A stretch of 64,000 bases of DNA from the NCBI GenBank assembly GCA_035281125.1, contig DATEEM010000085.1, positions 39,671-103,670 of the forward strand, in the 5' to 3' direction. Positions 1 to 64,000 of the stretch are shown one piece after another (positions within the stretch are counted from its first letter, which is position 1; the number at the start of each line of letters is the position of its first letter). This stretch comes from Sphingomicrobium sp. (GTDB taxonomy: Bacteria; Pseudomonadota; Alphaproteobacteria; Sphingomonadales; Sphingomonadaceae). The translations under genes were made by a program, and so were the position numbers. The notes beneath the pieces were generated by a model that was not told the origin of the DNA, ran no database searches, and worked only from the letters and a program-made list of their open reading frames with translations.

Positions 1-1216
1 GCCGCAGCGGATGGAACAGCTCGCGGCCCTTTTTCCCGGTCGCCGTCTTCACCTGCTCGGTGAGCGCACGCCACGGCTCGCCGGCCCAGTCGAGCTTGCC
101 AGCGGCAGTCGCGGCCTCCTTCACGACCACGCGCTCGTCATGGCCGAGCTCGGGCGCGTCAATCTCCCCGTGGATCACGTCCAGCCAGCCGGCGACGTCG
201 GCGAGCCGCGTCAGATTGGGCCGAAGGAGCATCCAATCTTCGACTGTCGCCTGGGCCGGAAGCCGATCGCGAACCGCCTCGAAGGGAAGCGCGTGGAGCA
301 GCCGGGCATTGATCAGCTCGACCTCGTGCGGGTCGAAATGCGCCGGCGCGCGGCCGAACGTCGCGAAATCGAACGACTCGGCCAACTGGTCGAGGCTGAC
401 GCACGGCTCGACCGGCTGAGACGTGCCGATTCGCGCCAGCACAGCGAGCAGCGCCATCGGCTCGACGCCCTCCTCGCGCAGGTGGGGCGCGCCGTAGGAG
501 CCCAGGCGTTTCGACAATTTGCCCTCGGCCATGACGAGCAACGCTTCATGCGCAAATTCGGGCGGCGTCGCGCCAAGCGCCTCGAACATCTGGATCTGGG
601 TCGCGCTGTTGGACACATGGTCCTCGCCCCGGACCACGTGGGTGACACCCAGGTCGATGTCGTCGATGACGCTCGGGAGCAGGTACAGCCAGCTGCCATC
701 TTCGCGGCGCACGACCGGATCACTCAGGAGCTTCGGGTCAAACCTCTGTTCGCCGCGGATCAGGTCGTGGAAGGCGATAGGCGCATCATAGTCGAGGCGG
801 AAGCGCCAATGCGGCGCGCGGCCCTCGGGCGCGGGCGTGTCGGCCGGCCTGCGCTCGTAGACCGGAGGGAGCCCGCGGCCGAGAAGCACCTTGCGCCGCA
901 ACTCGAGCTCCTCGGGCGTCTCGTAGCAGGGATAGACGCGGCCGCTCTGTTTCAGCCTTTCAAATTCGCGTTCGTATAGGTCGAACCGTTCGGACTGCCG
1001 CACCAGGCGATCGGCCGCCAGCCCGAGCCAGTCGAGGTCGTCGCGAATCGCCTGGTCGAACTCGGCGGTCGAGCGCTCGCGGTCGGTATCGTCGATCCGC
1101 AACACGAAGGTCCCGCCATGCTTCCGGGCGAAGAGGAAGTTATGCAAGGCCGTACGGATATTGCCGACGTGGAGCCGACCCGTCGGCGAGGGAGCAAAGC
1201 GCGTCGTGACCGTCAC
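1..1216 (-). CDS. gltX: Glutamate--tRNA ligase (second alphaproteobacterial paralog type); 3' end runs off the window
   Basis: Not in the ORF track; translated by hand from GTG at 1216: MTVTTRFAPSPTGRLHVGNIRTALHN (HIGH motif), KLSKR (KMSKS-like), GKKGRELFHPLR at the window edge. Confidence 0.95.
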   Translation of the reverse strand, partial: MTVTTRFAPSPTGRLHVGNIRTALHNFLFARKHGGTFVLRIDDTDRERSTAEFDQAIRDDLDWLGLAADRLVRQSERFDLYEREFERLKQSGRVYPCYETPEELELRRKVLLGRGLPPVYERRPADTPAPEGRAPHWRFRLDYDAPIAFHDLIRGEQRFDPKLLSDPVVRREDGSWLYLLPSVIDDIDLGVTHVVRGEDHVSNSATQIQMFEALGATPPEFAHEALLVMAEGKLSKRLGSYGAPHLREEGVEPMALLAVLARIGTSQPVEPCVSLDQLAESFDFATFGRAPAHFDPHEVELINARLLHALPFEAVRDRLPAQATVEDWMLLRPNLTRLADVAGWLDVIHGEIDAPELGHDERVVVKEAATAAGKLDWAGEPWRALTEQVKTATGKKGRELFHPLR

Positions 1217-1284
1217 CGGAATGCAGCTAGACAATTTCGCCGTGCCGACAAAGAGTGGGCGATTGCAAGAATGGAGTTCGAGCG

Positions 1285-2121
1285 ATGGTGAACCGGACGA
1301 TTGCCGCCGCGATCGCGACCTTGATTCTGCCGGTGACGGCGTCTGCGACGACCATGTTTCCCAAGAAGTTCGTCTGTCCGGTCGGCGGGGAGACATTCAC
1401 CGCGCAGGTCATCGGCAGCATGAGCAGCTGGGGCCAGCGACCGGACGGGCGGCGCTACGGCACGACTCCGATCGTTCCGATAACCGAATGCCCCGGTAAC
1501 GGACTGGTCCTGTTCGAGGAAAAGTTCGACGATGCGGATCTCGAAAAGCTGACCTCCCTAGTCAACAGCACTGACTATCAATCGGCTCGGAAGTTCGAAA
1601 CGCCGCACTACCGTGCCTGGTGGCTCATGGACCGAATGGGCCGCGACCCGTTCGACACCGCGTTCACGCTGCTGGTCGCGACCTGGGAGGCCGACGGAAA
1701 CGCAGAGAAGAAGCGCCGCTACCAGCGCATGTTCGTCGAATCAGCGGCCAAATTGCCCTGGTCGGAAGCCAAGCGAAGCGACTGGTTCTGGGTCAACTTG
1801 CGGGCGGCCAACGCCCTCCGCGAGATGGGCGAGTTCGAAGCCTCAGCCACTCTCCTCGAGGCGATCGACAAGCCGGAGCGGCTGCCGGCCGAGGCCAACC
1901 AGCTCAAAGGCGCGCGATATTTGATCGACGGGCTGGCAATGCTGAACGCCGAGCATAACGCCGCGCTGGAGCCGGCCAATCTCATTCCCGCGCATGAAGC
2001 GGCACAACGATGCCTCGACGGCGCAAGCGAGCTGACGCCCGCGGAGACAAAGGCCTGCGCCGACGCGAAGGTCGCCGAGCAGGTCGAGCGGCTCAAGGAA
2101 TATCGCAAGTCCTCCAATTGA
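1285..2121 (+). CDS. Exported hypothetical protein, DUF2225-like N-terminus plus helical (TPR-like) C-terminus
   Basis: ATG 1285 with GGAG RBS at 1273-1276; signal peptide MVNRTIAAAIATLILPVTASA; CPVGGETF...RPDG...ECPGNG resembles the DUF2225 pattern. Confidence 0.7.
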   Translation: MVNRTIAAAIATLILPVTASATTMFPKKFVCPVGGETFTAQVIGSMSSWGQRPDGRRYGTTPIVPITECPGNGLVLFEEKFDDADLEKLTSLVNSTDYQSARKFETPHYRAWWLMDRMGRDPFDTAFTLLVATWEADGNAEKKRRYQRMFVESAAKLPWSEAKRSDWFWVNLRAANALREMGEFEASATLLEAIDKPERLPAEANQLKGARYLIDGLAMLNAEHNAALEPANLIPAHEAAQRCLDGASELTPAETKACADAKVAEQVERLKEYRKSSN

Positions 2122-2151
2122 CTTCGGCAGGATGCACGCGGTCCCGCTCGG

Positions 2152-3819
2152 TCAGCGCGGCAGCTTCGTCTTCGGACCACTGTGGAAGAAATTGCTGATC
2201 GGATAGCGGCGGTCGCGGCCGAAATTGCGATTGCCGATCTTCACGCCCGGCGGCGCCTGACGGCGCTTGTACTCGGCCTTGAGCAGCTTGGATTCGATGT
2301 CGGCGACCAACGCCTCGTCCTCGCCGGTGGCGCTGGCCACCTCCTTCACGGACATTTCCCGGTCAACCAAGGCTTCGAGGATGCGGTCGAGCACCGAATA
2401 AGGCGGGAGGCTGTCCTCGTCTTTCTGGCCAGGGCGAAGCTCAGCCGTCGGCGGCTTGCTGATCACCCGGGCCGGCATCACCGGCCCATCCGGGCCGAGC
2501 CCGCCTTCGGGTTTCGTATGATTGCGCCATTTCGACAGAGCGAAAACGGTCGTCTTGTAGGCATCCTTGAGCACCGAATAGCCGCCGGCCATGTCCCCGT
2601 AGAGCGTGGCATAGCCGACGCTCATCTCGCTCTTGTTGCCGGTCGTCAGCAGCATGTGGCCATGGGCGTTGGACAGCGCCATCAGTGCCACCATGCGCAG
2701 CCGCGCCTGGACGTTCTCGGCCGCCAGCCCATCGAGATCAGGCAGCATCTGGTCGAGCGCGCCGACGGCGGGGACGATCGGGACGACGTCATGACGGCAG
2801 CCGAGCAGCTGGGCGCACTCGCGCGCGTCCTCGAGACTTTCGTCGCTGGTATATTTGGACGGGAGCATCACGCCCCAGACCTTGTCGGGGCCGAGCGCAT
2901 CGACCGCGACCGCGGCTGAGAGCGCGCTGTCGATGCCCCCCGACAGGCCGAGGATGACGCCCGGGAAACCGTTGCGCTCCACATAGTCGCGCAGAGCGAC
3001 CATCATTGCCCGGTAGACGTCGACGGGAAACGGATCGAGCTCGTGCGAGCAACGCGTCCCGCACCGCCAGCCATCGGCGCCGCGCGCCCAGTCTGTGACC
3101 AGCAGCGCCTCGTCCCAGTCGGGCATCTGCACGACGCGTTCGCCGTCGGGATGGACGACGAAAGACGAACCGTCGAACGCCAGCTCGTCCTGGCCTCCGA
3201 CACGGTTGAGATAGGCGATCGGCAGACCCGTCTGGAGCGCGCGGCTGCGCACCAGCTGGTAACGCTTGTCGTCCTTGTCGAGCTCGTACGGGCTGCCGTT
3301 CGGCACCAGGAAAATTTCCGCGCCCGCTTCGGCGAGGTGACGGCAGACGGTTTCTTGCCAAATGTCCTCGCAGATCGGCACGCCGATCCTTACGCCGCGG
3401 AAGTCGATCGGCTCCGGCAACGGCCCGGAAGCGAAAATGCGCTTCTCGTCGAAGGTCCCGTAATTGGGCAGTTCGCGCTTCAGCGTACGCGCCGTGATCC
3501 GGCCGCCATCGCCGAGGACGATCGCATTATAATTGAGCCCGCCTTCGTGGATGATCGTGCCCACCAGGACGGCGGGGCCCGGCTCGGCGGTCGCGTCGAC
3601 CAGCCGCTCTGCGCATTCCATGGTCCTCCGGACGAACTCGGGCTTAAGCACGAGGTCCTCGGGGGGGTAGCCAGTCAGTTGCAGTTCGGGGCACAGGAGG
3701 AGATCCGCGCCCTGCGCCGCGGCTTTGCGCCGCATGTCGAGCATCGCCGCGGCATTGCCGGCGAGATCGCCGACGCGCTGGTTCATCTGCGCGAAGGCGA
3801 TTCTCAGGCGCTCGGTCAT
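2152..3819 (-). CDS. nadE: Glutamine-dependent NAD+ synthetase
   Basis: Nitrilase domain (PELQLTGYPPEDL, ICEDIW) plus synthase domain (GLSGGIDSA, TGNKSE, YATLYGDMAGG). Confidence 0.97.
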   Translation of the reverse strand: MTERLRIAFAQMNQRVGDLAGNAAAMLDMRRKAAAQGADLLLCPELQLTGYPPEDLVLKPEFVRRTMECAERLVDATAEPGPAVLVGTIIHEGGLNYNAIVLGDGGRITARTLKRELPNYGTFDEKRIFASGPLPEPIDFRGVRIGVPICEDIWQETVCRHLAEAGAEIFLVPNGSPYELDKDDKRYQLVRSRALQTGLPIAYLNRVGGQDELAFDGSSFVVHPDGERVVQMPDWDEALLVTDWARGADGWRCGTRCSHELDPFPVDVYRAMMVALRDYVERNGFPGVILGLSGGIDSALSAAVAVDALGPDKVWGVMLPSKYTSDESLEDARECAQLLGCRHDVVPIVPAVGALDQMLPDLDGLAAENVQARLRMVALMALSNAHGHMLLTTGNKSEMSVGYATLYGDMAGGYSVLKDAYKTTVFALSKWRNHTKPEGGLGPDGPVMPARVISKPPTAELRPGQKDEDSLPPYSVLDRILEALVDREMSVKEVASATGEDEALVADIESKLLKAEYKRRQAPPGVKIGNRNFGRDRRYPISNFFHSGPKTKLPR

Positions 3820-3910
3820 GCCCCGCGATTTAGCGAGGGAACGCGCCCCCGCAACCTTTACGGGACGTGGTGAGGCTGGCTAAAGCCCGCGCAGCGCCGG
3901 GGAACTGCCA

Positions 3911-4846
3911 ATGAAGCTACTTGCCGGGAACAGCAATCTGCCGCTGGCCCAATCGATTTCCGACTATCTCGAGATGTCGCTCACCGAAGCGAGCGTCCGG
4001 CGGTTTGCCGACGAGGAGATCTTCGTCGAGATCAATGAAAACGTCCGCGGCGAAGATGTGTTCGTGATCCAGTCGACGAGCTACCCGGCGAACGACAATC
4101 TGATGGAACTGTTGATCTGCATCGACGCGCTACGGCGCGCGTCGGCCAAGCGGATCACCGCGGTCATTCCCTATTTCGGCTACGCGAGGCAAGACCGCAA
4201 ACCCGGCCCGAGAACGCCGATCTCGGCCAAGCTCGTGGCGAATTTGATCACCGTCGCCGGAGCGAGCCGGGTGCTGTCGATCGACCTGCACGCGGGACAG
4301 ATCCAGGGTTTTTTCGACATACCGACCGACAATCTGTTCGCCTCGCCGGTGATTGCCGCCGACATCCACGCCCGCTTCGCCAACCGCGACCTGATGGTGG
4401 TTTCGCCCGACGTCGGCGGCGTGGTCCGCGCCCGCGGCCTCGCCAAGCGGCTCGACAATGCACCGCTCGCGATCGTCGACAAGCGGCGGGAAAAAGCCGG
4501 CGAGAGCGAGGTGATGAACATCATCGGCGACGTCGCGGGGCGCAGCTGCATCCTGGTCGACGACATCGTCGATTCCGCCGGGACGTTGTGCAACGCCGCC
4601 GCCGCGCTGAAGCAGGAAGGCGCGATCGAGGTCTACGCTTATTGCACGCACGGCGTGCTGTCGGGCGCGGCCGCGGCGCGCGTCGCCAAGTCGGAACTCA
4701 GCGAGCTCGTCGTCACCGATACCATCTGGACCGGCGAGTCCGATCCCAAGGACGGCAAGATCCGCAGGCTGACCATTGCCCCGCTGCTCGGCGAAGCGAT
4801 CCGCCGAATTGCCGACGAAAGCAGCGTCTCCAGCCTGTTCGACTAA
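3911..4846 (+). CDS. prs: Ribose-phosphate pyrophosphokinase
   Basis: [41 protein letters not shown]. Confidence 0.98.
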
Positions 4847-4850
4847 GGGG

Positions 4851-5432
4851 ATGTGCAACCTCTATCAGCTCGAGAAGAGCGTCGACGCGGTCCGCCGGCT
4901 GTTCGCCGACCTTCAGATGCCGCTGAGCTTTCCGGAGGGCATCCCGAACTTTGAGCCGCGCGACGTGCGCATCACTGACCGCGCGCCCGTCGTTCGCTTC
5001 AACCGCGATTCCGGTTCCGCCGAGCTGGTGGAGCGCCGCTGGTCGTGGCCCGCGCCGACCGGCAAGCCGGTGTTCAACATGCGCTCAGACGGGCGGGAGT
5101 TCGGCAAGGACAGGTGCCTCGTCCTGGCCGACGCCTTCTACGAGTTCACCGCGCCGGCCGACCCGAAGCAGAAGAGGAAGGATTGCTGGCGGTTTCGGCC
5201 GGCCGGCGACTTCGCGATCGCCGGCCTGCTGCGCGACGACCCGAAGGTCGGCGAAGCCTTCACTTTGCTCACGGTCCCGCCCGGAGCCGACATCGCGCCC
5301 TACCACAACCGCCAGATCGCATTGCTTTACCCGCCGCAGTGGCGCGGCTGGCTCGACGGTTCGGCGCGGTCGGTCGAGCTGCTCCAGCCGAGTGGCGCGG
5401 GGTCGCTCGCGGTTCAGGCGGCCGGCGGATGA
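4851..5432 (+). CDS. SOS response-associated peptidase (SRAP/YedK/HMCES family)
   Basis: Start reassigned to ATG 4851, giving the MCN N-terminus (catalytic Cys2); FYEF and YHNRQ motifs; RCLVLAD. Confidence 0.88.
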   Translation: MCNLYQLEKSVDAVRRLFADLQMPLSFPEGIPNFEPRDVRITDRAPVVRFNRDSGSAELVERRWSWPAPTGKPVFNMRSDGREFGKDRCLVLADAFYEFTAPADPKQKRKDCWRFRPAGDFAIAGLLRDDPKVGEAFTLLTVPPGADIAPYHNRQIALLYPPQWRGWLDGSARSVELLQPSGAGSLAVQAAGG

Positions 5433-5462
5433 GCTTTTCGGCCGCATAGGCGTTCGCCGATC

Positions 5463-6119
5463 ATGTCGACAATTGTGATCACCGGCGCGAACCGCGGCAT
5501 CGGCCTCGAGTTCGCGCACCAATATTCCGCCGCCGGCTGGGACGTGATCGCCACAGCCCGCCAGTCGAGCCCGGAGCTCGACGCCCTGGGGATCCGGGTC
5601 GAGCCGCTCGGCCTGGCCGACGCGGACTCCGTCGCGGCCTTCCCGGCGAAAATCGATTCCCCGCTCGATTTGCTCATCGCCAACGCGGGCACCAACCACC
5701 CGATGAACACCGACGGCGCGCAGAACGGCCGCGACTGGCAGACAATGATGATGATCAACGCCATCGCCCCTTACCAGCTCGGCGCCGCGCTGCTGCCGCG
5801 GATGGCGGATGGCGGCAAGATGATCGCCATCTCCAGCGGCATGGGCAGCATCGCCGAAAACAGCGGCGGCTGGGTGCCGTACCGGACGTCCAAGGCGGCG
5901 CTGAACATGGCCTGGTCCTGCCTCGCGCTCGAAGCGCGGTCGCGCGGAATCGCCGTCGTGGCGCTGAGCCCCGGCTGGGTGAAGACGCGGATGGGCGGCG
6001 CCGGCGCCGAAATCACCCCCGACCAGAGCGTGACGGACATGCGCGCGTTGATCGAGCGCCTGGCGGTCGAGGATTCGGGCAGCTTCCTGCGCCGCAACGG
6101 CTCCGCCATCGCCTGGTAG
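5463..6119 (+). CDS. Short-chain dehydrogenase/reductase (CsgA-like subfamily)
   Basis: TGANRGIGLEF Rossmann motif, YRTSK (YxxxK), SPGWVKTRMGG. Confidence 0.92.
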   Translation: MSTIVITGANRGIGLEFAHQYSAAGWDVIATARQSSPELDALGIRVEPLGLADADSVAAFPAKIDSPLDLLIANAGTNHPMNTDGAQNGRDWQTMMMINAIAPYQLGAALLPRMADGGKMIAISSGMGSIAENSGGWVPYRTSKAALNMAWSCLALEARSRGIAVVALSPGWVKTRMGGAGAEITPDQSVTDMRALIERLAVEDSGSFLRRNGSAIAW

Positions 6120-6120
6120 C

Positions 6121-6149
6121 TTGTCAGAACGGGCGCTCGTCTTTATAGG
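6121..6149 (+). promoter_or_regulatory. Probable sigma70 promoter of rpmI-rplT
   Basis: TTGTCA-N17-TATAGG about 100 bp upstream of rpmI. Confidence 0.55.
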
Positions 6150-6250
6150 CGCGCGCTTTCCAGATCGTTGGAAAACCAATGGCCCGGCCGAAAGGGCTGC
6201 CGTGGCGGTTGGATAAGGTCGCGTCCCGAGCGGCGCATTAAGGAGACGAA

Positions 6251-6454
6251 ATGCCCAAACTGAAGACCAAGAGCGGCGTGAAAAAGCGCTTCAAGCTCAC
6301 GGCCACCGGCAAGATCAAGCATGGCGTGGCCGGAAAGCGGCACCGGCTGATCAGCCACAATGCCAAATATATCCGCCAGAACCGCGGCACCTCGATCCTC
6401 AGCGATGCCGACACCAAGACCGTCAAGTCTTGGGCGCCCTACGGCCTGAAATAA
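6251..6454 (+). CDS. rpmI: 50S ribosomal protein L35
   Basis: [21 protein letters not shown]; AAGGAG RBS. Confidence 0.98.
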
Positions 6455-6465
6455 GGAGTCGAGCA

Positions 6466-6834
6466 ATGGCACGCGTCAAACGGGGTGTGACCACCCGCGC
6501 AAAGCACAAAAGGATCCTGGACCAGGCGAAAGGCTATTACGGCCGCCGCAAGAACACGATCCGCATCGCCCGCCAGGCGGTCGAGAAGGCCGGCCAGTAC
6601 GCCTACCGCGACCGCAAGGTGAAGAAGCGCAGCTTCCGCGCTTTGTGGATCCAGCGGATCAACGCCGCGGTACGCGCCGAAGGCATGACCTACGGACAGT
6701 TCATCCACGCGCTGAGGCTCGCCAACATTGACCTCGACCGCAAGGTCCTGGCCGACATCGCGATGCACGAAGCCGAGGCGTTCAAGGCGATCATCGCCCA
6801 GGCGAAGACCGCGTTGGAGAAGAAGGCCGCATAA
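6466..6834 (+). CDS. rplT: 50S ribosomal protein L20
   Basis: ATG 6466 after AAGGAG; MARVKRGV...[15 protein letters not shown]. Confidence 0.98.
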
Positions 6835-6858
6835 GCTTTCTCACCGGCAGCGAATCGC

Positions 6859-6892
6859 AAGGGCGCGGAGGACTGGTCTTCCGCGCCCTTTT
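6859..6892 (+). terminator. Intrinsic terminator after rplT
   Basis: AAGGGCGCGGA-loop-TCCGCGCCCTTTT. Confidence 0.75.
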
Positions 6893-6910
6893 GCTTATGG
6901 GGCGAAAAGG

Positions 6911-7978
6911 ATGGACGATCCCGAAAAGTTACTCGAGGAAATCGGCAAGGCGGCTGACCTTCCAGCGCTCGACGCGTTGCGCGTCAAGCTGCTCGGCAAG
7001 TCGGGCGAGCTCACCGCGAAGCTGAAGTCGCTGGGCGCGATGGATTCGGCAACGCGCGCGGCGCAGGCGCCGAAGGTTCACGCGCTTCGCGAAGCGGTCA
7101 CGAATGCCATTGCAGACCGCAAGGCGGCACTCGAGAACGTCGAACTGGAGCGCAAGCTCGCGACCGAGACGCTCGATTTATCTCTGCCCGCGCCGGCGAG
7201 CCCGAGCGGCACGGTCCACCCGGTCAGCCAGGTGATGGACGAGCTGGCAGAGATTTTCGCCGACCTCGGATTCGCCGTCGCCGAGGGGCCGGAGATCGAA
7301 ACCCAATGGTACAATTTCACTGCGCTCAACATGCCGGAGTTTCACCCCGCCCGGGCAATGCAGGACACCTTCTACCTCGAGCCGCAAGCCCCCGATGAGG
7401 AGCCGTGCGTGCTGCGCACGCATACGTCGCCGGTCCAGATCCGGGCGATGGAGGAGCGGGGCGCGCCACTCTATGTGATCGCGCCCGGCCGCGTCTATCG
7501 CTCCGACAGCGACGCCACCCACACGCCGATGTTCCACCAGGTCGAGGGCTTGGTCATCGACCGCGCCATCACCCTCGGCCACCTCAAGTGGACGCTCGAG
7601 ACCTTTCTCAGGGCTTTTTTCGAACGCGACGACGTCGTGCTTCGCATGCGTCCGTCCTATTTCCCCTTCACCGAACCGTCAGCCGAGGTCGACGTCGGCT
7701 GGTCGATGGAAAAGGGCCGGCGCGTCGTCGGCGGTTGCGAAGGGTGGATGGAAGTCCTGGGCAGCGGCATGGTCCATCCGCGCGTGATCGCCAATTGCGG
7801 GCTCGATCCTGACGAGTGGCAAGGCTTCGCCTTCGGCTGCGGCATCGATCGCCTGGCGATGCTTAAATATGGCATGGACGACCTGCGGGCATTCTTCGAT
7901 GGCGATATCCGCTGGCTGAAGCATTACGGCTTTCGCGCGCTTGACGTGCCGACGCTGTCGGGCGGAGTCGGCGCATGA
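6911..7978 (+). CDS. pheS: Phenylalanine--tRNA ligase alpha subunit
   Basis: ATG 6911 in frame with track ORF; HPARAMQDTFY, LRTHTSPVQIR, FPFTEPSAE, GFAFGCGIDRL. Confidence 0.97.
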   Translation: MDDPEKLLEEIGKAADLPALDALRVKLLGKSGELTAKLKSLGAMDSATRAAQAPKVHALREAVTNAIADRKAALENVELERKLATETLDLSLPAPASPSGTVHPVSQVMDELAEIFADLGFAVAEGPEIETQWYNFTALNMPEFHPARAMQDTFYLEPQAPDEEPCVLRTHTSPVQIRAMEERGAPLYVIAPGRVYRSDSDATHTPMFHQVEGLVIDRAITLGHLKWTLETFLRAFFERDDVVLRMRPSYFPFTEPSAEVDVGWSMEKGRRVVGGCEGWMEVLGSGMVHPRVIANCGLDPDEWQGFAFGCGIDRLAMLKYGMDDLRAFFDGDIRWLKHYGFRALDVPTLSGGVGA

Positions 7979-10329
7979 AGTTCAGCTTGGAATGGCTGCG
8001 CGCGCATCTCGAAACCGAAGCATCGGCGCAAGCGATCGCCGACAAGCTGACGGCGATCGGCCTCGAGGTCGAGGCGCTTTCGAATCCTGCGGATTCGCTT
8101 GCCTCGTTCGTTGTCGCCAGGGTCCTGACGGCGGAGAAACATCCTCAGGCCGACAAGCTGCAGGTGCTGACCGTCGACGCCGGCACGGGCGAAACGATCC
8201 AGGTGGTGTGCGGCGCACCCAACGCGCGGGCGGGAATGCTCGGCGTGTTCGGCCCGCCCGGGACCTACATCCCCGGCACCGACCTGACGCTCAAAGTCGC
8301 GGCGATCCGCGGCGTCGAAAGCCGCGGAATGATGTGCTCCGCGCGCGAGCTCGAACTGGGTGAAGACCACAGCGGCATCATCGAGCTGCCCGACGATGCG
8401 CCGGTGGGCACGGCCTACACCGCCTATGCCGGGCTCGACGATCCGGTGTTCGACGTCAACGTCACCCCCAACCGCCAGGACTGCATGGGGGTGCGCGGCA
8501 TCGCCCGGGACCTCGCCGCCGCCGGGATCGGATCGCTGAAGCCGCTGGCCGTTCCGCAGATCCAGGCGTCCGAGCCCTGCCCCGTCGATGTCAGAATCGA
8601 GGACCCGGACGGCTGTCCCGCTTTTTTCGGCCGCGCCGTTCGCGGCGTGACGAACGGTCCCTCGCCGGACTGGATGCAGCGCCGCCTCAAGTCGGCGGGG
8701 CAGCGACCGATCTCGGCGCTGGTCGACATCACCAATTACGTGATGCTCGACCTCGGGCGGCCAGGTCACGCCTACGACATTGCCAAGCTGGAGGGCGCGC
8801 TGACAGCGCGAGCGGCAAAGAGCGGGGAGAAGGTCCTCGCGCTCAACGAGAAGGAATATTTGCTCGAGTCGTTCATGACGGTGATCGCGGACGACGTGCA
8901 GGTCCACGATATCGGCGGGATCATGGGTGGCGAGGACTCGGGCGTCAGCGAGGCGACGACCGATGTCATGCTCGAGGTCGCCTATTTCACGCCCGAGCGG
9001 ATCGCGCGCACCGGCCAGGCGCTCGGCCTCACCAGCGACGCGCGGACTCGCTTCGAGCGCGGTGTCGACGCGGCATTCCTGGAGGAGGGCCTAGCGATCC
9101 TGACCGGCCTGATCCTCGATATCTGCGGCGGGGCCCCGTCGGCCGAGGTCCGGGCCGGTGAGCCGCCGATCGAACATCGCACGATCCGCTTCGATTACGC
9201 ACGGACCAAGGCGCTCGGCGGAGTCGACGTGCCCGAAGCGCGCCAGCGCGAGATCTTCGCAAGCCTCGGCTTCGAGGTCAAAGGCGCCGAGATAATTGTG
9301 CCGACATGGCGGCGTGACGTCGAAGGCCCGGCCGACCTGGTCGAGGAAGTTGCGCGGATCGTCGGCTACGACCAGGTCAAGTCCACTCCACTAGACCGGG
9401 CGCCGGGCGTCGCGCGCCCGACGGCGACCCGATCGCAGCTGGTCGAGCGCAAGGTCCGCCGAGCCGCCGCGGCGCGCGGGCTCAACGAGGCCGTCACGTG
9501 GAGTTTCATTGCGGAGGAGGAGGCCGCCGCGTTCGGCGGCTCCGGATGGCGGCTGGCCAATCCGATCAGCGAGGACATGAAGGTCATGCGCCCGTCGCTC
9601 CTTCCGGGCCTGATCGCGGCCGCTCGCCGCAACCTGGCCCGCGGTGCGTCGGCGGTCCGGCTGTTCGAGCTCGGTCGCCGCTATCTCGACGACGCCGAGC
9701 GACCGACTCTGTCCTTGCTTCTCGCCGGCGACAGGCGCGCGCGCGAATGGCAATCGGGCAAGGCCCAGCCATTCGATGCATATGATGCCAAGGCCGAAGC
9801 GCTCGCCCTACTCGAAGCTGCTGGCGCGCCGGTCGACAATCTACAGGTGTTCCCGGATGCCGGGCCGACCTGGCACCCGGGCCGCTCGGCAACGCTGCGG
9901 CTTGGGCCGAAAACCGTCGTCGCCGCCTTCGGCGAGCTTCACCCGGGCCTGCAAAAGCGCCTCGATGCCCCGGCGGGCGCGATCGCCGCGGACCTTTATC
10001 TCGACGCCATCCCGGCCAGCCGGTCCAGCGGCCACGCGCGGCCGGCGTTCGCTCCGCCGGCGCTGCAGGCGGTGACACGCGATTTCGCGTTCCTCGTCCC
10101 GCACGATCTTCCCGCCGACAATCTGATTCGGGCCATTCGCGGCGTCGATAAGTCGGCGATCGCGGCGGCCAGAATCTTCGACCGATTCGAGAAGGGCGGC
10201 GAGCTGTCGCTTGCGATCGAGGTCACCCTTCAGCCAGCGGAAAAGAGCTTCACCGATGAGCAGATCGCGGCAATTTCGCGGGGGATCGTCGCCACGGCGG
10301 AGAAGCTAGGAGCGCGCCTGCGCACTTGA
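7975..10329 (+). CDS. pheT: Phenylalanine--tRNA ligase beta subunit
   Basis: HPQADKL, VVCGAPN, IRGVESRGMMCS, TPNRQDC, RFERGVD; ATGA overlap with pheS. Confidence 0.97.
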   Translation: MKFSLEWLRAHLETEASAQAIADKLTAIGLEVEALSNPADSLASFVVARVLTAEKHPQADKLQVLTVDAGTGETIQVVCGAPNARAGMLGVFGPPGTYIPGTDLTLKVAAIRGVESRGMMCSARELELGEDHSGIIELPDDAPVGTAYTAYAGLDDPVFDVNVTPNRQDCMGVRGIARDLAAAGIGSLKPLAVPQIQASEPCPVDVRIEDPDGCPAFFGRAVRGVTNGPSPDWMQRRLKSAGQRPISALVDITNYVMLDLGRPGHAYDIAKLEGALTARAAKSGEKVLALNEKEYLLESFMTVIADDVQVHDIGGIMGGEDSGVSEATTDVMLEVAYFTPERIARTGQALGLTSDARTRFERGVDAAFLEEGLAILTGLILDICGGAPSAEVRAGEPPIEHRTIRFDYARTKALGGVDVPEARQREIFASLGFEVKGAEIIVPTWRRDVEGPADLVEEVARIVGYDQVKSTPLDRAPGVARPTATRSQLVERKVRRAAAARGLNEAVTWSFIAEEEAAAFGGSGWRLANPISEDMKVMRPSLLPGLIAAARRNLARGASAVRLFELGRRYLDDAERPTLSLLLAGDRRAREWQSGKAQPFDAYDAKAEALALLEAAGAPVDNLQVFPDAGPTWHPGRSATLRLGPKTVVAAFGELHPGLQKRLDAPAGAIAADLYLDAIPASRSSGHARPAFAPPALQAVTRDFAFLVPHDLPADNLIRAIRGVDKSAIAAARIFDRFEKGGELSLAIEVTLQPAEKSFTDEQIAAISRGIVATAEKLGARLRT

Positions 10330-11010
10330 TTCGAGCGCATTGATGGCGGCGTGGACTCGCGCCTCCACCTCATCGCGCTCGAGCCCCGGCGGAATGGTTT
10401 CGCCGATCCGGAAGGTCACGGACCCGGGGTGATGCACGAAGCCCCGGCCCCACAGCCGCCCGCTGTCGACCGCCACCGGCACGACCGGCAGGCCGAGCGC
10501 GCGATAGAGCGCGGCGAAGCCGGCCTTGAGCGGCGGCGTTTCGCCCGCACGAACGCGAGTGCCTTCGGGATAAATCATCACCGGCCGCCCTGAAGATACG
10601 GCTTCAGCACCGGCGGCGACCATTGCCCGAAGCGCCTTGGCCCCAGCGCTTCGCTCGATCGGAATGACGCCATAGCGCTTGGTCATGAAGCCGAAGAGGG
10701 GAATGTCGGCGAGCTCCTTCTTCATCACCACGACGGGCAGGTGCGTCAGCCGGATCATTTCCAGCGTTTCGTACATCGCCTGATGCTTGACCGCGATCAG
10801 GCAGGCTCCTGCCGGGACCGAGCCTTCGACCCGCGGCCGGATGCCGAGCACCAATCGGCACAGCGCGTGGTGCAGGTCCACCCAGCTGAGAACGACCGCC
10901 AGCGTCGGCCGGCGCCCGAACGCGCTGGCGACGATCCCGCCCAACACCCACAGGACGGTCGCAGGGTAGAAGATCGCCGCGTAGAACAGCGAGCGGGCCG
11001 CCGCCATCAA
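10306..11010 (-). CDS. plsC: Lysophospholipid acyltransferase (PlsC family)
   Basis: KHQA (HxxxxD-like), YPEGTR, PVVPVA. Confidence 0.85.
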   Translation of the reverse strand: MMAAARSLFYAAIFYPATVLWVLGGIVASAFGRRPTLAVVLSWVDLHHALCRLVLGIRPRVEGSVPAGACLIAVKHQAMYETLEMIRLTHLPVVVMKKELADIPLFGFMTKRYGVIPIERSAGAKALRAMVAAGAEAVSSGRPVMIYPEGTRVRAGETPPLKAGFAALYRALGLPVVPVAVDSGRLWGRGFVHHPGSVTFRIGETIPPGLERDEVEARVHAAINALESSAQARS

Positions 11011-11540
11011 ATGTCCACCCAGACCGCGAGGCGGCGGAGGATATATTTGTTATATTCGCCGAACAGGGTCAGAAACGACGGCTCGGAGCGAACCGCGTCG
11101 GTCACGATGCGGTATTTGGAGCCGAGCACCTTGCGGAATTCGTAACGGGCGCGACGCATGTGCCAATCGCTCGTGATCAACCGCACCGATTTGAACCGGT
11201 GCTTGGCCAGCCACCGACCCGCCTCCTCTGCATTGGACCGCGTGTCGACCGATTCGCTGCCGAGATCGACGCAACAATTGATGACCCGGCGGCTCCCGCC
11301 GAGCCGACGGGCGAGGTCGGCCTTGGTCACCGAGGGGTCGGCCCCCGCGACCAGCAGCCGCTTTACCTTGCGATCCTTGAGAACATCGACGGCATGCTCG
11401 AGCCGACCGGCTCCCCCGGTGAGGACCACGGCGGCGTCCGTCGTCGTGTCGGACGGAGCGGCCCCGCCGAGCGTCAGGGCGAAGAACAGGAAGCCGAGCG
11501 CGTAAATCAGGGCCAGGAGCGATGCCGCGCGCGCGATCAT
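11007..11540 (-). CDS. YdcF/DUF218 family protein
   Basis: Start reassigned to ATG 11540; VVLTGG, SVDTRSNA, LITSDWHMRRA. Confidence 0.88.
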   Translation of the reverse strand: MIARAASLLALIYALGFLFFALTLGGAAPSDTTTDAAVVLTGGAGRLEHAVDVLKDRKVKRLLVAGADPSVTKADLARRLGGSRRVINCCVDLGSESVDTRSNAEEAGRWLAKHRFKSVRLITSDWHMRRARYEFRKVLGSKYRIVTDAVRSEPSFLTLFGEYNKYILRRLAVWVDI

Positions 11541-12409
11541 AGCGCTGCCCGCAATGTCGCAAGGACGGTTGCCCGCCCGGCCCACGTCGCCAGCGCAGTG
11601 AGCGCGAAGGGAATCAGGAGAAGAGCCAGAAGATCCGCTGAGTGCAGGCTGGCGCCGCCGGCAAGCTGCCCGGCGAACGGCGCGCCGGCGGCGAGCAACG
11701 CGAGGATGACGGCGGCGATCGCGCCGCCGCCGAGGCTGCCGATCAGCGCGTCGATCGCAATCTTGCGCTGGAACAGCCGTGTGACCTGAAGGTCGGTGGC
11801 GCCAATGCCGTGCATGACCTCGATGGTGAAACGATGCGTGTCGAGGGCGCCCCGGGCGGCGAGCACGACCGCGGCCGCGCAGGCGCCGCCGAGCAGCAGG
11901 ACCAAGGCGAACGCGAGCCATTGGAGCGCGCGAAGCGACTTCAGCAATGGGTCGAGCGCTGCCTTGTGCGCGCTGACCCGCGATCCCGGAGCGGCCGCAT
12001 CGAGACGCCGCCCAACGTCGGCGACGACGGCTTCGGAGCGCGCGTCGAACAGGATCAGCGCCGGCACCGGCAGCGCGGCGGACGCACCCGCGGGACCAAG
12101 CCATTCTTCCAGCGTCCGGCGCATCTCGGTTTCGGGCACGACCTCGACATTACTCACGCCCGGGCTCGCGCGGATCGCCTGAAGCGCCGGGGCCAGCTGG
12201 CGCGGGCCGTCGAGAATCTGGGCGGAGTAGCGCGCTTCGACGCCGGCCGATACGCGCGCCGCCGTGTTGGCGATGGCGAGGCCTGCAGCGGCGACGATCA
12301 TGATCGCGAAGGTCATGATCGCGATCACCCAAGGTGTCGGACCTTGCAGGGGCCGGGTTCCCAGCAGCCGCCGTTCGGCCGGCGAGGCGAAGAGCCAGTC
12401 GAGCATCAC
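11537..12409 (-). CDS. ftsX: Cell division permease FtsX
   Basis: Four-TM ABC permease layout, IEVMHGIGAT motif, directly downstream of ftsE. Confidence 0.88.
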   Translation of the reverse strand: MMLDWLFASPAERRLLGTRPLQGPTPWVIAIMTFAIMIVAAAGLAIANTAARVSAGVEARYSAQILDGPRQLAPALQAIRASPGVSNVEVVPETEMRRTLEEWLGPAGASAALPVPALILFDARSEAVVADVGRRLDAAAPGSRVSAHKAALDPLLKSLRALQWLAFALVLLLGGACAAAVVLAARGALDTHRFTIEVMHGIGATDLQVTRLFQRKIAIDALIGSLGGGAIAAVILALLAAGAPFAGQLAGGASLHSADLLALLLIPFALTALATWAGRATVLATLRAAL

Positions 12410-13134
12410 GGCTGCTCCGGCGCGCGCGGCGGGTTCTTGAGAATGCCTGTGGGGTCAACCATCGCCCCGTCTTCCAGGCGGATCATGTGAGCCCCGGGGG
12501 TTGCGTTGATCAGCCCTATGTCGTGCGTGGCGACGAGGACGGTCGTGCCTAGGCGGTTCAGCGCTGTGAATAGGTGGAGCAAACGACTGGCCATTTCGGC
12601 ATCCACGTTGCCGGTCGGCTCGTCCGCGACCAGCAGCTCGGGCCGGTTGATCACCGCCCGCGCGATCGCGACGCGCTGCTGCTCGCCTCCGGACAGCGTC
12701 GCCGGCCTTGCGCTCGCCCGATCGGCGAGTCCGACCCAGGCGAGCATTTCCCGCACCGAGCCTTCGATCTCCTCGTCACGGGCGCCGGCGATCCGCAGCG
12801 GCAGCGCGACATTGTCGAACGCCGACAAATGGCGGATTAACCGGAAATCCTGGAACACGACGCCGATCCGCCGGCGAAAAGCCGGGAGCGCCTCGCGCGA
12901 GGCGTCGGTCAGCTCCTGCCCAAACAATGAAACGCGGCCGCGCGTCGGGCGCTGCGCGAGGTAGAGGAGCTTGAGGAGCGACGTCTTCCCCGCGCCCGAG
13001 GGCCCCGTCAGGAAGTAAAAGCTGCCTTCGGTGAGACGAAAGTCGAGGTCGCGCAACACCTCGGCGCCGGTCCCGTAGCGCAAGCCGACAGAATCGAATT
13101 CGGCGACCGGAGTCAAAACGCGGACCCTCCCCAT
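12406..13134 (-). CDS. ftsE: Cell division ATP-binding protein FtsE
   Basis: [41 protein letters not shown]. Confidence 0.95.
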
Positions 13135-13211
13135 TGCGCCCTGCCTTGCCAAGGGGCGCACATTCCTGTTTACCCTCCGCACACCGTCCCGGAAGAGGGC
13201 TTTTTGCTGAA

Positions 13212-14129
13212 ATGATCCTCACCTGCCCCAATTGCGCAACGCAATATGTGGTCAAGGATGGGGCAATTCCGCCGCAAGGCCGCCAGGTTCGCTGCGCGGC
13301 CTGCAAGCACAGTTGGCACCAGGACCCGGAATCGGCAGCCGAGCCGGAGCCGGCGGGCAACGACGCATCCGTGACCGCCGCCGGAGAGCCCGACGAGACG
13401 TTCGCAGAGGCGGCGATGATCGAGCCGAGCACAGGTCCCGAAGCCGAGGAGCGGGCCTTCGAGGGAGCCGTAGTCGCCGAGGCCGGGTCGGAGGCGAGTG
13501 CCGAAGCCGAGCCGGAGATGACTGCCGAAGCCGAGCCGGAGACGACCGCAGACGCCGATGCGGAGCCCGGCGCGGACCGCGGCCAGTTCGACATCCTCCC
13601 GCATCCGGGCGAGCGGGCCCCGGACTTCGCGGCGCCGCCCGTGCCGGAAGCCCAGCCCGACGACGACTTCAGCCCGTTCGCCGAGCGGGACTATGTCGAG
13701 ACGCGGCGGCGGCGCCCGCTGCGGGCAATTCTCGTCGTGCTGCTACTCGTCGCCGTCCTCGCGGTCGCATTCTGGTTCTTTGCCCCGCCGCAATGGAAGG
13801 CCCGGCTCGGCCTTGCCGGCACGGCTGCGACGCCGCTTCAGCTATCGAACCCGCCGCACATGGAGCTGCGGCCGCTGGCCAGCGGAAACCAGTTGCTGAC
13901 CGTGGCGGGACGGATCATCAACCCGACCGGGGACACCCAGCCGGTCCCGCCGATCTACGCGCAGCTTCGCGATCGCGGCGGCAAGGTCGTCTACAGCTGG
14001 ACGATCCCGCCGCCGGCGCCGACCATCGGGCCCGGGGAGAGCAAAGCGTTCAACAGCGCCGAGGTCAACGTTCCCACCGGCGCCGAAAACCTCATGCTGG
14101 AGATCAGCATCGGCTCGCCGAGAGCCTGA
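13212..14129 (+). CDS. zitP: MJ0042-type zinc-ribbon membrane protein, probable ZitP ortholog
   Basis: MILTCPNC...VRCAACKHSW zinc finger, acidic linker, one TM, C-terminal DUF3426-like domain; divergent from ftsE. Confidence 0.7.
   Translation: MILTCPNCATQYVVKDGAIPPQGRQVRCAACKHSWHQDPESAAEPEPAGNDASVTAAGEPDETFAEAAMIEPSTGPEAEERAFEGAVVAEAGSEASAEAEPEMTAEAEPETTADADAEPGADRGQFDILPHPGERAPDFAAPPVPEAQPDDDFSPFAERDYVETRRRRPLRAILVVLLLVAVLAVAFWFFAPPQWKARLGLAGTAATPLQLSNPPHMELRPLASGNQLLTVAGRIINPTGDTQPVPPIYAQLRDRGGKVVYSWTIPPPAPTIGPGESKAFNSAEVNVPTGAENLMLEISIGSPRA
13500..13547 (+). repeat. 24-bp in-frame tandem duplication (AEAEPEMT/AEAEPETT) in the zinc-ribbon protein linker
   Basis: gccgaagccgagccggagatgact followed by gccgaagccgagccggagacgacc; degenerate third copy to about 13568. 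Confidence 0.85.
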
Positions 14130-14351
14130 TCATTCGAATTCGATCAGGCGCGCCCGCCTCGTTTCCCCACCCGTCTGGATCACGGAATCCCGCGTGATGT
14201 AGCCATCGCGGCTTTCCGCGCTGCCGAGGCGCAAGACCGCGCCGGAGATGACCCGGACCGTCGCGCGCGCCTGGACGCGCGACGCGACCGGCTCGCGCGC
14301 CGGTTCCGGAGGGGCCGACACGGCGGCAGCGACGGCAAGAAGAAGCAGCAT
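14130..14351 (-). CDS. Small (73 aa) secreted hypothetical protein
   Basis: MLLLLAVAAAVSA signal-like N-terminus; fills the gap between zitP and tRNA-Leu; stop abuts the zitP stop; no clear SD sequence. Confidence 0.65.
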   Translation of the reverse strand: MLLLLAVAAAVSAPPEPAREPVASRVQARATVRVISGAVLRLGSAESRDGYITRDSVIQTGGETRRARLIEFE

Positions 14352-14383
14352 GCCGCGGACGTAACGCGAGCGGCAGCAAGTGG

Positions 14384-14398
14384 TAAACAATGTCTTAA
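14384..14398 (-). promoter_or_regulatory. CtrA-like site upstream of the 73-aa gene
   Basis: Gene strand TTAA-GACATTG-TTTA followed by CCA; 33 bp from the ATG. Confidence 0.55.
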
Positions 14399-14442
14399 GA
14401 TTCGTCCCGCTATGGCACGCGAGTCCGGGCGTTTGGCCTCCA

Positions 14443-14471
14443 TTGCGCCGCAATGGGCGCTTTGCTAGAGG
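14443..14471 (+). promoter_or_regulatory. Probable sigma70 promoter of tRNA-Leu
   Basis: TTGCGC-N17-TAGAGG with GC preceding the -10. Confidence 0.4.
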
Positions 14472-14518
14472 CCGCGCCTTGCCAGTGCCGGTGCCCGTGC
14501 CGGCCCAATTCATGACGT

Positions 14519-14605
14519 GCGGTCGTGGCGGAACTGGTAGACGCGCAGCGTTGAGGTCGCTGTGGCCGAAAGGCCGTGGAAGTTCGAGTCTTCTCGACCG
14601 CACCA
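14519..14605 (+). tRNA. tRNA-Leu (anticodon GAG)
   Basis: GCGGTCG acceptor stem, TGGTAGA D-loop, TTGAGGT anticodon loop, long variable arm, GTTCGAGT T-loop, encoded CCA. Confidence 0.97.
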
Positions 14606-14659
14606 TCTCAGATTTGACTTCGGCTAAGGCTGTGCCAACTTCGGTGCGCGGAGGGGCCG

Positions 14660-15229
14660 TTGATCGAAATCGAGGCGGATATCGTGCTCGGTGAGGCGTT
14701 CCGCCCGGCCGCCATCGCGCACAGCCACGTCTACAGGGGCGGCGTCCGGCGGATTCTCCTGCCGGCGCTCGCGCTCGCCGGGGCAATCATCTTGTCGTCC
14801 ATGGTCGGCATGCTCCTGCCGCTGCTCAGCCTGCGCCTCGAAGGCCTCGCCAGCCTGTTGTGGATCGGCGGCGGCATCCTCGGGCTGATGCTGGCGCTGA
14901 GGATCCTGTCCAGCGAGCACATGCGCGGCTTTCTCGACGGCTTGCGGCGGATCGGTTCGCCCGACGTCTTCCCGACCCGGTTCCGCTTCGACGAGCAGGG
15001 AATGTCGATCGCCAGCAGCCGGATCAGCTACTTGGTCCCATGGGCCTCGATCTTGTTCATCGTGCCATCCCCGGAACATTGGCTCGTCCAGGTCGACACG
15101 ATGACTCTGGTGATCCCTTATCGGGCATTCCCGGACCCGCAATCGGAGCGCGCGTTCCTTGACCTGGTCGGTGCGCGGCTGCTCCCGGACGCGAAGCGCC
15201 GTTCCGTCCTCGACAGAAAGGCCGCCTAG
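14660..15229 (+). CDS. YcxB-family membrane protein
   Basis: Two TM helices, then the YcxB-like FDEQG...VPWASI...VIPYRAF domain; TTG start with GGAGGGG RBS. Confidence 0.7.
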   Translation: MIEIEADIVLGEAFRPAAIAHSHVYRGGVRRILLPALALAGAIILSSMVGMLLPLLSLRLEGLASLLWIGGGILGLMLALRILSSEHMRGFLDGLRRIGSPDVFPTRFRFDEQGMSIASSRISYLVPWASILFIVPSPEHWLVQVDTMTLVIPYRAFPDPQSERAFLDLVGARLLPDAKRRSVLDRKAA

Positions 15230-17922
15230 GGCATCGTTAGCGGCAGGTCGCCCGATGCGATCGCGTGGGCGGTCGAGACATGGACTGCGCCGAGCCTGAC
15301 GACCGGTCGCTCCGGTGTGACTGTCGCGTTGAGGTTGAGCTCTGGCAGAATGCGCGCGGCCGCCGCCGAATCCCGTGCGATTCGCAACGAATAGCTGCCG
15401 TAGGGCACCCGTTCGAACAGGAAGAAGCCGTCGAAGTCGGTGCGCACAGTCGCGACCAGCTTGCCGGCCCCGTCGACGAGCTCGACGTCGAGGCCCTCGA
15501 ACCCGATTCCGCCGCTCTTGACGAGGGCGCCTTCGATGTCGCCGCCACCGACCAGCCCGATTTCGACCTCGGCCGGCACGCCGGGCCGCGGAACCACGAC
15601 CTGCAAGGCCTTTTTCGGGACGAGCATCGGGTCGCCGAGGCTAGTCGCATCGATCCCGACGGTCAGCGGCGTGTAGGCCGTGAGACCGCCGATCGTGACC
15701 GACCCCTTGGAATCCGTCGCGCGCTCGGCCTGCTTGGTTCCGGTGGTGATCAGCGCGCCCCTTTCGAGCGGCTCCGAGGGGTCGTGGAAGCCGTTGTCGT
15801 TGAGATCGCGATAGACGAGCGCGCGAATCATGCCGGCTTCCGCGAGGGGGCGTCGCGACAGGGTCATGCCGCGCCTTGGATCGAGCGAGAAATTGAGGTT
15901 CACGCCGAATGCGACGGAGCCGTCGGTCGCGGCTTCGCCAGTCAAGGCAATCGCCATCGAATCCAGGCGGCGGATATGGCTGATCCGGAAGCGGCCGCGA
16001 TGACCGGCCCCGTCATAGGCGACCGCGCCTTCCCAGTCGGCATTTTCCGATGCCGACCAATAAGCCGACAGCTCGGCGTCGCGGAAACGCGCGCGCGGCG
16101 CGACGTCGAAGCTGGCCAGGCCGCGCAGGCGCACGTCGCCGACGTGGCCGCTGCCGATCATCGCGACATTGACCTCGCCCGGCGGCGCCGGCCCCGAGCT
16201 CAGCAATTGCTTGCGATAGGCGACGTCGGTGGCGAGATTGAAGCGGCCGAGGTTTGCCGACAGTCTCGCAGCCGCCTCGAGCTGCTTCGACCCGTCCCCG
16301 CGGTCGGTGAAATGGACCTCCGCGTGCGCCGGAACGACCTTTCGCCCGATTTTCAGTGGCGCGTCGACCGTGGCGCGAAACTCGCGGAGGCTTTCGGCGC
16401 GGCCTCCCTGCAAATGAAAATCGCTTGCAATAATCGCTTCGGCGCCGACGTTCACGCGCCCGAACTTGCCGACCATCTGCGCCCTCGCCGCCATCCCGCC
16501 GGTCGAATCGCGCGCGGCCGACACTTCAACCAGCGCGCCGCCGATCGACCGCCGTACCGAGCCCTCGACAAACGTCACACGCTCGTCGTCGATCAGCATC
16601 ACGCGAGCCAGCGCGCCAACCGACGTGCGGGTATCGATGCCATGCTCGATGGAGACCGCCGCCTGGGCCTTCGGCTGCCCAAAGCGGTCGGGCGGTTTTT
16701 GCAGCGTGAGCACATCGCGGCCGGGCTGGTTGAAGCCGGCCCAGTACCAGGTCTTGCCCGCCGGCACGTTGTCCTGCCCGACGTTGATCACTTCCTCGCG
16801 CGAGCGGATTTGTCCCTGGGGGCCGTAAAGGACGATGCTGACGCGGTTTTCGCCGTAGAAAAGTTGCACGTCGTCAAATACATAGCGGCTACTCGCATTG
16901 GCCTTGGCGAAGCCGAGCAGCTCGCCGTTGCGATAGATTTCCGCTTCCCAGCCGCTTGGAAGGTCACCTTCGAAGCGAGTCCGGTCAAACGACGCCTGGG
17001 TAGTCAGCGGCCGATTGGTCACGACTGCCCCGCGGCCGCTGGCCGCCGACCCGCTGAGCCGGCTGTCGAAACCCTCAACGTCGCCGAAGCCGAAGTGGGT
17101 GGCCTTGAGCGGTCCGAGCAGCTGCGCTTCGGGATCCGAACGGTAGGCGCGGAAGCGAAGCATGCTCGGCATGCCCTTCTCGGTCGTCGTCAATTGCGCA
17201 TCGTAGGACAGCTTGGCGATCTCCCCGGCCGCATAAACCGAGCTTTGCCGATCGATTCGAACGCCTTGCCCGGACCGGTACGTGACTCCGGCGCTGACGA
17301 CGAAGTCGAGGGCCGGCGCGCGCCACATGCGGTACGGGAGCTTCACCTGGGGGAGCGTGGCCAGATCGTAGCGCGCGGTGCGGATGTGCTGCGACCTTTG
17401 CTGCCGCTCCATAGCCATTTCGACCGGGAGCTTCGCCTCGGATTCGAGGACCAGGACCGAGCCGGACGTCACGGGCTTGACCCCTATGCCGAACCAGCGG
17501 GCAAGGGCGGTCGTCTCGACGCACCAGCCCTCTGGTGTCTCCCGGATCGTGCCCGGAGCGAGAGTCTCGTTCTTGGCGCCGTAGCTCGCCGAGTTGGCAG
17601 CGTAATCGATTGAAATCCGGTTCTTTTCCTTGAACGCCCAACCGCCGGCCTTGCGCGCCGTCAGGTCGACCTTCACGGGTACGTCAAGCGCAGTCAGAAA
17701 GTCGCCTAAGACGACACAAGTCCCTTCGGGGGTGGTGTAGGCGCGGACGCCATCGCCGAGCCTCAGCTGCCGAATGTGGACGTCCAGCAGGAACTGCGCG
17801 TCCGGATCGGGGCTCCAGCCCTTTGCGGCCGCAGGCGGCGGAGGCGCGGATGCGGCGACGCTGCCGGCGCAAAGCGCCAGCAGCATCCCCGCCCTGCGCA
17901 GCCAATGACGGCCGGCGCGCAT
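15226..17922 (-). CDS. Outer-membrane usher-like protein of a chaperone-usher fimbrial system (898 aa)
   Basis: Signal peptide; PapC-N-like domain; usher plug-like motif (GWEAEIYRNGELL...DVQLFYGENRVSIVLYGPQG); amphipathic beta-strand barrel region; two C-terminal Ig-like (SdrD-B/carboxypeptidase-regulatory-like) domains. Confidence 0.8.
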   Translation of the reverse strand: MRAGRHWLRRAGMLLALCAGSVAASAPPPPAAAKGWSPDPDAQFLLDVHIRQLRLGDGVRAYTTPEGTCVVLGDFLTALDVPVKVDLTARKAGGWAFKEKNRISIDYAANSASYGAKNETLAPGTIRETPEGWCVETTALARWFGIGVKPVTSGSVLVLESEAKLPVEMAMERQQRSQHIRTARYDLATLPQVKLPYRMWRAPALDFVVSAGVTYRSGQGVRIDRQSSVYAAGEIAKLSYDAQLTTTEKGMPSMLRFRAYRSDPEAQLLGPLKATHFGFGDVEGFDSRLSGSAASGRGAVVTNRPLTTQASFDRTRFEGDLPSGWEAEIYRNGELLGFAKANASSRYVFDDVQLFYGENRVSIVLYGPQGQIRSREEVINVGQDNVPAGKTWYWAGFNQPGRDVLTLQKPPDRFGQPKAQAAVSIEHGIDTRTSVGALARVMLIDDERVTFVEGSVRRSIGGALVEVSAARDSTGGMAARAQMVGKFGRVNVGAEAIIASDFHLQGGRAESLREFRATVDAPLKIGRKVVPAHAEVHFTDRGDGSKQLEAAARLSANLGRFNLATDVAYRKQLLSSGPAPPGEVNVAMIGSGHVGDVRLRGLASFDVAPRARFRDAELSAYWSASENADWEGAVAYDGAGHRGRFRISHIRRLDSMAIALTGEAATDGSVAFGVNLNFSLDPRRGMTLSRRPLAEAGMIRALVYRDLNDNGFHDPSEPLERGALITTGTKQAERATDSKGSVTIGGLTAYTPLTVGIDATSLGDPMLVPKKALQVVVPRPGVPAEVEIGLVGGGDIEGALVKSGGIGFEGLDVELVDGAGKLVATVRTDFDGFFLFERVPYGSYSLRIARDSAAAARILPELNLNATVTPERPVVRLGAVHVSTAHAIASGDLPLTMP

Positions 17923-17956
17923 CGAGTCTGCGCTCCCCGCGCTTCCCGCGCCCCTC

Positions 17957-18790
17957 CTAGTAGAGAACCGCCTTGGTTTCGGCGATGACGTGGCTGCCGT
18001 CGTCGAAGGTCTCGACATATTGGACGGTCACGGGCCCGCGCAGCTCCTCCTTGAAGCTCTCCTCCACCGGGACCGCGACGTGGCGCGTGCTGACCTCCTT
18101 GTAGACCGCGACGGCCTTCTGGACGGCGATCGGGTTGCGAACGCCCGGCTTCAGCACGCGCACCTCGCCAAAGGTAGAGCGATCGCCGGAGCGCGAGATA
18201 TCCAGCCCGACGTAGGACTTCCCGTTCTTCTGCTCGAGCTGAACATTGGCAATCCCGGCGGTCGCCTGGAGGTTCCCGAGCCGAACGATGACCGGGATGG
18301 TGACGCCGTAGACCGGCGTTAGCTGGAAATGGAGGCCCTTGGGCGCGTCGCCCGCCGCGGCGGGCTGAACGACGGGGTTGGCCGGGGGAATGGCGCGGAA
18401 CAACAGGTGCACGCGATATTCGCCGTCGGGCATGCCTTGGGGCGGGCGCGCGGCAATGCGGATCGCCTGCGGCTGGTGCGGCGCCAGCACGACCTTGCGC
18501 GGCGCGTAGACGATCATGTCGGCCGCCTTCTGGTCTTCCGTGGTGGGCTCGTTGACGTCGATGAGCCCGCCCTCGCTCGTCATGCGGCGGAATTCGATCG
18601 ACACCCGGTAGGTCGCCGGCTCCTCGCCGATATTGTTGAGGATGACCTCGGCGCCCCTGCGGCCATCGAGCACGATGCGCGTCGGCGCGACGAGCAGGTC
18701 GCCGATGCCCGCCTCGGCAGGCGTGGCGGCGAGAAGCAATGGCGCAGTGCACAGGCATGCGCGGAAGGCGGACTGGGTCCAGCGGTTCAT
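17957..18790 (-). CDS. Periplasmic fimbrial chaperone (PapD-N-like)
   Basis: Signal peptide; LLVAPTRIVL...VILNN...APRKVVLAPHQPQAIRI...GEYRVHLLFRAIP...VTIPVIVR; GAGGGG RBS. Confidence 0.82.
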   Translation of the reverse strand: MNRWTQSAFRACLCTAPLLLAATPAEAGIGDLLVAPTRIVLDGRRGAEVILNNIGEEPATYRVSIEFRRMTSEGGLIDVNEPTTEDQKAADMIVYAPRKVVLAPHQPQAIRIAARPPQGMPDGEYRVHLLFRAIPPANPVVQPAAAGDAPKGLHFQLTPVYGVTIPVIVRLGNLQATAGIANVQLEQKNGKSYVGLDISRSGDRSTFGEVRVLKPGVRNPIAVQKAVAVYKEVSTRHVAVPVEESFKEELRGPVTVQYVETFDDGSHVIAETKAVLY

Positions 18791-18848
18791 GACGGCGATC
18801 CCCTCACTTGCTCCACACTGGAGCGATCGCCGTCCTCTTTCGTCGGGA

Positions 18849-18871
18849 ATGGTTGATTTTCGGTCAACCAT
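18849..18871. promoter_or_regulatory. Palindromic CtrA-like site upstream of the chaperone-usher genes
   Basis: ATGG-TTGA-N7-TCAA-CCAT, perfect 8-bp inverted repeat with a 7-nt spacer. Confidence 0.6.
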
Positions 18872-18920
18872 GGCTGGTGTTTCGGCAGAAAGGCGAGAAA
18901 AGCGGGCGTTTCCGCCGCGA

Positions 18921-19439
18921 TCAATAGTCCACGGTCACGTTGAACGTGCCGACATAGACTCCTCCCGCGGTGCTCGAACTCAGCGTGATCGAGCCTCCGA
19001 GGGAAAAATTCACTCCCGGATTGCCGGAGTTGGGGATGAAAACCGTTCCGGGGTTGTCGACGACCAGCGTCAGTGTCTTGCTCGGGTCGTTCTGGTTGAC
19101 CAGGGTCACGTTCGGGGCGGAGATCCGCGCCGTCTGGTTGTTGGAACCGGCCACGTTGTAGGTCGCGACCTGGGTCGTCCCGGAGCAGGTGACATTGCTG
19201 TTCGCGCAGCTGAACAGGCCGGTCCGGGTAATGCCAACGGTCGCGTTCGACCAGGTCCCCGGGCCGAGGACGATCGTCCCGAGGTCGAGGTTCTGCACCC
19301 ACTTGAGCGTCAGCGGCTTCACGACCTTGGCCGACACGGCGGCGCTCTTGTTGGCCGCATGCGCGGGCGCCGCGGCAAGGGCGGCCGCGAGGACGATCGA
19401 AATTGCGGCAAGGCCCGATCGGGCTCGCTGGCGCACCAC
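18921..19439 (-). CDS. DUF4402-type fimbrial subunit (paralog 2)
   Basis: Signal peptide, AAVSAKVVKPLTL, Cys pair, C-terminal GVYVGTFNVTVDY; GTG start with GGGAG RBS. Confidence 0.85.
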   Translation of the reverse strand: MVRQRARSGLAAISIVLAAALAAAPAHAANKSAAVSAKVVKPLTLKWVQNLDLGTIVLGPGTWSNATVGITRTGLFSCANSNVTCSGTTQVATYNVAGSNNQTARISAPNVTLVNQNDPSKTLTLVVDNPGTVFIPNSGNPGVNFSLGGSITLSSSTAGGVYVGTFNVTVDY

Positions 19440-19485
19440 TTGCTCTCCCGGCCGGGGACTTCTCGAGCGTCGGCTTACCTCCGAA

Positions 19486-19508
19486 ATGGTTTATTTTGTC
19501 TCAACCAT
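19486..19508. promoter_or_regulatory. CtrA-like site upstream of subunit 2
   Basis: ATGG-TTTA-TTTTGTC-TCAA-CCAT, near copy of the 18849 site. Confidence 0.6.
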
Positions 19509-19527
19509 GATCGGGCACTCCGCGCGC

Positions 19528-19556
19528 AAAAAGGGGCCGCCATCGCTGGCGACCCC
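19528..19556 (-). terminator. Intrinsic terminator after subunit 1
   Basis: Minus strand GGGGTCGCCA-GCGA-TGGCGGCCCC-TTTTT. Confidence 0.8.
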
Positions 19557-19585
19557 CCAACCGCTTCGTTCCGGTACGAACGAAC

Positions 19586-20104
19586 TTAGTAATTCACGGT
19601 GACGTTGAACGTTCCGACGTAGGTGCCATCGGCGGTCGTCGAAGCGACGGAGATCTGGCCGCCGAGATCGAAGGTCAGCCCGACAGCGCCGGAATTGCCG
19701 AGGTTGACTGTGCCCGGGCTGTCGACCGTCATGAGCAAAGTCGAAACGCCATCGTTCTGATTGGTCAGGGTCACGTTCGGCGCGTTGATGGTTACGACCT
19801 GATTGTTGGTCCCGGTGATGCGGTACTGGGCCGTCTGGGTAGCGCCCGAGCAGGTCGTGTTGGCGTTGGCACAGCTGAACACGCCGGCCCGGCTGATCCC
19901 GACGTTCGCGCCCGACCAGGCGCCCGCGCCGGACAGGACGATCGTCCCGAGGTCGAGGTCACGGACCCAGGTCAGGGTCAGCGGCTTTACGATCCGCGCT
20001 GTGGCCGTGGCATTCTGGTTGGGACCGACCGCAAACGCGGGCGTTGCGCTCAGCGCCCATGCCGCAACCGCCGCCAGCGACATCATGCGAAGGACATTGC
20101 TCAT
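19586..20104 (-). CDS. DUF4402-type fimbrial subunit (paralog 1, probable major subunit)
   Basis: Signal peptide ending PAFA, ATATARIVKPLTL, Cys pair, C-terminal GTYVGTFNVTVNY; followed by its own terminator. Confidence 0.85.
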   Translation of the reverse strand: MSNVLRMMSLAAVAAWALSATPAFAVGPNQNATATARIVKPLTLTWVRDLDLGTIVLSGAGAWSGANVGISRAGVFSCANANTTCSGATQTAQYRITGTNNQVVTINAPNVTLTNQNDGVSTLLMTVDSPGTVNLGNSGAVGLTFDLGGQISVASTTADGTYVGTFNVTVNY

Positions 20105-20206
20105 CGTTTATTTCCCCACTTGGATTGGAAATCACTGCCGGCTGGCCAGATGGTCACCCGCGGGTTTACCAATTAACCTTAATCGCTTTCGGCTTTGCTC
20201 AGGGGC

Positions 20207-20225
20207 ATGGTTAACGGCCGGTTAG
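20207..20225 (-). promoter_or_regulatory. CtrA-like site upstream of subunit 1
   Basis: Gene strand CTAA-CCGGCCG-TTAACCAT; extra TTAA half-sites at 20173-20182. Confidence 0.6.
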
Positions 20226-20248
20226 GCCTTCGGCCGGCCTGGCCGAGG

Positions 20249-20767
20249 TCACAGATATTCAGCCGTGATCGGCAGATCGCCGCGATATTCGCCGTCCGCA
20301 TCGCCGCTGACGCGGAGCCGTCCGCCGAAGCGAAAGGTGAGATTGCCCGCGGAATCGAGACGCGGCATGGACGGGAGGTCGCTGGCGACGTCGTCGAAGA
20401 CCACCTGGCCGCCGCTCAGCGAGTGGAGCACGATACTGTTCGGCAGCACGACCCGGATCGCTCGCCCCGGCTCGCCGCGGACGACCACGGTGCCAACCAT
20501 GGCCCGCGGGCTGATCTCCGCGATCGCCCCGCTGATCGCGCGCGATCCGTCGGGCCGAATCATGGCGGTGCCATCGCCCAAACCGGACAGGATGAGTCGG
20601 TCGAAGCTCAGGCCGGTTTCGATTTCGAGGCGGACGTCGTTCTTGCCGGAATTGTCGTCGCGGCTGGTCGTGGGCGTCGCGCAAAGGCGGCACTGGGCGG
20701 TCGCCGAGACCGACGAAGCCAGGCCGACACCCGCCATCAGCATCACAAGCGCGCTTTTGAGGCTCAT
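20249..20767 (-). CDS. Divergent DUF4402-type subunit (possible tip/minor subunit)
   Basis: Signal peptide, CRLC N-terminus, LSFDRLIL, FRFGGRL, C-terminal GEYRGDLPITAEYL. Confidence 0.75.
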   Translation of the reverse strand: MSLKSALVMLMAGVGLASSVSATAQCRLCATPTTSRDDNSGKNDVRLEIETGLSFDRLILSGLGDGTAMIRPDGSRAISGAIAEISPRAMVGTVVVRGEPGRAIRVVLPNSIVLHSLSGGQVVFDDVASDLPSMPRLDSAGNLTFRFGGRLRVSGDADGEYRGDLPITAEYL

Positions 20768-20792
20768 GACCGGCGGCTCTACGCGCGAGAGG

Positions 20793-20819
20793 CTAAAACA
20801 GGGTTAATCTGGCGCTAAC
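20793..20819. promoter_or_regulatory. Tandem CtrA-like sites upstream of subunit 3
   Basis: CTAA-N7-TTAA-N7-CTAAC, three half-sites at exact 11-bp spacing. Confidence 0.6.
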
Positions 20820-20893
20820 GTATTCTTCGCCAGACCGCGCCCGGCTCAGCCCTATTGTCGCAATCGTCCCGACTTTCTATCGCTCACTCCTGA

Positions 20894-22999
20894 ATGGCCC
20901 GTTCGCCCTCCTCCGCTCCTTCGGGGCGCTCGACATTCCGGACGATCGCCAAATGGGTCGTCTACGCCGGGCTTGCCGGCCTGCTCCTGCTCGGCATCTT
21001 CGTCGGCGTCGCCTACAGCCAGCTTCCGGAATATTCGGAGCTCGAGAAACGGTCCGATCTCGGGCAAATGGTCCGCGTCCGCGCCGCCAACGGTCAGGTC
21101 CTGGTGTCCCTCGGCCCGAGCTTCGGCCGCTGGCTCACCTACGACGAGATCCCGAAGGAAATGCGGGCGGCGATGATCGCCGTGGAGGATAAGCGCTTCC
21201 GCAGCCACGTCGGCGTCGATCCGATTGGAATCGCCAGGTCGTTCAAGGTCCGGATCGAATCCGGCCACTGGCGCCAGGGGGGCTCGACCATCACCCAGCA
21301 GCTCGCGCGCAACATCTTCCTGACCAACACACGAACGTTCGGCCGCAAGCTCAAGGAGATGATCCTGGCGCTCGCGCTCGAGCGGAAGTTCACCAAGGAG
21401 CAGATCCTCGAGCTTTATCTGAACCGCGTCTATTTCGGGGGTGGCGCCTATGGGATCGACGCCGCCTCTCAGAAATTCTTCGGCCACAGCGCCGATCATC
21501 TGAGCCTCGGCGAGGCGGCGATCATTGCGGGGCTGGTGAAAGCCCCGTCCAACTATTCGCCGACCGCGGATGTCGAGGCGGCGCGCGAGCGCTCTGCGAT
21601 CGTGCTCAAGACCATGGCCGACAACGGGTTCATCGACCCGGCCGCCGCGGCCGCAGTCGATCCCGCGCAAATTCGAATCCAGCCGACGACCCGCCAGAAC
21701 AGCGTCCGCTATTTCACCGACTGGGCGCTGCCCCAGCTCGATACGTTGATCGACGAGACCCAGGACCCGATCGAAGTCTGGACCACGCTCGACCCGGCGA
21801 TGCAGGCCGCGGCCGACCGCGCGATCCAGGCGAACGTTCCCGCCGGGGCACAGGGAGCACTGGTGTCGATCGACCGCGACGGAGCGGTCCGGGCGATGAT
21901 CGGCGGCCGCGACTATGTCGATTCGATCTACAATCGCGCGACGCAGGCCACCCGCCAACCCGGCTCTGCCTTCAAGCTGTTCGTCTATTTGACCGCGCTG
22001 GAATCGGGAATGAAGCCGACGGACACGATCGTCGACGAGCCGATCACGATCGGCGGCTGGAGCCCGCGCAATTCGACTCGCACCAACCTCGGACCCGTTA
22101 CGTTGCGCGAAGCCTTTTCGCGCTCGATCAACACGATCAGCGCCAAGATCGGCGCGCAGCTCGGCTTCGGCAGCATCGCCGACATGGCGCGGCGCTTCGG
22201 GATCAGCACCCCCATCTCGACCTATCCGTCGATGGTGCTGGGAACGAGCGACGTCCGCCTCATCGACATGACCCGCGCCTTCGCCTCGGTCGCAAACAAG
22301 GGCGTCGCCATCACGCCCTATGCGATCCGCAAGGTGGTGAACGCTGACGGCCGCCTCCTTTACCAGCACGAGCGATCGGAAGAGCGGGTGCTGGTCGCGC
22401 CGTGGGTCGCGGCCGAGATGACCGACCTGCTGCAATCCGCCGTGCTGACCGGTACTGGACGCGCAGCCCAAATCGGCCGCCCGGTGGCCGGCAAGACGGG
22501 GACGACCAGCTCGAACAAGGACGGCTGGTTCGTCGGATTTTCCAGCGGGCTGACGACCGGCGTCTGGATGGGCCGGGACGATGCCCGCGCGGTGCCTGGC
22601 TTGCAGGGGGGCACGGCGCCGGCGCGTGCGTTCCACGATTTCATGACGGTTGCGGTGGCTCGGCGTCCCGTCGAAACCTTCGATACTCAAGTGCCGATGC
22701 CGGACTGGCAATTGACTCCGGAAGAGGAATTCTTAGGCGACGAGGCATTCGACGCCAATGCCCTTCAACCCCTGGTCGACGAAAACGGCAATCCGCTTCC
22801 CCAACCATTGCCGGCCCAGCCCGGCGCTCCGCCGCCGATGATCCGGCCGGACGGGACCGGCGAACCGTCCCAACAGGAGCTCGACCAGGCATTTCCTCCG
22901 GCACCGGCGCAGCGCCCGTCGCCGCGCCAGCCGCCGCCACGGCAACCCGAGCGTCTACGTCCGCCCGAAGCGGCGCAGCCGCGGCCCGGCACGGCGTAG
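20894..22999 (+). CDS. Class A penicillin-binding protein (PBP1A family)
   Basis: EDKRF, GGSTITQQLARN, YLNRVYFG glycosyltransferase motifs; SAFK, SINT and KTG transpeptidase motifs; Pro-rich tail. Confidence 0.95.
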   Translation: MARSPSSAPSGRSTFRTIAKWVVYAGLAGLLLLGIFVGVAYSQLPEYSELEKRSDLGQMVRVRAANGQVLVSLGPSFGRWLTYDEIPKEMRAAMIAVEDKRFRSHVGVDPIGIARSFKVRIESGHWRQGGSTITQQLARNIFLTNTRTFGRKLKEMILALALERKFTKEQILELYLNRVYFGGGAYGIDAASQKFFGHSADHLSLGEAAIIAGLVKAPSNYSPTADVEAARERSAIVLKTMADNGFIDPAAAAAVDPAQIRIQPTTRQNSVRYFTDWALPQLDTLIDETQDPIEVWTTLDPAMQAAADRAIQANVPAGAQGALVSIDRDGAVRAMIGGRDYVDSIYNRATQATRQPGSAFKLFVYLTALESGMKPTDTIVDEPITIGGWSPRNSTRTNLGPVTLREAFSRSINTISAKIGAQLGFGSIADMARRFGISTPISTYPSMVLGTSDVRLIDMTRAFASVANKGVAITPYAIRKVVNADGRLLYQHERSEERVLVAPWVAAEMTDLLQSAVLTGTGRAAQIGRPVAGKTGTTSSNKDGWFVGFSSGLTTGVWMGRDDARAVPGLQGGTAPARAFHDFMTVAVARRPVETFDTQVPMPDWQLTPEEEFLGDEAFDANALQPLVDENGNPLPQPLPAQPGAPPPMIRPDGTGEPSQQELDQAFPPAPAQRPSPRQPPPRQPERLRPPEAAQPRPGTA

Positions 23000-23668
23000 A
23001 GCAGCCTTCGCCGAGGCCAGCCCGGGACCGAACAGTCGAGCCTCCAGGGCCTTGAACTCCGGCCCGTGATTCAAATGGACCAGGTGCGCGATTTCGTGGG
23101 CCACGACATGGCGGCGGGCTTCCGGCGGCGCAAGGATCAGTCGCCAGTTGAGCCGGATCCGGCCGCTCGAAGAGCAGCTGCCCCACCGCGTCCCGGCGTC
23201 TCCGACACTGATCGCCCGCGGCGTAACTCCGGCCGCGATGGCGAACTCTGCCGCCTCCTGCGACATGGTCTCGAGCGCCAACTGCTTGAGGTATTTCGCG
23301 ATGCGCCGCTCGAAGCCCGAGCGCGGGCCCCCGCAGCGCAGTTCCCCGGCGACGAGCTGCGGCGTGCGGCCGATCGACTCGCTCCAGACGAGTCGGGTCT
23401 TGCGCCCATCGATCGGGATCACCGCGCCGGGGACGAACGGTTCGGGCGGAACGGTGCACGCCAGCTGCGCTTCGATCCAGCCCCGTTGATCCAGCGCCCA
23501 GGCGAGCGCCGACCGACGGCTGGTGCGCGGCGGACAGGTGAGCTTGAGGACGCCGCGCGCCTCGTCGTAACGCAGCCGTAGACGCAGCGCGCCGCGGATC
23601 GGGCGAATCTCGATCGGGACAGGCAGCTCTGCCAGGAGCAGCGATTCAGAGCGGCCGTTCGACCACAT
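22955..23668 (-). CDS. M48/YgjP (DUF45) family metal-dependent hydrolase
   Basis: RWGSCS, LNWRLI, HVVAHEIAHLVHLNHGPEF. Confidence 0.9.
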   Translation of the reverse strand: MWSNGRSESLLLAELPVPIEIRPIRGALRLRLRYDEARGVLKLTCPPRTSRRSALAWALDQRGWIEAQLACTVPPEPFVPGAVIPIDGRKTRLVWSESIGRTPQLVAGELRCGGPRSGFERRIAKYLKQLALETMSQEAAEFAIAAGVTPRAISVGDAGTRWGSCSSSGRIRLNWRLILAPPEARRHVVAHEIAHLVHLNHGPEFKALEARLFGPGLASAKAALRRAGPRLRRFGRT

Positions 23669-24083
23669 GCCACTCGAGCTCCCCCGCGTCCTCCTCGCTC
23701 ACGGTCCAGCCGCGCGTCGATTGCCCAGCCTCGTGCACCGTCTCGCGGCTCCCCGAAATCAGATAGTGCCATTCAGGCAGGGCCTGCCCGGCCGCGCGAA
23801 GCCGATAGGCGCAGGTTTCGGGCAGCCAGTCGAGCGCCGCAAGATTCTCCGGATCGAGCCGCACGCAGTCCGACACGCGCGCCATGCGATGCTTGTAATC
23901 AAGGCAGCGCCCGTGCCGGCGATCGAGCAGCTTGCACGCGACGTTCGTCAGGTAAAGCAGGCCAGTCACCTCGTCTTCGAGTTTGTGCACGCAGCACCGC
24001 CCGCAGCCGTCGCACAGCGCTTCCCATTCCCCCCGGCTCAGTGACGACAGCGGCTTTTCCCAGAAAGGCGTACGCGCATTCAT
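23646..24083 (-). CDS. YcgN/UPF0260 cysteine-cluster protein
   Basis: WEALCDGCGRCC, TNVAC, WLPETCAYR. Confidence 0.92.
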   Translation of the reverse strand: MNARTPFWEKPLSSLSRGEWEALCDGCGRCCVHKLEDEVTGLLYLTNVACKLLDRRHGRCLDYKHRMARVSDCVRLDPENLAALDWLPETCAYRLRAAGQALPEWHYLISGSRETVHEAGQSTRGWTVSEEDAGELEWHVVERPL

Positions 24084-24134
24084 GACAAGGCCACCCATGC
24101 TCTGCTAACCGGACTCGATCAAGCGGGGTTGGCA

Positions 24135-24734
24135 ATGCTTAAGTCCATGAACAGGCTCAGGTTCGCGGCGATCGCCTTGGCTGCAGCACTCGCCGCTCCA
24201 ACGGCGGCCCAGATCGGCGGTTACGACGGCTACGCCTTCGTCGACGCGGTGCGCAAGAAAGAGGGCGACAAGGTCATGCAGCTGATCAACACGCGCGGGC
24301 CTGGCATCGTCGACGCCAAGGACTCGAAGGGCGACACGGCCCTGATCGTCGCCATCACCGAGCGCGATGAGGATTATACCGCGTTCCTGCTCAACAGGGG
24401 CGCCGACCCCAACCTCGCCGGCAAGGGCGGCGATACGCCGCTCATCGCCGCAGCGCGCGTCGGCTACGAGGAAGCAGCGGAATGGCTGTTGACCAAGGGC
24501 GCGAAGGTCGACGGCGCCAATCGCATGGGCGAGACCCCGCTGATCATAGCTGTCCAGCTGCGACAGGTGCCGATGGTGCGGCTGTTGCTCTCGGTCGGCG
24601 CCGATCCCGACCGGGCAGATTCAGCCGCCGGTCTCTCGGCCCGGGACTACGCGGCCCGGGATTCGCGGGCGCGCGACATCCTTCAGGCGATCGAAGCGGC
24701 GAAGCCGAAGACCGCGGCGGCGATTACGCCCTAG
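24135..24734 (+). CDS. Exported ankyrin-repeat protein
   Basis: Signal peptide plus GDTALIVA, GDTPLIAA, GETPLIIA repeats. Confidence 0.9.
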   Translation: MLKSMNRLRFAAIALAAALAAPTAAQIGGYDGYAFVDAVRKKEGDKVMQLINTRGPGIVDAKDSKGDTALIVAITERDEDYTAFLLNRGADPNLAGKGGDTPLIAAARVGYEEAAEWLLTKGAKVDGANRMGETPLIIAVQLRQVPMVRLLLSVGADPDRADSAAGLSARDYAARDSRARDILQAIEAAKPKTAAAITP

Positions 24735-25216
24735 CGTCCCTCACCAAGGGTCGGGTCGATCTGCGCCGCGAGCCGCCGGGCGGCGCGCCGGGCGAACCGC
24801 AGCACTTCGGCCTTGCGTCGCGCCGCCGGCAGCGGCCGGAGCGCGGCCTCCCGCGCAACCACGGCGTCGTAGCGGTCGGCGACGATTAGGCCGGCCTCGC
24901 CGGGAAGGAATTGCTCGCCTTCGCAAATGCCGGCCAGCGCTGACGGGACCGCCCAGTAGAAGCGATCGCAATATTCGAGATAATCAAGCCACTTGCCGTC
25001 ACCGACGAGGTCGCCCTTGGCGACCTTGATCTCGACGATCGTCAGGCAGCCCTTGCCGTCGATGGCCATCATGTCGGCGCGGCGGCCATTGGGCAGAGGC
25101 ATTTCGCAAATCGCGAAGAGATCGTGGCGGCAGAACAGGCGCGTGACTCCGCGCGCGACGTCGGCGGCGATCGGCGGCGCGGCGGCAAAGCACAGGGAAT
25201 CGGATGGGGCCGTCAT
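24731..25216 (-). CDS. mmcB: MmcB DNA repair protein (PD-(D/E)XK nuclease-like)
   Basis: LPNGRRAD, IVEIKVAKGDLVGDGKW..Y..YCDRFYWAV, IVADRYDA; SOS box upstream. Confidence 0.9.
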   Translation of the reverse strand: MTAPSDSLCFAAAPPIAADVARGVTRLFCRHDLFAICEMPLPNGRRADMMAIDGKGCLTIVEIKVAKGDLVGDGKWLDYLEYCDRFYWAVPSALAGICEGEQFLPGEAGLIVADRYDAVVAREAALRPLPAARRKAEVLRFARRAARRLAAQIDPTLGEGR

Positions 25217-25228
25217 GCCCGCAACCTA

Positions 25229-25243
25229 GAACAATGTGAGAAC
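25229..25243 (-). promoter_or_regulatory. Alphaproteobacterial LexA (SOS) box
   Basis: Gene strand GTTC-TCACATT-GTTC (GTTC-N7-GTTC) 12 bp upstream of mmcB. Confidence 0.88.
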
Positions 25244-25315
25244 GCAGCCAATCCGCGGGATCGGCGGAAAATGCGTCGTCACTGCCGGGACGCCAGCCGG
25301 AGGTTCGGATTTGGC

Positions 25316-25978
25316 CTAACGGTAGAAGACGTGGTTGCCGATCGCCGCGACGCGCTTCAGCCGCCAGCGCGGCGAAACGTAGCGGGCGTGGAAAAACAAG
25401 GCGTTCTCTGCGGCGGAATCCTTAAGGTCCTGATCGACAATCTTCGCGATCGCGACCGCCGTCTGCCACTGCCGGCTCGAGCGAGGCACCGACGGCAGCG
25501 AACGCCCACGGATGAACGAGAATTGGCCGCGCTGGAACAGCACGCCGCAATAGGAGGACGGGAAACGTCCGCCGGAATTCGCGCGATTCGCGATGACCTT
25601 CCCCACCGCGAGCTGGCCGACCAGCGGCTCGCTTTTCGCCTCGAAATAGACGCCGACCGCCAGGCATTCGAGCTCACGGCTGCCCGGGTCGCTGCTTCGC
25701 AAGTCGGACACCAGGCTGGCGAGGTCGCCGCTCGGACGGGCGGGCCCAGCTTCACGCTCGATCGGCGCAGCGGTCTCATCGGCGCCTTCGGGCGCAGCCA
25801 GCTTGGGCTGGCCTTCGGGATCGAGTAGGTCGGGGACGGGAATCTCGGGGAGGCTCGCGGTCGCGGCCGAAGCCAGTGCGCGGCTGGACGGGTCGGCTTG
25901 GGCCGGCGCGACCGTTGTCGCACCCAGCGCAGCACAAATGACCATCGCCGAGCGAAGTGATGGCAACATGAAATCCAC
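25316..25978 (-). CDS. Cell wall hydrolase (SleB/Hydrolase_2 family)
   Basis: CLAVGVYFEAKSE, GQLAVGKVIANR, QRGQFSF, IGNHVFY; N-terminal signal. Confidence 0.92.
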   Translation of the reverse strand: MDFMLPSLRSAMVICAALGATTVAPAQADPSSRALASAATASLPEIPVPDLLDPEGQPKLAAPEGADETAAPIEREAGPARPSGDLASLVSDLRSSDPGSRELECLAVGVYFEAKSEPLVGQLAVGKVIANRANSGGRFPSSYCGVLFQRGQFSFIRGRSLPSVPRSSRQWQTAVAIAKIVDQDLKDSAAENALFFHARYVSPRWRLKRVAAIGNHVFYR

Positions 25979-26144
25979 AATAATTGCGGTGAACCACAGA
26001 AATCAGACCGGATTCACTGTGCGAATACTATCGCGGCCGGCCTGTTGTAGCTCCCCGTCTCGCGTGACACGTGGCGGTGATCCCGCGCACAATGCTCCCC
26101 GCTCTTCTTGTCAGGCCTCGGTTTCTGCGCACTGCGGGCCATGG

Positions 26145-26489
26145 TCAACCCAAGCGGGTCGTTTCAGCGATGAACCGTTCAGGCTCCGCGATATCCAGTT
26201 CCACCGCCCACAGATCCGGGTCGAAACGCAAGCGCTTCGCGAGGAACGCCGGAACCTCGTCTGCACCCGCCGATTCCGCCGGGCCGGCGGAGCGCCACTC
26301 ATAGCCGCCGCTCGGCCCCAGGACCCGCTCCAGGCAACCAACGTGCCGGCCGCGGCTGCCGACGATGAGGAGGAGGCTCCCGCCCGAAGCGTCGCCGGAG
26401 TGAAGCACCGTTGCGAAGCCTCCGTCCGCCTCGATCCTGCGCAGCAGCGCGGAAACTTCCAGCCTGGCGGGAAGCCGGCCCGGGATCAT
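26145..26489 (-). CDS. DUF1491 family protein
   Basis: GGFATVLHSGDASGG, RFDPDLWAVELD. Confidence 0.85.
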   Translation of the reverse strand: MIPGRLPARLEVSALLRRIEADGGFATVLHSGDASGGSLLLIVGSRGRHVGCLERVLGPSGGYEWRSAGPAESAGADEVPAFLAKRLRFDPDLWAVELDIAEPERFIAETTRLG

Positions 26490-26495
26490 CGCCGC

Positions 26496-26963
26496 TCAGG
26501 CAGCGTCGCGCTCGTCGGCTCCGAGCAGGACTGCCGCAAGGGCATCACGGCTGCGTGCGCCGCGCATTTTGTCGAGCGTCGGACGGTGGCGAGTCACGCG
26601 ACTGATCGCGGCAAGGGCCTTCAAATGCTCGGCGCCGGCGTCCAGTGGCGACAATAGCAGGAAGACGAGGTCGACCGGCCGGCCATCGATCGCCTTGTAG
26701 TCGATCGGCTCAGACAGCCGCGTGAACATCCCGTAGATTCGATTCAGGCCGTCGATCTTGCCGTGCGGGATCGCGACCCCCTGGCCGAATCCGGTCGAGC
26801 CGAGCTGCTCGCGCTCGCCTATGCTGGCAAGAATCGTCGCTGGATCGACGCTCAGGCGCTGGCCGGCCATGTTCGCCAGTTGCTGGAGCAACGACTTCTT
26901 GTTTCCGCCGGAAAGGCGGGTCGTGATTGCGTCGAAATCGAGGAAATCCGAAAGCTGCATCAA
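26496..26963 (-). CDS. ptsN: PTS IIA-like nitrogen regulatory protein
   Basis: REQLGSTGFGQGVAIPHGK, VDLVFLLL, HLKALA. Confidence 0.95.
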   Translation of the reverse strand: MMQLSDFLDFDAITTRLSGGNKKSLLQQLANMAGQRLSVDPATILASIGEREQLGSTGFGQGVAIPHGKIDGLNRIYGMFTRLSEPIDYKAIDGRPVDLVFLLLSPLDAGAEHLKALAAISRVTRHRPTLDKMRGARSRDALAAVLLGADERDAA

Positions 26964-27024
26964 ATTACTAACTCGTCACGGGCCGTGGGTCGGGATACGA
27001 CCTGGGCCGGGGAATCCAATCGGG

Positions 27025-27591
27025 TCAATCGGTATGCGGCTCGACCCAGCCGATGTTGCCGTCTTCCCGGCGGTAGATCATGTTGAGCTGGCCGGTTGCG
27101 GAGTTCTTGAACATCAGCGCGTTGGTGTTGCGCAGGTCCATGAGCATGACCGCGTCCGACACGCTCGATTCGGGGATGTCGACGCGTGTTTCGGCGACGA
27201 TTGCCGGGAAATCGGATGCCTCTTCCCCCTCGTCGGCGGCGGAAAAGATCGTGTAGGCCGCATTCTCGACGAAACTTTGCGTCGCCTCGTCAACCTTATG
27301 CTCGCGCAAGCGCTTGAAATAGCGGCGAAGCTGCTTTTCGATGCGGTCCGCGGCGCCGTTGAAAGCCATCGGCGCTTCCCGCGCGCTGTGGGACGCCTTG
27401 AGCACCACGCCCTGCGTCACCGGCGCGACAATGTCGCAGGTATAGTCGTTGTTCGGGCCACGGCCGAACGTCACGTTCGCACCGATGCTCCGCGAAAAAT
27501 ATTTCTGGGTGATTTCGGCCATCCGGCGAGCCGCATGCTCGCGCAGCGATTCACCCGTGTCGACCTGATGGCCCGCGACCCGAACGTCCAC
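27025..27591 (-). CDS. hpf: Ribosome hibernation promoting factor (long HPF)
   Basis: GHQVDTG, DRIEKQLRRY, C-terminal DAVMLMDL...YRREDGNIGW. Confidence 0.93.
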   Translation of the reverse strand: MDVRVAGHQVDTGESLREHAARRMAEITQKYFSRSIGANVTFGRGPNNDYTCDIVAPVTQGVVLKASHSAREAPMAFNGAADRIEKQLRRYFKRLREHKVDEATQSFVENAAYTIFSAADEGEEASDFPAIVAETRVDIPESSVSDAVMLMDLRNTNALMFKNSATGQLNMIYRREDGNIGWVEPHTD

Positions 27592-27647
27592 TTGTCCTGG
27601 CTCCTCAGCTTGACGGCGGCGGGCTTAGGACCGCCCGGAAGCTCCCG

Positions 27648-28346
27648 TCAACTGGCCTCGGCAAAGCGTGCCCAAAGCGGGTTGACGAGCGTCGCAATAA
27701 ACGCGCGGTGACGCTCGAGTTCCGCGAGATCCGGACAATGCGGCCGTGCTGGCCGCGGCTCGCGGACCTTTACCGTTCCGGCCGCCGCGTGGACTTTCAC
27801 CCGGTCGGTGTCCGCGACCAGGCCGAGGCCGATTTGGCGGCCACCGGTCAATTCGACATAGACTTGCGCGAGCAGTTGCGCGTCGAGGAGCGCACCGTGC
27901 TTCACGCGGTGGCTGCGATCGATCCCGAAACGCATGCACAACGCGTCGAGGCTGTGCTTGGCCCCGGGATGCCGCGCGCGAGCGAGCATCAGCGTGTCGA
28001 CCATTCGGCTGGTGCAGATCGGCCGGCGGCCGCAACGTTCCAGTTCGAAATTGAGAAAGCCGAAATCGAACCCTGCATTGTGCGCAACCAACGGCGAATC
28101 ACCGAGGAACTTGAGCAGAGCCTCGGCCCGATCGCCGAACAGCGGCTTGTCGGACAGGAAGATGTCGCTCAGCCCGTGAACCGCCTCGGCGTCGCTCGGC
28201 ATTAGGCGCTGCGGATTGAAGTAGGCATGGAAGTGCCGGCCGGTTTCGACCCGGTTGAACATTTCGACGCAGCCGATCTCGACCATCCGGTCTCCGCCGG
28301 CCGGGTTGAGTCCGGTCGTCTCGGTATCGAATACGATCTCCCGCAT
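27648..28346 (-). CDS. dnaQ: DNA polymerase III epsilon subunit
   Basis: MREIVFDTETTG, HNAGFD, HGALLDAQLLAQVYVEL. Confidence 0.97.
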   Translation of the reverse strand: MREIVFDTETTGLNPAGGDRMVEIGCVEMFNRVETGRHFHAYFNPQRLMPSDAEAVHGLSDIFLSDKPLFGDRAEALLKFLGDSPLVAHNAGFDFGFLNFELERCGRRPICTSRMVDTLMLARARHPGAKHSLDALCMRFGIDRSHRVKHGALLDAQLLAQVYVELTGGRQIGLGLVADTDRVKVHAAAGTVKVREPRPARPHCPDLAELERHRAFIATLVNPLWARFAEAS

Positions 28347-28354
28347 GCGGGAAT

Positions 28355-28948
28355 CTATCCACCCGGCGTGAGTCCGAGACAAGCGAGAACCGCGCGGACC
28401 TGCTCCTCAGTTGTGGATAGATCGGTCCCGGTGTCGATCACGAAATCGGCGCACCGCCGCTTCTCCTCGTCGGGCATTTGGCGGGCGAGGATGGAGTCAA
28501 GCTTCTCCGCCGTCATTCCCGGCCTCGCCAGCACGCGCTCGCGTTGCAGTTCGGGCGGCGCCGAAACGACGATGACCCTGTCGAACCCGCCTTCGCCGCC
28601 GGTTTCGAACAGCAGCGGGATCTCGAACAATAATGCCGGAGCCGCCTTGTGCCTCTCGATGAACTCCTGCCGGGCGCGCTGGACCGCGGGATGGACGATG
28701 GCCTCAAGGGCCGCGAGCTCGGCCGGATCGGACAGCACGATCCGGGATAGCGCGTCGCGGTCGAGGTCGCCGGCTCGCTCGGCTTCCCGAAAGCGGCGGA
28801 GGATCGGTTCGACAAGCGAGCCGCCGCGCGCTTGCAACCGGCGCACCTCTGCGTCGGCGTCGAAGACCGGGATGCCGGCACGCTCGAACATCCGCGCGAC
28901 GGTCGACTTACCCATCCCGATCGAGCCGGTCAGCGCGAGCGTCATCAT
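28355..28948 (-). CDS. coaE: Dephospho-CoA kinase
   Basis: LTGSIGMGKS, EIPLLFE, RQMPDEEK. Confidence 0.96.
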   Translation of the reverse strand: MMTLALTGSIGMGKSTVARMFERAGIPVFDADAEVRRLQARGGSLVEPILRRFREAERAGDLDRDALSRIVLSDPAELAALEAIVHPAVQRARQEFIERHKAAPALLFEIPLLFETGGEGGFDRVIVVSAPPELQRERVLARPGMTAEKLDSILARQMPDEEKRRCADFVIDTGTDLSTTEEQVRAVLACLGLTPGG

Positions 28949-29529
28949 GCCGGCAGCAACCCCCTGGCCCGCAGGGCCCCTAGCAGAGGAACCAGGGGCA
29001 TGCCGAGGATCGTGAAATGATCGCCGTCGATGCGGTCGAACAATTGCACGCCTCGACCTTCGAGCCGAAACACGCCGACACAATAGGCGACGTCCGGCCA
29101 TTCGGCATCAAGGTAGGCGCGGATGAATTCGTCGGACAAGTCGCGCACATGCAAGGTCGCGACTTCGCCATGCGCCCATTCGCGGGTGCCGCCGCGCGCG
29201 AGGGTCACGGCGCTGGCCAGCCGCATCGATTTCCCCGAAAAGCAGCGAAGATGCTCGAGCGCGGCATTGCGATCCGCCGGCTTGTCGAACAGGCGGTCGC
29301 CGACGCTCACCACGCTGTCGCTTCCGATCACCCAGTCACTCGGCCTCGATTTGCTGACTGAGACGGCCTTGGCGCCGGCGAGCTCCTTCGCGATCTCGAG
29401 GCCCGCGCCCGTACTGTTCGCCTTGACGGCCGCCTCGTCGAGCTCGGGCGGTACGATCTCAAACGTAACTCCGGCCGCCGCCAGCAATTGCCGGCGGATC
29501 GGGCTAGACGAGGCAAGGATCAGCGGCAC
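28945..29529 (-). CDS. maf: Maf family nucleotide pyrophosphatase
   Basis: LILASSSPIR, IGSDS, LFDKP, ILGMPL. Confidence 0.92.
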   Translation of the reverse strand: MPLILASSSPIRRQLLAAAGVTFEIVPPELDEAAVKANSTGAGLEIAKELAGAKAVSVSKSRPSDWVIGSDSVVSVGDRLFDKPADRNAALEHLRCFSGKSMRLASAVTLARGGTREWAHGEVATLHVRDLSDEFIRAYLDAEWPDVAYCVGVFRLEGRGVQLFDRIDGDHFTILGMPLVPLLGALRARGLLPA

Positions 29530-29823
29530 CGAGACAACCCTGTGGATAAGGACAGGCGCAGCCCTAGCGCGGCGTCGGGGATAGGCTCAACGAATCTGTT
29601 GTCCGACCAAGCGCCGCGGATGTTCGCCGATTCATCCACGGGGATGGATTTCATCCCCAGCCTGTGAATCGCGGGGCTTTCGACCGCAAGATCAAACTTT
29701 CCCGAGCGGAGGTTCGTCGGGCCCTTGTTGGCAAAACGGGGATGCCCGCCTAAACCCCGCTCTCCCGTCGCCAATCACATCATCAATCCTTCTTAGAATC
29801 TAATATAAAGGGAGAAGATAAGG
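29530..29823. other. Probable chromosomal replication origin (oriC)
   Basis: TGTGGATAA at 29541-29549; DnaA-box variants at 29632, 29651 and 29663; four GANTC sites; AT-rich patch about 29773-29820; position immediately upstream of hemE; parS/parAB 5-8 kb away. Confidence 0.8.
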
Positions 29824-30876
29824 GTGGTCGCGAGACCGGCTAGGCTTCCGGGCGACAAGGCGATGCTCGCGGTGCTGCGCGGCGAGCGGCATGATCCCCC
29901 TCCTCTCTGGATGATGCGCCAGGCTGGCCGCTACCTTCCCGAATATCGGCAGTTGCGAGAAGAAAAAGGAAGTTTTCTCGACCTGGTCTACGATAGCGGT
30001 GCGGCGGCCGAGGTCACGCTTCAGCCGTTGCAGCGGTTTCCACAGCTCGACGCAGCGATCCTGTTTTCCGACATTCTGATCGTCCCGTTCGCGATCGGTC
30101 AGAATTTGAGCTTCGTCGAGGGTGAGGGACCGCGGCTGACCCCGCCGCTTGTGTCGTCGTCGCTCGAGGAACTGAGCGGCTATCCGGCTCGACTCGATCC
30201 GATTTACGAGACGGTGCGCAAGGTCCGCGACCGGCTTCCTTCGGAGAAGGCATTGATCGGCTTTGCCGGCGCGCCGTGGACGGTCGCGACCTACATGGTC
30301 GCCGGACAGGGCAGCAAGGATCAGGCCGAGACTCGTCGCCTTGCTTATGCGGATGCCGGGCTATTCTCGGACATCATTGCGCGGATCGAAGCCGTGACGT
30401 TCGACTATTTGTGCGGTCAGATCGATGCGGGCGTCGATTGCGTGCAATTGTTCGACAGCTGGTCGGGAAGCCTCGCTCCCGCCGAGTTCGAGCGGTGGGT
30501 GATTGCACCGACGGCGCGGCTGGTCGAGCGGTTGCGCACGCGTTTTCCGTCGGTGCCGGTGATCGGCTTTCCGAAGGGCGCCGGGGGAAAGGTCGGCGCC
30601 TATGCGCGGCAAACGGGCGTGAGCGCGGTCGGCCTCGATGAAACCGCCGACCCGGCTTGGGCCAACAAGCAATTGCCGCCGGGACTTCCGGTGCAGGGCA
30701 ACCTCGATCCGCTCGCGCTGCATGCGGGCGGAGAGCCGATGCGCGGCGCGGTACGTCGAATCCTTGACGCGTTCGCCGGGCGTCCGCACATCTTCAATCT
30801 GGGTCACGGGATCCTGCAGGACACGCCCATCGCTCACGTCGAATATTTGATGGCGCTGGTGAAGGAGGCGAGATGA
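29824..30876 (+). CDS. hemE: Uroporphyrinogen decarboxylase (alternative start 29863)
   Basis: PLWMMRQAGRYLPEY, AAILFSDIL, QGNLDP, IFNLGHGI. Confidence 0.97.
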   Translation: MVARPARLPGDKAMLAVLRGERHDPPPLWMMRQAGRYLPEYRQLREEKGSFLDLVYDSGAAAEVTLQPLQRFPQLDAAILFSDILIVPFAIGQNLSFVEGEGPRLTPPLVSSSLEELSGYPARLDPIYETVRKVRDRLPSEKALIGFAGAPWTVATYMVAGQGSKDQAETRRLAYADAGLFSDIIARIEAVTFDYLCGQIDAGVDCVQLFDSWSGSLAPAEFERWVIAPTARLVERLRTRFPSVPVIGFPKGAGGKVGAYARQTGVSAVGLDETADPAWANKQLPPGLPVQGNLDPLALHAGGEPMRGAVRRILDAFAGRPHIFNLGHGILQDTPIAHVEYLMALVKEAR

Positions 30877-31331
30877 GCGAAATCGCGGGATGGCTCGGGC
30901 CTGCCTACGACTGGGTCAAGGCGGCGCACGTGACGTTCGTCATCTTCTGGATGGCGGGCTTGTTCATGTTGCCTCGTTTTTTCGTCTATCACCAGGAAAC
31001 CCCGGTCGGCTCGCCCGAGGATCGCGCATGGATCGAGCGCGAATCGCGGATTCGCTCGATCATCCTCACTCCGGCAATCGGGCTGGTGTGGATCCTTGGA
31101 CTGATGCTTGCCGCAGACAATCGCATGCAGGTCCTGTCCGCGCCATGGTTCCACGCCAAGTTCGCGCTGGTCGTTGCGCTGAGCGCTTACCAGGGCTGGC
31201 TTGTGGGCTACGCGAGGAAGCTCGCCAAGGGCGAACGGCCGCTGTCGGGTCGGACCGTGCGGATCATGAACGAGATCCCGGGGATAGCCGCTGCGATCAT
31301 CGTCGTCCTCGTCATCGTCCGTCCCTTTTGA
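30873..31331 (+). CDS. hemJ: Protoporphyrinogen IX oxidase HemJ (CopD family)
   Basis: KAAHVTFVIFWMAGLFMLPRFFVYH, NEIP, VIVRPF. Confidence 0.93.
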   Translation: MSEIAGWLGPAYDWVKAAHVTFVIFWMAGLFMLPRFFVYHQETPVGSPEDRAWIERESRIRSIILTPAIGLVWILGLMLAADNRMQVLSAPWFHAKFALVVALSAYQGWLVGYARKLAKGERPLSGRTVRIMNEIPGIAAAIIVVLVIVRPF

Positions 31332-31362
31332 ACGGTCTGCCACGCGCACGACCGGTCGCTGA

Positions 31363-31390
31363 TTGACAGCGGGCGACAGGAAACATACCT
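31363..31390 (+). promoter_or_regulatory. Probable sigma70 promoter of rho
   Basis: TTGACA, then CATACCT 15 nt downstream. Confidence 0.5.
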
Positions 31391-31529
31391 CGATTCGCGA
31401 CGGCTCTTCGGCCCAGTTTCCCATTCGCCGGTGGCCGTTTCCTTTACTTCCAGCGGTGTCCTGCCGCTCTCCGGCTTTGATCGACCGTCTACGAGCTCGA
31501 GCGAATCTCCCCAACAAAAAGACCATTTT

Positions 31530-32786
31530 ATGCATCTGAAAGAATTGAAGAAAAAGACGCCCGCCGAATTGGTTGCGATGTCCGAGGAAATGGGCGTCGA
31601 GGGCGCGTCGACGATGCGCAAGCAGGATCTGATGTTTTCGATCCTCAAGATCCAGGCCGAAAACGGCGTCGAGATCATGGGCTCGGGCACGATCGAAGTG
31701 CTCAACGACGGCTTCGGCTTTCTCCGCTCGCCGGAGGCCAATTATCTCGCCGGCCCCGACGACATCTATGTCGCGCCGTCGATCGTCCGGCGCTTCGGCC
31801 TGCGCACCGGCGATACGGTGGAAGGCGAGATCCGCGGTCCGAAGGAGGGCGAGCGCTATTTCGCTTTGACGCGGGTCACGACGATCAACTTCGACGATCC
31901 GGAGACCGTGCGTCATCGAGTCAATTTCGACAATTTGACGCCGCTCTATCCGGACGAGAAGCTGCGGCTCGACACGCTCGACCCGACGATCAAGGACAAG
32001 TCGGCGCGGGTGATCGACATCGTGTCGCCGCTCGGCAAGGGCCAGCGCGCGTTGATCGTGTCGCCACCGCGCACCGGCAAGACGGTGCTGATGCAGAACA
32101 TCGCCCGCGCGATCACCGACAACAACCCGGAAGTGATCTTGATCGTCCTCCTCATCGACGAGCGCCCGGAAGAGGTCACCGACATGGAGCGCTCGGTCAA
32201 CGGCGAGGTCATTTCCTCGACCTTCGACGAGCCGGCGTCGCGCCACGTCCAGGTCGCCGAGATGGTCATCGAGAAGGCGAAGAGGCTGGTCGAGCACAAG
32301 AAGGATGTCGTGATCCTGCTCGATTCGATCACCCGCCTCGGCCGAGCCTATAACACCGTCGTTCCGAGCTCGGGCAAGGTGCTGACCGGCGGTGTCGACG
32401 CCAACGCCCTGCAGCGGCCGAAGCGGTTTTTCGGAGCCGCGCGCAACATTGAGGAAGGCGGTTCTCTGTCGATCATCGCAACGGCGCTGATCGATACCGG
32501 ATCGAAGATGGACGAGGTGATCTTCGAGGAGTTCAAGGGCACCGGCAACAGTGAGATCGTGCTTGACCGGAAGGTCGCCGACAAGCGCATCTTCCCCGCG
32601 CTCGACGTCGGCAAGTCCGGCACCCGCAAGGAAGAGCTGCTCGTCGAGCAGGGCACGCTCACCAAGATGTGGGTGCTGCGCCGCATCCTGATGCAGATGG
32701 GCACGGTCGACGCGATGCAGTTCCTTCTCGACAAGATGAAGGACGCGAAGTCGAACGAGGACTTCTTTGCGAGCATGAACCAGTAG
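31530..32786 (+). CDS. rho: Transcription termination factor Rho
   Basis: Start reassigned to MHLKELK; [36 protein letters not shown]. Confidence 0.98.
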
Positions 32787-32840
32787 GCATTTCGCCCGTT
32801 TGCAGGGCAAGGGAACTTCACCACAAGGTGTGATGCAAGG

Positions 32841-33557
32841 ATGACTGACCTGCTGCTTACCGTTGCGGCCAGCCTCGCCTCCCTCGACGGCGTGTGGGAC
32901 GCGATCGTCAAGGATTTCTCGAACATTACCGAGCCGGCGGCGCTGGCCGCCTTCCTGCAGGTGTTGATGATCGACCTCGTCCTTGCCGGCGACAATGCGA
33001 TCGTGGTCGGCGCGCTCGCCGCCGGCCTCACGCCCGAGCAGCGCCGCAAGGTGATCATGATCGGGGTGCTCGCGGCGCTGGTTCTGCGCATTCTGTTCGC
33101 GCTCATCGTCACCCAGCTGCTCCAGATCATCGGGCTCATCCTGATCGGCGGCCTGCTGCTGCTGTGGGTCGCCTGGCGGATGTGGCGCGACCTTCGTCGC
33201 GACACGGAATGCTCACCGGGTTCGGACGAGGTCTTTGGCGATGAACATTCGGGCCTGCGCCCGGCAAAGAGCTTCGCCGGCGCGGTGTGGGGCGTCGCCG
33301 TCGCCGACGTGTCGATGAGCCTCGACAACGTCCTGGCCGTTGCCGGCGCCGCACGCGATCACCCGGGGATCCTGATCGTCGGCCTGGTTTTCGCCGTGGC
33401 CCTGATGGGCATCGCGGCCAACTTTATCGCCCGGGTGATCGATCGCTACCGCTGGATCGCGTACGTCGGCCTGATCGTCGTGCTCTATGTCGCGCTCAAG
33501 ATGATCTATGACGGCTGGGTTGATCCGCAGGTGGGGCTCGGCAAGCTCTTCGCCTGA
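32841..33557 (+). CDS. TerC/YjbE family membrane protein
   Basis: IDLVLAGDNAIVV, ADVSMSLDNVLAVAG. Confidence 0.92.
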   Translation: MTDLLLTVAASLASLDGVWDAIVKDFSNITEPAALAAFLQVLMIDLVLAGDNAIVVGALAAGLTPEQRRKVIMIGVLAALVLRILFALIVTQLLQIIGLILIGGLLLLWVAWRMWRDLRRDTECSPGSDEVFGDEHSGLRPAKSFAGAVWGVAVADVSMSLDNVLAVAGAARDHPGILIVGLVFAVALMGIAANFIARVIDRYRWIAYVGLIVVLYVALKMIYDGWVDPQVGLGKLFA

Positions 33558-33584
33558 CGCGCGGCCTCCGCTAACGGCCGCACG

Positions 33585-34865
33585 ATGACCGGCGACACGA
33601 TTTTCGCATTGTCGAGCGGCAGGCCGCCGGCGGCGATCTCCGTGATCCGCATCAGCGGACCGTCGGCGCACGAGGCCGGGCGATTGGTCGCCGGATCGCT
33701 CTGCGGGCCGCGCGTCGCCGCGGTGCGCCACCTACGGGACCCTCAGTCGGGCGAATTGCTAGACCAGGCGGTCGTGCTCCGATTCGATTCGCCGGCCAGT
33801 TCGACTGGCGAAGATGTGGTGGAATTCCAATGTCATGGCGGCCGCGCAGTCGTTGATGCCGTGCTCGACGTTCTGGCCGGGATCGAGGGGTTGCGCGCCG
33901 CCACCCCGGGAGAATTCATGCGCCGTGCGTTCGCCAACGGCCGGATCGACCTGACCGAGGCGGAGGGATTGGCCGATTTGATTGAGGCCGAGACCGAAGC
34001 GCAGCGCAAGGCGGCCCTCGCGCTGGCCGAAGGTGGGCTGCGCAGCCAGATCGAGGCTTGGCAGCGGCAGGTGCTGGCGCTGGCCGCGGAAGCCGAGCGG
34101 GCAATCGACTACGACGATGACGATTCGCCTATGGACCCGGCGTTGCGAGAGGGTTGCGCCGACTTGGCGCGGGAACTCAAGGCCTGGCTCGACCGCCCGC
34201 GCATCGAGCGGTTGAAGGACGGGGTGCGAGTCGTCGTGGCGGGGCCACCGAATGCCGGTAAGTCTAGCCTTCTCAATGCTATAGCAGGGTACGAGCGAGC
34301 GATCGTCACGGACCTTCCGGGCACTACGCGTGATCATATCGAAGTGCCGCTGTCGCTCGGAGGCGTGCCCATCCTGCTCACCGACACCGCCGGAATCCGG
34401 CCCGCCGAGGACCGGGTCGAGGCAATCGGCGTCGCTCGTGCCGAAGCGCTTGTCGAGGCCGCCGATATTCTGCTCTGGCTCGGGGAGCCGGGCGATGCGC
34501 CGGCTCATCCCCGGCTCGTGAAGATTCATGCGAAAGCCGATTTGTCCGAGCGGGCGACAGCGCCGGCGCATTCGGTCCCGGTGTCGTCGCTGACTGGCGA
34601 TGGTCTGAAGACGCTGCTCGAGCGTGTTTTGGACGCGGCAGAAGCGCTTTTTCCGGGAGATGACGCGATCGCGCTCAACCGACGCCAGGCCGGGCACCTC
34701 ACCGAGGCGGCCGAATCCCTGGCCGTCGCCGCCTCATCGGATGATCCGGTGATCATCGCGGAAAGTCTGCGCCAGGCGCGGGCGGAGTTCGATCGGCTGA
34801 CGGGCCACGCCGGGATCGAGGAGGTCCTCGACGCCCTCTTTGCCCGGTTCTGCCTCGGAAAGTGA
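33585..34865 (+). CDS. mnmE: tRNA modification GTPase MnmE
   Basis: [40 protein letters not shown]-terminal FCLGK. Confidence 0.97.
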
Positions 34866-34881
34866 TGTTTCACGTGGAACG
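34866..34881. promoter_or_regulatory. parS site 1
   Basis: TGTTTCACGTGGAACG. Confidence 0.85.
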
Positions 34882-34903
34882 TCGATCCGTTACAGGGCGG
34901 ACC

Positions 34904-36583
34904 GTGTTTGATGTCCTGGTCATCGGCGCCGGCCATGCCGGCTGCGAGGCGGCTTCCGCCGCGGCCCGGCGTGGTGCGCGCGTCGGCCTCCTGACGTTCC
35001 GGCCGGAAGACGCCGGCCAGATGTCATGCAACCCGTCGATCGGGGGCGTCGGCAAGGGCCACCTCGTCCGCGAGCTCGACGTGTTCGACGGGCTCATGGC
35101 GCGCGCCGCTGACCGCGCTGCGATCCATCGCCGGATGCTCAATCGCAGCAAGGGGCCGGCGGTCTGGGGACCGCGGGTCCAGGCGGACCGCCGCCTCTAC
35201 CGCGCGGCGATCGGGGAGCTCCTCCGGCACTCGAGCACCGAATTGGTGATTGCCGAGGCGCTTGGTCTCATCGTCCGCGGCGGCAGGATTGCCGGCGTCG
35301 AGACCAGTAGCGGGACGCTTGCATGCCGAGCGGTCATCATCGCGACGGGGACCTTCCTCGACGCGCGCATGTTCGTGGGACAGGAGGTCGTCGTCGGCGG
35401 CCGCCGCGGCGAGGCGGCTTCGACGGCCTTGGCGGCGCAGATTCGCGAGATCGGACTGGGTCAGGGGCGGCTGAAAACGGGAACCCCCCCGCGGCTCGAC
35501 GGGCGGACAATCGACTGGTCGCGCACCGAAGAGCAGCCGAGTGATCCCCAGCCGTGGACGATGTCGGCGCTCGACGACGGTGTCCGCCAGCCGCAATTGC
35601 GTTGTGCGATCACTCGGACCAACCGTCGAACGCACGAGATCATCGCGGCGAACTTCGAACGCTCGCCGCTATTCGCTGGCACGATCAAGGGGCGAGGCCC
35701 GCGTTATTGCCCGTCGATCGAGGACAAAGTGAAGCGATTCGCCGATCGCGACGCGCATCAGATTTTTCTGGAGCCGGAGGGACTGGATGATAGCCTCGTC
35801 TACCCCAACGGCATCTCGACCTCCCTGCCGGTTGACGTACAGGAAAGTCTTGTCCGCACGATCGCCGGCCTGGAGCGGGCAGAGATCGTGCGGCCCGGTT
35901 ATGCGGTCGAATATGAGTTCGTCGATCCGCGACGGCTCAACGCGACGCTCGAGGTTCGAGAATTTCCGGGCCTGTTTCTGGCCGGGCAGATCAACGGCAC
36001 CACGGGTTATGAGGAGGCGGCTGCGCAAGGGCTTGCCGCAGGCCTCAATGCCGCGGCGGCCGCACTCAGCCTGGATCCTGTCCGCTTCGACCGCCGCACC
36101 TCTTACATTGGCGTAATGATCGACGACCTCACGTTGCAGGGGGTGGGGGAGCCCTACCGAATGATGACTGCGCGAGCCGAATATCGCCTGGCACTACGGG
36201 CGGACAATGCAACGTCGCGGCTGGGCGCGGCCGCGCTGGCGGCGAACTGCCTGTCCGATGCGCGCCGTCGGCAAATCGAGACGCATCTTTCGCGCCGTTC
36301 GACCGATTCGTGGGGCGAAACCGAGGAGGGGCGGGCCGACGCGGCCTATGCGCCTTACGTCGAGCGTCAGCAGCGCGAGTGGGAAGTCGTGCAGCGTGAC
36401 TCTCGGATCTGGCTTCCGACCGAATTGGACTACGCCGCCATCCCCGGGCTTTCGAACGAAATGATCGAACGGCTCTCCGCGGCCTGTCCCGAGACGCTTG
36501 ACCAGGCCTCGCGGATCCCCGGCGTAACTCCCGCGGCGCTGTCCGCCCTGTACGTTGCCGCAGCCCGCCGGGCGGCGGCGTGA
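34904..36583 (+). CDS. mnmG: tRNA uridine 5-carboxymethylaminomethyl modification enzyme MnmG (alternative start 34862)
   Basis: [49 protein letters not shown]. Confidence 0.97.
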
Positions 36584-37185
36584 TCGAACGGCTCGCGGAG
36601 GTCGCGGGACGGCGTGTTTCACGTGGAACATTCGCAAGGTTGGAACAATATGCCGCGCTGCTGCGCGAGGCGAGCGCGACCCAGAACCTGATCGCCGCCT
36701 CGACTCTGGCGTCGTTGTGGGAGCGCCACATCCTGGATAGCGCGCAGCTCGTGCGCTTCGAACCGCGCCCAGGCGCACAGTGGGTCGACGTCGGTTCCGG
36801 GGCCGGCCTACCCGGGATCGTTCTCGCCTGCCTGGTGGACGGCCCGGTGACGCTGATCGAGCCCCGCCGCTTGCGCGCGGACTTCCTCCGCCATGCGTGC
36901 GAAGCGCTTGGGCTGGCCGTCACCATACACTGCGCAAAGGTCGAACGGGTGACGGGCTCGTTCGACGTTATCACCGGCCGGGCGGTCGCGCCGCTAAGCG
37001 ATTTCCTCCGGATATCCGGGCATCTGTCCACAGGAAAAACCGTTTGGGCGCTTCCCAAGGGACGCAAGGCCGAGAAGGAACTGGCCGAGGCCCGCCGCGC
37101 GTGGCAAGGTGTGTTTCACGTGGAACAGAGCGCGACCGACCCGCAATCGAAGATCGTGGTCGGCACGGGGGTGAGGGCGAAGTGA
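36580..37185 (+). CDS. rsmG: 16S rRNA m7G527 methyltransferase
   Basis: [26 protein letters not shown]. Confidence 0.93.
36615..36630. promoter_or_regulatory. parS site 2 (inside rsmG)
   Basis: TGTTTCACGTGGAACA; reverse complement is TGTTCCACGTGAAACA, the canonical parS. Confidence 0.92.
37112..37127. promoter_or_regulatory. parS site 3 (inside rsmG)
   Basis: TGTTTCACGTGGAACA. Confidence 0.92.
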
Positions 37186-37967
37186 TGATCCGGATCGCGA
37201 TTGCGAACCAGAAGGGCGGGGTTGGCAAGACTACGACGGCCATCAATCTGGCCACCGCGCTGGCGGCGATCGGGTCGCGCGTCCTGCTCGTCGACCTGGA
37301 TCCCCAGGGCAATGCCTCGACCGGGCTCGGGGTCGGAGCGTCCAAGCGCGAACGCTCGAGCTATGATGTTCTGATCGGGACTGCCGAGCTGGCCGAAAGC
37401 GCGATCGCGACGCGTGTGCCGCGGCTGGACCTGCTGCCGGCGACGGTCGATCTGTCGGGCGCCGAAGTCGAGATGGTCGGCCTGGCCGATCGCGCCCATC
37501 GGCTCGATAAGGCCTTGAATTCCGCGGCGTCCAGCCGATGGGACATCTGCCTGATCGACTGTCCGCCTTCGCTCGGGCTGCTGACGGTCAATGCGCTGGT
37601 CGCGGCTCGGCACCTGCTTGTGCCGCTCCAGTGCGAGTTTTTCGCACTCGAGGGGCTGAGCCAGCTGCTGCAGACGGTCGAGCGGATTCGCTCGGCCTTC
37701 AATCCGCAATTGGCGATCCTCGGGGTCGCCCTGACCATGTTCGATCGGCGCAACAATCTTTCGCAGGCCGTCGCTGAGGATGTCCGCGCGTGCCTCGGCG
37801 CCGCCGTGTTCGACACGATCGTTCCCCGCAACGTCCGTCTGTCCGAAGCCCCGAGCCACGGCTTGCCGGCGCTGATCTACGACCTCAAATGCCCCGGTTC
37901 CGAAGCCTATATCCGCCTGGCGCGCGAGCTGATCGCGCGCCTGCCGCAGTTGGCGGAGGCGGCATGA
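37185..37967 (+). CDS. parA: Chromosome partitioning ATPase ParA
   Basis: IANQKGGVGKTTTAINL, DLDPQGNAS, IDCPPSLG, PRNVRLSEAPSHG. Confidence 0.97.
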   Translation: MIRIAIANQKGGVGKTTTAINLATALAAIGSRVLLVDLDPQGNASTGLGVGASKRERSSYDVLIGTAELAESAIATRVPRLDLLPATVDLSGAEVEMVGLADRAHRLDKALNSAASSRWDICLIDCPPSLGLLTVNALVAARHLLVPLQCEFFALEGLSQLLQTVERIRSAFNPQLAILGVALTMFDRRNNLSQAVAEDVRACLGAAVFDTIVPRNVRLSEAPSHGLPALIYDLKCPGSEAYIRLARELIARLPQLAEAA

Positions 37968-38848
37968 GCGAGAAGCCGGCGAAAGGGCTCGGCATGGGCC
38001 TGTCGGCGCTGCTCGGCGAGGCCGCGCGCGCGCCGGTGGCCGAGCCCCAGGCCGAGAGCCGCGGCGGCGTTCGCGAGATCGAAATCGGCCGCATCCGCCC
38101 CAATCCCAACCAGCCCCGCGTCCAGTTCAGCGAGGAATCGATCGACGAGCTCGCCGATTCGATCGCGGAACGGGGCGTGCTTCAGCCGATCCTGCTTCGC
38201 CCGCATGGCGACGGCGAGGGCTATGAGATCATCGCCGGTGAGCGGCGCTGGCGGGCGGCGCAGCGCGCCCGGCTCCACACCATCCCGGCGATCGTCCGCG
38301 AGGTCGACGAGGCGACCACCGCCGAGCTCGCGCTGATCGAGAACATCCAGCGCGAGGACCTGAACGCGATCGAGGAGGCCGAAGCCTATCGCCAGCTCGT
38401 CGAGCGTCATGGTCACAGCCAGGAAGACATTGCCCGGCTCGTCCACAAGTCGCGAAGCCACGTCGCCAACCTGTTGCGATTGCTCGATTTACCAGAATTC
38501 GTGAAATTATCGCTATTGCAAGGCGATATCAGCATGGGCCATGCGCGCGCCGTCGCGGCGGCGCCGGACCCTGAGGCGCTGGCTCGTGAAATCGTCGCAA
38601 AGGGGCTTTCCGTCCGCCAGGCTGAGGAGCGGGCGAAACGCGCCAAGCAGGGCCCCAAGGAACTGGTGCTGACCGCCGAACGCAAGGTCGACGCGGATCT
38701 CGCCGCGCTCGAGCGGCAGCTGACCGACATGCTCGGCGTCAGGGTCGAGGTCGTGCACAAGGGGCAAGGCGGGACCGTCACCCTCCATTATTCGAGTCTC
38801 GACCAACTCGACATGATCTGCCAGCGTTTGACGGGCGAGCCGATTTAG
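37964..38848 (+). CDS. parB: Chromosome partitioning protein ParB
   Basis: GLGMGLSALLG, QPRVQF, IIAGERRWRAA, ENIQREDLN. Confidence 0.97.
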   Translation: MSEKPAKGLGMGLSALLGEAARAPVAEPQAESRGGVREIEIGRIRPNPNQPRVQFSEESIDELADSIAERGVLQPILLRPHGDGEGYEIIAGERRWRAAQRARLHTIPAIVREVDEATTAELALIENIQREDLNAIEEAEAYRQLVERHGHSQEDIARLVHKSRSHVANLLRLLDLPEFVKLSLLQGDISMGHARAVAAAPDPEALAREIVAKGLSVRQAEERAKRAKQGPKELVLTAERKVDADLAALERQLTDMLGVRVEVVHKGQGGTVTLHYSSLDQLDMICQRLTGEPI

Positions 38849-38849
38849 G

Positions 38850-39863
38850 TCAGCGGCGCCCGGCGGCGCGGGCGATTGAGAGAAGCTCTTCGCCCAGCGC
38901 CGCCTGTTCCGGCGCCGGAGTGAAAAACAGGTCCGTTTCGAGCTTCCCGGCGCGCTCCGCGACGGTGGCGAGACGCTTCGAATCCCATAGGGAAAGCATT
39001 TTCGAGACTATCGGTTTATCCTTCCAGAACAAGGACTTGCCGAGCGACGCCATGACGGCATCGAACGGTTCGCCCCGCTCGATTCGGGCCCGCGCCGGAG
39101 ACAGCTGAAGGACCCGCCGATGGAGCGCGCGGACGACCGGGATGCCCCCGGCGCCGGGCGGGAGATTGCTCAATTCCATGGCAAGATCGCCAACTCGACC
39201 GGACAAAGCGAGGTCCGCGAGGTGCAGCACCTCGCCCTCGGGCAGATCGGCGGCAATCGCGTCGATCGCGTCATGGTCGAGCTCCTTGGGCGATTGGGGG
39301 GATGCATCGACATAGAGCGCGAGCTTCTGCAGCTCCTGCGCGGCGATCGCCTGGTCGTTGGCGCACAGGCTCGCGAGCCGGGCGGCTACCGGGGCGCTGA
39401 CCTTTAGTCCGAACCGCCGGCCGACTTCGGCGACCATTTTTTCGGCTTCGGCGCCTTCCGGCACATAAGCGGCGAAGGCCAATGCCTCGGGGGAAGATTC
39501 CGCGAGCTTCAGCAATGCCGACGACTTGCGCAGAGACCCCGCGATGGCGACGACAGGGCTCTCGGGAGCAGGGCCCGCGAGGAGCGCCTCGACGCCGCCC
39601 GTGATCTCGTCTCCGGCGGGCTCGATCCATAGTGCGCGCTTGCCGCCGAACAGGCTCATTGCTCCGGCTTCGTCGGCGAGGAGCGCGGGATCGGCCTTCA
39701 CTGACCCCGCGGCGACTGCGAACTTCGCCGCGCCGAGCGCTTCCACTAGGCGACTGCCAAGCGCGCGGGCCTGAGCCTGGTCGGGACCGTGCAAAAGGTA
39801 GAAGCGCACGTGTCCCTCGGGCCGTTCGACCGCGCGGGCGATGCTTGCCTTGGACGCCTTCAC
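38850..39863 (-). CDS. holA: DNA polymerase III delta subunit
   Basis: YLLHGPD, SLFGG, ELQKLALY; lptE-leuS context. Confidence 0.88.
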   Translation of the reverse strand: MKASKASIARAVERPEGHVRFYLLHGPDQAQARALGSRLVEALGAAKFAVAAGSVKADPALLADEAGAMSLFGGKRALWIEPAGDEITGGVEALLAGPAPESPVVAIAGSLRKSSALLKLAESSPEALAFAAYVPEGAEAEKMVAEVGRRFGLKVSAPVAARLASLCANDQAIAAQELQKLALYVDASPQSPKELDHDAIDAIAADLPEGEVLHLADLALSGRVGDLAMELSNLPPGAGGIPVVRALHRRVLQLSPARARIERGEPFDAVMASLGKSLFWKDKPIVSKMLSLWDSKRLATVAERAGKLETDLFFTPAPEQAALGEELLSIARAAGRR

Positions 39864-40354
39864 GGCCTGGGCGCGGTCCGCGCCGCGTAGATTCCCAGCC
39901 GCGCGACGATCTGATCGGCGACAACGTCGGACAGCCGATCGACCGCGGTCTGCTCCGCGGCCACGGTTGCATATTCGGAGCTGACCACGTCGATCCCGGC
40001 ATCGGATCCCGCAGTCGCATCGAGCACGACCGCACCGGTGGCCAGGCTGACCAGCTGGTAGCGCGCACGGAGCGTCCGCCGCTCGCGTGTCACCGCCCGG
40101 TCGCCGCGAATCCCGAAGCCGGTGATATTGTCGTCCAAGGTTACGTCGAGCCGGTATTGAGGCGCACCGGCGCCGCTCTGCCCGAGCCGGTCGATCAGCT
40201 TGTTGCGCATCAACCAGCCGACCTGGCCGTCGATCGGGGCCACCTCGACGCTACGCAGTGTGGTGACCACCGTTCCGCCCGAACCGCCGCCGTACAGCGG
40301 GCGCAACCCGCACGAAGCCAGCATGAACGCGAGCAGGGTGACCGCGAGCCGCAT
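39860..40354 (-). CDS. lptE: LPS assembly lipoprotein LptE
   Basis: Lipobox LASC, GLRPLYG, SSEYAT; lies between leuS and holA. Confidence 0.9.
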   Translation of the reverse strand: MRLAVTLLAFMLASCGLRPLYGGGSGGTVVTTLRSVEVAPIDGQVGWLMRNKLIDRLGQSGAGAPQYRLDVTLDDNITGFGIRGDRAVTRERRTLRARYQLVSLATGAVVLDATAGSDAGIDVVSSEYATVAAEQTAVDRLSDVVADQIVARLGIYAARTAPRP

Positions 40355-42873
40355 CACGCCACGATATTCACCAGCCGGTCGGGAACCACAATGACCTTGC
40401 GTGGCGTGGTACCGGCGAGCTGCCGCTGGACCTTTTCGGACGCGAGCGCGAGCGCTTCGGCTTCCTCCTTCGGCAGCCCGCGCGGGGCGGTCAGCGTGTC
40501 GCGCAGCTTGCCATTGACCTGCACCGCCAGCGTGACCTGGTCGTCGATCAGCAGCGCCGGATCGAAGGTTGGCCACGGTGCACCCGTAACCATGCCTTCG
40601 CCGCCGAGCGCCGCCCAGGCCTCCTCGGCGAGGTGCGGCGCCATGGGGGAGATCAGGCGGATCAGCGCGCGGATGGCGTCGCCACGGTCGGCCGACGGCT
40701 GCGCTTTCTCGATCGCGGTCACGAGTTCGTAGAGCTGCGCGACGCCCTTGTTGAATTGCAGCGCGTCGATCGCCGAACCCACGCCGGCGATGGTCCGGTG
40801 AAGCTTGCGCCGAAGGCCTTCGTCGGAGCCATCGCCGCCGCTGTTGCTGCTAGCCAGTCGCCACACGCGCTGGACGAAGCGCGACGCGCCCTCGATTCCC
40901 GCTTCCGACCATTCGAGATCGCGCTCCGGCGGGCTGTCCGACAGCATGAACCAGCGCACCGCGTCGGCGCCATATTTGGCAAGGATCGGTTCGGGATCGA
41001 TCGTATTGCGCTTCGACTTGGACATCTTCTCGACCCGGCCGGGGGTCACCGCCTGTCCGCTGTGGATATGGATCCAATCGTCGCCATCGCGGCGGACTTC
41101 GTCGGGCGACAGCCAGCTACCGTCGGCCGCCTGATAGGTTTCGTGAGTTACCATCCCTTGCGTGAACAGGCCGTCGAAAGGTTCGGTCACGCTGATCTTG
41201 CCGAGATGCTGGAGCGCGCGCGTCCAGAAACGCGCGTAGAGCAGGTGCAGGATGGCGTGCTCGACGCCGCCGATATACTGCGCGACCGGCAGCCATTGCT
41301 CGGCCTCCGCACGATCGAACGGCTGGTCCGCCGGCTGGCTCGCGAAGCGGATGAAGTACCAGGCCGAATCGACGAACGTGTCGAGCGTGTCGGTCTCGCG
41401 CACCCCCTCGCCGCCGCAGCGCGGGCAGGCGACATGCTTCCAGCTCGGATGCCGGTCGAGCGGGTTGCCCGGCGTTTCGAAATCAATGTCGTCGGGGAGC
41501 ACGACCGGGAGATCGCTTTTCGGCACGGCGACCGCGCCGCACGTGCCGCAGTGGATGATCGGGATCGGCGTGCCCCAGTAGCGCTGCCGCGACACGCCCC
41601 AGTCGCGCAGCCGGTACTGGATCGTGCCCTTGCCCCAGCCCTGCTCTTCGGCGCGGCGGATGACGTCGGCGATCGCCTGCTCGGTCGTGAGGCCGTCGAG
41701 AAAGCGCGAATTGACCGTCACGCCCGTGATGACGTCTGCTTCGCCGATCACCGGAAGCCCGGCGTCTTCGACGCTCGCGGCGACCACCCGCCGGATCGGC
41801 AGGCGGTAGTTGGTCGCGAACTCGAAGTCGCGCTGGTCGTGCCCCGGCGAGCCGAAAATCGCGCCGGTGCCGTAGTCCATCAGCACGAAGTTCGCGATGT
41901 AGAGCGGGACCCGCAGCTCGGGATCGAGCGGGTGAATCGCTTCGACCGCCGTACGAAAACCCTTCTTCTCCGCCGCTTCGATGTCGGCCAGGCTGGTTCC
42001 GCCGCGCCGGCATTCGGCGATGAAGTCCGCCGCCGCCGCGTCGGTCTCGGCGATCGCCTGGGCGATGGGATGACCCGCGGCGATGGCGACGAAGCTCGCG
42101 CCGAAAATCGTGTCGGGCCGAGTGGTGAAGACCTCCACGTCCTCGATCGCGCCGATCGCGCTGGCGAGGCGGAAGCGGAACTGCAGACCGCGGCTCTTGC
42201 CGATCCAGTTTTCCTGCATCAGCCGGACCTTTTCCGGCCAATGCTCGAGGCCGGCCAAGCCTTCGAGCAGTTCGTCCGCGAAATCGGTGATCTTGAGGAA
42301 CCACTGGGCGAGCTTGCGCCGCTCGACCGGGGCGCCCGAGCGCCAGCCCCGCCCGTCGATCACCTGCTCGTTGGCGAGCACGGTCATGTCGACCGGATCC
42401 CAGTTGACCTCGCTTTCCTTGCGATTGACGAGGCCCGCTTCGAACAGGTCGAGGAACAGCGCCTGCTCCTGGCCGTAATAGGCCGGGTCGCAGGTCGCGA
42501 ACTCGCGGCTCCAGTCGAGCGCGAAACCGAGCCGCTTGAGCTGGCCGCGCATCACATCGATGTTGTGCCAGGTCCATTCCCCGGGGTGGACCTTGCGCTC
42601 CATCGCCGCATTTTCCGCCGGCATGCCGAAGGCGTCCCAGCCCATCGGATGAAGCACTTCGTGGCCCTGCATCCGCCGGTAGCGCGCGATCACGTCGCCC
42701 ATCGTGTAGTTGCGGACATGGCCCATATGGATGCGCCCCGAAGGATAGGGGAACATCTCGAGGACATAGGTCTTGGGCTTCGCGCTGGTGCTGTCGGCAA
42801 CGAAGCAGCGCTGCTCTTCCCAGCGCGCCTGCCAGCGGCGGTCCGCTTCGCTCGGGTCAAAACGCCCGGTCAT
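40354..42873 (-). CDS. leuS: Leucine--tRNA ligase
   Basis: [33 protein letters not shown]. Confidence 0.98.
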
Positions 42874-42882
42874 TTCAATAGC

Positions 42883-43317
42883 TTAGCCCCGAACAGCTGC
42901 GCGGCGCAGGTCGCGGGCCCTCGTCAGGATGATGTCCTCGAGCTTCTGGACCGTGGCAGCCGCGACCGGCGCGTCGACCCATCCGCCGTTCTGATAGACT
43001 TGGCGTGACGCCGCTACCCGCAGTGCGTCGGCGCGAAGGTCCTGGTCGAGGATCGACACGGTGAGCTTGACCCGTTCGCCCGGCGCCTTGGGGTTGGCGT
43101 ACCAATCGGTGATGATCACGCCGCCGTTCGCATCGGCCTGGAGCAAGGGCGCGAACGAGACGGTGTCGACCGCCGCGCGCCACAAATAGCTGTTCACGCC
43201 GATGGTCGAGATCCGGGACGGCGCGAGCTGCGAGGGGAGGTTGCGGTTGCGCGCGCAGCCCGACGTCGCCAGCGTCACGACGATCAGTGCGGCAGCGGCG
43301 GTTCGAAGGCGAAGCAT
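42883..43317 (-). CDS. DUF3576 family lipoprotein
   Basis: Lipobox TSGC, IGVNSYLWRAAVDT, GGVIITDWY, ERVKLTV. Confidence 0.85.
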   Translation of the reverse strand: MLRLRTAAAALIVVTLATSGCARNRNLPSQLAPSRISTIGVNSYLWRAAVDTVSFAPLLQADANGGVIITDWYANPKAPGERVKLTVSILDQDLRADALRVAASRQVYQNGGWVDAPVAAATVQKLEDIILTRARDLRRAAVRG

Positions 43318-43507
43318 TGGCGATCCTTGGAAGAGCGGGAATCCGGTGATGGCCGCGTTATAGATGGTCGAAAGGCTCCCGCAAGCTTGTCCTCTCGACA
43401 AGGCCGATTGTGTTGAGTCGGCAACAGGCTGCGGAGGAATCGACTCCGCTCATGGAACCTTCAGGTCCGAATGGCTATATCGACTCGCGAACAGGGAGTT
43501 GTGCGAT

Positions 43508-44218
43508 TTGTTAACGGTTCGCAGATCGAAGGGAGCCAAGCTGGTTGCGGCGATTGCCGCGGCCGGTCTCGCGCTGCCGCCGGCGATCGCCGCGAACTCG
43601 GCGCCGGCGAAGAAGCGGCCGCCGGCCATCGCCGTCTCTTTCGACCCGATTTCGTCGTTCACCCCGGCCAACGCCGATCCCCGACTCGCGGCGGCGTTCG
43701 CCAACAAGCCGCTGTCGCTGACGGATTTCAAGTTCACCCCGGCCGCCGCCAAGGGCCGTCCATCGCAGCTTCGAGTCGCAATTCGCGCCCCGGCGCGGGC
43801 CCAGTCGCTAGGCGTGGCCGCTGCGCCGAGCATGACCGCGCTCACCCCGACGAGCTATAATCTGGGCGTGGCGATCGGCTGGCGCCGCTTCGCCGTGTCC
43901 GGGGACGTGTCAAAGGTGCGGAACATCGATCCGGCACTGGGCGGGCGCGAAACGGCCGTGGTCGGCGTCAGCTACTCGCTGAAGCGCTTCACCGGGCGCG
44001 TCGCGGTCGGCGCCGACCGGACCGACGGGCAGCCCCTTCCGGCGCTGCGCAAGGGCGACAATTATTCGGTCGACGTCGGCGGATCCTATTCCCTGTCCAG
44101 GCGCGTCGCCCTGACCGGCGGGGTTCGCTACGAGATCGACCGCGACCGGGCCGACCCACTCAAGGATGAGCGGCGCGATAACCAGGCGGTCTACATCGGC
44201 ACCGCGTTCAAGTTCTGA
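43508..44218 (+). CDS. Small outer-membrane beta-barrel (porin-like) hypothetical protein; start uncertain
   Basis: Signal-like segment, amphipathic strands, C-terminal YIGTAFKF signature; TTG start with GGGAG RBS. Confidence 0.65.
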   Translation: MLTVRRSKGAKLVAAIAAAGLALPPAIAANSAPAKKRPPAIAVSFDPISSFTPANADPRLAAAFANKPLSLTDFKFTPAAAKGRPSQLRVAIRAPARAQSLGVAAAPSMTALTPTSYNLGVAIGWRRFAVSGDVSKVRNIDPALGGRETAVVGVSYSLKRFTGRVAVGADRTDGQPLPALRKGDNYSVDVGGSYSLSRRVALTGGVRYEIDRDRADPLKDERRDNQAVYIGTAFKF

Positions 44219-44296
44219 GCCCGCGACAGCCGGCAATTTGTGACGTTCCGTGACCGATCTGGCGGCCCGTCGTCGCGCTTCCTATAGCGCGAGGCG

Positions 44297-44956
44297 ATGA
44301 CGCCCGCCGCCGATCGTTTGCTACGAATCCAGGCCGCAATCGCCCGAGCGGCCGAAATCGCCCGACGCGATCCCGCGGAAGTCCAGCTGATCGCCGTGAG
44401 CAAGGGGCGCTCGGCGGACGAGATCGCAGAGCTGATCGCCGCCGGCCAGCGCGACTTCGGCGAAAGCCGGGTGCAGGAGGCTGAGGCGAAGTGGCCCGAC
44501 TTGCTGGCGCGCCACTCCGGGATACGACTTCACGGGATCGGCAGGCTTCAGTCCAACAAGGCCGCGGCTGCGGTCGCGCTGTTCGACGCGGTTCATTCGC
44601 TCGACCGGCTCTCGCTGCTGGACGTGCTGGCGAAAGAGGCGACGGGGGCCAATCGCTTTCCGGCGGTCTATGTGCAGGTCAACATCGGTGAGGAGGAGCA
44701 GAAGGGCGGCTGCGCGATCGACGATGTCGGCGCGCTCGTCGCGGCGGTCCGCGCGTCCCCCCTGCCGCTTGCCGGCTTGATGGCCATCCCGCCGCTGGGC
44801 GTCGAGCCTGCGCCCTATTTCGCGCTGCTGGGCAAGCTTGCGCGGCGCCATGACGTCACCGGCCTGAGCATTGGAATGTCGGGGGATTTCGAGGCGGCAA
44901 TCATGCTCGGCGCGACCGCGGTCCGGGTCGGAACCGCGCTGTTCGAGGACTCATGA
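44297..44956 (+). CDS. yggS: PLP homeostasis protein YggS
   Basis: LIAVSK, FGESRVQE, HGIGRLQSNK, GLMAIPP, SIGMSGD, VRVGTALF. Confidence 0.93.
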   Translation: MTPAADRLLRIQAAIARAAEIARRDPAEVQLIAVSKGRSADEIAELIAAGQRDFGESRVQEAEAKWPDLLARHSGIRLHGIGRLQSNKAAAAVALFDAVHSLDRLSLLDVLAKEATGANRFPAVYVQVNIGEEEQKGGCAIDDVGALVAAVRASPLPLAGLMAIPPLGVEPAPYFALLGKLARRHDVTGLSIGMSGDFEAAIMLGATAVRVGTALFEDS

Positions 44957-45633
44957 TCGCTTTCGACGCCATCATCTTCGACTTCGACGGCGTGCTCCTG
45001 GAGAGCGAGTTCGAGGGCAACCGGATGCTCGCGGAGCTTCTCACCGACCTCGGCCACCGCCATAGCGTCGAAGACGCGCTGGAACATTATGTGGGGCTCG
45101 CCGGCCCGCAATTCCTCGCGGCCATCGAGGCGCGGATCGGCGCTCCGCTTCCGCCCGAGTTCCTCGAACGGCGCAAGGCGCAGACCGTGCATGCGCTGAA
45201 GGAGGGCGTCCGAGCGGTAGTTGGGGCCGTCGACTTCGTCCGGTCGCTGCCACCGAGCCTGCCGATCGCGGTCGCCTCGTCGAGTTCCATGCGGTGGCTC
45301 CGCGGTCACCTCGACCATCTCGGCCTGGCCGATGCGTTCGGCGAGCATGTGTACAGCGGACGCGAGCACGTCGCCCGGACCAAGCCCGCTCCGGATCTTT
45401 ATCTGCACGCGGCTGATCGCCTCGGCGTGGACATCGTGCGGACCGTGATCCTCGAGGATTCTCCGATCGGCGCGACGGGCGCGCTCGCGTCGGGAGCAAC
45501 CGTCATCGGCCTCGCTGCCGGAGCGCACTGCCTCGACGGCCACGCCGACCGGCTGCGCAGTCTTGGCGTCAACCATGTCGCGGTGAATTTCGATGAGGTT
45601 CGGAGCCTGCTCGGATTCGATCAGATCAAGTGA
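44953..45633 (+). CDS. HAD-IA family phosphatase
   Basis: [26 protein letters not shown]. Confidence 0.9.
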
Positions 45634-46679
45634 CCGCTCTTCTTGCGCTTGGTCGCGAGATAATCGGCGTTGTGCGGGTTGGCCGGCATCTGGTGCGGCA
45701 CCCGTCCAACCACCCTGATGTCCGCGGCCTCCAGCCCTTCGACCTTGGCCGGATTGTTGGTCAGCAGTCGGACCTGGTCGATGCCGAGGGCTCTGAGGAT
45801 CGCCGCGGCATGGGCGTAATCGCGTTCGTCGTCGTCGAAGCCGAGCCGGCGGTTGGAGTCTACCGTATCTAGGCCGCGGTCCTGAAGGGCGTATGCGCGA
45901 AGCTTGTTGGCAAGGCCGATTCCGCGCCCCTCTTGCCGCAGGTACAGGAGGACGCCACCGCCCTCGGCGCCGATGATCCGGAGTGATTCCCTGAGCTGGG
46001 GCCCGCAGTCGCATTTGAGCGATCCGAAGACGTCTCCGGTCAGGCATTCGCTGTGAAGGCGGACGAGCGGCGGCTCACCGGAGAAGGCGCCGACGATGAG
46101 CGCGACATGTTCCTGTCCGTCGTCCGACGCGCGGAAGGCGACGATCTGGGCATCGGCCAGGCCGTCCAGCGGCAGCCGGGCCCGCGCCACCAGCGCGACA
46201 TCGGGCGAGCGCCGCTCGCGTTCGATGTCGTCGGCGGACACCGAAACGAGGCCTTGCTGCTCGTTGACGATCCACAAGGCGGGAAGCAGGCCTGCCGAGC
46301 GGGCGAGTCCAAGTGCGGCCTGGGCCGCGGACGGGAAAGCGATTGGTAACGGTTGCATCGGCCCGGCCGGCGCGCGTTCGAAATCTCTTCCCGGGTCGGC
46401 GATCGCAAGGGCGGTTGCGGCGTCCAGCCAGGACGCGCGCTCGATCAGCACGGGCGCCGCGGGGTCGGCGGCCTCGCGCTCGTTGGCGAGGGCCAGGGCA
46501 GCGGCGCGTTGCCCCGTGATCAGCAGGGGCGCTCGACGATCGGCGTCGATGAGATCAAGCAGCTCGGGCGAAGTGGTCTCGACCGCGGCGGCCGCGATCG
46601 GCTTGGCGCCGACGATCCGGACCGGTCGGCCGGCGCGCAGTGCGGCGATCGCTCGGCGAATTGCGCTCGGGTGACTCAA
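45621..46679 (-). CDS. ribA: GTP cyclohydrolase II with a degenerate N-terminal domain
   Basis: [35 protein letters not shown]; TTG start overlapping the xth stop (TTGA). Confidence 0.9.
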
Positions 46680-47467
46680 GCGTCGACCTCGAGGACCAGC
46701 GGCACGTGGTCCGACGGCCGCTCCCAGGATCGGCACGGCTCGAGCACCTGGTGGCCGACGAGATGCGCCGCAAGCTCGGGCGACGCCCACATATGGTCGA
46801 GCCTGCGGCCGCGGTCGTTCTTGGTCCAGTCCGGCGAGCGATAGCTCCACCAGGTGAAACAGCGTTCGGGGGCGGGCACGAACTTGCGCCCGATGTCGAT
46901 CCAGCCGTGCGCCTGTTGCAGGCGGGTCAGGGCTCTGACCTCGACCGGTGTGTGGCTGACGACCTTGAGCAACGCCTTATGGCTCCAAACGTCGCATTCC
47001 AGCGGCGCGACGTTGAAGTCGCCGACGATGATCGTCGGCTCTTTCAGTCTCTCCGACCACCGCGTCATCCGCTCGATGAAATCGAGCTTCTGGCCGAACT
47101 TTCGGTTCTGCTCGCGATCCGGGATGTCGCCGCCGGCGGGCACATAGACATTCTCCAGACGAATCCCGCATTCGAGGCGGACGCCGACGTGACGTGCCTC
47201 GCCATTGTCCTGCCAATCGTGCTTGCCCGGATCCCTCAAGGGCACCCGGCTGAGGATGGCGACGCCGTGGTGCATGCGCTGGCCGTTCAACTGCCGGTGC
47301 CGGTAGCCATGCTTGTGAAACATCTCGCTCGGGAAAATTCCGTCGAGGACCTTGGTTTCCTGGAGGCACAGGATGTCGGGTTGCTGTTCGGTGATCAGCC
47401 GCTCGACGAGCCCCGTCCGGGCGCGGACCGAGTTAATGTTCCAGGATGCGATCTTCAGCCTTGTCAC
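46676..47467 (-). CDS. xth: Exodeoxyribonuclease III
   Basis: [36 protein letters not shown]. Confidence 0.95.
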
Positions 47468-47501
47468 AATCGCCCGCTTAGCCTCGTCCCCGACCGCTCG
47501 C

Positions 47502-47541
47502 AAAGAAAAGGCCCCCGCTCCGGGGGCATGGAGCGAGGGCC
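47502..47541 (-). terminator. Intrinsic terminator between lolA and xth
   Basis: GGCCCTCGCTCC-ATGCCCCC-GGAGCGGGGGCC-TTTTCTTT. Confidence 0.85.
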
Positions 47542-47611
47542 ACCTAGCGTTCGTCACGCAAGGGATCCTGCGGACCCCGGGTAACAGGGGGAAACCCCGG
47601 GCAATTGCAGA
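47502..47611 (-). ncRNA. Candidate structured small RNA with C-rich hairpin loops and an intrinsic terminator
   Basis: Hairpin CCCGGG-GTTTCCCCCTGTTA-CCCGGG; 12-bp terminator hairpin with loop ATGCCCCC and TTTTCTTT tail; TAGAAT -10-like element at 47623-47618. Confidence 0.45.
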
Positions 47612-47679
47612 ATCGAAATTCTATGTAGGAAGCCGCGCCTGAAATTGCGATGAACAGGTCGCAATATGAAACTTTTTCT

Positions 47680-48297
47680 TCAGCGGCGGCGCTTCTTCGG
47701 TTCGGCGTAGGTGAAGGCGCGGTCCGCCACGGCGACATTGTAGCGCACGTTCGATAGCGTGACCTTGGTGCGCTTGTTCTGCGCGTCGATCGCGGTCCAG
47801 CCATACAGTTGCAGCCCGCCGGGCGCCGAGGGCGACCGAAGGAACGCCAGGATCAGCGTTCCGAACTCGGGGTGGTTGTTGTCCCTCGCCCGGATCACGA
47901 GAATTCGCTTGTCGGGATTTTCCTGAACCCTGGCGATGCGCCCGAGGTCCGGGTTGGCCGAGAGCAGGATTCCAAGCGGAGTCTTGTTGAGGTCCCAGCT
48001 CGACTTCTGCCCGACCGTATAATCGAGGAACACGAGCTTGCCGCCTGCGCCGACCAGCAGCAGGTCGCCGCTGCCATATTGGAAGCGGATCCGGCCGGGC
48101 CGCTTCAATTGCAGCGTGCCGGCCGCCGACCGATTCTTGGCGTCGGTCTGGACGAAGTTGGCGGTCATCGTATCGACCGAAGTGATGTGCGCCCGGACCT
48201 TGGCGAGGTCGGCGTTTTCTGCGGCCGCGGCAGGTCCGGCGGCGACGATGAGCGCGGCCGGCATCAGCGCGCGCGCCAGGCTTGTGGAAAACGGCAT
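47680..48297 (-). CDS. lolA: Outer-membrane lipoprotein carrier LolA
   Basis: Signal peptide, ANFVQ, LKRPGRIRFQY, TPLGILL; downstream of ftsK. Confidence 0.9.
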   Translation of the reverse strand: MPFSTSLARALMPAALIVAAGPAAAAENADLAKVRAHITSVDTMTANFVQTDAKNRSAAGTLQLKRPGRIRFQYGSGDLLLVGAGGKLVFLDYTVGQKSSWDLNKTPLGILLSANPDLGRIARVQENPDKRILVIRARDNNHPEFGTLILAFLRSPSAPGGLQLYGWTAIDAQNKRTKVTLSNVRYNVAVADRAFTYAEPKKRRR

Positions 48298-48381
48298 TCG
48301 ATACGCTCCTGAAATGTTGGCCCGAGACTGGCGTTTCGCGATTGAATGCGCTCTGAACCCGGTGGTTCCGTTCCGTTCAGC

Positions 48382-50703
48382 CTAGATTGGGTGGCCTTCC
48401 GGGTCGATCAGAACCTCGCGGCGACCGACGTGGTCGGGCTGACCGACCAATCCATCCCTTTCCATTCGTTCGATCAGCCGCGCCGCGCTGTTGTAGCCGA
48501 CGCGCAGCTGCCGCTGGAGATAGGACGTCGACGCCTTCTGGCTTTCGGCGACGATCTGTACCGCCTTGCGGTAGAGCTGGGTCTCGGCGTCGTCTTCCCC
48601 GGTCGGCTGGCCGTCGAACAGGTAGCCACCGTCCTCCGGCTCTTCGGTCACGGCCTGGACATATTCGGGGGATCCTTGGCGGCGCCAATGCTCGGCCACC
48701 GCGCGCACCTCCTCGTCGCTGACGAACGGACCGTGAACGCGGATGATCTGCTTGCCGCCGGGCATGTATAGCATGTCGCCCCTGCCCAGCAGCTGCTCGG
48801 CGCCCTGCTCGCCGAGGATCGTCCGGCTGTCGATCTTGCTCGTGACCTGGAAGCTGATTCGCGTCGGCAGGTTCGCCTTGATGACGCCGGTGATGACGTC
48901 GACGGAGGGCCGCTGTGTGGCCATGATCAAATGGATGCCCGCGGCGCGTGCCTTCTGCGCCAGCCGCTGAATCAGGAACTCGACCTCCTTGCCGGCCGTC
49001 ATCATTAGGTCGGCGAGCTCGTCGACCACGACGACGATCTGGGGCAGGACCTCGTAATCGAGCTCCTCGGTCTCATAGACCGGCTGGCCGGTATCGGCGT
49101 CATAGCCGGTCTGGACCCGGCGTCCCAGCCGCGAGCCCTTGGCCTTCGCCTCGCGGACCTTGGCGTTGAAGCTCGGCAAGGCGCGGACCCCGAGGTTGGC
49201 CATCATCCGGTAGCGCTCCTCCATCTGCTCGACGGTCCATTTGAGCGCGCGGATCGCCTTGCCCGGCTCGGTGACGACGGGTGACAGCAGATGCGGAATG
49301 TCGTCGTAGATCGACAGCTCGAGCATCTTCGGGTCAATCAGGATCAGTTTGCACTGGTCCGGACCGTACCGATAGAGCAGCGAGAGGATCATGCAGTTGA
49401 GGCCGACCGACTTGCCCGACCCGGTTGTTCCGGCAACGAGAATGTGGGGCATCGGGGCGAGGTCGGCGATCACCGGGTCGCCCGCGATATTCTTCCCGAG
49501 GATCAGCGGCAGCGCCATGTTCTGGTCCTCGAACGCCTGGCTGCCGACGAGCTCGCTGAGGCTGACCGGCTCGCGTTTCGGGTTGGGCAGCTCGATGCCG
49601 ATCACGCTTCGGCCCGGGATCGTTGCGACCCGCGCCGACAGCGCCGACATGTTGCGCGCGATGTCGTCGGCGAGCTGGATGACGCGGCTGGCCTTGATCC
49701 CGCTCGCCGGCTCGAGCTCGTACATGGTCACCACTGGGCCGGGGCGGACCTCGACGATGTCGCCGCGGACGTGGAAATCCTCGAGCACGCTTTCGAGCAG
49801 CCGCGCGTTGCGCTCCAGGCCGGCGCGGTCGATCTGCTGGCGGCCGCGCTCGGGGGCCGGGGCGAGCAGGTCGAGCGTCGGCAGCTGATAATTGTCGCCC
49901 AATGCCAGGCTCGGCTGGGCCGCGGACTTGCGTGCCGGTCCGCGGCTTGCCGGGAGCACCGCCTTGGGCGGCTCGGCAACGGCCACCGCCGGCCGCGATT
50001 TGGGCGGCGCGGCCGCGGTTGGCTGATCGTCGCTGAGCTGGGTCGCCCGCGGAAGCGCGCGCGGGGCGCGCGGCTCACGCCGGAACCAACTTCCGATCCA
50101 TGCCTTCTCCTCGGCGCCGAGGCCGAGCGCGAAATAGCCGGCGGCCACGCCGCCGACGGCGAACAGGAACAGCACTGCGAGGCGCGTCGGACCGGCGACC
50201 GACGGGTTGGGGATGAGCGCGATGGCGGAATCGATCGCGTGGGCAGCACCGAGCCCCGCCGCGCCGCCCCAGCCGGCCGGCAAGCCCGACACCGCCGATC
50301 CGCTGGTCAGGCTGAGCGCGATGCCGACGAGGATCGCGCCGAGCGCCGCGATGGCCAGGCCGCGGCCGATCCGTCCGGCCGGCTCGAGACGCATCATCCG
50401 CAGTCCGGCGAGTGCGACAACCGGCAGGAACAGCACGCAGCCAAGCCCGAACAACAGCAACAGCGCATCGCTGCCATAGGCGCCGGCGCTGCCGAGCCAA
50501 TTGCTCGGCGGTCCACCCGCAGCGGTGCTAAGCGACGGGTCGTTCGCGCTGTGCGTGGCAAGGGCCAGCCCACCGGCCCCGCTCAGCGCGAGCAGGATCG
50601 CGCCCCCGCTGCGGGTCAGGAAGCGCTTGACGGACGCGCGCAGCACGTCGCGCCAGTCCGGCGCCAGGTCGCGCTTGGGCGCACGCGCTGCAACGGTTGC
50701 CAT
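48382..50703 (-). CDS. ftsK: DNA translocase FtsK
   Basis: N-terminal TM region, AGTTGSGKS, VDELADLM, ATQRPSVDV, gamma domain LQRQLRVGYNSAARLIE. Confidence 0.97.
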   Translation of the reverse strand: MATVAARAPKRDLAPDWRDVLRASVKRFLTRSGGAILLALSGAGGLALATHSANDPSLSTAAGGPPSNWLGSAGAYGSDALLLLFGLGCVLFLPVVALAGLRMMRLEPAGRIGRGLAIAALGAILVGIALSLTSGSAVSGLPAGWGGAAGLGAAHAIDSAIALIPNPSVAGPTRLAVLFLFAVGGVAAGYFALGLGAEEKAWIGSWFRREPRAPRALPRATQLSDDQPTAAAPPKSRPAVAVAEPPKAVLPASRGPARKSAAQPSLALGDNYQLPTLDLLAPAPERGRQQIDRAGLERNARLLESVLEDFHVRGDIVEVRPGPVVTMYELEPASGIKASRVIQLADDIARNMSALSARVATIPGRSVIGIELPNPKREPVSLSELVGSQAFEDQNMALPLILGKNIAGDPVIADLAPMPHILVAGTTGSGKSVGLNCMILSLLYRYGPDQCKLILIDPKMLELSIYDDIPHLLSPVVTEPGKAIRALKWTVEQMEERYRMMANLGVRALPSFNAKVREAKAKGSRLGRRVQTGYDADTGQPVYETEELDYEVLPQIVVVVDELADLMMTAGKEVEFLIQRLAQKARAAGIHLIMATQRPSVDVITGVIKANLPTRISFQVTSKIDSRTILGEQGAEQLLGRGDMLYMPGGKQIIRVHGPFVSDEEVRAVAEHWRRQGSPEYVQAVTEEPEDGGYLFDGQPTGEDDAETQLYRKAVQIVAESQKASTSYLQRQLRVGYNSAARLIERMERDGLVGQPDHVGRREVLIDPEGHPI

Positions 50704-50806
50704 GGTCCCATCCCCGGTCAAAGTCTCCCGGTTAGAATCCCCCACGCGGAGTCCGCGGTCAAGCGAAGTCGTGGCGTCATTGCGACGAACGGGCTAGGGC
50801 GGCGCA

Positions 50807-52021
50807 ATGGACCGCGCGGACCTAGTCATCTTCGGCGGCGGCCTGGTCGGGCTGGCACTCGCCTCGGCACTCGACAGCAGCGGCTTGTCGGCCATCGTGG
50901 TCGATCCCGCGGACCCCGACCTCCGGTCCAGCGCCGCGTTTGACGGGCGCACGAGCGCGGTGTCGTCGAGCTCGATGCGCATGCTGGAAACGGTCGGGGT
51001 CGTCGCGGACCTGCCCGAACCGGGCTGTCCGATCCGCACCATCGCGGTCGCGGACGGGCTCGAGCCCGGCGGCCTGCATTTCGAGACGGACGACGGCGAG
51101 GCGCTGGGATGGATGCACGAGAACCGCCACCTGCGCGCGGCGCTTCGCGCGCGAGCCGAGGCCGGGCCGAATACCTGGCTGCTGTGGAAGTCGCGGGTAA
51201 CAAGCGTCGATCGCGGCGAGCACGGCGTTATCGTCATGCTCGACGATGGGCGTAAGCTGAGCGCGCCGCTCCTGGTCGCCGCCGATGGGCGCGATTCCGC
51301 GACCCGCGAGGCGGCGGGCATCCGGATCGCGCGCTGGAAGTACGACCAGCGAGCGATCGTCTCCGTCCTCGGCCACGAGCGGCCGCACGATCATGTCGCC
51401 TACGAGATTTTCTATCCGACCGGCCCGTTCGCCTTGCTGCCGATGACCGACCATGAAGGCGGCCATCGTTCGGCGATCGTCTGGTCCGTGCAGGAGGGCG
51501 ACGCGGCGGGCTGGCTGTCGCTGAGCGACGCCGATTTCGCCGCCGAGGCGCAGGCGGCGATGGGCGGGTTCCTGGGCAAGGTCGAGCTGCTGGCGCCCCG
51601 CTCCTCCTATCCGCTCGGCTTCCACCATGCGGCGCAGATCACCGCGAAGCGGCTCGCCCTGGTTGGCGATGCGGCGCATGCCATTCATCCGATCGCGGGG
51701 CAGGGGCTCAACCTTGGCTTCCGCGACGCGGCGGCGCTCGCCGAAGTGCTGGTCGACGGCGTCCGGCTCGGCCTCGACCTCGGCGACCGGCAGTTGCTCG
51801 ACCGTTATCAGCGCTGGCGCTCGCTCGACGCTTTGTCGGTCGCCTTCGCCACCGACACGCTGACCCGGATCTACGGCGCGCCGGGCAAGACTGCCTCGGC
51901 GATCCGCCGCTTCGGCATGGGCCTCGTCGAACGGATCGGACCGGTCAGAAACCGGCTGATGAGCGAGGCGCGCGGGACCAGCGGCGACCTCCCGCTGCTG
52001 CTTCGGGGGCTACCGATCTAA
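50807..52021 (+). CDS. UbiH/UbiL-family FAD-dependent ubiquinone hydroxylase
   Basis: GGGLVG, AADGRDS, LVGDAAHAIHPIAGQGLNLGFRD. Confidence 0.9.
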   Translation: MDRADLVIFGGGLVGLALASALDSSGLSAIVVDPADPDLRSSAAFDGRTSAVSSSSMRMLETVGVVADLPEPGCPIRTIAVADGLEPGGLHFETDDGEALGWMHENRHLRAALRARAEAGPNTWLLWKSRVTSVDRGEHGVIVMLDDGRKLSAPLLVAADGRDSATREAAGIRIARWKYDQRAIVSVLGHERPHDHVAYEIFYPTGPFALLPMTDHEGGHRSAIVWSVQEGDAAGWLSLSDADFAAEAQAAMGGFLGKVELLAPRSSYPLGFHHAAQITAKRLALVGDAAHAIHPIAGQGLNLGFRDAAALAEVLVDGVRLGLDLGDRQLLDRYQRWRSLDALSVAFATDTLTRIYGAPGKTASAIRRFGMGLVERIGPVRNRLMSEARGTSGDLPLLLRGLPI

Positions 52022-52657
52022 TCACTGGATCGTCGGCTCGATCTCGACTCCTCCGCCGATTGCGGCGCGGTGGAACTGCATCAGCTGGACGAGGAGATCG
52101 GCGCGTCCGGCGAGCGTCGGCTGCTCGAGCAGCGCCTGCTTCGCCCCGGTGTCGAACGGCGCGACCTGGGCAATCGCGTTGACCAGCATCTCATCGTCGA
52201 GCCGGGCTACCGCTTCCCAGTCGACCGCGAGGCCCATGGCGTCGCCGAGCCGCCGAGCCTCGCGCTCGACGTCGGCGCGTTGGATCGCGGCCAACGGCCT
52301 CGGCTCGCTGTCGTCGAACGCGGCGATATCGACCTCGGCGCAGCGGTAAGACGCTTCGCTTGCGGCCTCGCCGATCAAGCGGAAGCGGTTCAACCCGAGG
52401 AGCACGATATTGAACCGCCCGTCTTCCAGCTCTTCGACGCCGACGATCTCGCCGAGGCAGCCGATGCCGTAAAGCGGTGCGCGATTGTCGTCGTCCAGCC
52501 GAAGCGGCTGGATCATCCCGATCCGGGCCGGACCGTCGATAACGTCGCGGACCATCTCGCGATAGCGCGGTTCGAAAATATGCAGCGGCAGTTGCGAGCG
52601 GGGAAACAAAATCGCCCCGGCGAGCGGGAAGATCGGGATCGTGACCGGCCGGCTCAC
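52022..52657 (-). CDS. LON peptidase substrate-binding-domain protein
   Basis: IPIFPL, PLHIFEPRY, DGRFNIVL; GTG start overlapping the cnoX stop. Confidence 0.9.
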   Translation of the reverse strand: MSRPVTIPIFPLAGAILFPRSQLPLHIFEPRYREMVRDVIDGPARIGMIQPLRLDDDNRAPLYGIGCLGEIVGVEELEDGRFNIVLLGLNRFRLIGEAASEASYRCAEVDIAAFDDSEPRPLAAIQRADVEREARRLGDAMGLAVDWEAVARLDDEMLVNAIAQVAPFDTGAKQALLEQPTLAGRADLLVQLMQFHRAAIGGGVEIEPTIQ

Positions 52658-53559
52658 GTGAAGAGCAGAGCCGAAAGCCGCCGTCGCTGGGCGCTCGACC
52701 ATGAATCCTCGATGCCCTGCGCTTCGAGCAGCTGCAGAAAGCGCTTGCGCGCCGCGCCGTCGTTCCAGTCGCGGTCGCGGCGGACGATTTCGAGCAAGGC
52801 GTCGGCGCCCGCATCGCGGTCACCCGCGGCGATATGCGCATTGGCGAGCTCGAATCGCGCCTCGTGATCATCGGGATCGGCGGCAACCCGCGCCTCGAGC
52901 GGGCCGGCATCGATCTTGGGCGCCGAAGCGAGGTCCAGCGCCGCTTTGGCCCGCGCGACCTCCGGCTTGCCGGCGAGCTCGTCCGGCAGCGAATCGAGAG
53001 TTTCCCGCGCCTCGTCCAGCTCGCCGGCGGCGACCAAAGCGCGCGCCAGCCCGCCCACGACGTCCGGATTGTCCGGCGCCATGTCGCGGACCTGGCGGAA
53101 GATGTTGACCGCGCGCGCGGCGTCGCCATCGCCGAGCACCTGCTCGCCCATGGCGATCAGCGGTGCGATCTCGGCTTGGGGCGTCGCGCCGTCCGGCTCG
53201 ATCTTGAGCTGCGCCAGAAGCTGGTCGAGCGCGCGCTTGATCTGGCTCTCGGTGCGGTAGTTGGTGAGGTCGGCGACCGGCTGGCCGCGATGGATGGCAT
53301 AGACCGTCGGGATCGACTGGATGCGGAATTGCGCGGCGATCAGCTTGTCCTTGTCGACGTCGATCTTGGCAAGCTTCACGCCTTTTGCCGCATAGTCCTC
53401 GGCGACCTTATCGAGGACCGGGCCGAGCTGCTTGCACGGGCCGCACCATTCGGCCCAGAAATCGAGCACGACCAGCCCCGTCATCGAAGGCTGAATGACG
53501 TCCTGCTCGAAGCGCTGGATCGCTTCGCGTTCAGCCTCGGTCAGGCCCAGAGTCGCCAC
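52654..53559 (-). CDS. cnoX: Chaperedoxin CnoX/YbbN (thioredoxin plus TPR)
   Basis: FWAEWCGPCKQL, IQSIPTV, WNDGAARK, RRRLSALLF. Confidence 0.88.
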   Translation of the reverse strand: MATLGLTEAEREAIQRFEQDVIQPSMTGLVVLDFWAEWCGPCKQLGPVLDKVAEDYAAKGVKLAKIDVDKDKLIAAQFRIQSIPTVYAIHRGQPVADLTNYRTESQIKRALDQLLAQLKIEPDGATPQAEIAPLIAMGEQVLGDGDAARAVNIFRQVRDMAPDNPDVVGGLARALVAAGELDEARETLDSLPDELAGKPEVARAKAALDLASAPKIDAGPLEARVAADPDDHEARFELANAHIAAGDRDAGADALLEIVRRDRDWNDGAARKRFLQLLEAQGIEDSWSSAQRRRLSALLFT

Positions 53560-53597
53560 GCTCGCGAATCCCTTTTCAACTGGTGAAGCCGGCGCCC

Positions 53598-53626
53598 ATA
53601 TGGGCGGCTATGGCGGCCGCCACAAG
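53598..53626 (-). promoter_or_regulatory. Probable RpoH (sigma32) promoter of cnoX-lonN
   Basis: Gene strand CTTG-N18-CCCATAT, upstream of chaperone/proteostasis genes. Confidence 0.6.
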
Positions 53627-53723
53627 CGCTGCCGCGAAGCCTTGCGGGAGGGGCGCGGCCCATGCTAGGCGCGCGCCTCACCTCCGCCGGCGGCCCGGAT
53701 TCGGGCCCGGCGTCAGCTCAAGA

Positions 53724-53798
53724 GCGGGCGTAGCTCAGGGGTAGAGCACAACCTTGCCAAGGTTGGGGTCGAGGGTTCGAATCCCTTCGCCCGCTCCA
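53724..53798 (+). tRNA. tRNA-Gly (anticodon GCC)
   Basis: GCGGGCG stem, AACCT-TGCCA-AGGTT arm, GGTTCGAATCC, encoded CCA. Confidence 0.97.
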
Positions 53799-53825
53799 GT
53801 CTTTCCTAGAGGCAGTCGCGCCGCG

Positions 53826-54458
53826 TCAGCGCTCGCGGAACCACTTGGTCAGCACATATTTCGTTCCGCGGCGGACCTTCATGCCCTGGTGCAGCGTCGC
53901 CGGGTTGGGCCGTCCGTCGGAGAGCAAATTGTTCCAGGCGAGCAGCTTGCCGCGTTCCGGTCGCACCGTCTTGCCGATGGCCTTGAAGCGCGTCGCGCCG
54001 CCCTCTTCCGGCTCGTTGAGATAGACCATCGCGGTCCACGTCCTTTGTCCGCCGCCGGCGGTGTGAACGTAGAAATCGTAGCCCCCCGGCTCGAATGTGT
54101 CGGTGTGCGGTCGGAACTCCTGCCCTGGGGCGTAGCGCTGGCCCTGGAGCGGTTCGCTTGCCGCGAGCGGGAGGCCGAGCAGCGCCGCGATCCTGCGGTC
54201 GACGTCGGCGACGACCGGGTCGCGCGAGTGGAGGTCGCAGGTCTCGCTGGTCCGGAAATTGGCGATTCCCATGTCGTCGGCCACTTCCGAGGGGCGGCGC
54301 CGCTGGTCGATCCGCTCGATCAGCGCGGCGCAGGCCGAAGCGTCGAGGAAATTCCGTACGATGAACAGCTCGAGCTCGCGCGTCGGAACACGCTGGACGC
54401 CGGGCGTGGCCGCGAGGCGCCGCGCCGGCCCGTCAATTCGCGCGGCGGTTCTCCCCAT
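53826..54458 (-). CDS. 2OG-Fe(II) oxygenase, prolyl 4-hydroxylase-like
   Basis: RTSET, HTD (HxD), WTAMVYLN, GGAT.F, H...V..G.K facial-triad pattern. Confidence 0.88.
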   Translation of the reverse strand: MGRTAARIDGPARRLAATPGVQRVPTRELELFIVRNFLDASACAALIERIDQRRRPSEVADDMGIANFRTSETCDLHSRDPVVADVDRRIAALLGLPLAASEPLQGQRYAPGQEFRPHTDTFEPGGYDFYVHTAGGGQRTWTAMVYLNEPEEGGATRFKAIGKTVRPERGKLLAWNNLLSDGRPNPATLHQGMKVRRGTKYVLTKWFRER

Positions 54459-55527
54459 GGCTCGCAATGACCGCTTTCGCCACGTCCTGCATCAATTCCT
54501 GGGCGCTTCCGTCCGGGCGGTTGGCGATCGTCATGATGGCCACGGCGTAGACGGTTCCGTCGGGTGCCGTCAGCAAGCCGATGTCGTTGATCCCGGCGGT
54601 CCGGCCGTTGAGCACCTGGCCCGTGCCGGTCTTGTGATTCCAGTCCCAGCCGGGCGCGAGGGCCGCGCGCACCCGCATCTTCCCGGTGCGCGTCTTCCCC
54701 ATGGTCGACAGCAATCGCGCCGTCGACTCCGGCGACAGCAGCTCGCCACGCTTCAATGCGGCAAGCGCGCCGGCAATCGCGCGAGGCGACGCCCCGTCAT
54801 AGGGATCGGCGATATAGCGTTCGAACGCCGCCTTGCGCACGCTCATCGGCAGCGCGCTGCGCGCTTCATAGAAGGCATTGCCGATCGAGTAGCTCGGGCT
54901 CCAAATCAGGCCGGCGATCTTGGACTGCAGCGCGCGCTCGCCGTCGTAGAAGCGGATCGATCCCAGGCCCTTGCGGGCGATCATTTCGCGGACCGCCTTC
55001 GGGCCGCCGACCGAGCGCATCAGCTTGTCGTTGGCAGTGTTGTCGCTCTCGGTAATCGCGGTGAAGAGCAGCGCGCCGAGCGAGATGGTGCGATCGCCGC
55101 CGCCAAGGATTTTCCGCGCAAGGGGTTGATGGAACAAGGTCAGGTCGCTGCGGTTGAGCGTGACCTTGTCGTCGAGACGGACCTTGCCCCGGTCGACGGC
55201 ATCCAAAGTGGTGATCGCGACCCACATTTTCGAGCAGCTTTGCTGCGGGAACAAGGTATTGGCGTTCCACCCGATCTCCCACCCGTCGCTGAGCGAAATG
55301 ATCGAGATGCCCGCCTTGCCGTCGAACGCCCGAGCGAGCCCCGTGACGCGGGCGCGCAGCGATTCGGGTGCGCGCCGCACCGCGGGCAGGGTCGCGACGC
55401 TGGCGCTCGCCGGTTGGAGCAGCGGCCGGGGGGCAAGCGGGTCCTGCTGGGCATTTGCGCGAACATCGGCCTGCGCTGCGCCGACGACCGCCAGGCCCAG
55501 TCCAAGTCCTTTCCACGCTGACGTCAT
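54433..55527 (-). CDS. Class A beta-lactamase-like serine hydrolase
   Basis: Signal peptide; FPQQSCSK (SxxK), ESDNTAND (SDN), E166-like GERAL, HKTGTG. Confidence 0.8.
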   Translation of the reverse strand: MTSAWKGLGLGLAVVGAAQADVRANAQQDPLAPRPLLQPASASVATLPAVRRAPESLRARVTGLARAFDGKAGISIISLSDGWEIGWNANTLFPQQSCSKMWVAITTLDAVDRGKVRLDDKVTLNRSDLTLFHQPLARKILGGGDRTISLGALLFTAITESDNTANDKLMRSVGGPKAVREMIARKGLGSIRFYDGERALQSKIAGLIWSPSYSIGNAFYEARSALPMSVRKAAFERYIADPYDGASPRAIAGALAALKRGELLSPESTARLLSTMGKTRTGKMRVRAALAPGWDWNHKTGTGQVLNGRTAGINDIGLLTAPDGTVYAVAIMTIANRPDGSAQELMQDVAKAVIASHGENRRAN

Positions 55528-55657
55528 GACTTCCCCCGCTCCCAAGAAGTTCGGTCCCGTTTGCAAGGATTTGGCACAGCCGGGATGAACCCTCGCTGTG
55601 CGATCCGGCCTAAGAATCGCATCCTCGAGTCGGCTTGCCAAGGGGGGAATTGGCGCT

Positions 55658-56467
55658 TCAGCGCGCGGCGTTCGGACCGCCCAGGAGCGCGGCGGACTCG
55701 ATCTCGTCCAGCGCGCGGTGCGCAGAAATGTAGCGTCGGGCCTTAACGACCCATTGGCCGGCATGCGGCGCGCCAGGAAGCCGCATCGTCTCGGCGAGGG
55801 CCTGGTCGACATCGCCGGTGGACAGTCGCTGCAGGGCGCGGTTGTAGCGCGCGTCGGGATTCATCGCCGGTCGGTCCGCGCGGTGGACCTCGACCAGCGA
55901 GCCGAGTTCGCGGCGGAGGCTGTTCCACCAGCTCTCGCGCGGGCCTCCGCGGCGAAGCTCTGGCCCCAGCGCCTCATATTCGGCGATGAGGTCGTTGAGC
56001 CGGACCGGCTGGTGGGAAGCCGTAACGATGGTCGCCACGGCCGGGCGGTGACGCGCGGCGAAGCGGTCGACGAGCAGCGGCTCGAGGTAACCGAGGGCGA
56101 CCCCGCGATCGATCGCGCGGCGCGCCGCGAAGGCCACGACCAGCGCGTCGGCACGGCCCGCGAATCCCTCCGCGCGCTCGGCCGCATTCTCGACCCGTGA
56201 CAGCCGCGCCTCGAGGTCGGCGATGCGGGCGCTATCGGCCTCGCCCGCCCCGAAGCGCCCCGCTGTCGGAGCAGGCGGGCTCACGACCATTTGACGGGGG
56301 GTGGGCGAAGCCTGCGGCACGGCCGGAACGACACCGAAAAATCGGGCCGCGGTCTGGTGACGGGCCAGGCCCCAGGTCGCCGCCGCGGCGCCGACGGTCA
56401 GCAGCACCAGGCCGATAAGCAGCCGCGCGCTCCAGCTCATGCTCCTGCCGTTGTTCGTCCCGTTCAT
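55658..56467 (-). CDS. Mitofilin/Mic60-like (COG4223) inner-membrane protein
   Basis: N-terminal TM, coiled coil, C-terminal mitofilin-like segment (W...V.V.R...RA...L..GD...A..E...LP...W); directly downstream of hemC-hemD. Confidence 0.7.
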   Translation of the reverse strand: MNGTNNGRSMSWSARLLIGLVLLTVGAAAATWGLARHQTAARFFGVVPAVPQASPTPRQMVVSPPAPTAGRFGAGEADSARIADLEARLSRVENAAERAEGFAGRADALVVAFAARRAIDRGVALGYLEPLLVDRFAARHRPAVATIVTASHQPVRLNDLIAEYEALGPELRRGGPRESWWNSLRRELGSLVEVHRADRPAMNPDARYNRALQRLSTGDVDQALAETMRLPGAPHAGQWVVKARRYISAHRALDEIESAALLGGPNAAR

Positions 56468-57129
56468 TTCGCGGCCGGTTTGTTGCACAGCCGCGCGGCA
56501 AGGGCCAGCAGGGCTTCGTCGGTCGGTCGGTCGGCGGCATGCACGCTCGCCCATCCCTCGCCCGCTGCATCGGCCGCCGCGGCGCTGATGGCGACGAGGG
56601 CGATCGAGCCGCGATGCTCGACGAGCTCCGCGAGCCGAGCGCCGGCCCGCGGCGAATGAATCAGCGCCACGTCCGCACCGGCGCGGTCGAGGCCGGCGGG
56701 CCGCGGAAGCGCGTTCGACCGGTAGACAGGAACGGACGTGATGGCGTGCGGCGCGCTCGTCGCCCGGCGGTGCTCGCCGCACAAATGCAGCAGCCGGAGC
56801 TTGGGGTCGACCGTCGCGAGAAGGGTATCAATGTCGGCGGATCCCACCCCCGCGATCTCGAAGCTCGCTTCGCGGGCGGCGTCGGCCGTAGCCGGGCCGA
56901 CCGCGTAGACGGGGAGGGCGCGAAGCGAATCCAATCCTTCGCCACCGTGACGCACAGCGTTGGCGCTGGTCAGGAGGAGCGCGTCGAAGCTGTCCACGCC
57001 CGGCGCCGTCCAGGCCAGCGGCTCGATCTTGAAGAGCGGGATAGAGACCGCTTCGAGCCCGTGCTCGCCGGCGCGCTCGACCGTCTCGCTCGCGCCCGGT
57101 TCGGGACGCAGGACGAGGACGCGGGTCAT
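56464..57129 (-). CDS. hemD: Uroporphyrinogen-III synthase
   Basis: VLVLRPEPGA, LLTSANAV, VGPATA, VY, HSPRAG. Confidence 0.93.
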   Translation of the reverse strand: MTRVLVLRPEPGASETVERAGEHGLEAVSIPLFKIEPLAWTAPGVDSFDALLLTSANAVRHGGEGLDSLRALPVYAVGPATADAAREASFEIAGVGSADIDTLLATVDPKLRLLHLCGEHRRATSAPHAITSVPVYRSNALPRPAGLDRAGADVALIHSPRAGARLAELVEHRGSIALVAISAAAADAAGEGWASVHAADRPTDEALLALAARLCNKPAAK

Positions 57130-58043
57130 GCCGCGGCGAACAGCCGGCGAATCGATTCGGGCGCCTTGGCCAGCATTTCGCGGGCCATCGCGGCCGGCGT
57201 TTTTTCGTCCCCGCAATCGAACACCGCGCGCTGCTCGACCTTCTCGGTCCCATCTTCGCTGAACAGCTGCGCCCGCATCCGCAGGTCGCCGTCCTCGACC
57301 ACCGCGAACGCCGCGACCGGCGACGCGCAGGTTGCGCCTAGCGCCCGAGTGAACGCGCGCTCGGCCATCACGCAAGCGTAGGTAATGTCGTTGTTGACCG
57401 TCGTCAGGATGCTCTGGGTATGCGTGTCGTCGGTCCGGCATTCCATTCCGATCACCGCCTGTCCCGGAGCCGGCAGCAGCACCTCGGTCGGGATCGACAC
57501 TCCGATGTCGATGCCGAGCCGCTTGAGGCCGGCCGAGGCGAGTAGGGTCGCGTCGACTTCCCCCGATTGCACCTTGGCGAGGCGCGTCTCGACGTTGCCG
57601 CGAATGGGAACGATCCTGAGGTCCGGCCGCAGCGACAGTAATTGTGCCGCGCGGCGGCTCGACGAGGTGCCGACGATCGCGCCCTTCTTCAGTGCGCCGA
57701 TCGATTCGGCGCCGACCAGGCGGTCGCGGACGTCGCCGCGCGGCCGTACGGCGGCGATGTGGATTTTTCCAGGTCGCACGCTTTCGACGTCCTTCATCGA
57801 ATGCACGCAGAAATGAAGCTCGCCGTCGAGCAGCGCGCGATCGAGCTCCTTGGTCCACAACGCCTTGCCGCCGAGCTCGGCAAGCGGCCGGTCCTGGATC
57901 TTGTCGCCGGTCGTCGTCACCGGCACCAGTTCGACATAGCCCTCCGGCCACCGCTGGGCGACTTCGATGGCGGAGGCGACTTTGCGCGCCTGGGCGAGCG
58001 CCAGCGGCGATCCGCGCGTTCCAAGCTTCAGGCCCGCCTGCAT
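57126..58043 (-). CDS. hemC: Hydroxymethylbilane synthase
   Basis: GTRGSPLALAQA, GGKALWTKELD, HSMKD, GTSSSRR, RGNVETRL. Confidence 0.97.
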   Translation of the reverse strand: MQAGLKLGTRGSPLALAQARKVASAIEVAQRWPEGYVELVPVTTTGDKIQDRPLAELGGKALWTKELDRALLDGELHFCVHSMKDVESVRPGKIHIAAVRPRGDVRDRLVGAESIGALKKGAIVGTSSSRRAAQLLSLRPDLRIVPIRGNVETRLAKVQSGEVDATLLASAGLKRLGIDIGVSIPTEVLLPAPGQAVIGMECRTDDTHTQSILTTVNNDITYACVMAERAFTRALGATCASPVAAFAVVEDGDLRMRAQLFSEDGTEKVEQRAVFDCGDEKTPAAMAREMLAKAPESIRRLFAAA

Positions 58044-58094
58044 GATCCACCCCTAGTGCATCGAACGCGGATCAGGCAAAGGGCCGGCAGCGAA

Positions 58095-59126
58095 ATGACC
58101 ATCATCCTCGGCCTTGAATCCTCGTGCGACGACAGCGCCGCGGCGCTGGTGACGTCGGAGCGCGAAATTCTGGCGCAGGTCGTCGTCGGCCAGGCCCAGG
58201 CGCACCAGCCTTACGGCGGGGTCGTCCCGGAGATCGCCGCGCGCGCGCATGCCGAGATCCTCCCCGGGGTGGTTCGCGAAGTGCTTGGCCAGGCGAACAT
58301 GTCGGTGCGCGACGTCGATGCGATCGCGGCGACCGCCGGCCCGGGGCTGATCGGCGGGGTCATGGTCGGGCTGCTCGCCGGGAAGGGCCTGGCGCTGGCC
58401 ACGGGAAGGCCGCTGATCGCGGTCAACCATCTCGAGGGGCACGCGCTCTCGCCGCGCTTGGTCGACCCTGATCTCGACTTCCCCTATCTTCTCCTGCTCG
58501 TCTCCGGCGGCCATTGCCAGTTGCTCGAAGTGCGCGGGGTCGGCGACTATCGCCGCCTCGCCACGACCATCGACGATGCCGCCGGAGAGGCGTTCGACAA
58601 GGCGGCCAAGCTGCTCGGGCTCGTTTATCCTGGCGGCCCGGCGATCGAGGCGTTGGCGCAATCCGGTGACCCGGACGCCGTCCCGCTGCCGCGGCCCCTG
58701 GTCGGGACCGCCGAGCCGCACTTCTCCTTCGCCGGGCTGAAAAGCGCGGTCCAGCGCGCGGTAGCGTCCGGCCGCCATCGCCGCGAGGATATTGCGGCGA
58801 GCTTCCAGCGGGCGGTCGTCGAATGTCTTGTCGATCGGACCCGAATCGCGCTCGACAAGACCGACGCTCCCGCTTTGGTCGCTGCCGGTGGGGTGGCAGC
58901 GAACCGCGCGATTCGAGACGAACTGGAAACGCTCGCGGCCTCCCGCGGGCGGCGGTTCGCCGTGCCCCCGGCCTGGCTGTGCACCGACAATGCGGCAATG
59001 ATCGCCTGGGCCGGGGTCGAGCGTTTCGCGGCCGACCTATGCGACGATCTCGCGGTACCGGCACGCGCGCGCTGGCCGCTCGACCCGCGCGCGGAGGCGG
59101 TCCGCGGCGCGGGGGTCAAGGCGTGA
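58095..59126 (+). CDS. tsaD: tRNA N6-adenosine threonylcarbamoyltransferase
   Basis: ILGLESSCDD, GGVVPEIAARAH, NHLEGH, SGGH, GEAFDK, CTDNAAMI. Confidence 0.97.
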   Translation: MTIILGLESSCDDSAAALVTSEREILAQVVVGQAQAHQPYGGVVPEIAARAHAEILPGVVREVLGQANMSVRDVDAIAATAGPGLIGGVMVGLLAGKGLALATGRPLIAVNHLEGHALSPRLVDPDLDFPYLLLLVSGGHCQLLEVRGVGDYRRLATTIDDAAGEAFDKAAKLLGLVYPGGPAIEALAQSGDPDAVPLPRPLVGTAEPHFSFAGLKSAVQRAVASGRHRREDIAASFQRAVVECLVDRTRIALDKTDAPALVAAGGVAANRAIRDELETLAASRGRRFAVPPAWLCTDNAAMIAWAGVERFAADLCDDLAVPARARWPLDPRAEAVRGAGVKA

Positions 59127-60103
59127 AGATCGGGGTCATCGGCGGCGGCGCCTGGGGCACTGCGCTCGCTCAGGTGGCCTCGGCCGGCGAACGCGAAACC
59201 ATTTTGTGGGCCCTGGAAGACGGCGTCGTCCACACCGTCAACCAGCGGCGCGAGAATGCATTGTTCCTGCCCGGCGTCCCGCTCAACGAATCGATCCGCG
59301 CGACCTCCAACCTTAGCGAACTCGACGGCTGCGATGCGTGGCTCGTCGTGACCCCGGCCCAGCACATGCGCGCGGTGTTGAGCCGGGCGCCGAAGGGCGA
59401 CCGGCCGCTCGTATTGTGCTCGAAAGGCATCGAGGAACGCAGCGGCAAGTTGCTTCACGAGGTCGCCCGGGAGACCTGTTCCGGAGCAAGCATCACTGTA
59501 CTCTCCGGCCCGACCTTCGCCCACGAGGTCGCCAGCGGCCTGCCGACAGCGGTAACGCTCGCGGCCGAGGACTCGTCCCTGGGTCGTCAACTCCGCGAGC
59601 GTGTCGCGCAGCCCTCCTTCCGCATCTATCTGTCGGACGATGTCGCCGGCGCCGAGATCGGCGGCGCGGTCAAGAACGTGCTGGCCATCGCCTGCGGCAT
59701 CGTCGAGGGCAAAGGCCTCGGGCAGAATGCCCGCGCCGCGCTGATCGCGCGCGGATTTGCCGAAATGTCTCGATTCGGCGTCGCCTGCGGGGCGAGCCGC
59801 GAGACGCTTGCCGGACTGTCCGGCCTCGGCGACCTCGTGCTGACCTGCTCGTCGACCAGCTCGCGCAATTACTCGCTCGGTGTCGGCATCGGCCAGGGTC
59901 GGCCCGCAAGCGAGCTCCTGTCCGACCGGAGGACCGTGGCGGAGGGGGCGTTTACTGCGCCGGTGCTCGCTCGAATTGCGCGCGAGCGCGACATCGACAT
60001 GCCGATCGTCGACGCCGTTGACTCGCTCCTGGCCGGCCGCTCGACGGTCGATGAAGTGCTTGAGGCGCTGCTGGCGCGGCCGTTGCGAGACGAAGGCGTT
60101 TAA
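59123..60103 (+). CDS. gpsA: NAD(P)H-dependent glycerol-3-phosphate dehydrogenase
   Basis: GGGAWGTALA, SKGIE, SGPTFA, KNVLAIACG, GLGDLVLTC, SRN. Confidence 0.97.
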   Translation: MKIGVIGGGAWGTALAQVASAGERETILWALEDGVVHTVNQRRENALFLPGVPLNESIRATSNLSELDGCDAWLVVTPAQHMRAVLSRAPKGDRPLVLCSKGIEERSGKLLHEVARETCSGASITVLSGPTFAHEVASGLPTAVTLAAEDSSLGRQLRERVAQPSFRIYLSDDVAGAEIGGAVKNVLAIACGIVEGKGLGQNARAALIARGFAEMSRFGVACGASRETLAGLSGLGDLVLTCSSTSSRNYSLGVGIGQGRPASELLSDRRTVAEGAFTAPVLARIARERDIDMPIVDAVDSLLAGRSTVDEVLEALLARPLRDEGV

Positions 60104-60115
60104 CGATCGACGATC

Positions 60116-61378
60116 ATGCCTGATGCTGAAGGCCTTGGTCCGCGGCGCGCCGCGTTGCGCATTCTCGACGACGTGCTGCGGAGCGGTGTCACCGTCGCCG
60201 CGGCGGCACCGCGGTTCGTCGCCGCATTGCCGGCCAACGATCGGGCGCTTGCCCTCGCGATCGTCGGCGAAACGCTCCGCCGCGTGCCGGAGCTCGACGC
60301 GCTGATCGATTCGACCACCCGCCAGCGCATGCCCGATGACGCTAAGGCGCGCATGGTCCTCCGTCTCGCGCTGGCTCAGAAGCTGGCGCTGACGGTTCCC
60401 GATCACGCCATCGTCGCCACCGCGCTCCCCCTGGTGGACGGCGGCCCGCGGCGATTGGTGCATGGGGTGCTGGGAACCCTGCTTCGCCGCTCCCTCGGTC
60501 CAGGCGCCTCGACCCCGCTACCGGCGGACGTCGAGCAGCGCTGGGGCAAGGCGTGGGACGCCGAGGTCGTGGAGGCGGCGCGCCGGCAGATCGTCCAACG
60601 CCCTTCTCTCGACCTAAGCTTCGCTTCGGGCGACGAGGCGGCCGCATTTGCCGCGAGCAACGATGGCAATAGCCTGGCGCCGAAACACGTCCGGCTCGCC
60701 GAAACCGGCGCGGTTACGGCGCTTGCCGATTATGCGGAAGGCAAATGGTGGGTCCAGGACCTCGCCGCTTCCCTGCCGGCACGCCTGGTTCCTGCTTCGG
60801 CCGAGGCCGTGCTCGATGCCTGCGCGGCTCCCGGTGGAAAGACCATGCAGCTCGCTGCGGCCGGCCATCGCGTGGTTGCGCTGGACTGGGACGAAGCCCG
60901 CGTTGCCCGCCTGTCCGAGAATCTCAAGCGAACTGGGCTTCAGGCCGAGCTGGCGGTCGCCGACGCGTTCAGCTGGGACGCGCCCAGGCCGTTCGACGCC
61001 GTCCTGCTCGATGCACCCTGCTCAGCGACCGGGACCTTCCGCCGTCACCCGGAAGTGCTCCATCGCGTCCGCGCCGGCTTCATTCGCGAAGCCGCCGATG
61101 CGCAGCTGCGCCTTCTGACCCGCGCCAAGGAGTGGATTCGCCCCGGCGGCGCTATCGTCTACTCGGTCTGTTCGCTCGAACCGGAGGAAGGCGAGCGCGT
61201 AATCGCCGGATTCCTCGATGCCAACAAGGACTTCACGGTCGAGGCCCCACGGCTTGGCGAGCTCCCGGACTTTGTGGCCGCGACTGCTGAATGCTTTGTC
61301 CGCATCCTCCCCGGACTGATCGAGGAACAAGGCGGGCTCGACGGCTTCTTCATCGCGCGGCTTGTCCGCCGCGGCTAA
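60116..61378 (+). CDS. rsmB: RsmB/NOP family RNA m5C methyltransferase
   Basis: WVQD, DACAAPGGKT, LLDAPCSATG, YSVCSL, DGFFIARL. Confidence 0.88.
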   Translation: MPDAEGLGPRRAALRILDDVLRSGVTVAAAAPRFVAALPANDRALALAIVGETLRRVPELDALIDSTTRQRMPDDAKARMVLRLALAQKLALTVPDHAIVATALPLVDGGPRRLVHGVLGTLLRRSLGPGASTPLPADVEQRWGKAWDAEVVEAARRQIVQRPSLDLSFASGDEAAAFAASNDGNSLAPKHVRLAETGAVTALADYAEGKWWVQDLAASLPARLVPASAEAVLDACAAPGGKTMQLAAAGHRVVALDWDEARVARLSENLKRTGLQAELAVADAFSWDAPRPFDAVLLDAPCSATGTFRRHPEVLHRVRAGFIREAADAQLRLLTRAKEWIRPGGAIVYSVCSLEPEEGERVIAGFLDANKDFTVEAPRLGELPDFVAATAECFVRILPGLIEEQGGLDGFFIARLVRRG

Positions 61379-61396
61379 TCCCGTCTAATCGGCGCC

Positions 61397-62059
61397 ATGG
61401 CCGGCCCGCTCATCGCTCCTTCGATCCTGTCCGCCGATTTCGCGCGGCTCGGTGAGGAAGTGCGGGCGATCGACGAGGCCGGTGCCGACTGGATCCATAT
61501 CGACGTGATGGACGGGCATTTCGTGCCCAACCTGACGATCGGCCCGGCCGTGGTCAAAGCGCTGCGGTCCCATTCGGCGAAGCCGTTCGATGTCCATCTG
61601 ATGATCTCGCCCGTCGACCCGTTCCTCGACGCCTTCGCCGAGGCCGGCGCCGACGTGATCACGGTGCATCCCGAAGCCGGCGCGCATCTCCATCGGACCG
61701 TCCAGCGGGTCAAGGCGCTCGGCAAGAAGGCCGGCGTTTCGCTCAACCCCGCGACTCCGGCCAAGGCGCTCGATTATGTGCTTGAAGAGATCGACCTCGT
61801 GCTGGTGATGAGCGTCAACCCTGGCTTCGGCGGGCAGAAGTTCATTTCCAGCCAGCTGCGGAAAATCGAGGCGATCGCCGGCCGCATCGGCAAGGCCGGG
61901 CTCGACGTTCAGCTCGAAGTCGACGGCGGGATTGACGCCGACACCGCCGCGCAAGCTGTCAATGCCGGCGCCAGCGTCCTGGTGGCGGGCACCGCGGCGT
62001 TCCGCGGTGGACCCTCGGCCTATGCCGACAACATCCGTTCGCTCAGAGGCGGAGGATGA
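61397..62059 (+). CDS. rpe: Ribulose-phosphate 3-epimerase
   Basis: [36 protein letters not shown]. Confidence 0.98.
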
Positions 62060-63708
62060 GCGGAACGGAATCCGCGGCCCAGCAGGATGTCGTTCGAAAG
62101 CTGGCACGCGGATCGTTTTTCTCCCGGCTTCGGCATTCCCGCCAGCCGTTGAAGCTCGTCGCCGTGCCGCGCGACCTCGTGCAAGGCGACCGCCAGCGCG
62201 GCGAAGCCTTGCTAGCCGGGCGGCTGGCCCTGGGTAGCGCGGGCCTTTCGCTGACGGAGCTGGATTTCGGGCAGCTTGGCGCCGCAGGCCCGCTGGCGCA
62301 GCATATCCAGGGCTTTTCGTGGCTTCGTGATCTCGCCGCGGCGGCATCGCGCGAAAAGGGCGCGCGCCTGGCCGAGGCGATCGTGGGCCGCTGGCTTCTC
62401 GCGCACGGAACCCGCGTCGACGAGGCCTGGTCGCCGAGCCTGTGGGGCGAACGGATCCTGTTCTGGACCGCTTATGCACCCTACATCCTGTCGAGCGCGG
62501 ACGCAGGCTATCGCTCGGCCCTTCTGAACACGCTGGCGCGCGGCGCCCGGCATCTCGATGGCAATGCCGACAAGGCGCCGGCGGGTCTTCATCGCGTGAC
62601 CGCCTGGTGCGGCGTGGTCGCCGCGGGCCTGCTGGTTCAAGGCGGGGTGCCGCGCGTTGCGCGCGGCGAAGCGGGACTCGCCCGGGCGCTCGCCTCGGCC
62701 CAGTTCGACGACGGCGGGCTCATCAGCCGGTCGCCGTTCGAGCAGGCGCTGCTGGTCGATCGCCTCGGCCTTCTCCGCGCCTGCTATTTCGCCGCGAAGC
62801 AAACGATTCCCGACACTCTCGAAGCGGCCGCGGCGGCCTCCCTGGCCGCACTTCATGGCATCACGCTTGGCGACGGCGCGCTGTCGAGCTGGCAGGGCTG
62901 CCACCCCGGCGAAGCCGCCCGCCTCGCAGCACTGGTCGAAGGCTGCGGGCTTCGCGCCCGGCCGCTTCGCCATGCCCGAGGATGGGGCTATCAGCGCCTC
63001 TCGGCGCTCGGCACGATCCTGGTCCTCGACGCGGCCCCGCCGCCCCCCCAAAAGATTGCGGCGCAGGGTTCGGCGTCGAGCCTGGCGTTCGAGCTTTCCG
63101 ACGGGACCCAGCGGCTGGTCGTCAATTGCGGCGGTCCCGGAGCGTTTCCGACCGCCCTTTCCGACGAGCTGGTCCAGGGCCTGCGCACGACCGCGGCGCA
63201 CAGTACGCTCGTACTGGCGGACACCAATTCGACCAACATCCTCCCCGACGGGTCGCTCGGCAAGGGCGTCGAGGACGTGACGATCGAGCGCAGCGAGGAC
63301 AATGACGCGAGCCGGCTCGAGGCCAGTCACGACGGCTACGTCCGCGCCTTCGGCCTGGTGCACAAGCGCAGCCTGATGGTCGGCAACGACGGCAAGGAAC
63401 TGCGCGGCGCTGACCAGCTCATCGCCAAGGGCCGGAAACGCATTCGCGAATCGGCGTCCTACGCGGTCCGCTTTCACCTTGCGCCCGCCGTGGAAGCGAC
63501 CATTACCGCCGACGGCATGGGCGCAATTCTGCGCTCCCGCGGGGTGCCGCCGTGGAATTTCCGCTGCCGCGGCGGCAATCTGACGATCGAGGAAAGCCTG
63601 TGGATCGACGGCCGCGGCCAGCCGCGGAACACGACGCAGCTCGTCATCGTCGGCGAAGTCTCGGCCCTCGGCGGGGAAATCGGCTGGCAGTTTCGCCGGG
63701 CAAGCTGA
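62056..63708 (+). CDS. Heparinase II/III family protein
   Basis: [38 protein letters not shown]; rpe-purH context. Confidence 0.85.
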
Positions 63709-63719
63709 AGAGGAACGCG

Positions 63720-64000
63720 ATGACCGACCTTGTACCCGTGCGCCGGGCCCTGATTTCGCTATCCGACAAGGATGGTCTCGACGCGCTCGCCGCCGGGCTC
63801 CGGCGACACGGGGTGGAGATCGTCTCGACCGGAGGCACCGCGGCAAAGCTGCGCGAACTTGGCGCCGAGGTGCGCGACATCTCCGACGTCACCGGCTTCC
63901 CGGAGATGATGGACGGCCGGCTCAAGACACTTCATCCCAAGGTTCACGGCGGCCTCCTCGGCGTGCGCGACAAACCCGACCATGTCGCGGCCATGGAAGC
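63720..64000 (+). CDS. purH: Bifunctional AICAR transformylase/IMP cyclohydrolase; 3' end runs off the window
   Basis: Not in the ORF track; hand translation [37 protein letters not shown]. Confidence 0.96.

Follow-up and report, generated by a model that had tools for sequence, protein, structure and literature searches.

A family of small, signal-peptide-bearing-like proteins coupled to a DUF4402 chaperone-usher cluster in Sphingomonadaceae: a possible mini-pilin

During chaperone-usher assembly, every new subunit places its N-terminal extension in the groove of the subunit that reached the usher before it, with the chaperone gripping the subunits by their C-terminal strand and carboxylate. 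How these fibres stop growing is understood for a few classical pili only, through PapH and FimI, the chain-terminating subunits of the P and type 1 pili of the classical chaperone-usher pathway. It is not understood for the archaic and DUF4402-type branches. The locus described here raises this question for a DUF4402-type system. It lies in a stretch of Sphingomicrobium DNA of 64,000 nucleotides (the window), in which a very small open reading frame is found close to a cluster of DUF4402 pilin genes. A first-pass annotation had read this frame as a secreted microprotein with a strand of the type that pilins donate to one another, which could complete, anchor or terminate the fibre. Is this a gene, is it tied to the fibre, and what could so short a protein do there?

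The small gene, its neighbours and its family

The frame of 73 codons is present as described, with its ATG start. The genes around it, in window order, are:

preceding the Zn-ribbon/DUF3426 gene, minus strand: ftsX/ftsE
13134-14129, plus strand: Zn-ribbon/DUF3426 gene
14130-14351, minus strand: microprotein coding sequence, 73 amino acids, ATG start, stop codon at 14130-14132; sequence MLLLLAVAAAVSAPPEPAREPVASRVQARATVRVISGAVLRLGSAESRDGYITRDSVIQTGGETRRARLIEFE
14519-14605, plus strand: tRNA-Leu(GAG), always flanking the microprotein gene and kept in genomes without the microprotein and without the cluster
14660-15229, plus strand: YcxB gene
15226-18018, minus strand: usher-like outer-membrane protein of 930 amino acids, part of the partner chaperone-usher system
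17957-18871, minus strand: PapD-like periplasmic chaperone, with a weak PF00345 match (E = 8e-4, below the Pfam cut-off) but conserved beside the usher
18921-19439, minus strand: DUF4402 pilin (PF14352, E = 1.7e-15) with the N-terminal extension AAVSAKVVKP
19586-20104, minus strand: DUF4402 pilin (PF14352, E = 2.6e-17) with the N-terminal extension ATATARIVKP
20249-20767, minus strand: third DUF4402 protein (PF14352, E = 1.4e-19), whose N-terminus is without the alternating extension
past the three DUF4402 genes, plus strand: PBP1A

The slot of the microprotein is fixed, with the Zn-ribbon/DUF3426 gene on one side and tRNA-Leu(GAG) on the other. The subunits that had been called its neighbours are indeed near, but the gene stands outside the fimbrial cluster, from which tRNA-Leu(GAG) and the opposite-strand YcxB gene separate it. 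The pilin encoded at 19586-20104 is modelled by AF2 as a 12-strand sandwich (pLDDT 88) and its top Foldseek matches are all chaperone-usher pilins (Caf1, CfaB, CsuA/B). Because of these matches, it is a reasonable premise that the neighbouring genes encode donor-strand-exchanging subunits.

A six-frame search with the single sequence recovered intact orthologues in 20 of 60 other genomes, all but one of them from the same genus, and tRNA-Leu(GAG) adjoins 18 of the 19 orthologue loci that were fetched. A profile HMM search found intact frames of about 70-110 amino acids in 101 of 121 Sphingomicrobium genomes, a sample that takes in isolates deposited as Sphingomonas hankyongi and S. edaphi, and further divergent copies were recognised by inspection of the loci. 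Harmless soil bacteria in culture are among the carriers; the non-pathogenic S. hankyongi SE220 and S. edaphi DAC4 are examples. Conservation of the frame, on which the earlier reading had been made to depend, is borne out. The frame is intact in more than 150 of the genomes examined, from more than 10 genera, and a crude pN/pS of 0.27, calculated on codons that differ at a single position, indicates purifying selection. Overall identity is only 25-50%, yet across 80 distinct sequences F72 does not vary at all and P14, A28, R33, G62 and E71 hardly do.

When 1.84 billion representative proteins were searched exhaustively with the profile, the microprotein fell into a family of 653 representative clusters, 346 of them at E <= 1e-10. 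Most members have 68-80 amino acids, the longest among the 150 matches listed having 167, and the profile match always extends to the final residue. The source records annotate the members as 'hypothetical protein'. Pfam gave no match for the window protein or for any of 66 family members (E <= 0.05), NCBIfam gave none for any member, and a genus-specific DUF4402 HMM found none among the microprotein frames. A word-indexed protein search with the single sequence recovered only the sequence itself, because the family diverges too fast for shared 5-mers. The microprotein therefore belongs to an unannotated, stand-alone family of small proteins, sizeable enough to comprise hundreds of sequence clusters.

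The frame at 14130-14351 is almost certainly a real gene. A decaying pilin remnant, or a chance frame in the promoter region of the tRNA, would be in line with the short length, the lack of a Shine-Dalgarno sequence and of a database family, and the single frameshifted copy (genome G133). However, the usher and pilin genes of that same assembly are likewise broken, and the frame is otherwise open over the whole range of genera, with its invariant Phe, its nearly invariant Glu, Gly, Arg and Pro, the low pN/pS and a conserved promoter. A non-functional origin is for these reasons very improbable.

Coupling to one orthologous chaperone-usher cluster

The usher was found in 108 of the 121 Sphingomicrobium genomes and occurs together with the microprotein in 101. 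The 20 genomes without a microprotein match include all 13 that have no usher, and no genome has the microprotein alone. Seven genomes were left with the usher only. In the five of these with contiguous loci a divergent copy had in each case escaped the profile; the copies end in LIEFE, YEFE, YDFE or LLEFQ, and one of them is frameshifted. Nine usher-less genomes have the gene order ftsE, Zn-ribbon, tRNA-Leu, PBP1A. The gap between the Zn-ribbon gene and the tRNA measures about 90-165 bp in these genomes, versus about 390-475 bp in the carriers, so that tRNA-Leu has been retained where the microprotein on its far side has not. The PBP1A tree requires at least three independent changes.

Within the genus, this coupling alone is no proof of a functional link, because homologous recombination that replaces the whole segment could remove both elements. 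Allelic replacement of the segment from the Zn-ribbon gene to PBP1A could explain the cases within the genus, but not those in other genera. A single genomic island at the tRNA was also considered as the cause of the joint absence and is ruled out: the frame lies 5' of the tRNA, the tRNA is retained, and the coupling holds where the two loci are unlinked.

Other genera of the Sphingomonadaceae (by deposited names) provide such unlinked loci. In them, too, the Zn-ribbon gene and tRNA-Leu enclose a clear homologue, and no chaperone-usher genes lie within 9 kb of it except in one genome (G275). Nevertheless, an orthologous usher of full length (E <= 1e-211), adjoined by DUF4402 genes, is encoded in 16 of 16 such genomes, at a distance of 46 kb to more than 300 kb from the microprotein or on another contig. 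The order-level sample, an even set of 301 genomes each at least 90% complete, has the orthologous usher (E <= 1e-144) in 66 genomes, and all 30 credible microprotein matches fall within these 66.

Inspection of the slot in 35 more genomes included 15 that are usher-negative (genera g24, g25, g26, g27 and g37), all of them without the microprotein. In 14 the slot is a gap of 91-163 bp and in the remaining one it holds a MATE-like gene. Several of the 15 carry paralogous DUF4402 ushers and still no microprotein. Ten usher-positive genomes that the profile had missed do carry it. On the other hand, in six usher-positive genomes (genera g29, g32, g36 and g65) the slot holds no microprotein, nor did the order-level search with the profile detect one at another place in those genera; the microprotein is therefore dispensable for the fibre system. 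On a tree of 68 genomes, which is the gene tree of the single adjacent Zn-ribbon gene, seven independent and well-supported pairs differ in the usher. The microprotein changes in the same way in six to seven of them and in the opposite way in none (sign test, p = 0.016-0.031). These contrasts, taken with the six genomes, indicate that the microprotein depends on this fibre system, and that the system does not strictly need the microprotein.

The presence of the microprotein is thus evolutionarily coupled to one orthologous DUF4402 chaperone-usher cluster, as the reading in the first-pass annotation required: among about 190 genomes checked there is no frame without the orthologous usher. The case is a clean example of how a phylogenetic profile can assign a small gene to a machine hundreds of kb away. 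Some genomes carry extra paralogues of the microprotein, far from any DUF4402 gene. Paralogues were looked for beside other DUF4402 clusters and none was found there, which speaks mildly against a strict coupling, and the other DUF4402 loci of the window's genome have no such partner.

Part of this pattern would also be expected of an unrelated small envelope protein from the same regulon, with another surface or cell-cycle function, which follows the usher through a shared lifestyle module. In most genera the gene is fixed beside the Zn-ribbon/DUF3426 gene, ftsEX and tRNA-Leu and not beside the cluster, its paralogues are not near pilin genes, and six usher-positive genomes do without it. Against such a protein stand the lack of a single discordant contrast, the complete absence of the frame from those of the about 190 genomes that are without the orthologous usher, and the failure of paralogous DUF4402 ushers to rescue its presence. 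That the microprotein works with this DUF4402 fibre system is accordingly considered likely.

Pilin-like ends and a shared promoter box

The 80 distinct sequences follow one plan: a hydrophobic leader, a Pro, a variable Pro-rich linker, the segment QAxATVRIxSGxRL, a variable loop, a (D)G turn, and xPAxL[IV]EF[QE] directly before the stop. In the window protein the parts of this plan are:

14313-14351, minus strand: N-terminal hydrophobic, signal-peptide-like segment MLLLLAVAAAVSA, then the nearly invariant Pro14 (alignments)
14226-14282, minus strand: donor-strand-like segment and following strand, SRVQARATVRVISGAVLRL, residues 24-42 (family consensus QAxATVRIxSGxRL)
14139-14198, minus strand: C-terminal beta-hairpin, residues 52-71 (ITRDSVIQT-GG-ETRRARLIE), with the conserved (D)G turn (AF2)
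14133-14147, minus strand: terminal motif LIEFE (family pattern L-[IV]-E-F-[QE]; F in 100% and E in 99% of 80 sequences)

The leader conserves an h-region of 10-14 residues and an A-S-A motif, but as a signal peptide it is atypical: no homologue has Lys or Arg in the n-region, and a Pro follows A-x-A in more than 90%. Export of the microprotein is therefore a tentative prediction and its cleavage site is uncertain; cleavage may occur earlier than A-x-A, or at the conserved VQA that precedes the donor-like strand. The AF2 model, based on an alignment of 66 sequences, has a short helix at residues 7-11 and a hairpin with strands at residues 52-60 and 63-71 (pLDDT 87-91). The donor-like segment is extended and unpaired (pLDDT about 70-81). 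In a model, an unpaired extended segment is what would be expected of a strand that needs a partner, yet it is not evidence of one. The chain had been judged too short for a full Ig fold, and so it is: the mature part has about 50 amino acids and the model yields one hairpin and the extended segment. A Foldseek comparison of the model with the PDB gave trivial hairpin matches only and no fold match.

Residues 26-35, VQARATVRVI, had been likened to the extensions that the two pilins carry just past their signal peptides, ATATARIV (19586-20104) and AAVSAKVV (18921-19439). This likeness holds up in a comparison of profiles. The sole profile-profile alignment obtained with hhalign pairs SRVQARATVRVISGAVLRL of the microprotein with PNQNATATARIVKPLTLTW of the pilin, which is the pilin N-terminal extension plus the first strand. 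Positions 4-22 of the profile of the mature microprotein are matched to positions 3-21 of the mature pilin profile, N-terminus to N-terminus (P = 0.004 for the N-terminal half). Both aligned segments lie three residues in from the edge of the region compared and thus correspond in their distance from the signal peptide. The score of 16.1 is reached by none of 250 composition-preserving column shuffles (7.8 +/- 1.6, maximum 14.1), so the resemblance of the donor-strand-like segment is statistically real, with the qualification that HH-suite, by its own calibration, gives the match at the N-terminus a probability of no more than 3-8%. BLASTP of the microprotein against the pilin gave no alignment.

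At the other end of the chain, the family ending L[IV]EF[QE] parallels the pilin ending [VA][DE]Y[QL]. The last 5-6 residues fit best at the C-terminus of the pilin itself, which ranks first of 143 ungapped registers of the DUF4402 profile (z about 3.5); the rank falls to 3 for 8 residues and to 11 of 136 for 12 residues. A correspondence of the whole C-terminal hairpin to the pilin C-terminus was considered as well and is not supported by the profile alignment, in which only these last 5-6 residues match. Both termini of the microprotein therefore resemble pilin termini. Of the characters of PF14352 pilins, it has the alternating small hydrophobic N-terminal extension after the signal peptide and the C-terminal strand that ends hydrophobic-acidic-aromatic-x. 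It has neither the match to the family HMM nor the incomplete Ig-like body of about 120-150 residues with an acceptor groove.

The promoter of the microprotein and the corresponding sites of the pilin genes comprise the following elements:

14361-14367, minus strand: -10-like box, conserved GCGTTAC, 9 nt before the ATG (GCGTTA(C/G) stands 7-12 nt before the start in most orthologues)
14380-14398, minus strand: CtrA-like box TTAA-GACATTG-TTTACCAC (that is, TTAAGACATTGTTTACCAC; TTAAGACATTGTTTACC at 14382-14398), overlapping the -35 position of the microprotein promoter
14404-14418, plus strand: imperfect inverted repeat of the type GTCCC-N5-GGGAC, just upstream of the CtrA-like box, in most of 80 upstream regions
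19487-19504, minus strand: box TTGAGACAAAATAAACCAT upstream of the 18921-19439 pilin gene, TTGA-GACAAAA-TAAACCA (12.5 bits with the microprotein-derived matrix)
20205-20228: box CCTAACCGGCCGTTAACCATG upstream of the 19586-20104 pilin gene (18.8 bits with the same matrix)

There is no Shine-Dalgarno sequence upstream of the ATG. Many orthologues read GCGTTAG, the TAG of which immediately precedes the ATG as a stop codon in the same frame, and this fixes the ATG at 14351 as the start. An alternative TTG start at 14390 is ruled out, for it would lie within or upstream of the conserved promoter boxes and beyond that stop. In view of the missing Shine-Dalgarno sequence, the microprotein mRNA is probably leaderless or nearly so.

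The upstream regions of the orthologues conserve the box as TTAA-N7-TTTACCAT, with the consensus tgcTTAAcacgcTGTTTACCAT; the second half of the box is TTAACC or GTAACC in more distant genomes. In the 64 kb window the microprotein site is the only match to TTAA-N7-TTWACC, with 0 expected. The consensus of Caulobacter CtrA is TTAA-N7-TTAAC, with the 8-mer TTAACCAT, and the microprotein box, one mismatch away, is a putative site of the CtrA regulon. A CtrA-type box is tentatively preferred to a reading as an ECF-sigma promoter, TTTAC-N16-CGTT, because it accounts better for the TTAA-N7 half-site and for the TTAACCAT-like 8-mer.

The resemblance of this box to the site of a neighbouring subunit was confirmed, the latter being the one at 19487-19504. 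The distribution of the box was followed with a weight matrix built from the microprotein promoters of other genomes only and scanned over 1.0 Mb from 80 related loci. Of 134 same-strand matches at 14 bits or more, 55 are training sites, 65 lie within 160 nt upstream of DUF4402 genes and 14 are elsewhere; 65 of the 79 non-training matches thus precede DUF4402 genes, about 30-fold over expectation. Applied to the genome that contains the window, the matrix gives 21 sites with 14 bits or more and 39 with 12 bits or more. The microprotein site ranks second in the whole genome (27.1 bits); other sites precede two of the cluster's pilin genes and a DUF4402 gene located on a different contig. The name 'fimbrial promoter motif' given to the box in the first-pass annotation is consequently right in that pilin genes have it in common but too narrow for a CtrA-like motif with about 20-40 sites in the genome. 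As judged from these sites, it is a global-regulator motif shared with pilin genes and not specific to fimbriae. Shared regulation is for this reason suggestive only.

The wide use of the box and the low HH-suite probability could also be counted in favour of the unrelated envelope protein, whose likeness to pilins would then reflect a generic beta-strand composition. Such a composition does not explain the matches, because the shuffles preserve it, and both termini independently pick the matching termini of the pilin. Together with the evidence of co-occurrence, this leaves an unrelated protein rather improbable.

A possible cap for the fibre and its relation to known systems

The microprotein is probably a small accessory of the DUF4402 fibre, for which the part of a chain cap is the most likely. 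In the proposed mechanism, it would be a small exported 'mini-pilin' that has retained, or imitates, nothing of a DUF4402 fimbrial subunit but its two ends. One of them would be the N-terminal extension with the first strand, as donated by pilins to the neighbouring subunit, and the other the hydrophobic-acidic-aromatic C-terminal end, as sits in the chaperone cleft in chaperone-usher systems. A beta-hairpin of 20 residues would replace the Ig-like body. Expressed from its own promoter with a CtrA-like box, as the pilin genes are, it would be dedicated to one orthologous DUF4402 chaperone-usher fibre, as an accessory that the fibre can do without. Thanks to its pilin-like N-terminus and C-terminal end, the chaperone would hold it, and its donor-like strand would then enter the open groove of the last assembled subunit. 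A protein with a donor strand and no groove can only be the last unit added. With no groove of its own for a further strand, it would cap the base of the fibre and end its growth.

A natural, encoded donor-strand-only subunit of this kind, a mini-pilin of about 50 residues that the chaperone-usher machinery handles like a pilin and that terminates or caps the fibre, is given a probability of roughly one in three. The statement that the microprotein is a cap or terminator of the fibre is held tentatively, at somewhat under even odds.

The same coupling and the same mimicry would be expected if the microprotein were a periplasmic assembly modulator and not a component of the fibre. It would then bind the chaperone through its pilin-like C-terminus, or cap free chaperone-subunit complexes, and limit or time polymerisation without ever being exported through the usher. 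A regulator could well be dispensable, as the microprotein is in six usher-positive genomes. It would also be in keeping with a regulator that the gene has a promoter apart from the pilin operon and probably a leaderless mRNA, and that paralogues occur away from the cluster. However, incorporation requires precisely such a donor-like strand at the very start of the mature chain, the present data are equally compatible with a cap, and we know of no soluble inhibitor of this kind in chaperone-usher systems. A modulator is regarded as the less likely role, though one to be taken seriously.

If the microprotein is a cap, a protein of about 50 residues with only two functional pilin ends would represent the minimum needed to enter the pathway and close the fibre. 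It would also offer a natural model for peptide-type pilus inhibitors. Its class of component would be new to chaperone-usher systems, and in most genera its gene would lie far from the operon, with the shared CtrA-type promoter box as the only link between the two.

Several known systems can be set beside the microprotein. Its promoter is like the CtrA-box promoters of Caulobacter in that the box, TTAA-N7-TTTACCA(T/C), likewise overlaps the -35 position, although one position of the box differs from the consensus. To our knowledge, the GCGTTA(C/G) box and the upstream inverted repeat have no counterpart.

By sequence, the nearest to the microprotein are the DUF4402 (PF14352) pilins. With these, and with archaic pilins such as CsuA/B, it has the hydrophobic leader in common. 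Its pattern AxATxR[IV][IV]x[GP]xxL sits where the extension and the A strand of the DUF4402 pilins sit, and it shares with them the hydrophobic-acidic-aromatic-Q/E end and the CtrA-like promoter box. The microprotein is without the whole central part of these pilins, a stretch of about 110 residues that includes strands B to E and the Cys pair; the pilin tyrosine is replaced by phenylalanine, and the PF14352 HMM does not match. DUF4402 was not mentioned in the full-text literature that was searched.

The PDB entry 2co2, found among the Foldseek matches of the DUF4402 pilin model, is a solved complex of the SafA pilin with an isolated Nte peptide of 19 residues in its groove. Such a strand fills and stabilises the groove of a pilin without a pilin body of its own, and provides a proof of principle for a donor-strand-only molecule. 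The SafA-Nte peptides are synthetic laboratory molecules, whereas the microprotein is genetically encoded. We know of no natural, genetically encoded donor-strand-only component in any chaperone-usher system.

The closest functional parallel is offered by PapH and FimI; the latter is represented among the same Foldseek matches by 6swh, a FimC-FimI-FimA complex. The role proposed for the microprotein would be alike: a last unit that donates its N-terminal strand to the preceding subunit and accepts none, so that growth stops. PapH and FimI are encoded with their systems and made in smaller amounts than the major pilin; the likeness is claimed for the proposed role of the microprotein, which, unlike them, is encoded outside the operon, in many cases at a distance of hundreds of kb. 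Both PapH and FimI have the size of a full pilin and the whole Ig-like body, in which the groove is merely unreactive. The microprotein has about 50 mature residues, no Ig body and no Pfam pilin match, with a hairpin in their place. The full pilin fold with an exchange-incapable groove that marks the PapH/FimI type is absent from it, and any similarity would be functional only. By this comparison, terminators are already known as full pilins, in PapH and FimI, and what would be new here is a chaperone-usher accessory or terminator reduced to a mini-pilin.

Inverted repeat and CtrA-like boxes

The promoter of the microprotein gene carries, besides its CtrA-like box (a TTAA-N7 motif), an imperfect GTCCC-N5-GGGAC-type inverted repeat, placed 4-6 nt upstream of the box, on its tRNA-Leu side:
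14404-14418, plus strand: inverted repeat; it is conserved at this position across about 70 orthologous loci
No repeat of this type was seen before the pilin genes. The repeat may be the site of a second regulator.

The window's own genome (G000) contains two DUF4402 genes outside the window:
C38:7392-7775, minus strand: DUF4402 gene
C57:3984-4382, plus strand: DUF4402 gene
Neither is accompanied by a microprotein homologue. The gene on contig C38 is preceded by a strong CtrA-like box (C38:7953-7976), which scores 20.7 bits with the matrix built from the microprotein promoters of other genomes. The remaining top scorers genome-wide for the TTAA-N7-TT(T/A)ACCAT box, with 24-28 bits, are the following sites outside the window:
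C23:45160-45183, plus strand: box site
C62:1011-1034, plus strand: box site
C19:16917-16940, minus strand: box site
The genes downstream of these three sites would outline the putative CtrA regulon of this flagellum-poor soil sphingomonad.

Additional paralogues and a frameshifted locus

Some Sphingomicrobium genomes contain one or two additional microprotein paralogues on other contigs, as at the following loci:
L024:8052-8255, plus strand: microprotein paralogue
L162:8983-9186, minus strand: microprotein paralogue
L163:8968-9192, minus strand: microprotein paralogue
Further paralogues occur at other loci among L022-L032. The sequence of one reads ...AWATVRVVRS...VLVRLFEYQ, and no DUF4402, usher or tRNA-Leu gene lies within about 8 kb of these extra copies. 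Locus L045 (G133:C3:113000-124500) comes from a long-read MAG and has frameshifts in the genes for the microprotein, the usher and one of the pilins; indel errors of the assembly are a more likely cause than decay of the whole system.

Both sides of the tRNA-Leu gene

The 3' side of the tRNA-Leu gene is a variable spot. In the window, one gene is placed between the tRNA-Leu and the usher:
14660-15229, plus strand: YcxB-family gene (PF14317)
The close relative G009 lacks this gene and its tRNA-Leu is directly followed by the usher, while in genomes G070 and G024 an unrelated insert of 3.7 kb takes the place of the fimbrial cluster.

The microprotein slot is on the other side, where the tRNA-Leu faces the Zn-ribbon gene. 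In two other genera (L178 of G146 and L198 of G195) a MATE-like membrane-protein gene (about 470 aa) occupies it in place of the microprotein. At L190 (G377) and L196 (G378), which belong to genera g29 and g65, the tRNA-Leu has the orthologous usher as its immediate neighbour, as in Sphingomicrobium, but the microprotein slot is empty, with gaps of 146 and 84 bp. These two loci are natural cases of a cluster without the microprotein and are of use for the comparison of fibre properties.

Follow-up and report, generated by a model that had tools for sequence, protein, structure and literature searches.

A divergent chaperone-usher locus

The locus lies in a 64-kb window (the whole stretch of DNA that was analysed) of the genome of a small soil sphingomonad without a flagellum (2.16 Mb, in which flhA/FlhA was not found). 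It encodes a very divergent chaperone-usher system comprising three DUF4402 subunits, a PapD-like chaperone, an 898-residue protein with an usher fold and a conserved 73-residue open reading frame (ORF), along with the five sites under study and two further elements:

20793-20818, minus strand: site D3up, TTAG-N7-TTAA-N7-TTAG; three half-sites in 11-bp phase, core GTTAG-N6-TTAACCCTGTTTTAG
20249-20767, minus strand: DUF4402 subunit gene 3, first gene of the locus; 172 aa; Pfam PF14352, E 1.4e-19
20207-20229, minus strand: site D2up, CTAA-N7-TTAACCAT, with CTAACCGGCCGTTAACCAT at 20207-20225; centre 114 nt 5' of the subunit-2 ATG
20163-20183, no strand assigned: second conserved block, in the leader/promoter of subunit gene 2; GGTTTACCAATTAACCTTAA on the plus strand
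19586-20104, minus strand: DUF4402 subunit gene 2; 172 aa; Pfam PF14352, E 2.6e-17
19528-19558, minus strand: terminator-like hairpin and U-run after subunit gene 2, from RNA folding; GGGGUCGCCAGCGAUGGCGGCCCCUUUUU
19486-19508, minus strand: site D1up, ATGGTTGAGACAAAATAAACCAT; 23-bp near-palindrome ATGGTTGA-GACAAAA-TAAACCAT
18921-19439, minus strand: DUF4402 subunit gene 1; 172 aa, GTG start; Pfam PF14352, E 1.7e-15
18849-18871, minus strand: site chapup, ATGGTTGACCGAAAATCAACCAT; perfect 23-bp palindrome ATGGTTGA-CCGAAAA-TCAACCAT
17957-18790, minus strand: PapD-like periplasmic chaperone gene; 277 aa, ATG at 18790
15226-17922, minus strand: usher gene; 898 aa counted from M33 of the long ORF
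14380-14402, minus strand: site 'down', AATCTTAA-GACATTG-TTTACCAC, i.e. TTAA-N7-TTTACCA, with TTAAGACATTGTTTACCA at 14381-14398
14130-14351, minus strand: conserved ORF of 73 aa, hydrophobic at its N-terminus; in relatives it is gene six of the locus

As sequence searches of the usher, the chaperone and a subunit against the PDB returned nothing useful (for the chaperone, no relative among chaperones), a fold search was needed. The 18 top PDB matches that Foldseek returned for the AlphaFold model of the usher (pLDDT 73.7) were all FimD or PapC, the best with an E value of 1.7e-25 and a probability of 1.00 over ∼900 aligned columns at 11-12% identity. The label 'chaperone-usher', given to the locus in the first-pass annotation, is thus borne out at the level of fold and not at that of sequence family, since the protein has no match to the Pfam Usher family and its sole Pfam match is a C-terminal CarboxypepD_reg domain. 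The PapD_N match of the chaperone (E 8e-4; 19.8 bits) falls under the curated cut-off of 23 bits. Its longest ORF begins at an ATG at 18871, inside the chapup palindrome, which is probably not the true start; the signal peptide comes after M28 of this long ORF. The subunits, previously described as fimbrial, are DUF4402 proteins and belong to no classified fimbrial family. A model of subunit 2 (pLDDT 83) had pilins of chaperone-usher systems (CfaB, Caf1, CsuA/B) as all ten of its top ten fold matches in the PDB, weak as these matches are (E 4e-3 to 3e-2, TM 0.32-0.38; E 4e-3 to 0.1 over the top matches at large). The alignment of the subunits shows an alternating N-terminal segment, A.A.A.IVKPLTL; subunit 2 has a donor-strand-like N-terminal extension (ATATARIVKPLTLTW), and subunit 3 has a signal peptide and a CxxC segment close to its mature N-terminus. 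The 73-aa ORF has no family in Pfam or NCBIfam.

This organization resembles that of the archaic (sigma-clade) Csu pili of Acinetobacter baumannii, which likewise combine small subunits that have a donor strand (here a donor-strand-like segment) at the N-terminus with a PapD-like chaperone and an usher in the outer membrane; one of the best fold matches of the DUF4402 subunit is in fact CsuA/B. By sequence the two systems differ: the subunits are DUF4402 and not SCPU proteins, the usher lacks a Pfam Usher match and the chaperone falls under the PapD_N cut-off. As in pap/fim-type operons, the major subunit genes lie upstream of those for the chaperone and the usher, and hairpins follow subunit genes. 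The complete 146-nt intergenic RNA between subunit genes 2 and 1 folds with a z-score of -4.4 (none of 200 shuffles folds as well), and folding predicts a weaker hairpin after subunit gene 1; neither intergenic hairpin is listed by a strict terminator scan.

Sequence, rarity and conservation of the five sites

The first-pass annotation had proposed that a CtrA-like motif with a constant spacer precedes five separate genes of the locus. All five instances are present on the minus (gene) strand at the coordinates given above, and the spacer is 7 nt in five out of five. The idea of one motif per gene stands for five predicted transcription units, namely subunit 3, subunit 2, subunit 1, chaperone plus usher, and the 73-aa ORF; it does not extend to the usher gene, which has no motif of its own and starts 34 nt past the chaperone stop, and is therefore presumably co-transcribed with the chaperone gene. 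The first motif precedes the 73-aa ORF, which is here set apart from the usher gene by a YcxB gene and a tRNA-Leu gene, whereas the ORF immediately follows the usher gene in at least 52 relatives (52 loci by tblastn, 43-51% identity, always on the same strand and 2960-3260 nt past the usher start).

Each site departs from TTAA-N7-TTAA by one or two mismatches, and four of the five carry (T)NAACCAT or TTTACCA. The two palindromes are off-consensus in both tetramers (TTGA and TMAA). With up to one mismatch allowed, TTAA-N7-TTAA has four matches in the window, all within the five-site region (0.81 expected; three of 100 shuffles reach four), while TNAACCAT has eight matches against 1.62 expected, a total that none of 100 shuffles attains, and five of the eight are inside the locus. 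The full 23-bp palindrome ATGGTTNA-N7-TNAACCAT occurs twice in the 2.16-Mb genome, both times at this locus. The five motifs are beyond chance.

The sites lie 40-115 nt upstream of start codons and overlap -35-like hexamers (TTGACC, TTAACC, TTTACC). The centre of D1up is 58 nt upstream of the subunit-1 GTG and that of chapup 70 nt upstream of the chaperone ATG, while D3up ends 25 nt 5' of the subunit-3 ATG and lies 76 nt upstream of a divergent PBP1A gene. If TTGACC is taken as the -35 hexamer, the dyad spans positions -39 to -17. At 'down', TTTACC as -35 places a -10-like hexamer (TTACGT, 14359-14364) 17 nt downstream, ending 7 nt before the ATG, so that under this reading the mRNA of the 73-aa ORF would be leaderless; a conserved GCGTTA stands 12 nt further on from the site (14361-14366 of the window). 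The block at 20163-20183 holds two TTWACC-type half-sites at a non-canonical spacing. The sequencing runs that contain the locus are confined to the source rhizosphere metagenome, with no RNA run among them.

Conservation in orthologues had been put forward earlier as a check on the proposal, and we carried it out on 80 orthologous Sphingomicrobium/Sphingomonas loci from 80 species, each locus spanning 14 kb: all five positions are conserved. Matches cluster at -2900, -2300, -1600, -1000 and +2900 from the usher start, with almost no scoring site elsewhere in the loci (background 0.1 match per kb), and the position, the orientation and the sequence 'flavour' of each site are kept across the genus. 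D3up is retained as GGTTAG-N7-TTAACCCTGTTTTAG in 52 of 66 loci; the D2up position is occupied in about 68 of 68, with TTAACCAT or TTAACCAA as the right half, and the consensus of 69 loci retains a 'ggttAat' block ∼35 nt downstream of it. D1up is kept in 66 of 73 loci (left half ATGGTTGA, right half TCAACCAT or TAAACCAT) and 'down' in all 62, as cTTAA-N7-TTTACCAT together with the GCGTTA block. Chapup is found in essentially all loci (∼74/74 with the whole search range available, as against 76 sites scored). Its spacer CCGAAAA is kept in 53 of the 76 sites. The two palindromes, off-consensus as they are, are the best-conserved of the sites; the conservation extends to the 7-nt spacer (CCGAAAA) and the 3' flank (TTCCGG), which is unusual for CtrA boxes and points to an overlapping second signal, be it a promoter element or another protein. 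Beyond the genus, the usher is present in 47 of the 112 genera sampled in the family (∼40%), and most of 20 distant loci carry a site upstream of the chaperone gene (GGTTAG/TTTA-N7-TNAACCMT): 13 reach the score threshold at the expected position and five more have weaker TTAACC-type matches. Some of these loci show symmetric ATGG...CCAT flanks. The palindromes have a TTGA flavour that is characteristic of the genus.

The motif elsewhere in the genome and the regulators encoded

Genome-wide there are ∼30 TTAA-N7-TTAACCAT-like sites, ∼27 of them intergenic. Of the 17 copies of TTAACCAT, 15 lie in non-coding DNA, against 3.1 expected, and TTAACC is non-coding in 67% of cases against an expectation of 18% and against 41% for TTAA-containing control words (Fisher P = 6e-7). 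The genes behind the motif include ctrA, two HvyA-like BTLCP peptidase genes, and those for an MCP, a DUF2807 adhesin-head protein, a cadherin-like adhesin, AmiC, MreB, ClpA and an orphan DUF4402 protein; the motif also marks the sciP promoter. Upstream of ctrA, the only strongly conserved blocks among 29 genomes of the genus are TTAACCTTTT and ATGGTTAATG, and the box of one of the two BTLCP genes is kept in 14 of 19 orthologues within the genus. In Caulobacter, CtrA acts directly on the BTLCP gene hvyA, whose promoter it activates and MucR1/2 repress, and in Sinorhizobium fredii CtrA binds the hvyA-like promoter (PMC4241560). The presence of the same box at the two host BTLCP genes hence ties the motif to an experimentally established and conserved CtrA target; it anchors the naming of the motif and not the fimbrial promoters themselves. 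Flagellar promoters cannot serve as an internal CtrA reference in a genome without flhA.

The host encodes CtrA (a match to equivalog NF045991 at 420 bits, above the cut-off of 350, covering residues 1-224 of 224), a homologue of SciP (DUF1153, 136 bits) and a ChpT-like HPTransfase (115 bits). In the PDB, CtrA is represented only by its receiver domain (4QPJ). In addition, a 183-aa paralogue (genome contig C30:3655-4206) combines an N-terminal helical region with a CtrA-like winged helix and lacks the receiver. With the CtrA model its DNA-binding domain reaches 97 bits, compared with no more than 52 bits for any other OmpR-type family, and its recognition helix (KIIDVFISKLRKKL) is near-identical to that of CtrA (KIIDVFICKLRKKL). 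The paralogue occurs in 115 of 121 genomes of the genus (59/59 of the high-quality ones), which makes its co-occurrence with the locus uninformative inside the genus; in full length it is absent from the 111 other genera sampled in the family.

Candidate binders and the predicted control of the fibre

The motif TTAA-N7-TTAA and the half-site TTAACCAT are CtrA motifs conserved across Alphaproteobacteria, with activating sites near -35 (PMC9437464, PMC6180460). The elements described here share this dyad and half-site with the CtrA boxes of Caulobacter crescentus (those of the pilA/cpa Tad pilus, of class II flagellar genes and of ctrA P1/P2) and also resemble them in their placement at -35-like hexamers, in a motif common to appendage genes and ctrA, and in a genome that encodes SciP and the ChpT phosphorelay (PMC4083442, PMC6180460, PMC9437464). 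They differ in that the candidate target is a chaperone-usher-type fibre and not a type IVc pilus or flagellum, known here from its genes only and in a host without flhA, and in that two of the sites are palindromic over 23 bp, carry CCAT on each flank and have TTGA/TMAA in place of TTAA as well as a conserved spacer. In light of the conservation of the sites, the encoded CtrA, SciP and ChpT and the same motif at ctrA and the BTLCP genes, the CtrA-type wiring of the locus suggested by the first-pass annotation is supported computationally, and we consider it likely that the five elements act as CtrA operators serving a single transcription unit each, in conserved non-consensus variants that are specific to the position in the locus.

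The hedge that a similar OmpR-type regulator might act instead keeps its relevance, as the genus has the receiver-less paralogue. This protein could be the main binder of the sites, above all of the two palindromes, and confer a regulation independent of phosphorylation, as its close recognition helix, its 97-bit domain, its spread through the genus and the TTGA flavour typical of the same genus would allow. We nonetheless hold this to be unlikely: the paralogue is missing from other genera, many of which keep an usher locus whose chaperone gene is preceded by GGTTAG-N7-TNAACCAT, which argues against it as the essential binder, and the motif is also found at the promoters of ctrA, sciP and the BTLCP genes, all of them classic targets of CtrA. 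SciP sites in Caulobacter generally overlap CtrA sites, and SciP binding would accordingly add to control by CtrA, not replace it. That SciP or another factor, in place of CtrA, is the primary reader of the AACCAT-containing words appears quite improbable to us, even though the host encodes a SciP homologue, the palindromes show a stronger conservation of spacer and flanks than a CtrA box would need, and the ChIP-seq motif of SciP in Caulobacter is (G/A)TTAACCAT(A/G) (PMC4083442). This 10-mer with its purine flanks fits D2up (GTTAACCATG) but not the palindromes, where the purines are missing (T-TMAACCAT-T), and the invariant 7-nt dyad and the left halves devoid of CCAT (TTAG, CTAA, TTAA) suit a CtrA dyad and not an ungapped 10-mer. 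Both the paralogue and SciP are possible co-binders at the sites.

It is very unlikely, in our view, that the elements are core promoters, i.e. -35-like TTGACC/TTAACC hexamers for a housekeeping or alternative sigma factor that were duplicated with the genes, and not operators. TTGACC does match five of six positions of the -35 consensus, three site classes have a conserved block (GCGTTA, CGTAAG or GCGTAG) 12-14 nt past the right half-site, and the subunit genes are paralogues, so that their promoters could have been co-duplicated. A -35 hexamer, however, leaves the second half-site at exactly 7 nt and the ATGG...CCAT flanks unexplained, the same dyad stands before unrelated genes (ctrA, BTLCP, MCP), and a consensus scan of 13900-21000 passed no sigma-70-type promoter. 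CtrA boxes typically overlap the -35 region, and the core-promoter and CtrA-operator readings are for this reason not exclusive. Intercistronic hairpins are frequent in fimbrial operons, and the 8-bp arms of the palindromes can pair and are predicted to be paired in the intergenic RNA between subunit gene 1 and the chaperone gene. The proposal that the palindromes act as RNA or single-stranded DNA hairpins (attenuators, processing sites or terminators) inside one operon is nevertheless largely refuted, and we give it almost no credence, since the arms do not covary across orthologues and there is no Rfam match: they are self-complementary in only 22 of 76 chapup and 27 of 66 D1up sites, and the common right half TAAACCAT mismatches the invariant TTGA with no compensatory change. 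Moreover, three of the five site classes are not palindromic, and the region with the perfect palindrome folds with a z-score of only -1.9. A box of the FNR/FixK/CRP type (TTGA-N6-TCAA) was rejected on its spacing, which is 7 and not 6, and on the right half of chapup, which is TAAA in 42 of 76 sites.

Returning to CtrA, the operator would consist of two TTAA-like tetramers separated by 7 nt, with an extension to TTAACCAT, and presumably be bound by a dimer of phosphorylated CtrA. A CtrA site near -35 is expected to activate and one over -10 to repress. The position of the sites over -35-like hexamers and 40-115 nt from the starts, by analogy with activating sites in Caulobacter, would make activation of transcription the most likely outcome; the CCAT flanks may also recruit SciP. 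Each subunit gene would have its own box and a hairpin behind it, and the conserved non-consensus variant in front of each component (TTAG, CTAA, TTGA/TMAA, TTTA) could then, through its affinity, tune the expression of that component independently. The csu genes, in contrast, form one operon with one promoter, whereas here every gene but the usher has a box of its own. The expression of csu depends on the OmpR-family regulator BfmR, which provides a precedent for OmpR-type control of such pili. The pap/fim operons have one promoter, with an intercistronic terminator behind the major subunit gene, and their stoichiometry arises as the single transcript is attenuated and processed; at this locus, each unit is predicted to be re-initiated from its own regulator-dependent promoter.

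A more elaborate scenario, which we regard as doubtful, is that the CtrA circuit was rewired from motility to the DUF4402 chaperone-usher fibre and acquired two further layers. Operator variants might form an affinity ladder that fixes the order or stoichiometry of the tip, rod, chaperone/usher and 73-aa components, and the receiver-less paralogue might compete with or replace CtrA~P at the symmetric 23-bp sites, uncoupling fibre expression from the phosphorelay.

No developmental regulator in Alphaproteobacteria has been studied better than CtrA, to which an ancestral role in motility control is ascribed. As cited in PMC8116508, Francez-Charlot et al. (2015) reported that the CtrA pathway governs biofilm formation and motility in Sphingomonas melonis. 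In the literature searched, no paper mentions DUF4402 or ties CtrA to chaperone-usher pili. The conserved motif before each unit predicts, and does not prove, that CtrA controls the fibre, and in this flagellum-less lineage the phosphorelay may govern surface fibres and adhesins instead of motility. The locus is a concrete and testable case of the role of CtrA after loss of the flagellum, with the prediction that an uncharacterised fibre, adhesins and BTLCP peptidases are all driven by CtrA. An adhesive fibre under CtrA control would readily qualify as an effector of biofilm formation, and the layout of one box per gene, with its conserved variants, would offer a natural system in which operator affinity sets the ratios of components in an assembly pathway.

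Composition of the fimbrial locus

The window (contig C85:39671-103670) belongs to a 2.16-Mb genome (66.7% GC, 94% complete) assembled from a rhizosphere metagenome. The locus comprises the following minus-strand genes, together with two plus-strand genes that lie between the usher gene and a 73-aa ORF.

20767-20249, minus strand: DUF4402 subunit gene 3, 172 aa, secreted (Pfam)
20104-19586, minus strand: DUF4402 subunit gene 2, 172 aa, secreted (Pfam)
19439-18921, minus strand: DUF4402 subunit gene 1, 172 aa, secreted (Pfam)
from ATG 18790, minus strand: chaperone gene, weakly PapD_N-like (E 8e-4)
17922-15226, minus strand: large protein (usher) gene, 898 aa
14660-15229, plus strand: YcxB-like gene
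14519-14605, plus strand: tRNA-Leu(GAG)

Pfam assigned the three subunits to DUF4402 (E 1e-15 to 1e-19); the 898-aa protein had no usher match in Pfam or NCBIfam, and PDB sequence searches with the locus proteins returned nothing. We modelled the 898-aa protein with AlphaFold from a 30-sequence alignment (pLDDT 73.7), and the best 18 fold matches of this model were FimD and PapC ushers (E 1.7e-25, ~900 columns aligned). Likewise, the 10 best fold matches of a DUF4402 subunit model (pLDDT 83) were all chaperone-usher pilins (CfaB, Caf1, CsuA/B), with weak E-values. On the basis of these usher-type and pilin-type predicted folds we regard the locus as a highly diverged chaperone-usher system. 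From subunit gene 3 through 2 and 1 to the chaperone gene, the intergenic gaps measure 144, 146 and 130 nt, and that between chaperone and usher 34 nt; a terminator-like hairpin with a U-run lies 3' of subunit gene 2 and a weaker hairpin 3' of subunit gene 1. The ycxB and tRNA-Leu genes seem to have been inserted recently, since just one of 80 related loci also has ycxB.

Five conserved dyads

The first-pass annotation had described, 5' of five genes of the locus, dyads of TTAA-like tetramers with a 7-nt spacer resembling CtrA boxes, and all five were found on the minus strand as described. TTAA-N7-TTAA with at most one mismatch has four matches in the 64-kb window (0.81 expected), all inside the stretch so annotated. 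TNAACCAT occurs eight times in the window (1.62 expected; 0 of 100 shuffles reach eight), five of them within the fimbrial locus, and the 23-bp palindrome ATGGTTNA-N7-TNAACCAT has two copies genome-wide, both in this locus.

A back-translated search with the usher yielded 80 orthologous loci of identical gene order, nearly all from Sphingomicrobium/Sphingomonas MAGs and four from cultured strains (S. hankyongi SE220, S. alba SE158, S. agri LMG 29563 and Sphingomonas sp. URHD0057). When the ~14-kb loci were scanned position by position with ATGGTTAA-N7-TTAACCAT, matches clustered at -2900, -2300, -1600, -1000 and +2900 from the usher start and were almost absent elsewhere (background of 0.1 match per kb). 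The motif is thus kept at five positions across the set, in the orthologous intergenic regions that the first-pass annotation had proposed to compare, and every site class retains its own sequence flavour. The 73-aa ORF, conserved in at least 52 loci, lies 3' of the +2900 site.

Table. Consensus and occurrence of the five site classes.
D3up (5' of subunit gene 3): GGTTAG-N7-TTAACCCTGTTTTAG; site in 52 of 66 loci
D2up (5' of subunit gene 2): CCTAA-N7-TTAACCAT; site in about 68 of 68 loci
D1up (5' of subunit gene 1): ATGGTTGA-N7-TCAACCAT; site in 66 of 73 loci
chapup (5' of the chaperone gene): ATGGTTGA-CCGAAAA-TAAACCAT; site in about 74 of 74 loci
down (5' of the 73-aa ORF): cTTAA-N7-TTTACCAT, then GCGTTA; site in 62 of 62 loci

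ATG 18790 is taken as the real chaperone start because the signal peptide begins there; ATG 18871, which heads the longest ORF (extension 18791-18871), sits within the chapup palindrome, and a coding sequence mis-called in this way by automatic annotation could conceal an operator inside a gene. Of 76 species, 53 keep the chapup spacer CCGAAAA (18857-18863), and conservation extends to the 3' flank TTCCGG. As the spacers of CtrA boxes are normally free, the conserved spacer and flank of the palindromes likely point to an overlapping signal.

The palindromes could also be read as hairpins. However, in the two palindromic classes just 22 of 76 and 27 of 66 sites have perfectly complementary arms, and the frequent TAAACCAT half is met by a compensating change in none of the orthologous sites, which disfavours this reading and argues for a protein-binding site. 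An Rfam search gave the tRNA as its sole match.

D3up forms a triple half-site in a divergent intergenic region (20793-20894), with a class A PBP (transglycosylase/transpeptidase) gene starting 76 nt away. As the PBP gene is syntenic in 66 loci, the predicted site could serve it and subunit gene 3 alike.

The CtrA system and candidate binders

Among 12 OmpR-type winged-helix matches in the genome is a full-length CtrA (NF045991 equivalog, 420 bits), and SciP (DUF1153) and a ChpT-type phosphotransferase are encoded as well. In S. melonis, ctrA is dispensable. By gene content the organism appears to be without a flagellum, because FlhA (flagellar export) was not found in the 94%-complete genome; it nevertheless keeps CtrA, SciP and ChpT, as well as a protoglobin-type MCP that has a CtrA-like box.

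TTAA-N7-TTAACCAT-like sites number about 30 genome-wide, about 27 of them intergenic. Of 151 TTAACC occurrences, 101 fall in non-coding DNA (27.8 expected), an excess above that of the TTAA-containing controls TTAAGG and TTAAGC (Fisher P = 6e-7). The genes behind these sites include ctrA itself, two BTLCP peptidases, an MCP, a DUF2807 adhesin-head protein, a cadherin-like adhesin, AmiC, MreB, ClpA and one of two orphan DUF4402 genes (that on contig C38); boxes TTAACCAG and TTAACCAA lie upstream of sciP.

C38:7386-7910, minus strand: orphan DUF4402 gene, outside the window
C57:3864-4388, plus strand: orphan DUF4402 gene, outside the window

No chaperone or usher was found near either orphan, their neighbours being tldD and a lipase-like gene. 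The C38 gene has GGTAAA-N7-TTTACC, plus TTAACCAT 17 nt 5' of its ATG, and the C57 gene GGTTAG-N7-ATAACCAG, plus an oppositely oriented TTAACCCTGTTTA word.

The region upstream of ctrA (C41:3930-4150) holds TTAG-N6-TTAACCTT, ATGGTTAA-N7-TTCA and TTAA-N7-TTAC, the first with a 6-nt spacing that is likewise found, as an atypical feature, at Caulobacter ctrA P1/P2 (PMC6180460). Across 29 genomes of the genus, strong conservation upstream of ctrA is confined to the blocks TTAACCTTTT and ATGGTTAATG, and 14 of 19 orthologues of one BTLCP gene retain its 5' box. Akin to this, the Caulobacter BTLCP protein HvyA is activated directly by CtrA, which also binds an hvyA-like promoter in S. fredii (PMC4241560). 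The ctrA blocks and the BTLCP box anchor the motif to CtrA, whose established class-wide motifs are TTAA-N7-TTAA and TTAACCAT (PMC9437464, PMC6180460).

The sites might instead be explained by a 183-aa paralogue (C30:3655-4206, plus strand, downstream of ileS-lspA) that lacks a receiver domain but resembles CtrA in its DNA-binding domain (97 bits to the CtrA model; recognition helix KIIDVFISKLRKKL), and that 115 of 121 genomes of the genus encode. Among the other 111 genera sampled in the family, however, none has the paralogue at full length, whereas 47 of 112 genera have the usher. Most of 20 more distant loci (usher identity 33-48%; 19 from paralogue-less genera, and one from a second genome of the genus to which the window belongs) carry a GGTTAG/TTTA-N7-TNAACCMT site 5' of the chaperone gene, several with symmetric ATGG...CCAT flanks. 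The sites can thus be explained without the paralogue, which may still modulate them within the genus. SciP is a possible second co-binder alongside CtrA, its ChIP motif in Caulobacter being (G/A)TTAACCAT(A/G) (PMC4083442).

Predicted promoter geometry and control

Taken together, our results show that each of the five predicted transcription units has a conserved dyad fitting the CtrA motif, in a genome that has the CtrA system. The known case of CtrA-controlled pili is the Tad/type IVc pilus; the literature searched held no CtrA control of a chaperone-usher-type fibre and nothing on DUF4402. Motif and regulator are already known, and the one-box-per-gene architecture is unusual.

Right or left half-sites coincide with the -35-like hexamers TTGACC, TTAACC and TTTACC, and activating CtrA sites lie near -35 (PMC9437464, PMC6180460). 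A GCGTTA/CGTAAG/GCGTAG block, conserved in three classes, begins 12-14 nt past the right half-site; with TTAACC/TTTACC read as -35, a -10-like hexamer follows 17 nt downstream. On this reading the -10-like hexamer TTACGT ends 7 nt 5' of the ATG of the 73-aa ORF, which suggests a leaderless mRNA.

CtrA~P dimers would bind the five predicted dyads; by analogy with Caulobacter promoters we favour activation as the more probable outcome. The non-consensus variant conserved at each position suggests tuned affinities, through which expression level or timing may be set separately for each component of the fibre system.

What the first reader, a model, noticed from the sequence alone, without database searches (positions are those of the whole stretch)
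15226..20767. Complete, unclassified chaperone-usher fimbrial system built from DUF4402 subunits
Seen: five co-oriented exported genes: three 172-aa beta-rich subunits ending in G-x-Y-x-G-x-(F/L)-x-(V/I)-T-(V/A)-x-Y, a PapD-N-like chaperone, and an 898-aa protein with an usher N-domain, plug motif, barrel and two C-terminal Ig-like domains. Knowledge: this is the part list of chaperone-usher pili, and the C-terminal zipper resembles archaic/alternate (Csu/SCPU, Ecp/CS1) pilins. Inference: a surface adhesion fibre whose components usually carry only DUF or hypothetical labels, possibly a distinct clade. This is the best candidate for the undescribed system in the window.
Basis: partly seen in the sequence, partly recalled or inferred. 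Interest (0 to 1): 0.8.

Follow-up and report, generated by a model that had tools for sequence, protein, structure and literature searches.

The report
Divergent chaperone-usher fibre locus (DUF4402)
This soil Sphingomicrobium carries a complete but very diverged chaperone-usher gene set that most likely builds thin surface fibres from DUF4402 proteins, a widespread branch of a well-known pilus pathway that annotation misses and that the papers I could search do not describe.

Summary
Five co-oriented minus-strand genes lie at 15226-20767: three 172-aa DUF4402 proteins with signal peptides, a 277-aa PapD_N-like protein and an 898-aa outer-membrane protein.

The large protein gets no Pfam Usher hit. 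Its AlphaFold model nevertheless matches only the ushers FimD and PapC at the top of a PDB fold search (E 3e-25). A diverse family profile aligns to archaic ushers (Prob 98.5%, E 3e-15) and to classical ushers (97%). Reversed-sequence controls are negative.

The chaperone sits near the PapD_N threshold. Its N domain aligns to archaic chaperones at 93%.

A confident subunit model (pLDDT 94) finds only chaperone-usher pilins among its best PDB matches, but weakly (TM 0.49 or less). Sequence similarity to SCPU pilins is limited to the C-terminal strand motif.

The usher family is much further from archaic and classical ushers than those two are from each other. It has about 6,200 clusters at 50% identity. 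In other phyla it travels with DUF4402 genes and the chaperone.

My verdict is a real, complete, deep-branching variant of the chaperone-usher pathway. The fibre itself and donor-strand exchange are inferred, not shown. "DUF4402" occurs in none of the searchable papers. Earlier notes of this scan already hold 246 findings that mention such loci.

The parts
20249..20767 (-). DUF4402 subunit 3, 172 aa. After the signal peptide (…ATA|QC) comes a polar CxxC segment (QCRLCATPTTSRDDNSGKND) where subunits 1 and 2 have an alternating N-terminal extension. It is the candidate tip or initiator subunit.
   Evidence: Pfam DUF4402 E 1.4e-19. It is only 26% identical to subunits 1 and 2 and lacks their internal Cys pair. 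The AQCRLC start is seen in all six relatives printed. The gene is found in nearly all loci that reach that far, including those with only two subunit genes. Distant loci also carry one subunit without an N-terminal extension.
19586..20104 (-). DUF4402 subunit 2, 172 aa. The mature N-terminus is VGPNQNATATARIVKPL…. It is the candidate major shaft subunit.
   Evidence: Pfam DUF4402 E 2.6e-17, with the domain starting at residue 42, which leaves about 16 mature residues outside it. AlphaFold model of the mature protein: pLDDT 94.3, pTM 0.84. The top 30 PDB fold matches are chaperone-usher pilins, with E from 3e-3 upward and TM 0.49 or less.
19528..19558 (-). Intrinsic-terminator-like hairpin GGGGGGTCGCCAGCGATGGCGGCCCC followed by TTTTT, just downstream of subunit 2.
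   Evidence: The intergenic RNA folds at -69.7 kcal/mol, z = -4.4. Coordinates. A hairpin of -12 kcal/mol or stronger followed by a T run lies after the subunit-2-type gene in 42 of 61 related loci. The same test finds one after 8 of 62 subunit-1-type genes and 0 of 65 subunit-3-type genes. The printed examples carry the same GGGGTCGCC…GGCGGCCCC stem.
18921..19439 (-). DUF4402 subunit 1, 172 aa, GTG start. The mature N-terminus is ANKSAAVSAKVVKPL…. It is a second shaft-type subunit, 49 nt upstream of the chaperone gene.
   Evidence: Pfam DUF4402 E 1.7e-15. It is 57% identical to subunit 2 as precursor and 62% as mature protein. It is conserved in the related loci.
17957..18790 (-). Periplasmic PapD-like chaperone, 277 aa from M28 (the ORF is open from 18871). 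Signal peptide …TPAEA|GIGDLLVAPTRIVLD.
   Evidence: PapD_N E 6e-4, below the cut-off. PapD_N is the top Pfam hit in 38 of 43 relatives and in 7 of 7 distant orthologues, three of them above the cut-off. With signal peptides trimmed, hhalign against archaic chaperones gives Prob 92.9%, E 3.7e-7 over 124 columns. That span covers the whole N domain, including the IPVIVR strand. The reversed control is negative.
15226..17922 (-). Outer-membrane usher, 898 aa from M33 (the ORF is open from 18018). Layout: signal peptide, N-terminal domain (about 50-160), barrel (about 204-690) with an inserted plug sandwich (about 317-381), then two C-terminal beta-sandwich domains (about 697-790 and 794-881).
   Evidence: No Pfam Usher hit; only CarboxypepD_reg and SdrD_B at 828-889. 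AlphaFold model: pLDDT 70, pTM 0.51. The 18 best Foldseek PDB matches are all FimD or PapC, E 3e-25 to 6e-13; the next is SdrD at 4e-9. hhalign of the diverse profile against archaic ushers gives Prob 98.5%, E 2.7e-15, 578 columns. Against E. coli classical ushers it gives 97.1%, E 5.7e-11. Reversed controls give E 0.02-0.4.

Best explanation
The locus encodes a complete chaperone-usher-type assembly line of a very diverged lineage.

Shown by computation here:
- The 898-aa protein is a remote homologue of pilus ushers. It has the domain order N-terminal domain, barrel with plug, two C-terminal domains.
- The 277-aa protein has a PapD-type N domain.
- The three DUF4402 proteins are secreted and have a pilin-like beta-sandwich fold.
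- The three kinds of gene travel together across distant bacteria.

Inferred from what is established for Fim, Pap and Csu pili:
- DUF4402 subunits cross the inner membrane by Sec.
- The chaperone captures them by inserting a strand into their open groove.
- The complex docks on the usher's N-terminal domain.
- Subunits are joined head to tail when the roughly 16-residue N-terminal extension of the incoming subunit (…NATATARIVKP…) replaces the chaperone strand. This is donor-strand exchange.
- The fibre grows out through the barrel after the plug moves aside.

Inferred roles of the subunits:
- Subunit 3 has no such extension and would enter first, sitting at the tip.
- Subunit 2 has its own conserved terminator and would form the shaft together with subunit 1.
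- Two orphan DUF4402 genes elsewhere in the genome may be alternative subunits for the single usher.

The product is most likely a thin adhesive or matrix fibre of the archaic, Caf1-like kind rather than a thick helical rod.
For: - Usher fold: all 18 best PDB matches are FimD or PapC, E 3e-25 to 6e-13.
- Usher homology: Prob 98.5% to archaic and 97.1% to classical ushers over 550-580 columns covering barrel, plug and C-terminal domains. Reversed controls are negative.
- Plug motif: the narrow profile aligns to the plug region of archaic ushers.
- Chaperone: PapD_N is the top hit throughout the family, and three members exceed the cut-off. hhalign gives 92.9% over the N domain.
- Subunit: model pLDDT 94. 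The top 30 PDB matches are Caf1, CfaB, CsuA/B, CS17, SafA and other chaperone-usher pilins.
- C-terminal motif G-x-Y-x-G-x-F-x-V-T-V-x-Y is shared with SCPU pilins.
- Linkage: DUF4402 genes, the ~280-aa chaperone and the usher are adjacent in Desulfobacterales, in three further metagenomic or MAG contigs, and in three other Pseudomonadota families.
- Co-occurrence: all 4 usher-positive genomes among 301 also hold DUF4402 genes next to the usher.
- Conservation: intact genes in the same order, with usher identity 54-79% to the window, in 80 relatives.
- No competing machinery: the genome has no other usher (PF00577) and no SCPU gene.
Against: - No Pfam Usher hit for the window protein.
- The usher model is only moderately confident (pLDDT 70, pTM 0.51, TM to FimD 0.45-0.57).
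- The subunit's fold matches are weak (best E 3e-3, TM below 0.5).
- Similarity to SCPU disappears outside the last 37-49 residues once signal peptides are removed.
- I could not inspect the model coordinates, so the open groove and the position of the N-terminal extension are untested.
- There is no two-domain adhesin.
- There is no expression or protein evidence.
Confidence: 0.8

Rival explanations
1. The machine is chaperone-usher-like but does not make a pilus. It exports DUF4402 proteins to form a surface coat, a capsule-like layer or a matrix. The models are the Myxococcus protein U spore coat and the Yersinia F1 capsule, both made by usher systems.
For: The best fold match of the subunit is Caf1, the F1 capsule subunit. 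All subunits are single-domain, and no two-domain tip adhesin is encoded. Published text notes that atypical usher operons make capsule or spore coat (PMC13734109, read).
Against: F1 capsule is itself a donor-strand polymer, so this differs in form, not in mechanism. The locus holds one subunit type without an N-terminal extension and others with one. That is the pattern of an ordered fibre with a tip.
Confidence: 0.12
2. It is an ordinary member of the archaic (sigma) chaperone-usher clade that Pfam thresholds happen to miss. It would then be neither a separate branch nor new.
For: The new usher family scores somewhat better against archaic than against classical ushers (136 against 103). The subunit's best TM-scores are to CsuA/B (0.47-0.49). 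The C-terminal motif is shared with SCPU pilins.
Against: PF00577 finds archaic ushers in the same bacterial family at E down to 6e-28, but gives nothing for this protein. Archaic against classical ushers score 396 (E 7e-48), about three times closer than either is to the new family. None of 52 subunits hits SCPU at E up to 1. The mature DUF4402 and SCPU profiles reach only Prob 19-25%.
Confidence: 0.06
3. The large protein is an unrelated outer-membrane barrel, for instance LptD-like or a transporter. The neighbouring Ig-like proteins would then have no assembly relation to it, and the likeness to usher systems would be convergent or spurious.
For: LptD barrels also appear in the fold search at E about 1e-7. 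The usher model is only moderately confident.
Against: Ushers beat the next barrel class by about 18 orders of magnitude in the fold search. The profile match spans plug and C-terminal domains, not only barrel strands, and reversed controls fail. Gene linkage with DUF4402 and the PapD_N-like gene holds across phyla.
Confidence: 0.02

Closest known systems
Archaic (sigma) chaperone-usher pili: Acinetobacter Csu, Pseudomonas CupE, Myxococcus protein U system (SCPU/COG5430 subunits)
   Same: The part list is the same: several small single-domain subunits, one chaperone and one usher. This is the closest usher and chaperone class by profile comparison (98.5% and 92.9%). The subunit's best TM-scores are to CsuA/B. 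The C-terminal G-x-Y-x-[GD]-T-x-x-V-T-V-x-[YF] strand motif is shared.
   Different: The subunits are DUF4402, not SCPU: no PF05229 hit, and profile similarity covers only the last strand. The usher is not detected by PF00577 and lies about three times further from archaic ushers than those lie from classical ones. There is no two-domain CsuE-like tip adhesin. The last usher domain scores as CarboxypepD_reg/SdrD_B. Longer relatives add SPOR or LysM cell-wall-binding domains.
Classical chaperone-usher pili (type 1 Fim, P pili Pap): FimD/PapC ushers, FimC/PapD chaperones
   Same: These are the best structural matches for the large protein: full-length FimD, E 3e-25. The domain order is the same. 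The chaperone N domain belongs to the same Pfam family, PapD_N.
   Different: Usher identity is 10-14%. hhalign reaches only 97% with E 6e-11. The subunits do not hit the Fimbrial family. The gene order differs: three subunit genes come first, and a terminator follows the second.
Caf1 (F1 antigen) and other FGL-type polyadhesin fibres
   Same: Caf1 is the top fold match of the DUF4402 subunit. Both make, or would make, fibres from single-domain subunits with no specialised two-domain adhesin.
   Different: The match is weak (E 3e-3, TM 0.36-0.40, 15-17% identity). The Caf1M and Caf1A sequences are unrelated at HMMER level: no PDB chaperone or usher was hit by the family profiles.
Gram-positive WxL pilus with the DUF916/DUF3324 chaperone (ElrE; bioRxiv 10.64898/2026.10.17.759780)
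   Same: The window chaperone's only PDB sequence hit is a WxL-interacting protein, EfmWxLIP1, E 0.002-0.004 over about 170 residues. Both are two-domain Ig-like strand-donating chaperones, or are presumed to be.
   Different: Profile-profile comparison gives E 0.003, and the reversed control gives 0.004, so no real sequence link is shown. The WxL system has no outer-membrane usher.

Membership tests
Chaperone-usher pathway (as a superfamily) | Outer-membrane usher with N-terminal domain, large barrel closed by an inserted plug domain, and two C-terminal periplasmic domains | tested here: met
   The AlphaFold model shows this domain order. The 18 best Foldseek PDB hits are all FimD or PapC, E 3e-25 to 6e-13. 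hhalign gives 98.5% and 97.1% over barrel, plug and C-terminal domains. Limits: this is a predicted structure, pLDDT 70. The N-terminal domain is not covered by hhalign.
Chaperone-usher pathway (as a superfamily) | Usher recognised by the curated Pfam Usher model PF00577 | tested here: not met
   The window protein has no hit at E up to 0.1. The whole genome has none. One distant relative has a faint hit, E 0.007, below the cut-off.
Chaperone-usher pathway (as a superfamily) | Periplasmic chaperone with a PapD-type N domain (PF00345) | tested here: met
   The window protein scores 20.2 bits against a cut-off of 23. PapD_N is the top hit in 38 of 43 close and 7 of 7 distant orthologues, three of them above the cut-off. 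With signal peptides trimmed, hhalign against archaic chaperones gives 92.9%, E 3.7e-7; the reversed control is negative.
Chaperone-usher pathway (as a superfamily) | Second (C-terminal) chaperone domain and a basic residue pair in the cleft that holds the subunit's C-terminus | tested here: inconclusive
   No PapD_C hit. With signal peptides trimmed, hhalign does not extend past the N domain. An invariant Arg in the P-T-R motif and another in I-P-V-I-V-R exist, but their equivalence to PapD Arg8 and Lys112 rests on a low-probability alignment.
Chaperone-usher pathway (as a superfamily) | Subunits with an Ig-like fold lacking the last strand, plus an N-terminal donor strand | tested here: inconclusive
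   The model is confident (pLDDT 94) and its best PDB matches are all pilins of this pathway. About 16 mature residues with an alternating pattern lie outside the Pfam domain.
Chaperone-usher pathway (as a superfamily) | A surface fibre whose assembly depends on the chaperone and the usher | not testable with these tools
   This needs genetics and microscopy in a cultured carrier.
Archaic (sigma) clade, SCPU-type | Subunits carry the SCPU / spore coat protein U domain (PF05229) | tested here: not met
   None of 52 subunits hits PF05229 at E up to 1. The genome has no PF05229 match. Mature-profile hhalign gives Prob 19-25% over the C-terminal 37-49 columns only.
Archaic (sigma) clade, SCPU-type | Usher groups with sigma ushers rather than outside the known clades | tested here: not met
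   hhalign scores: new family against archaic 136, new family against classical 103, archaic against classical 396. This is a distance yardstick, not a tree. Alpha-clade ushers were not sampled.
Pfam DUF4402 (PF14352) | Score above the curated cut-off of 25.2 bits | tested here: met
   Scores are 71.5, 64.1 and 58.2 bits for the three subunits. Two more genes in the genome score 81 and 73 bits.

The most novel reading that the evidence does not exclude
DUF4402-linked usher systems form a separate, deep branch of the chaperone-usher superfamily. This branch lies outside the six clades (alpha to sigma) on which the published classification rests, and it is invisible to the Pfam Usher model. It is spread over several phyla, with thousands of sequence clusters. 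It has its own pilin family, and some of its ushers are tethered to the cell wall through SPOR or LysM domains. Its fibres could have an architecture and roles not yet seen in this pathway.
Probability: 0.55. Interest if true: 0.6.

Novelty: new variant of a known kind. Interest (0 to 1): 0.5.

Why it matters
Chaperone-usher pili are the best-understood bacterial adhesion fibres, and their classification is built on ushers that standard models recognise. This locus belongs to a large family that those models miss: about 6,200 clusters at 50% identity. Public records call its usher "hypothetical", "carboxypeptidase-like regulatory domain" or "SPOR domain" protein.

Recognising the family would give a function to the DUF4402 family. 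It would also extend the pathway to soil and marine lineages where it is not annotated, and it offers a distant outgroup for asking how ushers, chaperones and donor-strand pilins arose.

This Sphingomicrobium locus is a minimal, chromosomal, vertically inherited version: 2-3 subunit genes, chaperone and usher, always between mrcA and ftsE. Cultured Sphingomonas relatives carry it, which makes it a convenient place to test the family experimentally.

The gain is incremental rather than surprising, because the mechanism is expected to be the known one.

Tried and rejected
- Single-sequence and family-profile HMMER searches of the PDB found no usher, chaperone or pilin for any of the three components. 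Sequence alone does not show the relationship.
- The first DUF4402-SCPU hhalign (96.5%) and the first chaperone hhalign (93.5%) were inflated by aligned signal peptides. After trimming, the subunit signal fell to Prob 25% and then 19%. The narrow chaperone profile fell to 76%. Only a more diverse chaperone alignment restored 92.9%.
- The narrow usher alignment (relatives above 70% identity) gave only 68% against archaic ushers and nothing against a single FimD sequence. The diverse alignment was needed.
- I tested whether this chaperone bridges PapD-like and Gram-positive WxL (DUF916/DUF3324) chaperones, prompted by the PDB hit to EfmWxLIP1. I built a WxLIP alignment from plasmid records. hhalign gave E 0.003, no better than the reversed control at 0.004, so I rejected the idea.
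- The consensus promoter and terminator scan gave nothing above shuffles. The terminator after subunit 2 was found by folding instead.
- The two orphan DUF4402 genes have no usher or chaperone beside them.
- Literature searches for DUF4402, PF14352 and IPR025514 returned zero papers. Searches on chaperone-usher with Foldseek, with Sphingomonas and with usher-like found no description of this family.

Full report
**What is there.** The window comes from a 2.16-Mb, 94%-complete Sphingomicrobium-type genome. Its close homologues are named Sphingomicrobium sp. or Sphingomonas sp.. On the minus strand between mrcA (PBP1a, 20894-22999, plus strand) and a tRNA-Leu (14519-14605) lie five co-oriented genes:

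- subunit 3 (20249-20767)
- subunit 2 (19586-20104)
- subunit 1 (18921-19439)
- a chaperone-like gene (17957-18790; the ORF is open to 18871)
- a large outer-membrane protein gene (15226-17922; the ORF is open to 18018)

All five products have signal peptides. The three 172-aa proteins hit Pfam DUF4402 well above the cut-off.

**The large protein is an usher.** HMMER finds only a CarboxypepD_reg/SdrD_B domain near its C-terminus. There is no Pfam Usher hit and no PDB relative.

An AlphaFold model built on 48 relatives has moderate confidence (pLDDT 70, pTM 0.51). It shows an N-terminal mixed domain and a long run of barrel strands interrupted by a small sandwich at about 317-381. Two C-terminal sandwiches follow. 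In a Foldseek search of the PDB the 18 best matches are all FimD or PapC, with E from 3e-25 to 6e-13. The next are SdrD at 4e-9, which matches the C-terminal domain, and LptD at about 1e-7.

I then built a diverse alignment of 60 family representatives, 23-60% identical to the window protein. I compared it with six archaic ushers taken from SCPU-type loci of other Sphingomonadaceae. hhalign gave Prob 98.5%, E 2.7e-15 over 578 columns, running from the barrel through the plug to the last domain. Against nine classical ushers of E. coli K-12 it gave 97.1%, E 5.7e-11. Reversed-sequence controls gave E 0.02-0.4.

**The chaperone.**
- The window protein hits PapD_N at 20.2 bits, below the cut-off of 23.
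- PapD_N is the top Pfam hit in 38 of 43 close relatives.
- It is also the top hit in all seven orthologues from distant loci, three of them above the cut-off.
- With signal peptides removed and distant members included, hhalign against archaic chaperones gives 92.9%, E 3.7e-7 over the entire N domain. That includes the strand that would be donated.

**The subunits.** The mature subunit 2 gives a confident model (pLDDT 94.3, pTM 0.84). Its 30 best PDB matches are chaperone-usher pilins: Caf1, CfaB, CsuA/B, CS17, HdaB, SafA and tip subunits. The matches are weak, with best E 3e-3 and TM 0.35-0.49.

The Pfam domain begins about 16 residues after the signal-peptide cleavage site. This leaves an extension with an alternating pattern (NATATARIVKP in subunit 2, SAAVSAKVVKP in subunit 1), as a donor strand would have.

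Sequence likeness to SCPU pilins is real but small. A first score of 96.5% came mostly from aligned signal peptides. With mature sequences only the last 37-49 columns align, at Prob 19-25%, E about 1e-3. That stretch is the G-x-Y-x-G-T-F-x-V-T-V-x-Y strand. No subunit hits PF05229. I could not read model coordinates, so the key point of an open groove remains untested.

**Linkage and spread.**
- About 80 Sphingomicrobium and Sphingomonas loci keep the order mrcA, subunit 3, (subunit 2), subunit 1, chaperone, usher, zinc-ribbon gene, ftsE.
- An exhaustive profile search found 6,237 clusters (50% identity) related to the usher at E up to 1e-3, and 1,838 at E up to 1e-30.
- Four of five distant members examined have 1-3 DUF4402 genes and a protein of about 280 aa next to the usher. 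These are a Desulfobacterales MAG and three further metagenomic or MAG contigs. The fifth contig is cut at the usher's start.
- In a draw of 301 Pseudomonadota genomes, the four with the usher family all carry adjacent DUF4402 genes.
- Longer ushers add SPOR, LysM or further Ig-like domains at the periplasmic end.
- The window's genome has no PF00577 usher and no SCPU gene. It does have two more DUF4402 genes among housekeeping genes.

**How far from known clades.** Archaic against classical ushers score 396 in hhalign (E 7e-48). The new family scores 136 against archaic ushers and 103 against classical ones. PF00577 detects archaic ushers in sister genera at E down to 6e-28 but not this family. 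The family therefore seems to lie outside the span between archaic and classical ushers. This is a distance argument, not a phylogeny, and the alpha clade was not sampled.

**Details of this locus.** Subunit 3 is only 26% identical to the other two and lacks their Cys pair. It carries a conserved polar CxxC segment (QCRLC…) where the others have the alternating extension. It is present even in relatives with only two subunit genes. Distant loci likewise hold one subunit without an extension next to one with it. This fits a first-in tip subunit, which needs a groove but no donor strand.

Downstream of subunit 2 lies a strong hairpin followed by a T run (19528-19558; z = -4.4). A comparable hairpin with a T run is found in 42 of 61 related loci after that gene. 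It is found in 8 of 62 loci after subunit 1 and in none of 65 after subunit 3. This suggests two transcription units, and high separate expression of subunit 2 as the main shaft subunit.

**Mechanism and rivals.** I commit to a chaperone-usher mechanism with donor-strand exchange making a thin fibre (0.8 for the machine; lower, about 0.6-0.65, for the fibre details). The rivals are:
- a coat or capsule-like product made by the same machinery (0.12)
- an ordinary sigma-clade member merely missed by thresholds (0.06)
- an unrelated barrel (0.02)

A possible sequence bridge to the Gram-positive WxL chaperones was prompted by a PDB hit at E 0.002 and by a 2026 preprint. It failed a reversed-sequence control.

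**Novelty.** "DUF4402", "PF14352" and "IPR025514" occur in none of the roughly 8.4 million searchable papers. Related searches found no description of the family. The library lacks most subscription journals, so absence is not proof. Earlier notes of this scan list 246 findings in at least 177 genomes that mention DUF4402 with usher and chaperone. Several were followed up with the same conclusion. They are leads, not independent evidence, but they show that this window is one plain instance of a recurrent family. I rate it a new variant of a known kind, of moderate interest.

Noticed in passing
window 19528-19558 (-): A conserved intrinsic-terminator-like hairpin, GGGGGGTCGCCAGCGATGGCGGCCCC followed by T5, lies after subunit 2. 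The printed examples from related loci differ at positions inside the stem-loop (GCCAGCGATGGC, GCCGGCGACGGC, GCCGGCAACGGC). It splits the five genes into two likely transcription units.
   Followed up: yes
window 14130-14351 (-): A small ORF of about 73 aa with a signal-like N-terminus. tblastn finds it in about 35 of the related loci at 35-51% identity, 300-400 bp downstream of the usher and in the same orientation. In the window it is separated from the usher by a tRNA-Leu and a convergent 189-aa membrane-protein ORF (14660-15229, +). I did not test whether it belongs to the fibre system.
   Followed up: partly
own genome, contig C38:7392-7775 (-) and contig C57:3984-4382 (+): Two further DUF4402 genes (81 and 73 bits) sit alone among housekeeping genes: TldD/PmbA, an ABC ATPase and NadB-like on C38; DUF4153, DUF3089 and PyrB-like on C57. 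They may be extra subunits for the genome's single usher.
   Followed up: partly
P0170, P0210, P0259 (distant usher relatives); L113 5887-9936: Long members of the usher family (1,350-1,480 aa) carry SPOR, LysM, Cu_amine_oxidN1-like and several extra CarboxypepD_reg or Ig-like domains. This suggests that some of these ushers are tethered to peptidoglycan.
   Followed up: partly
L113 10058-17936 (Desulfobacterales MAG): In this distant locus the gene order is usher, DUF4402, DUF4402, chaperone-like. The module sits next to an alpha-2-macroglobulin and PBP1c pair. In the window it sits next to PBP1a. This is probably coincidence.
   Followed up: no
window 17960-18790 (-) versus PDB 9i25_C / 9i1y_A: The chaperone's only PDB sequence hit is the Enterococcus WxL-interacting protein EfmWxLIP1 (E 0.002-0.004, about 170 residues). 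A profile-profile test scored no better than a reversed control.
   Followed up: yes
L014 (JBLNCZ010000001.1): A contig with the same syntenic Sphingomicrobium-type locus (usher 68% identical) is deposited under the label "Bacillota bacterium MAG112". This is probably a mislabelled or mis-binned record.
   Followed up: no
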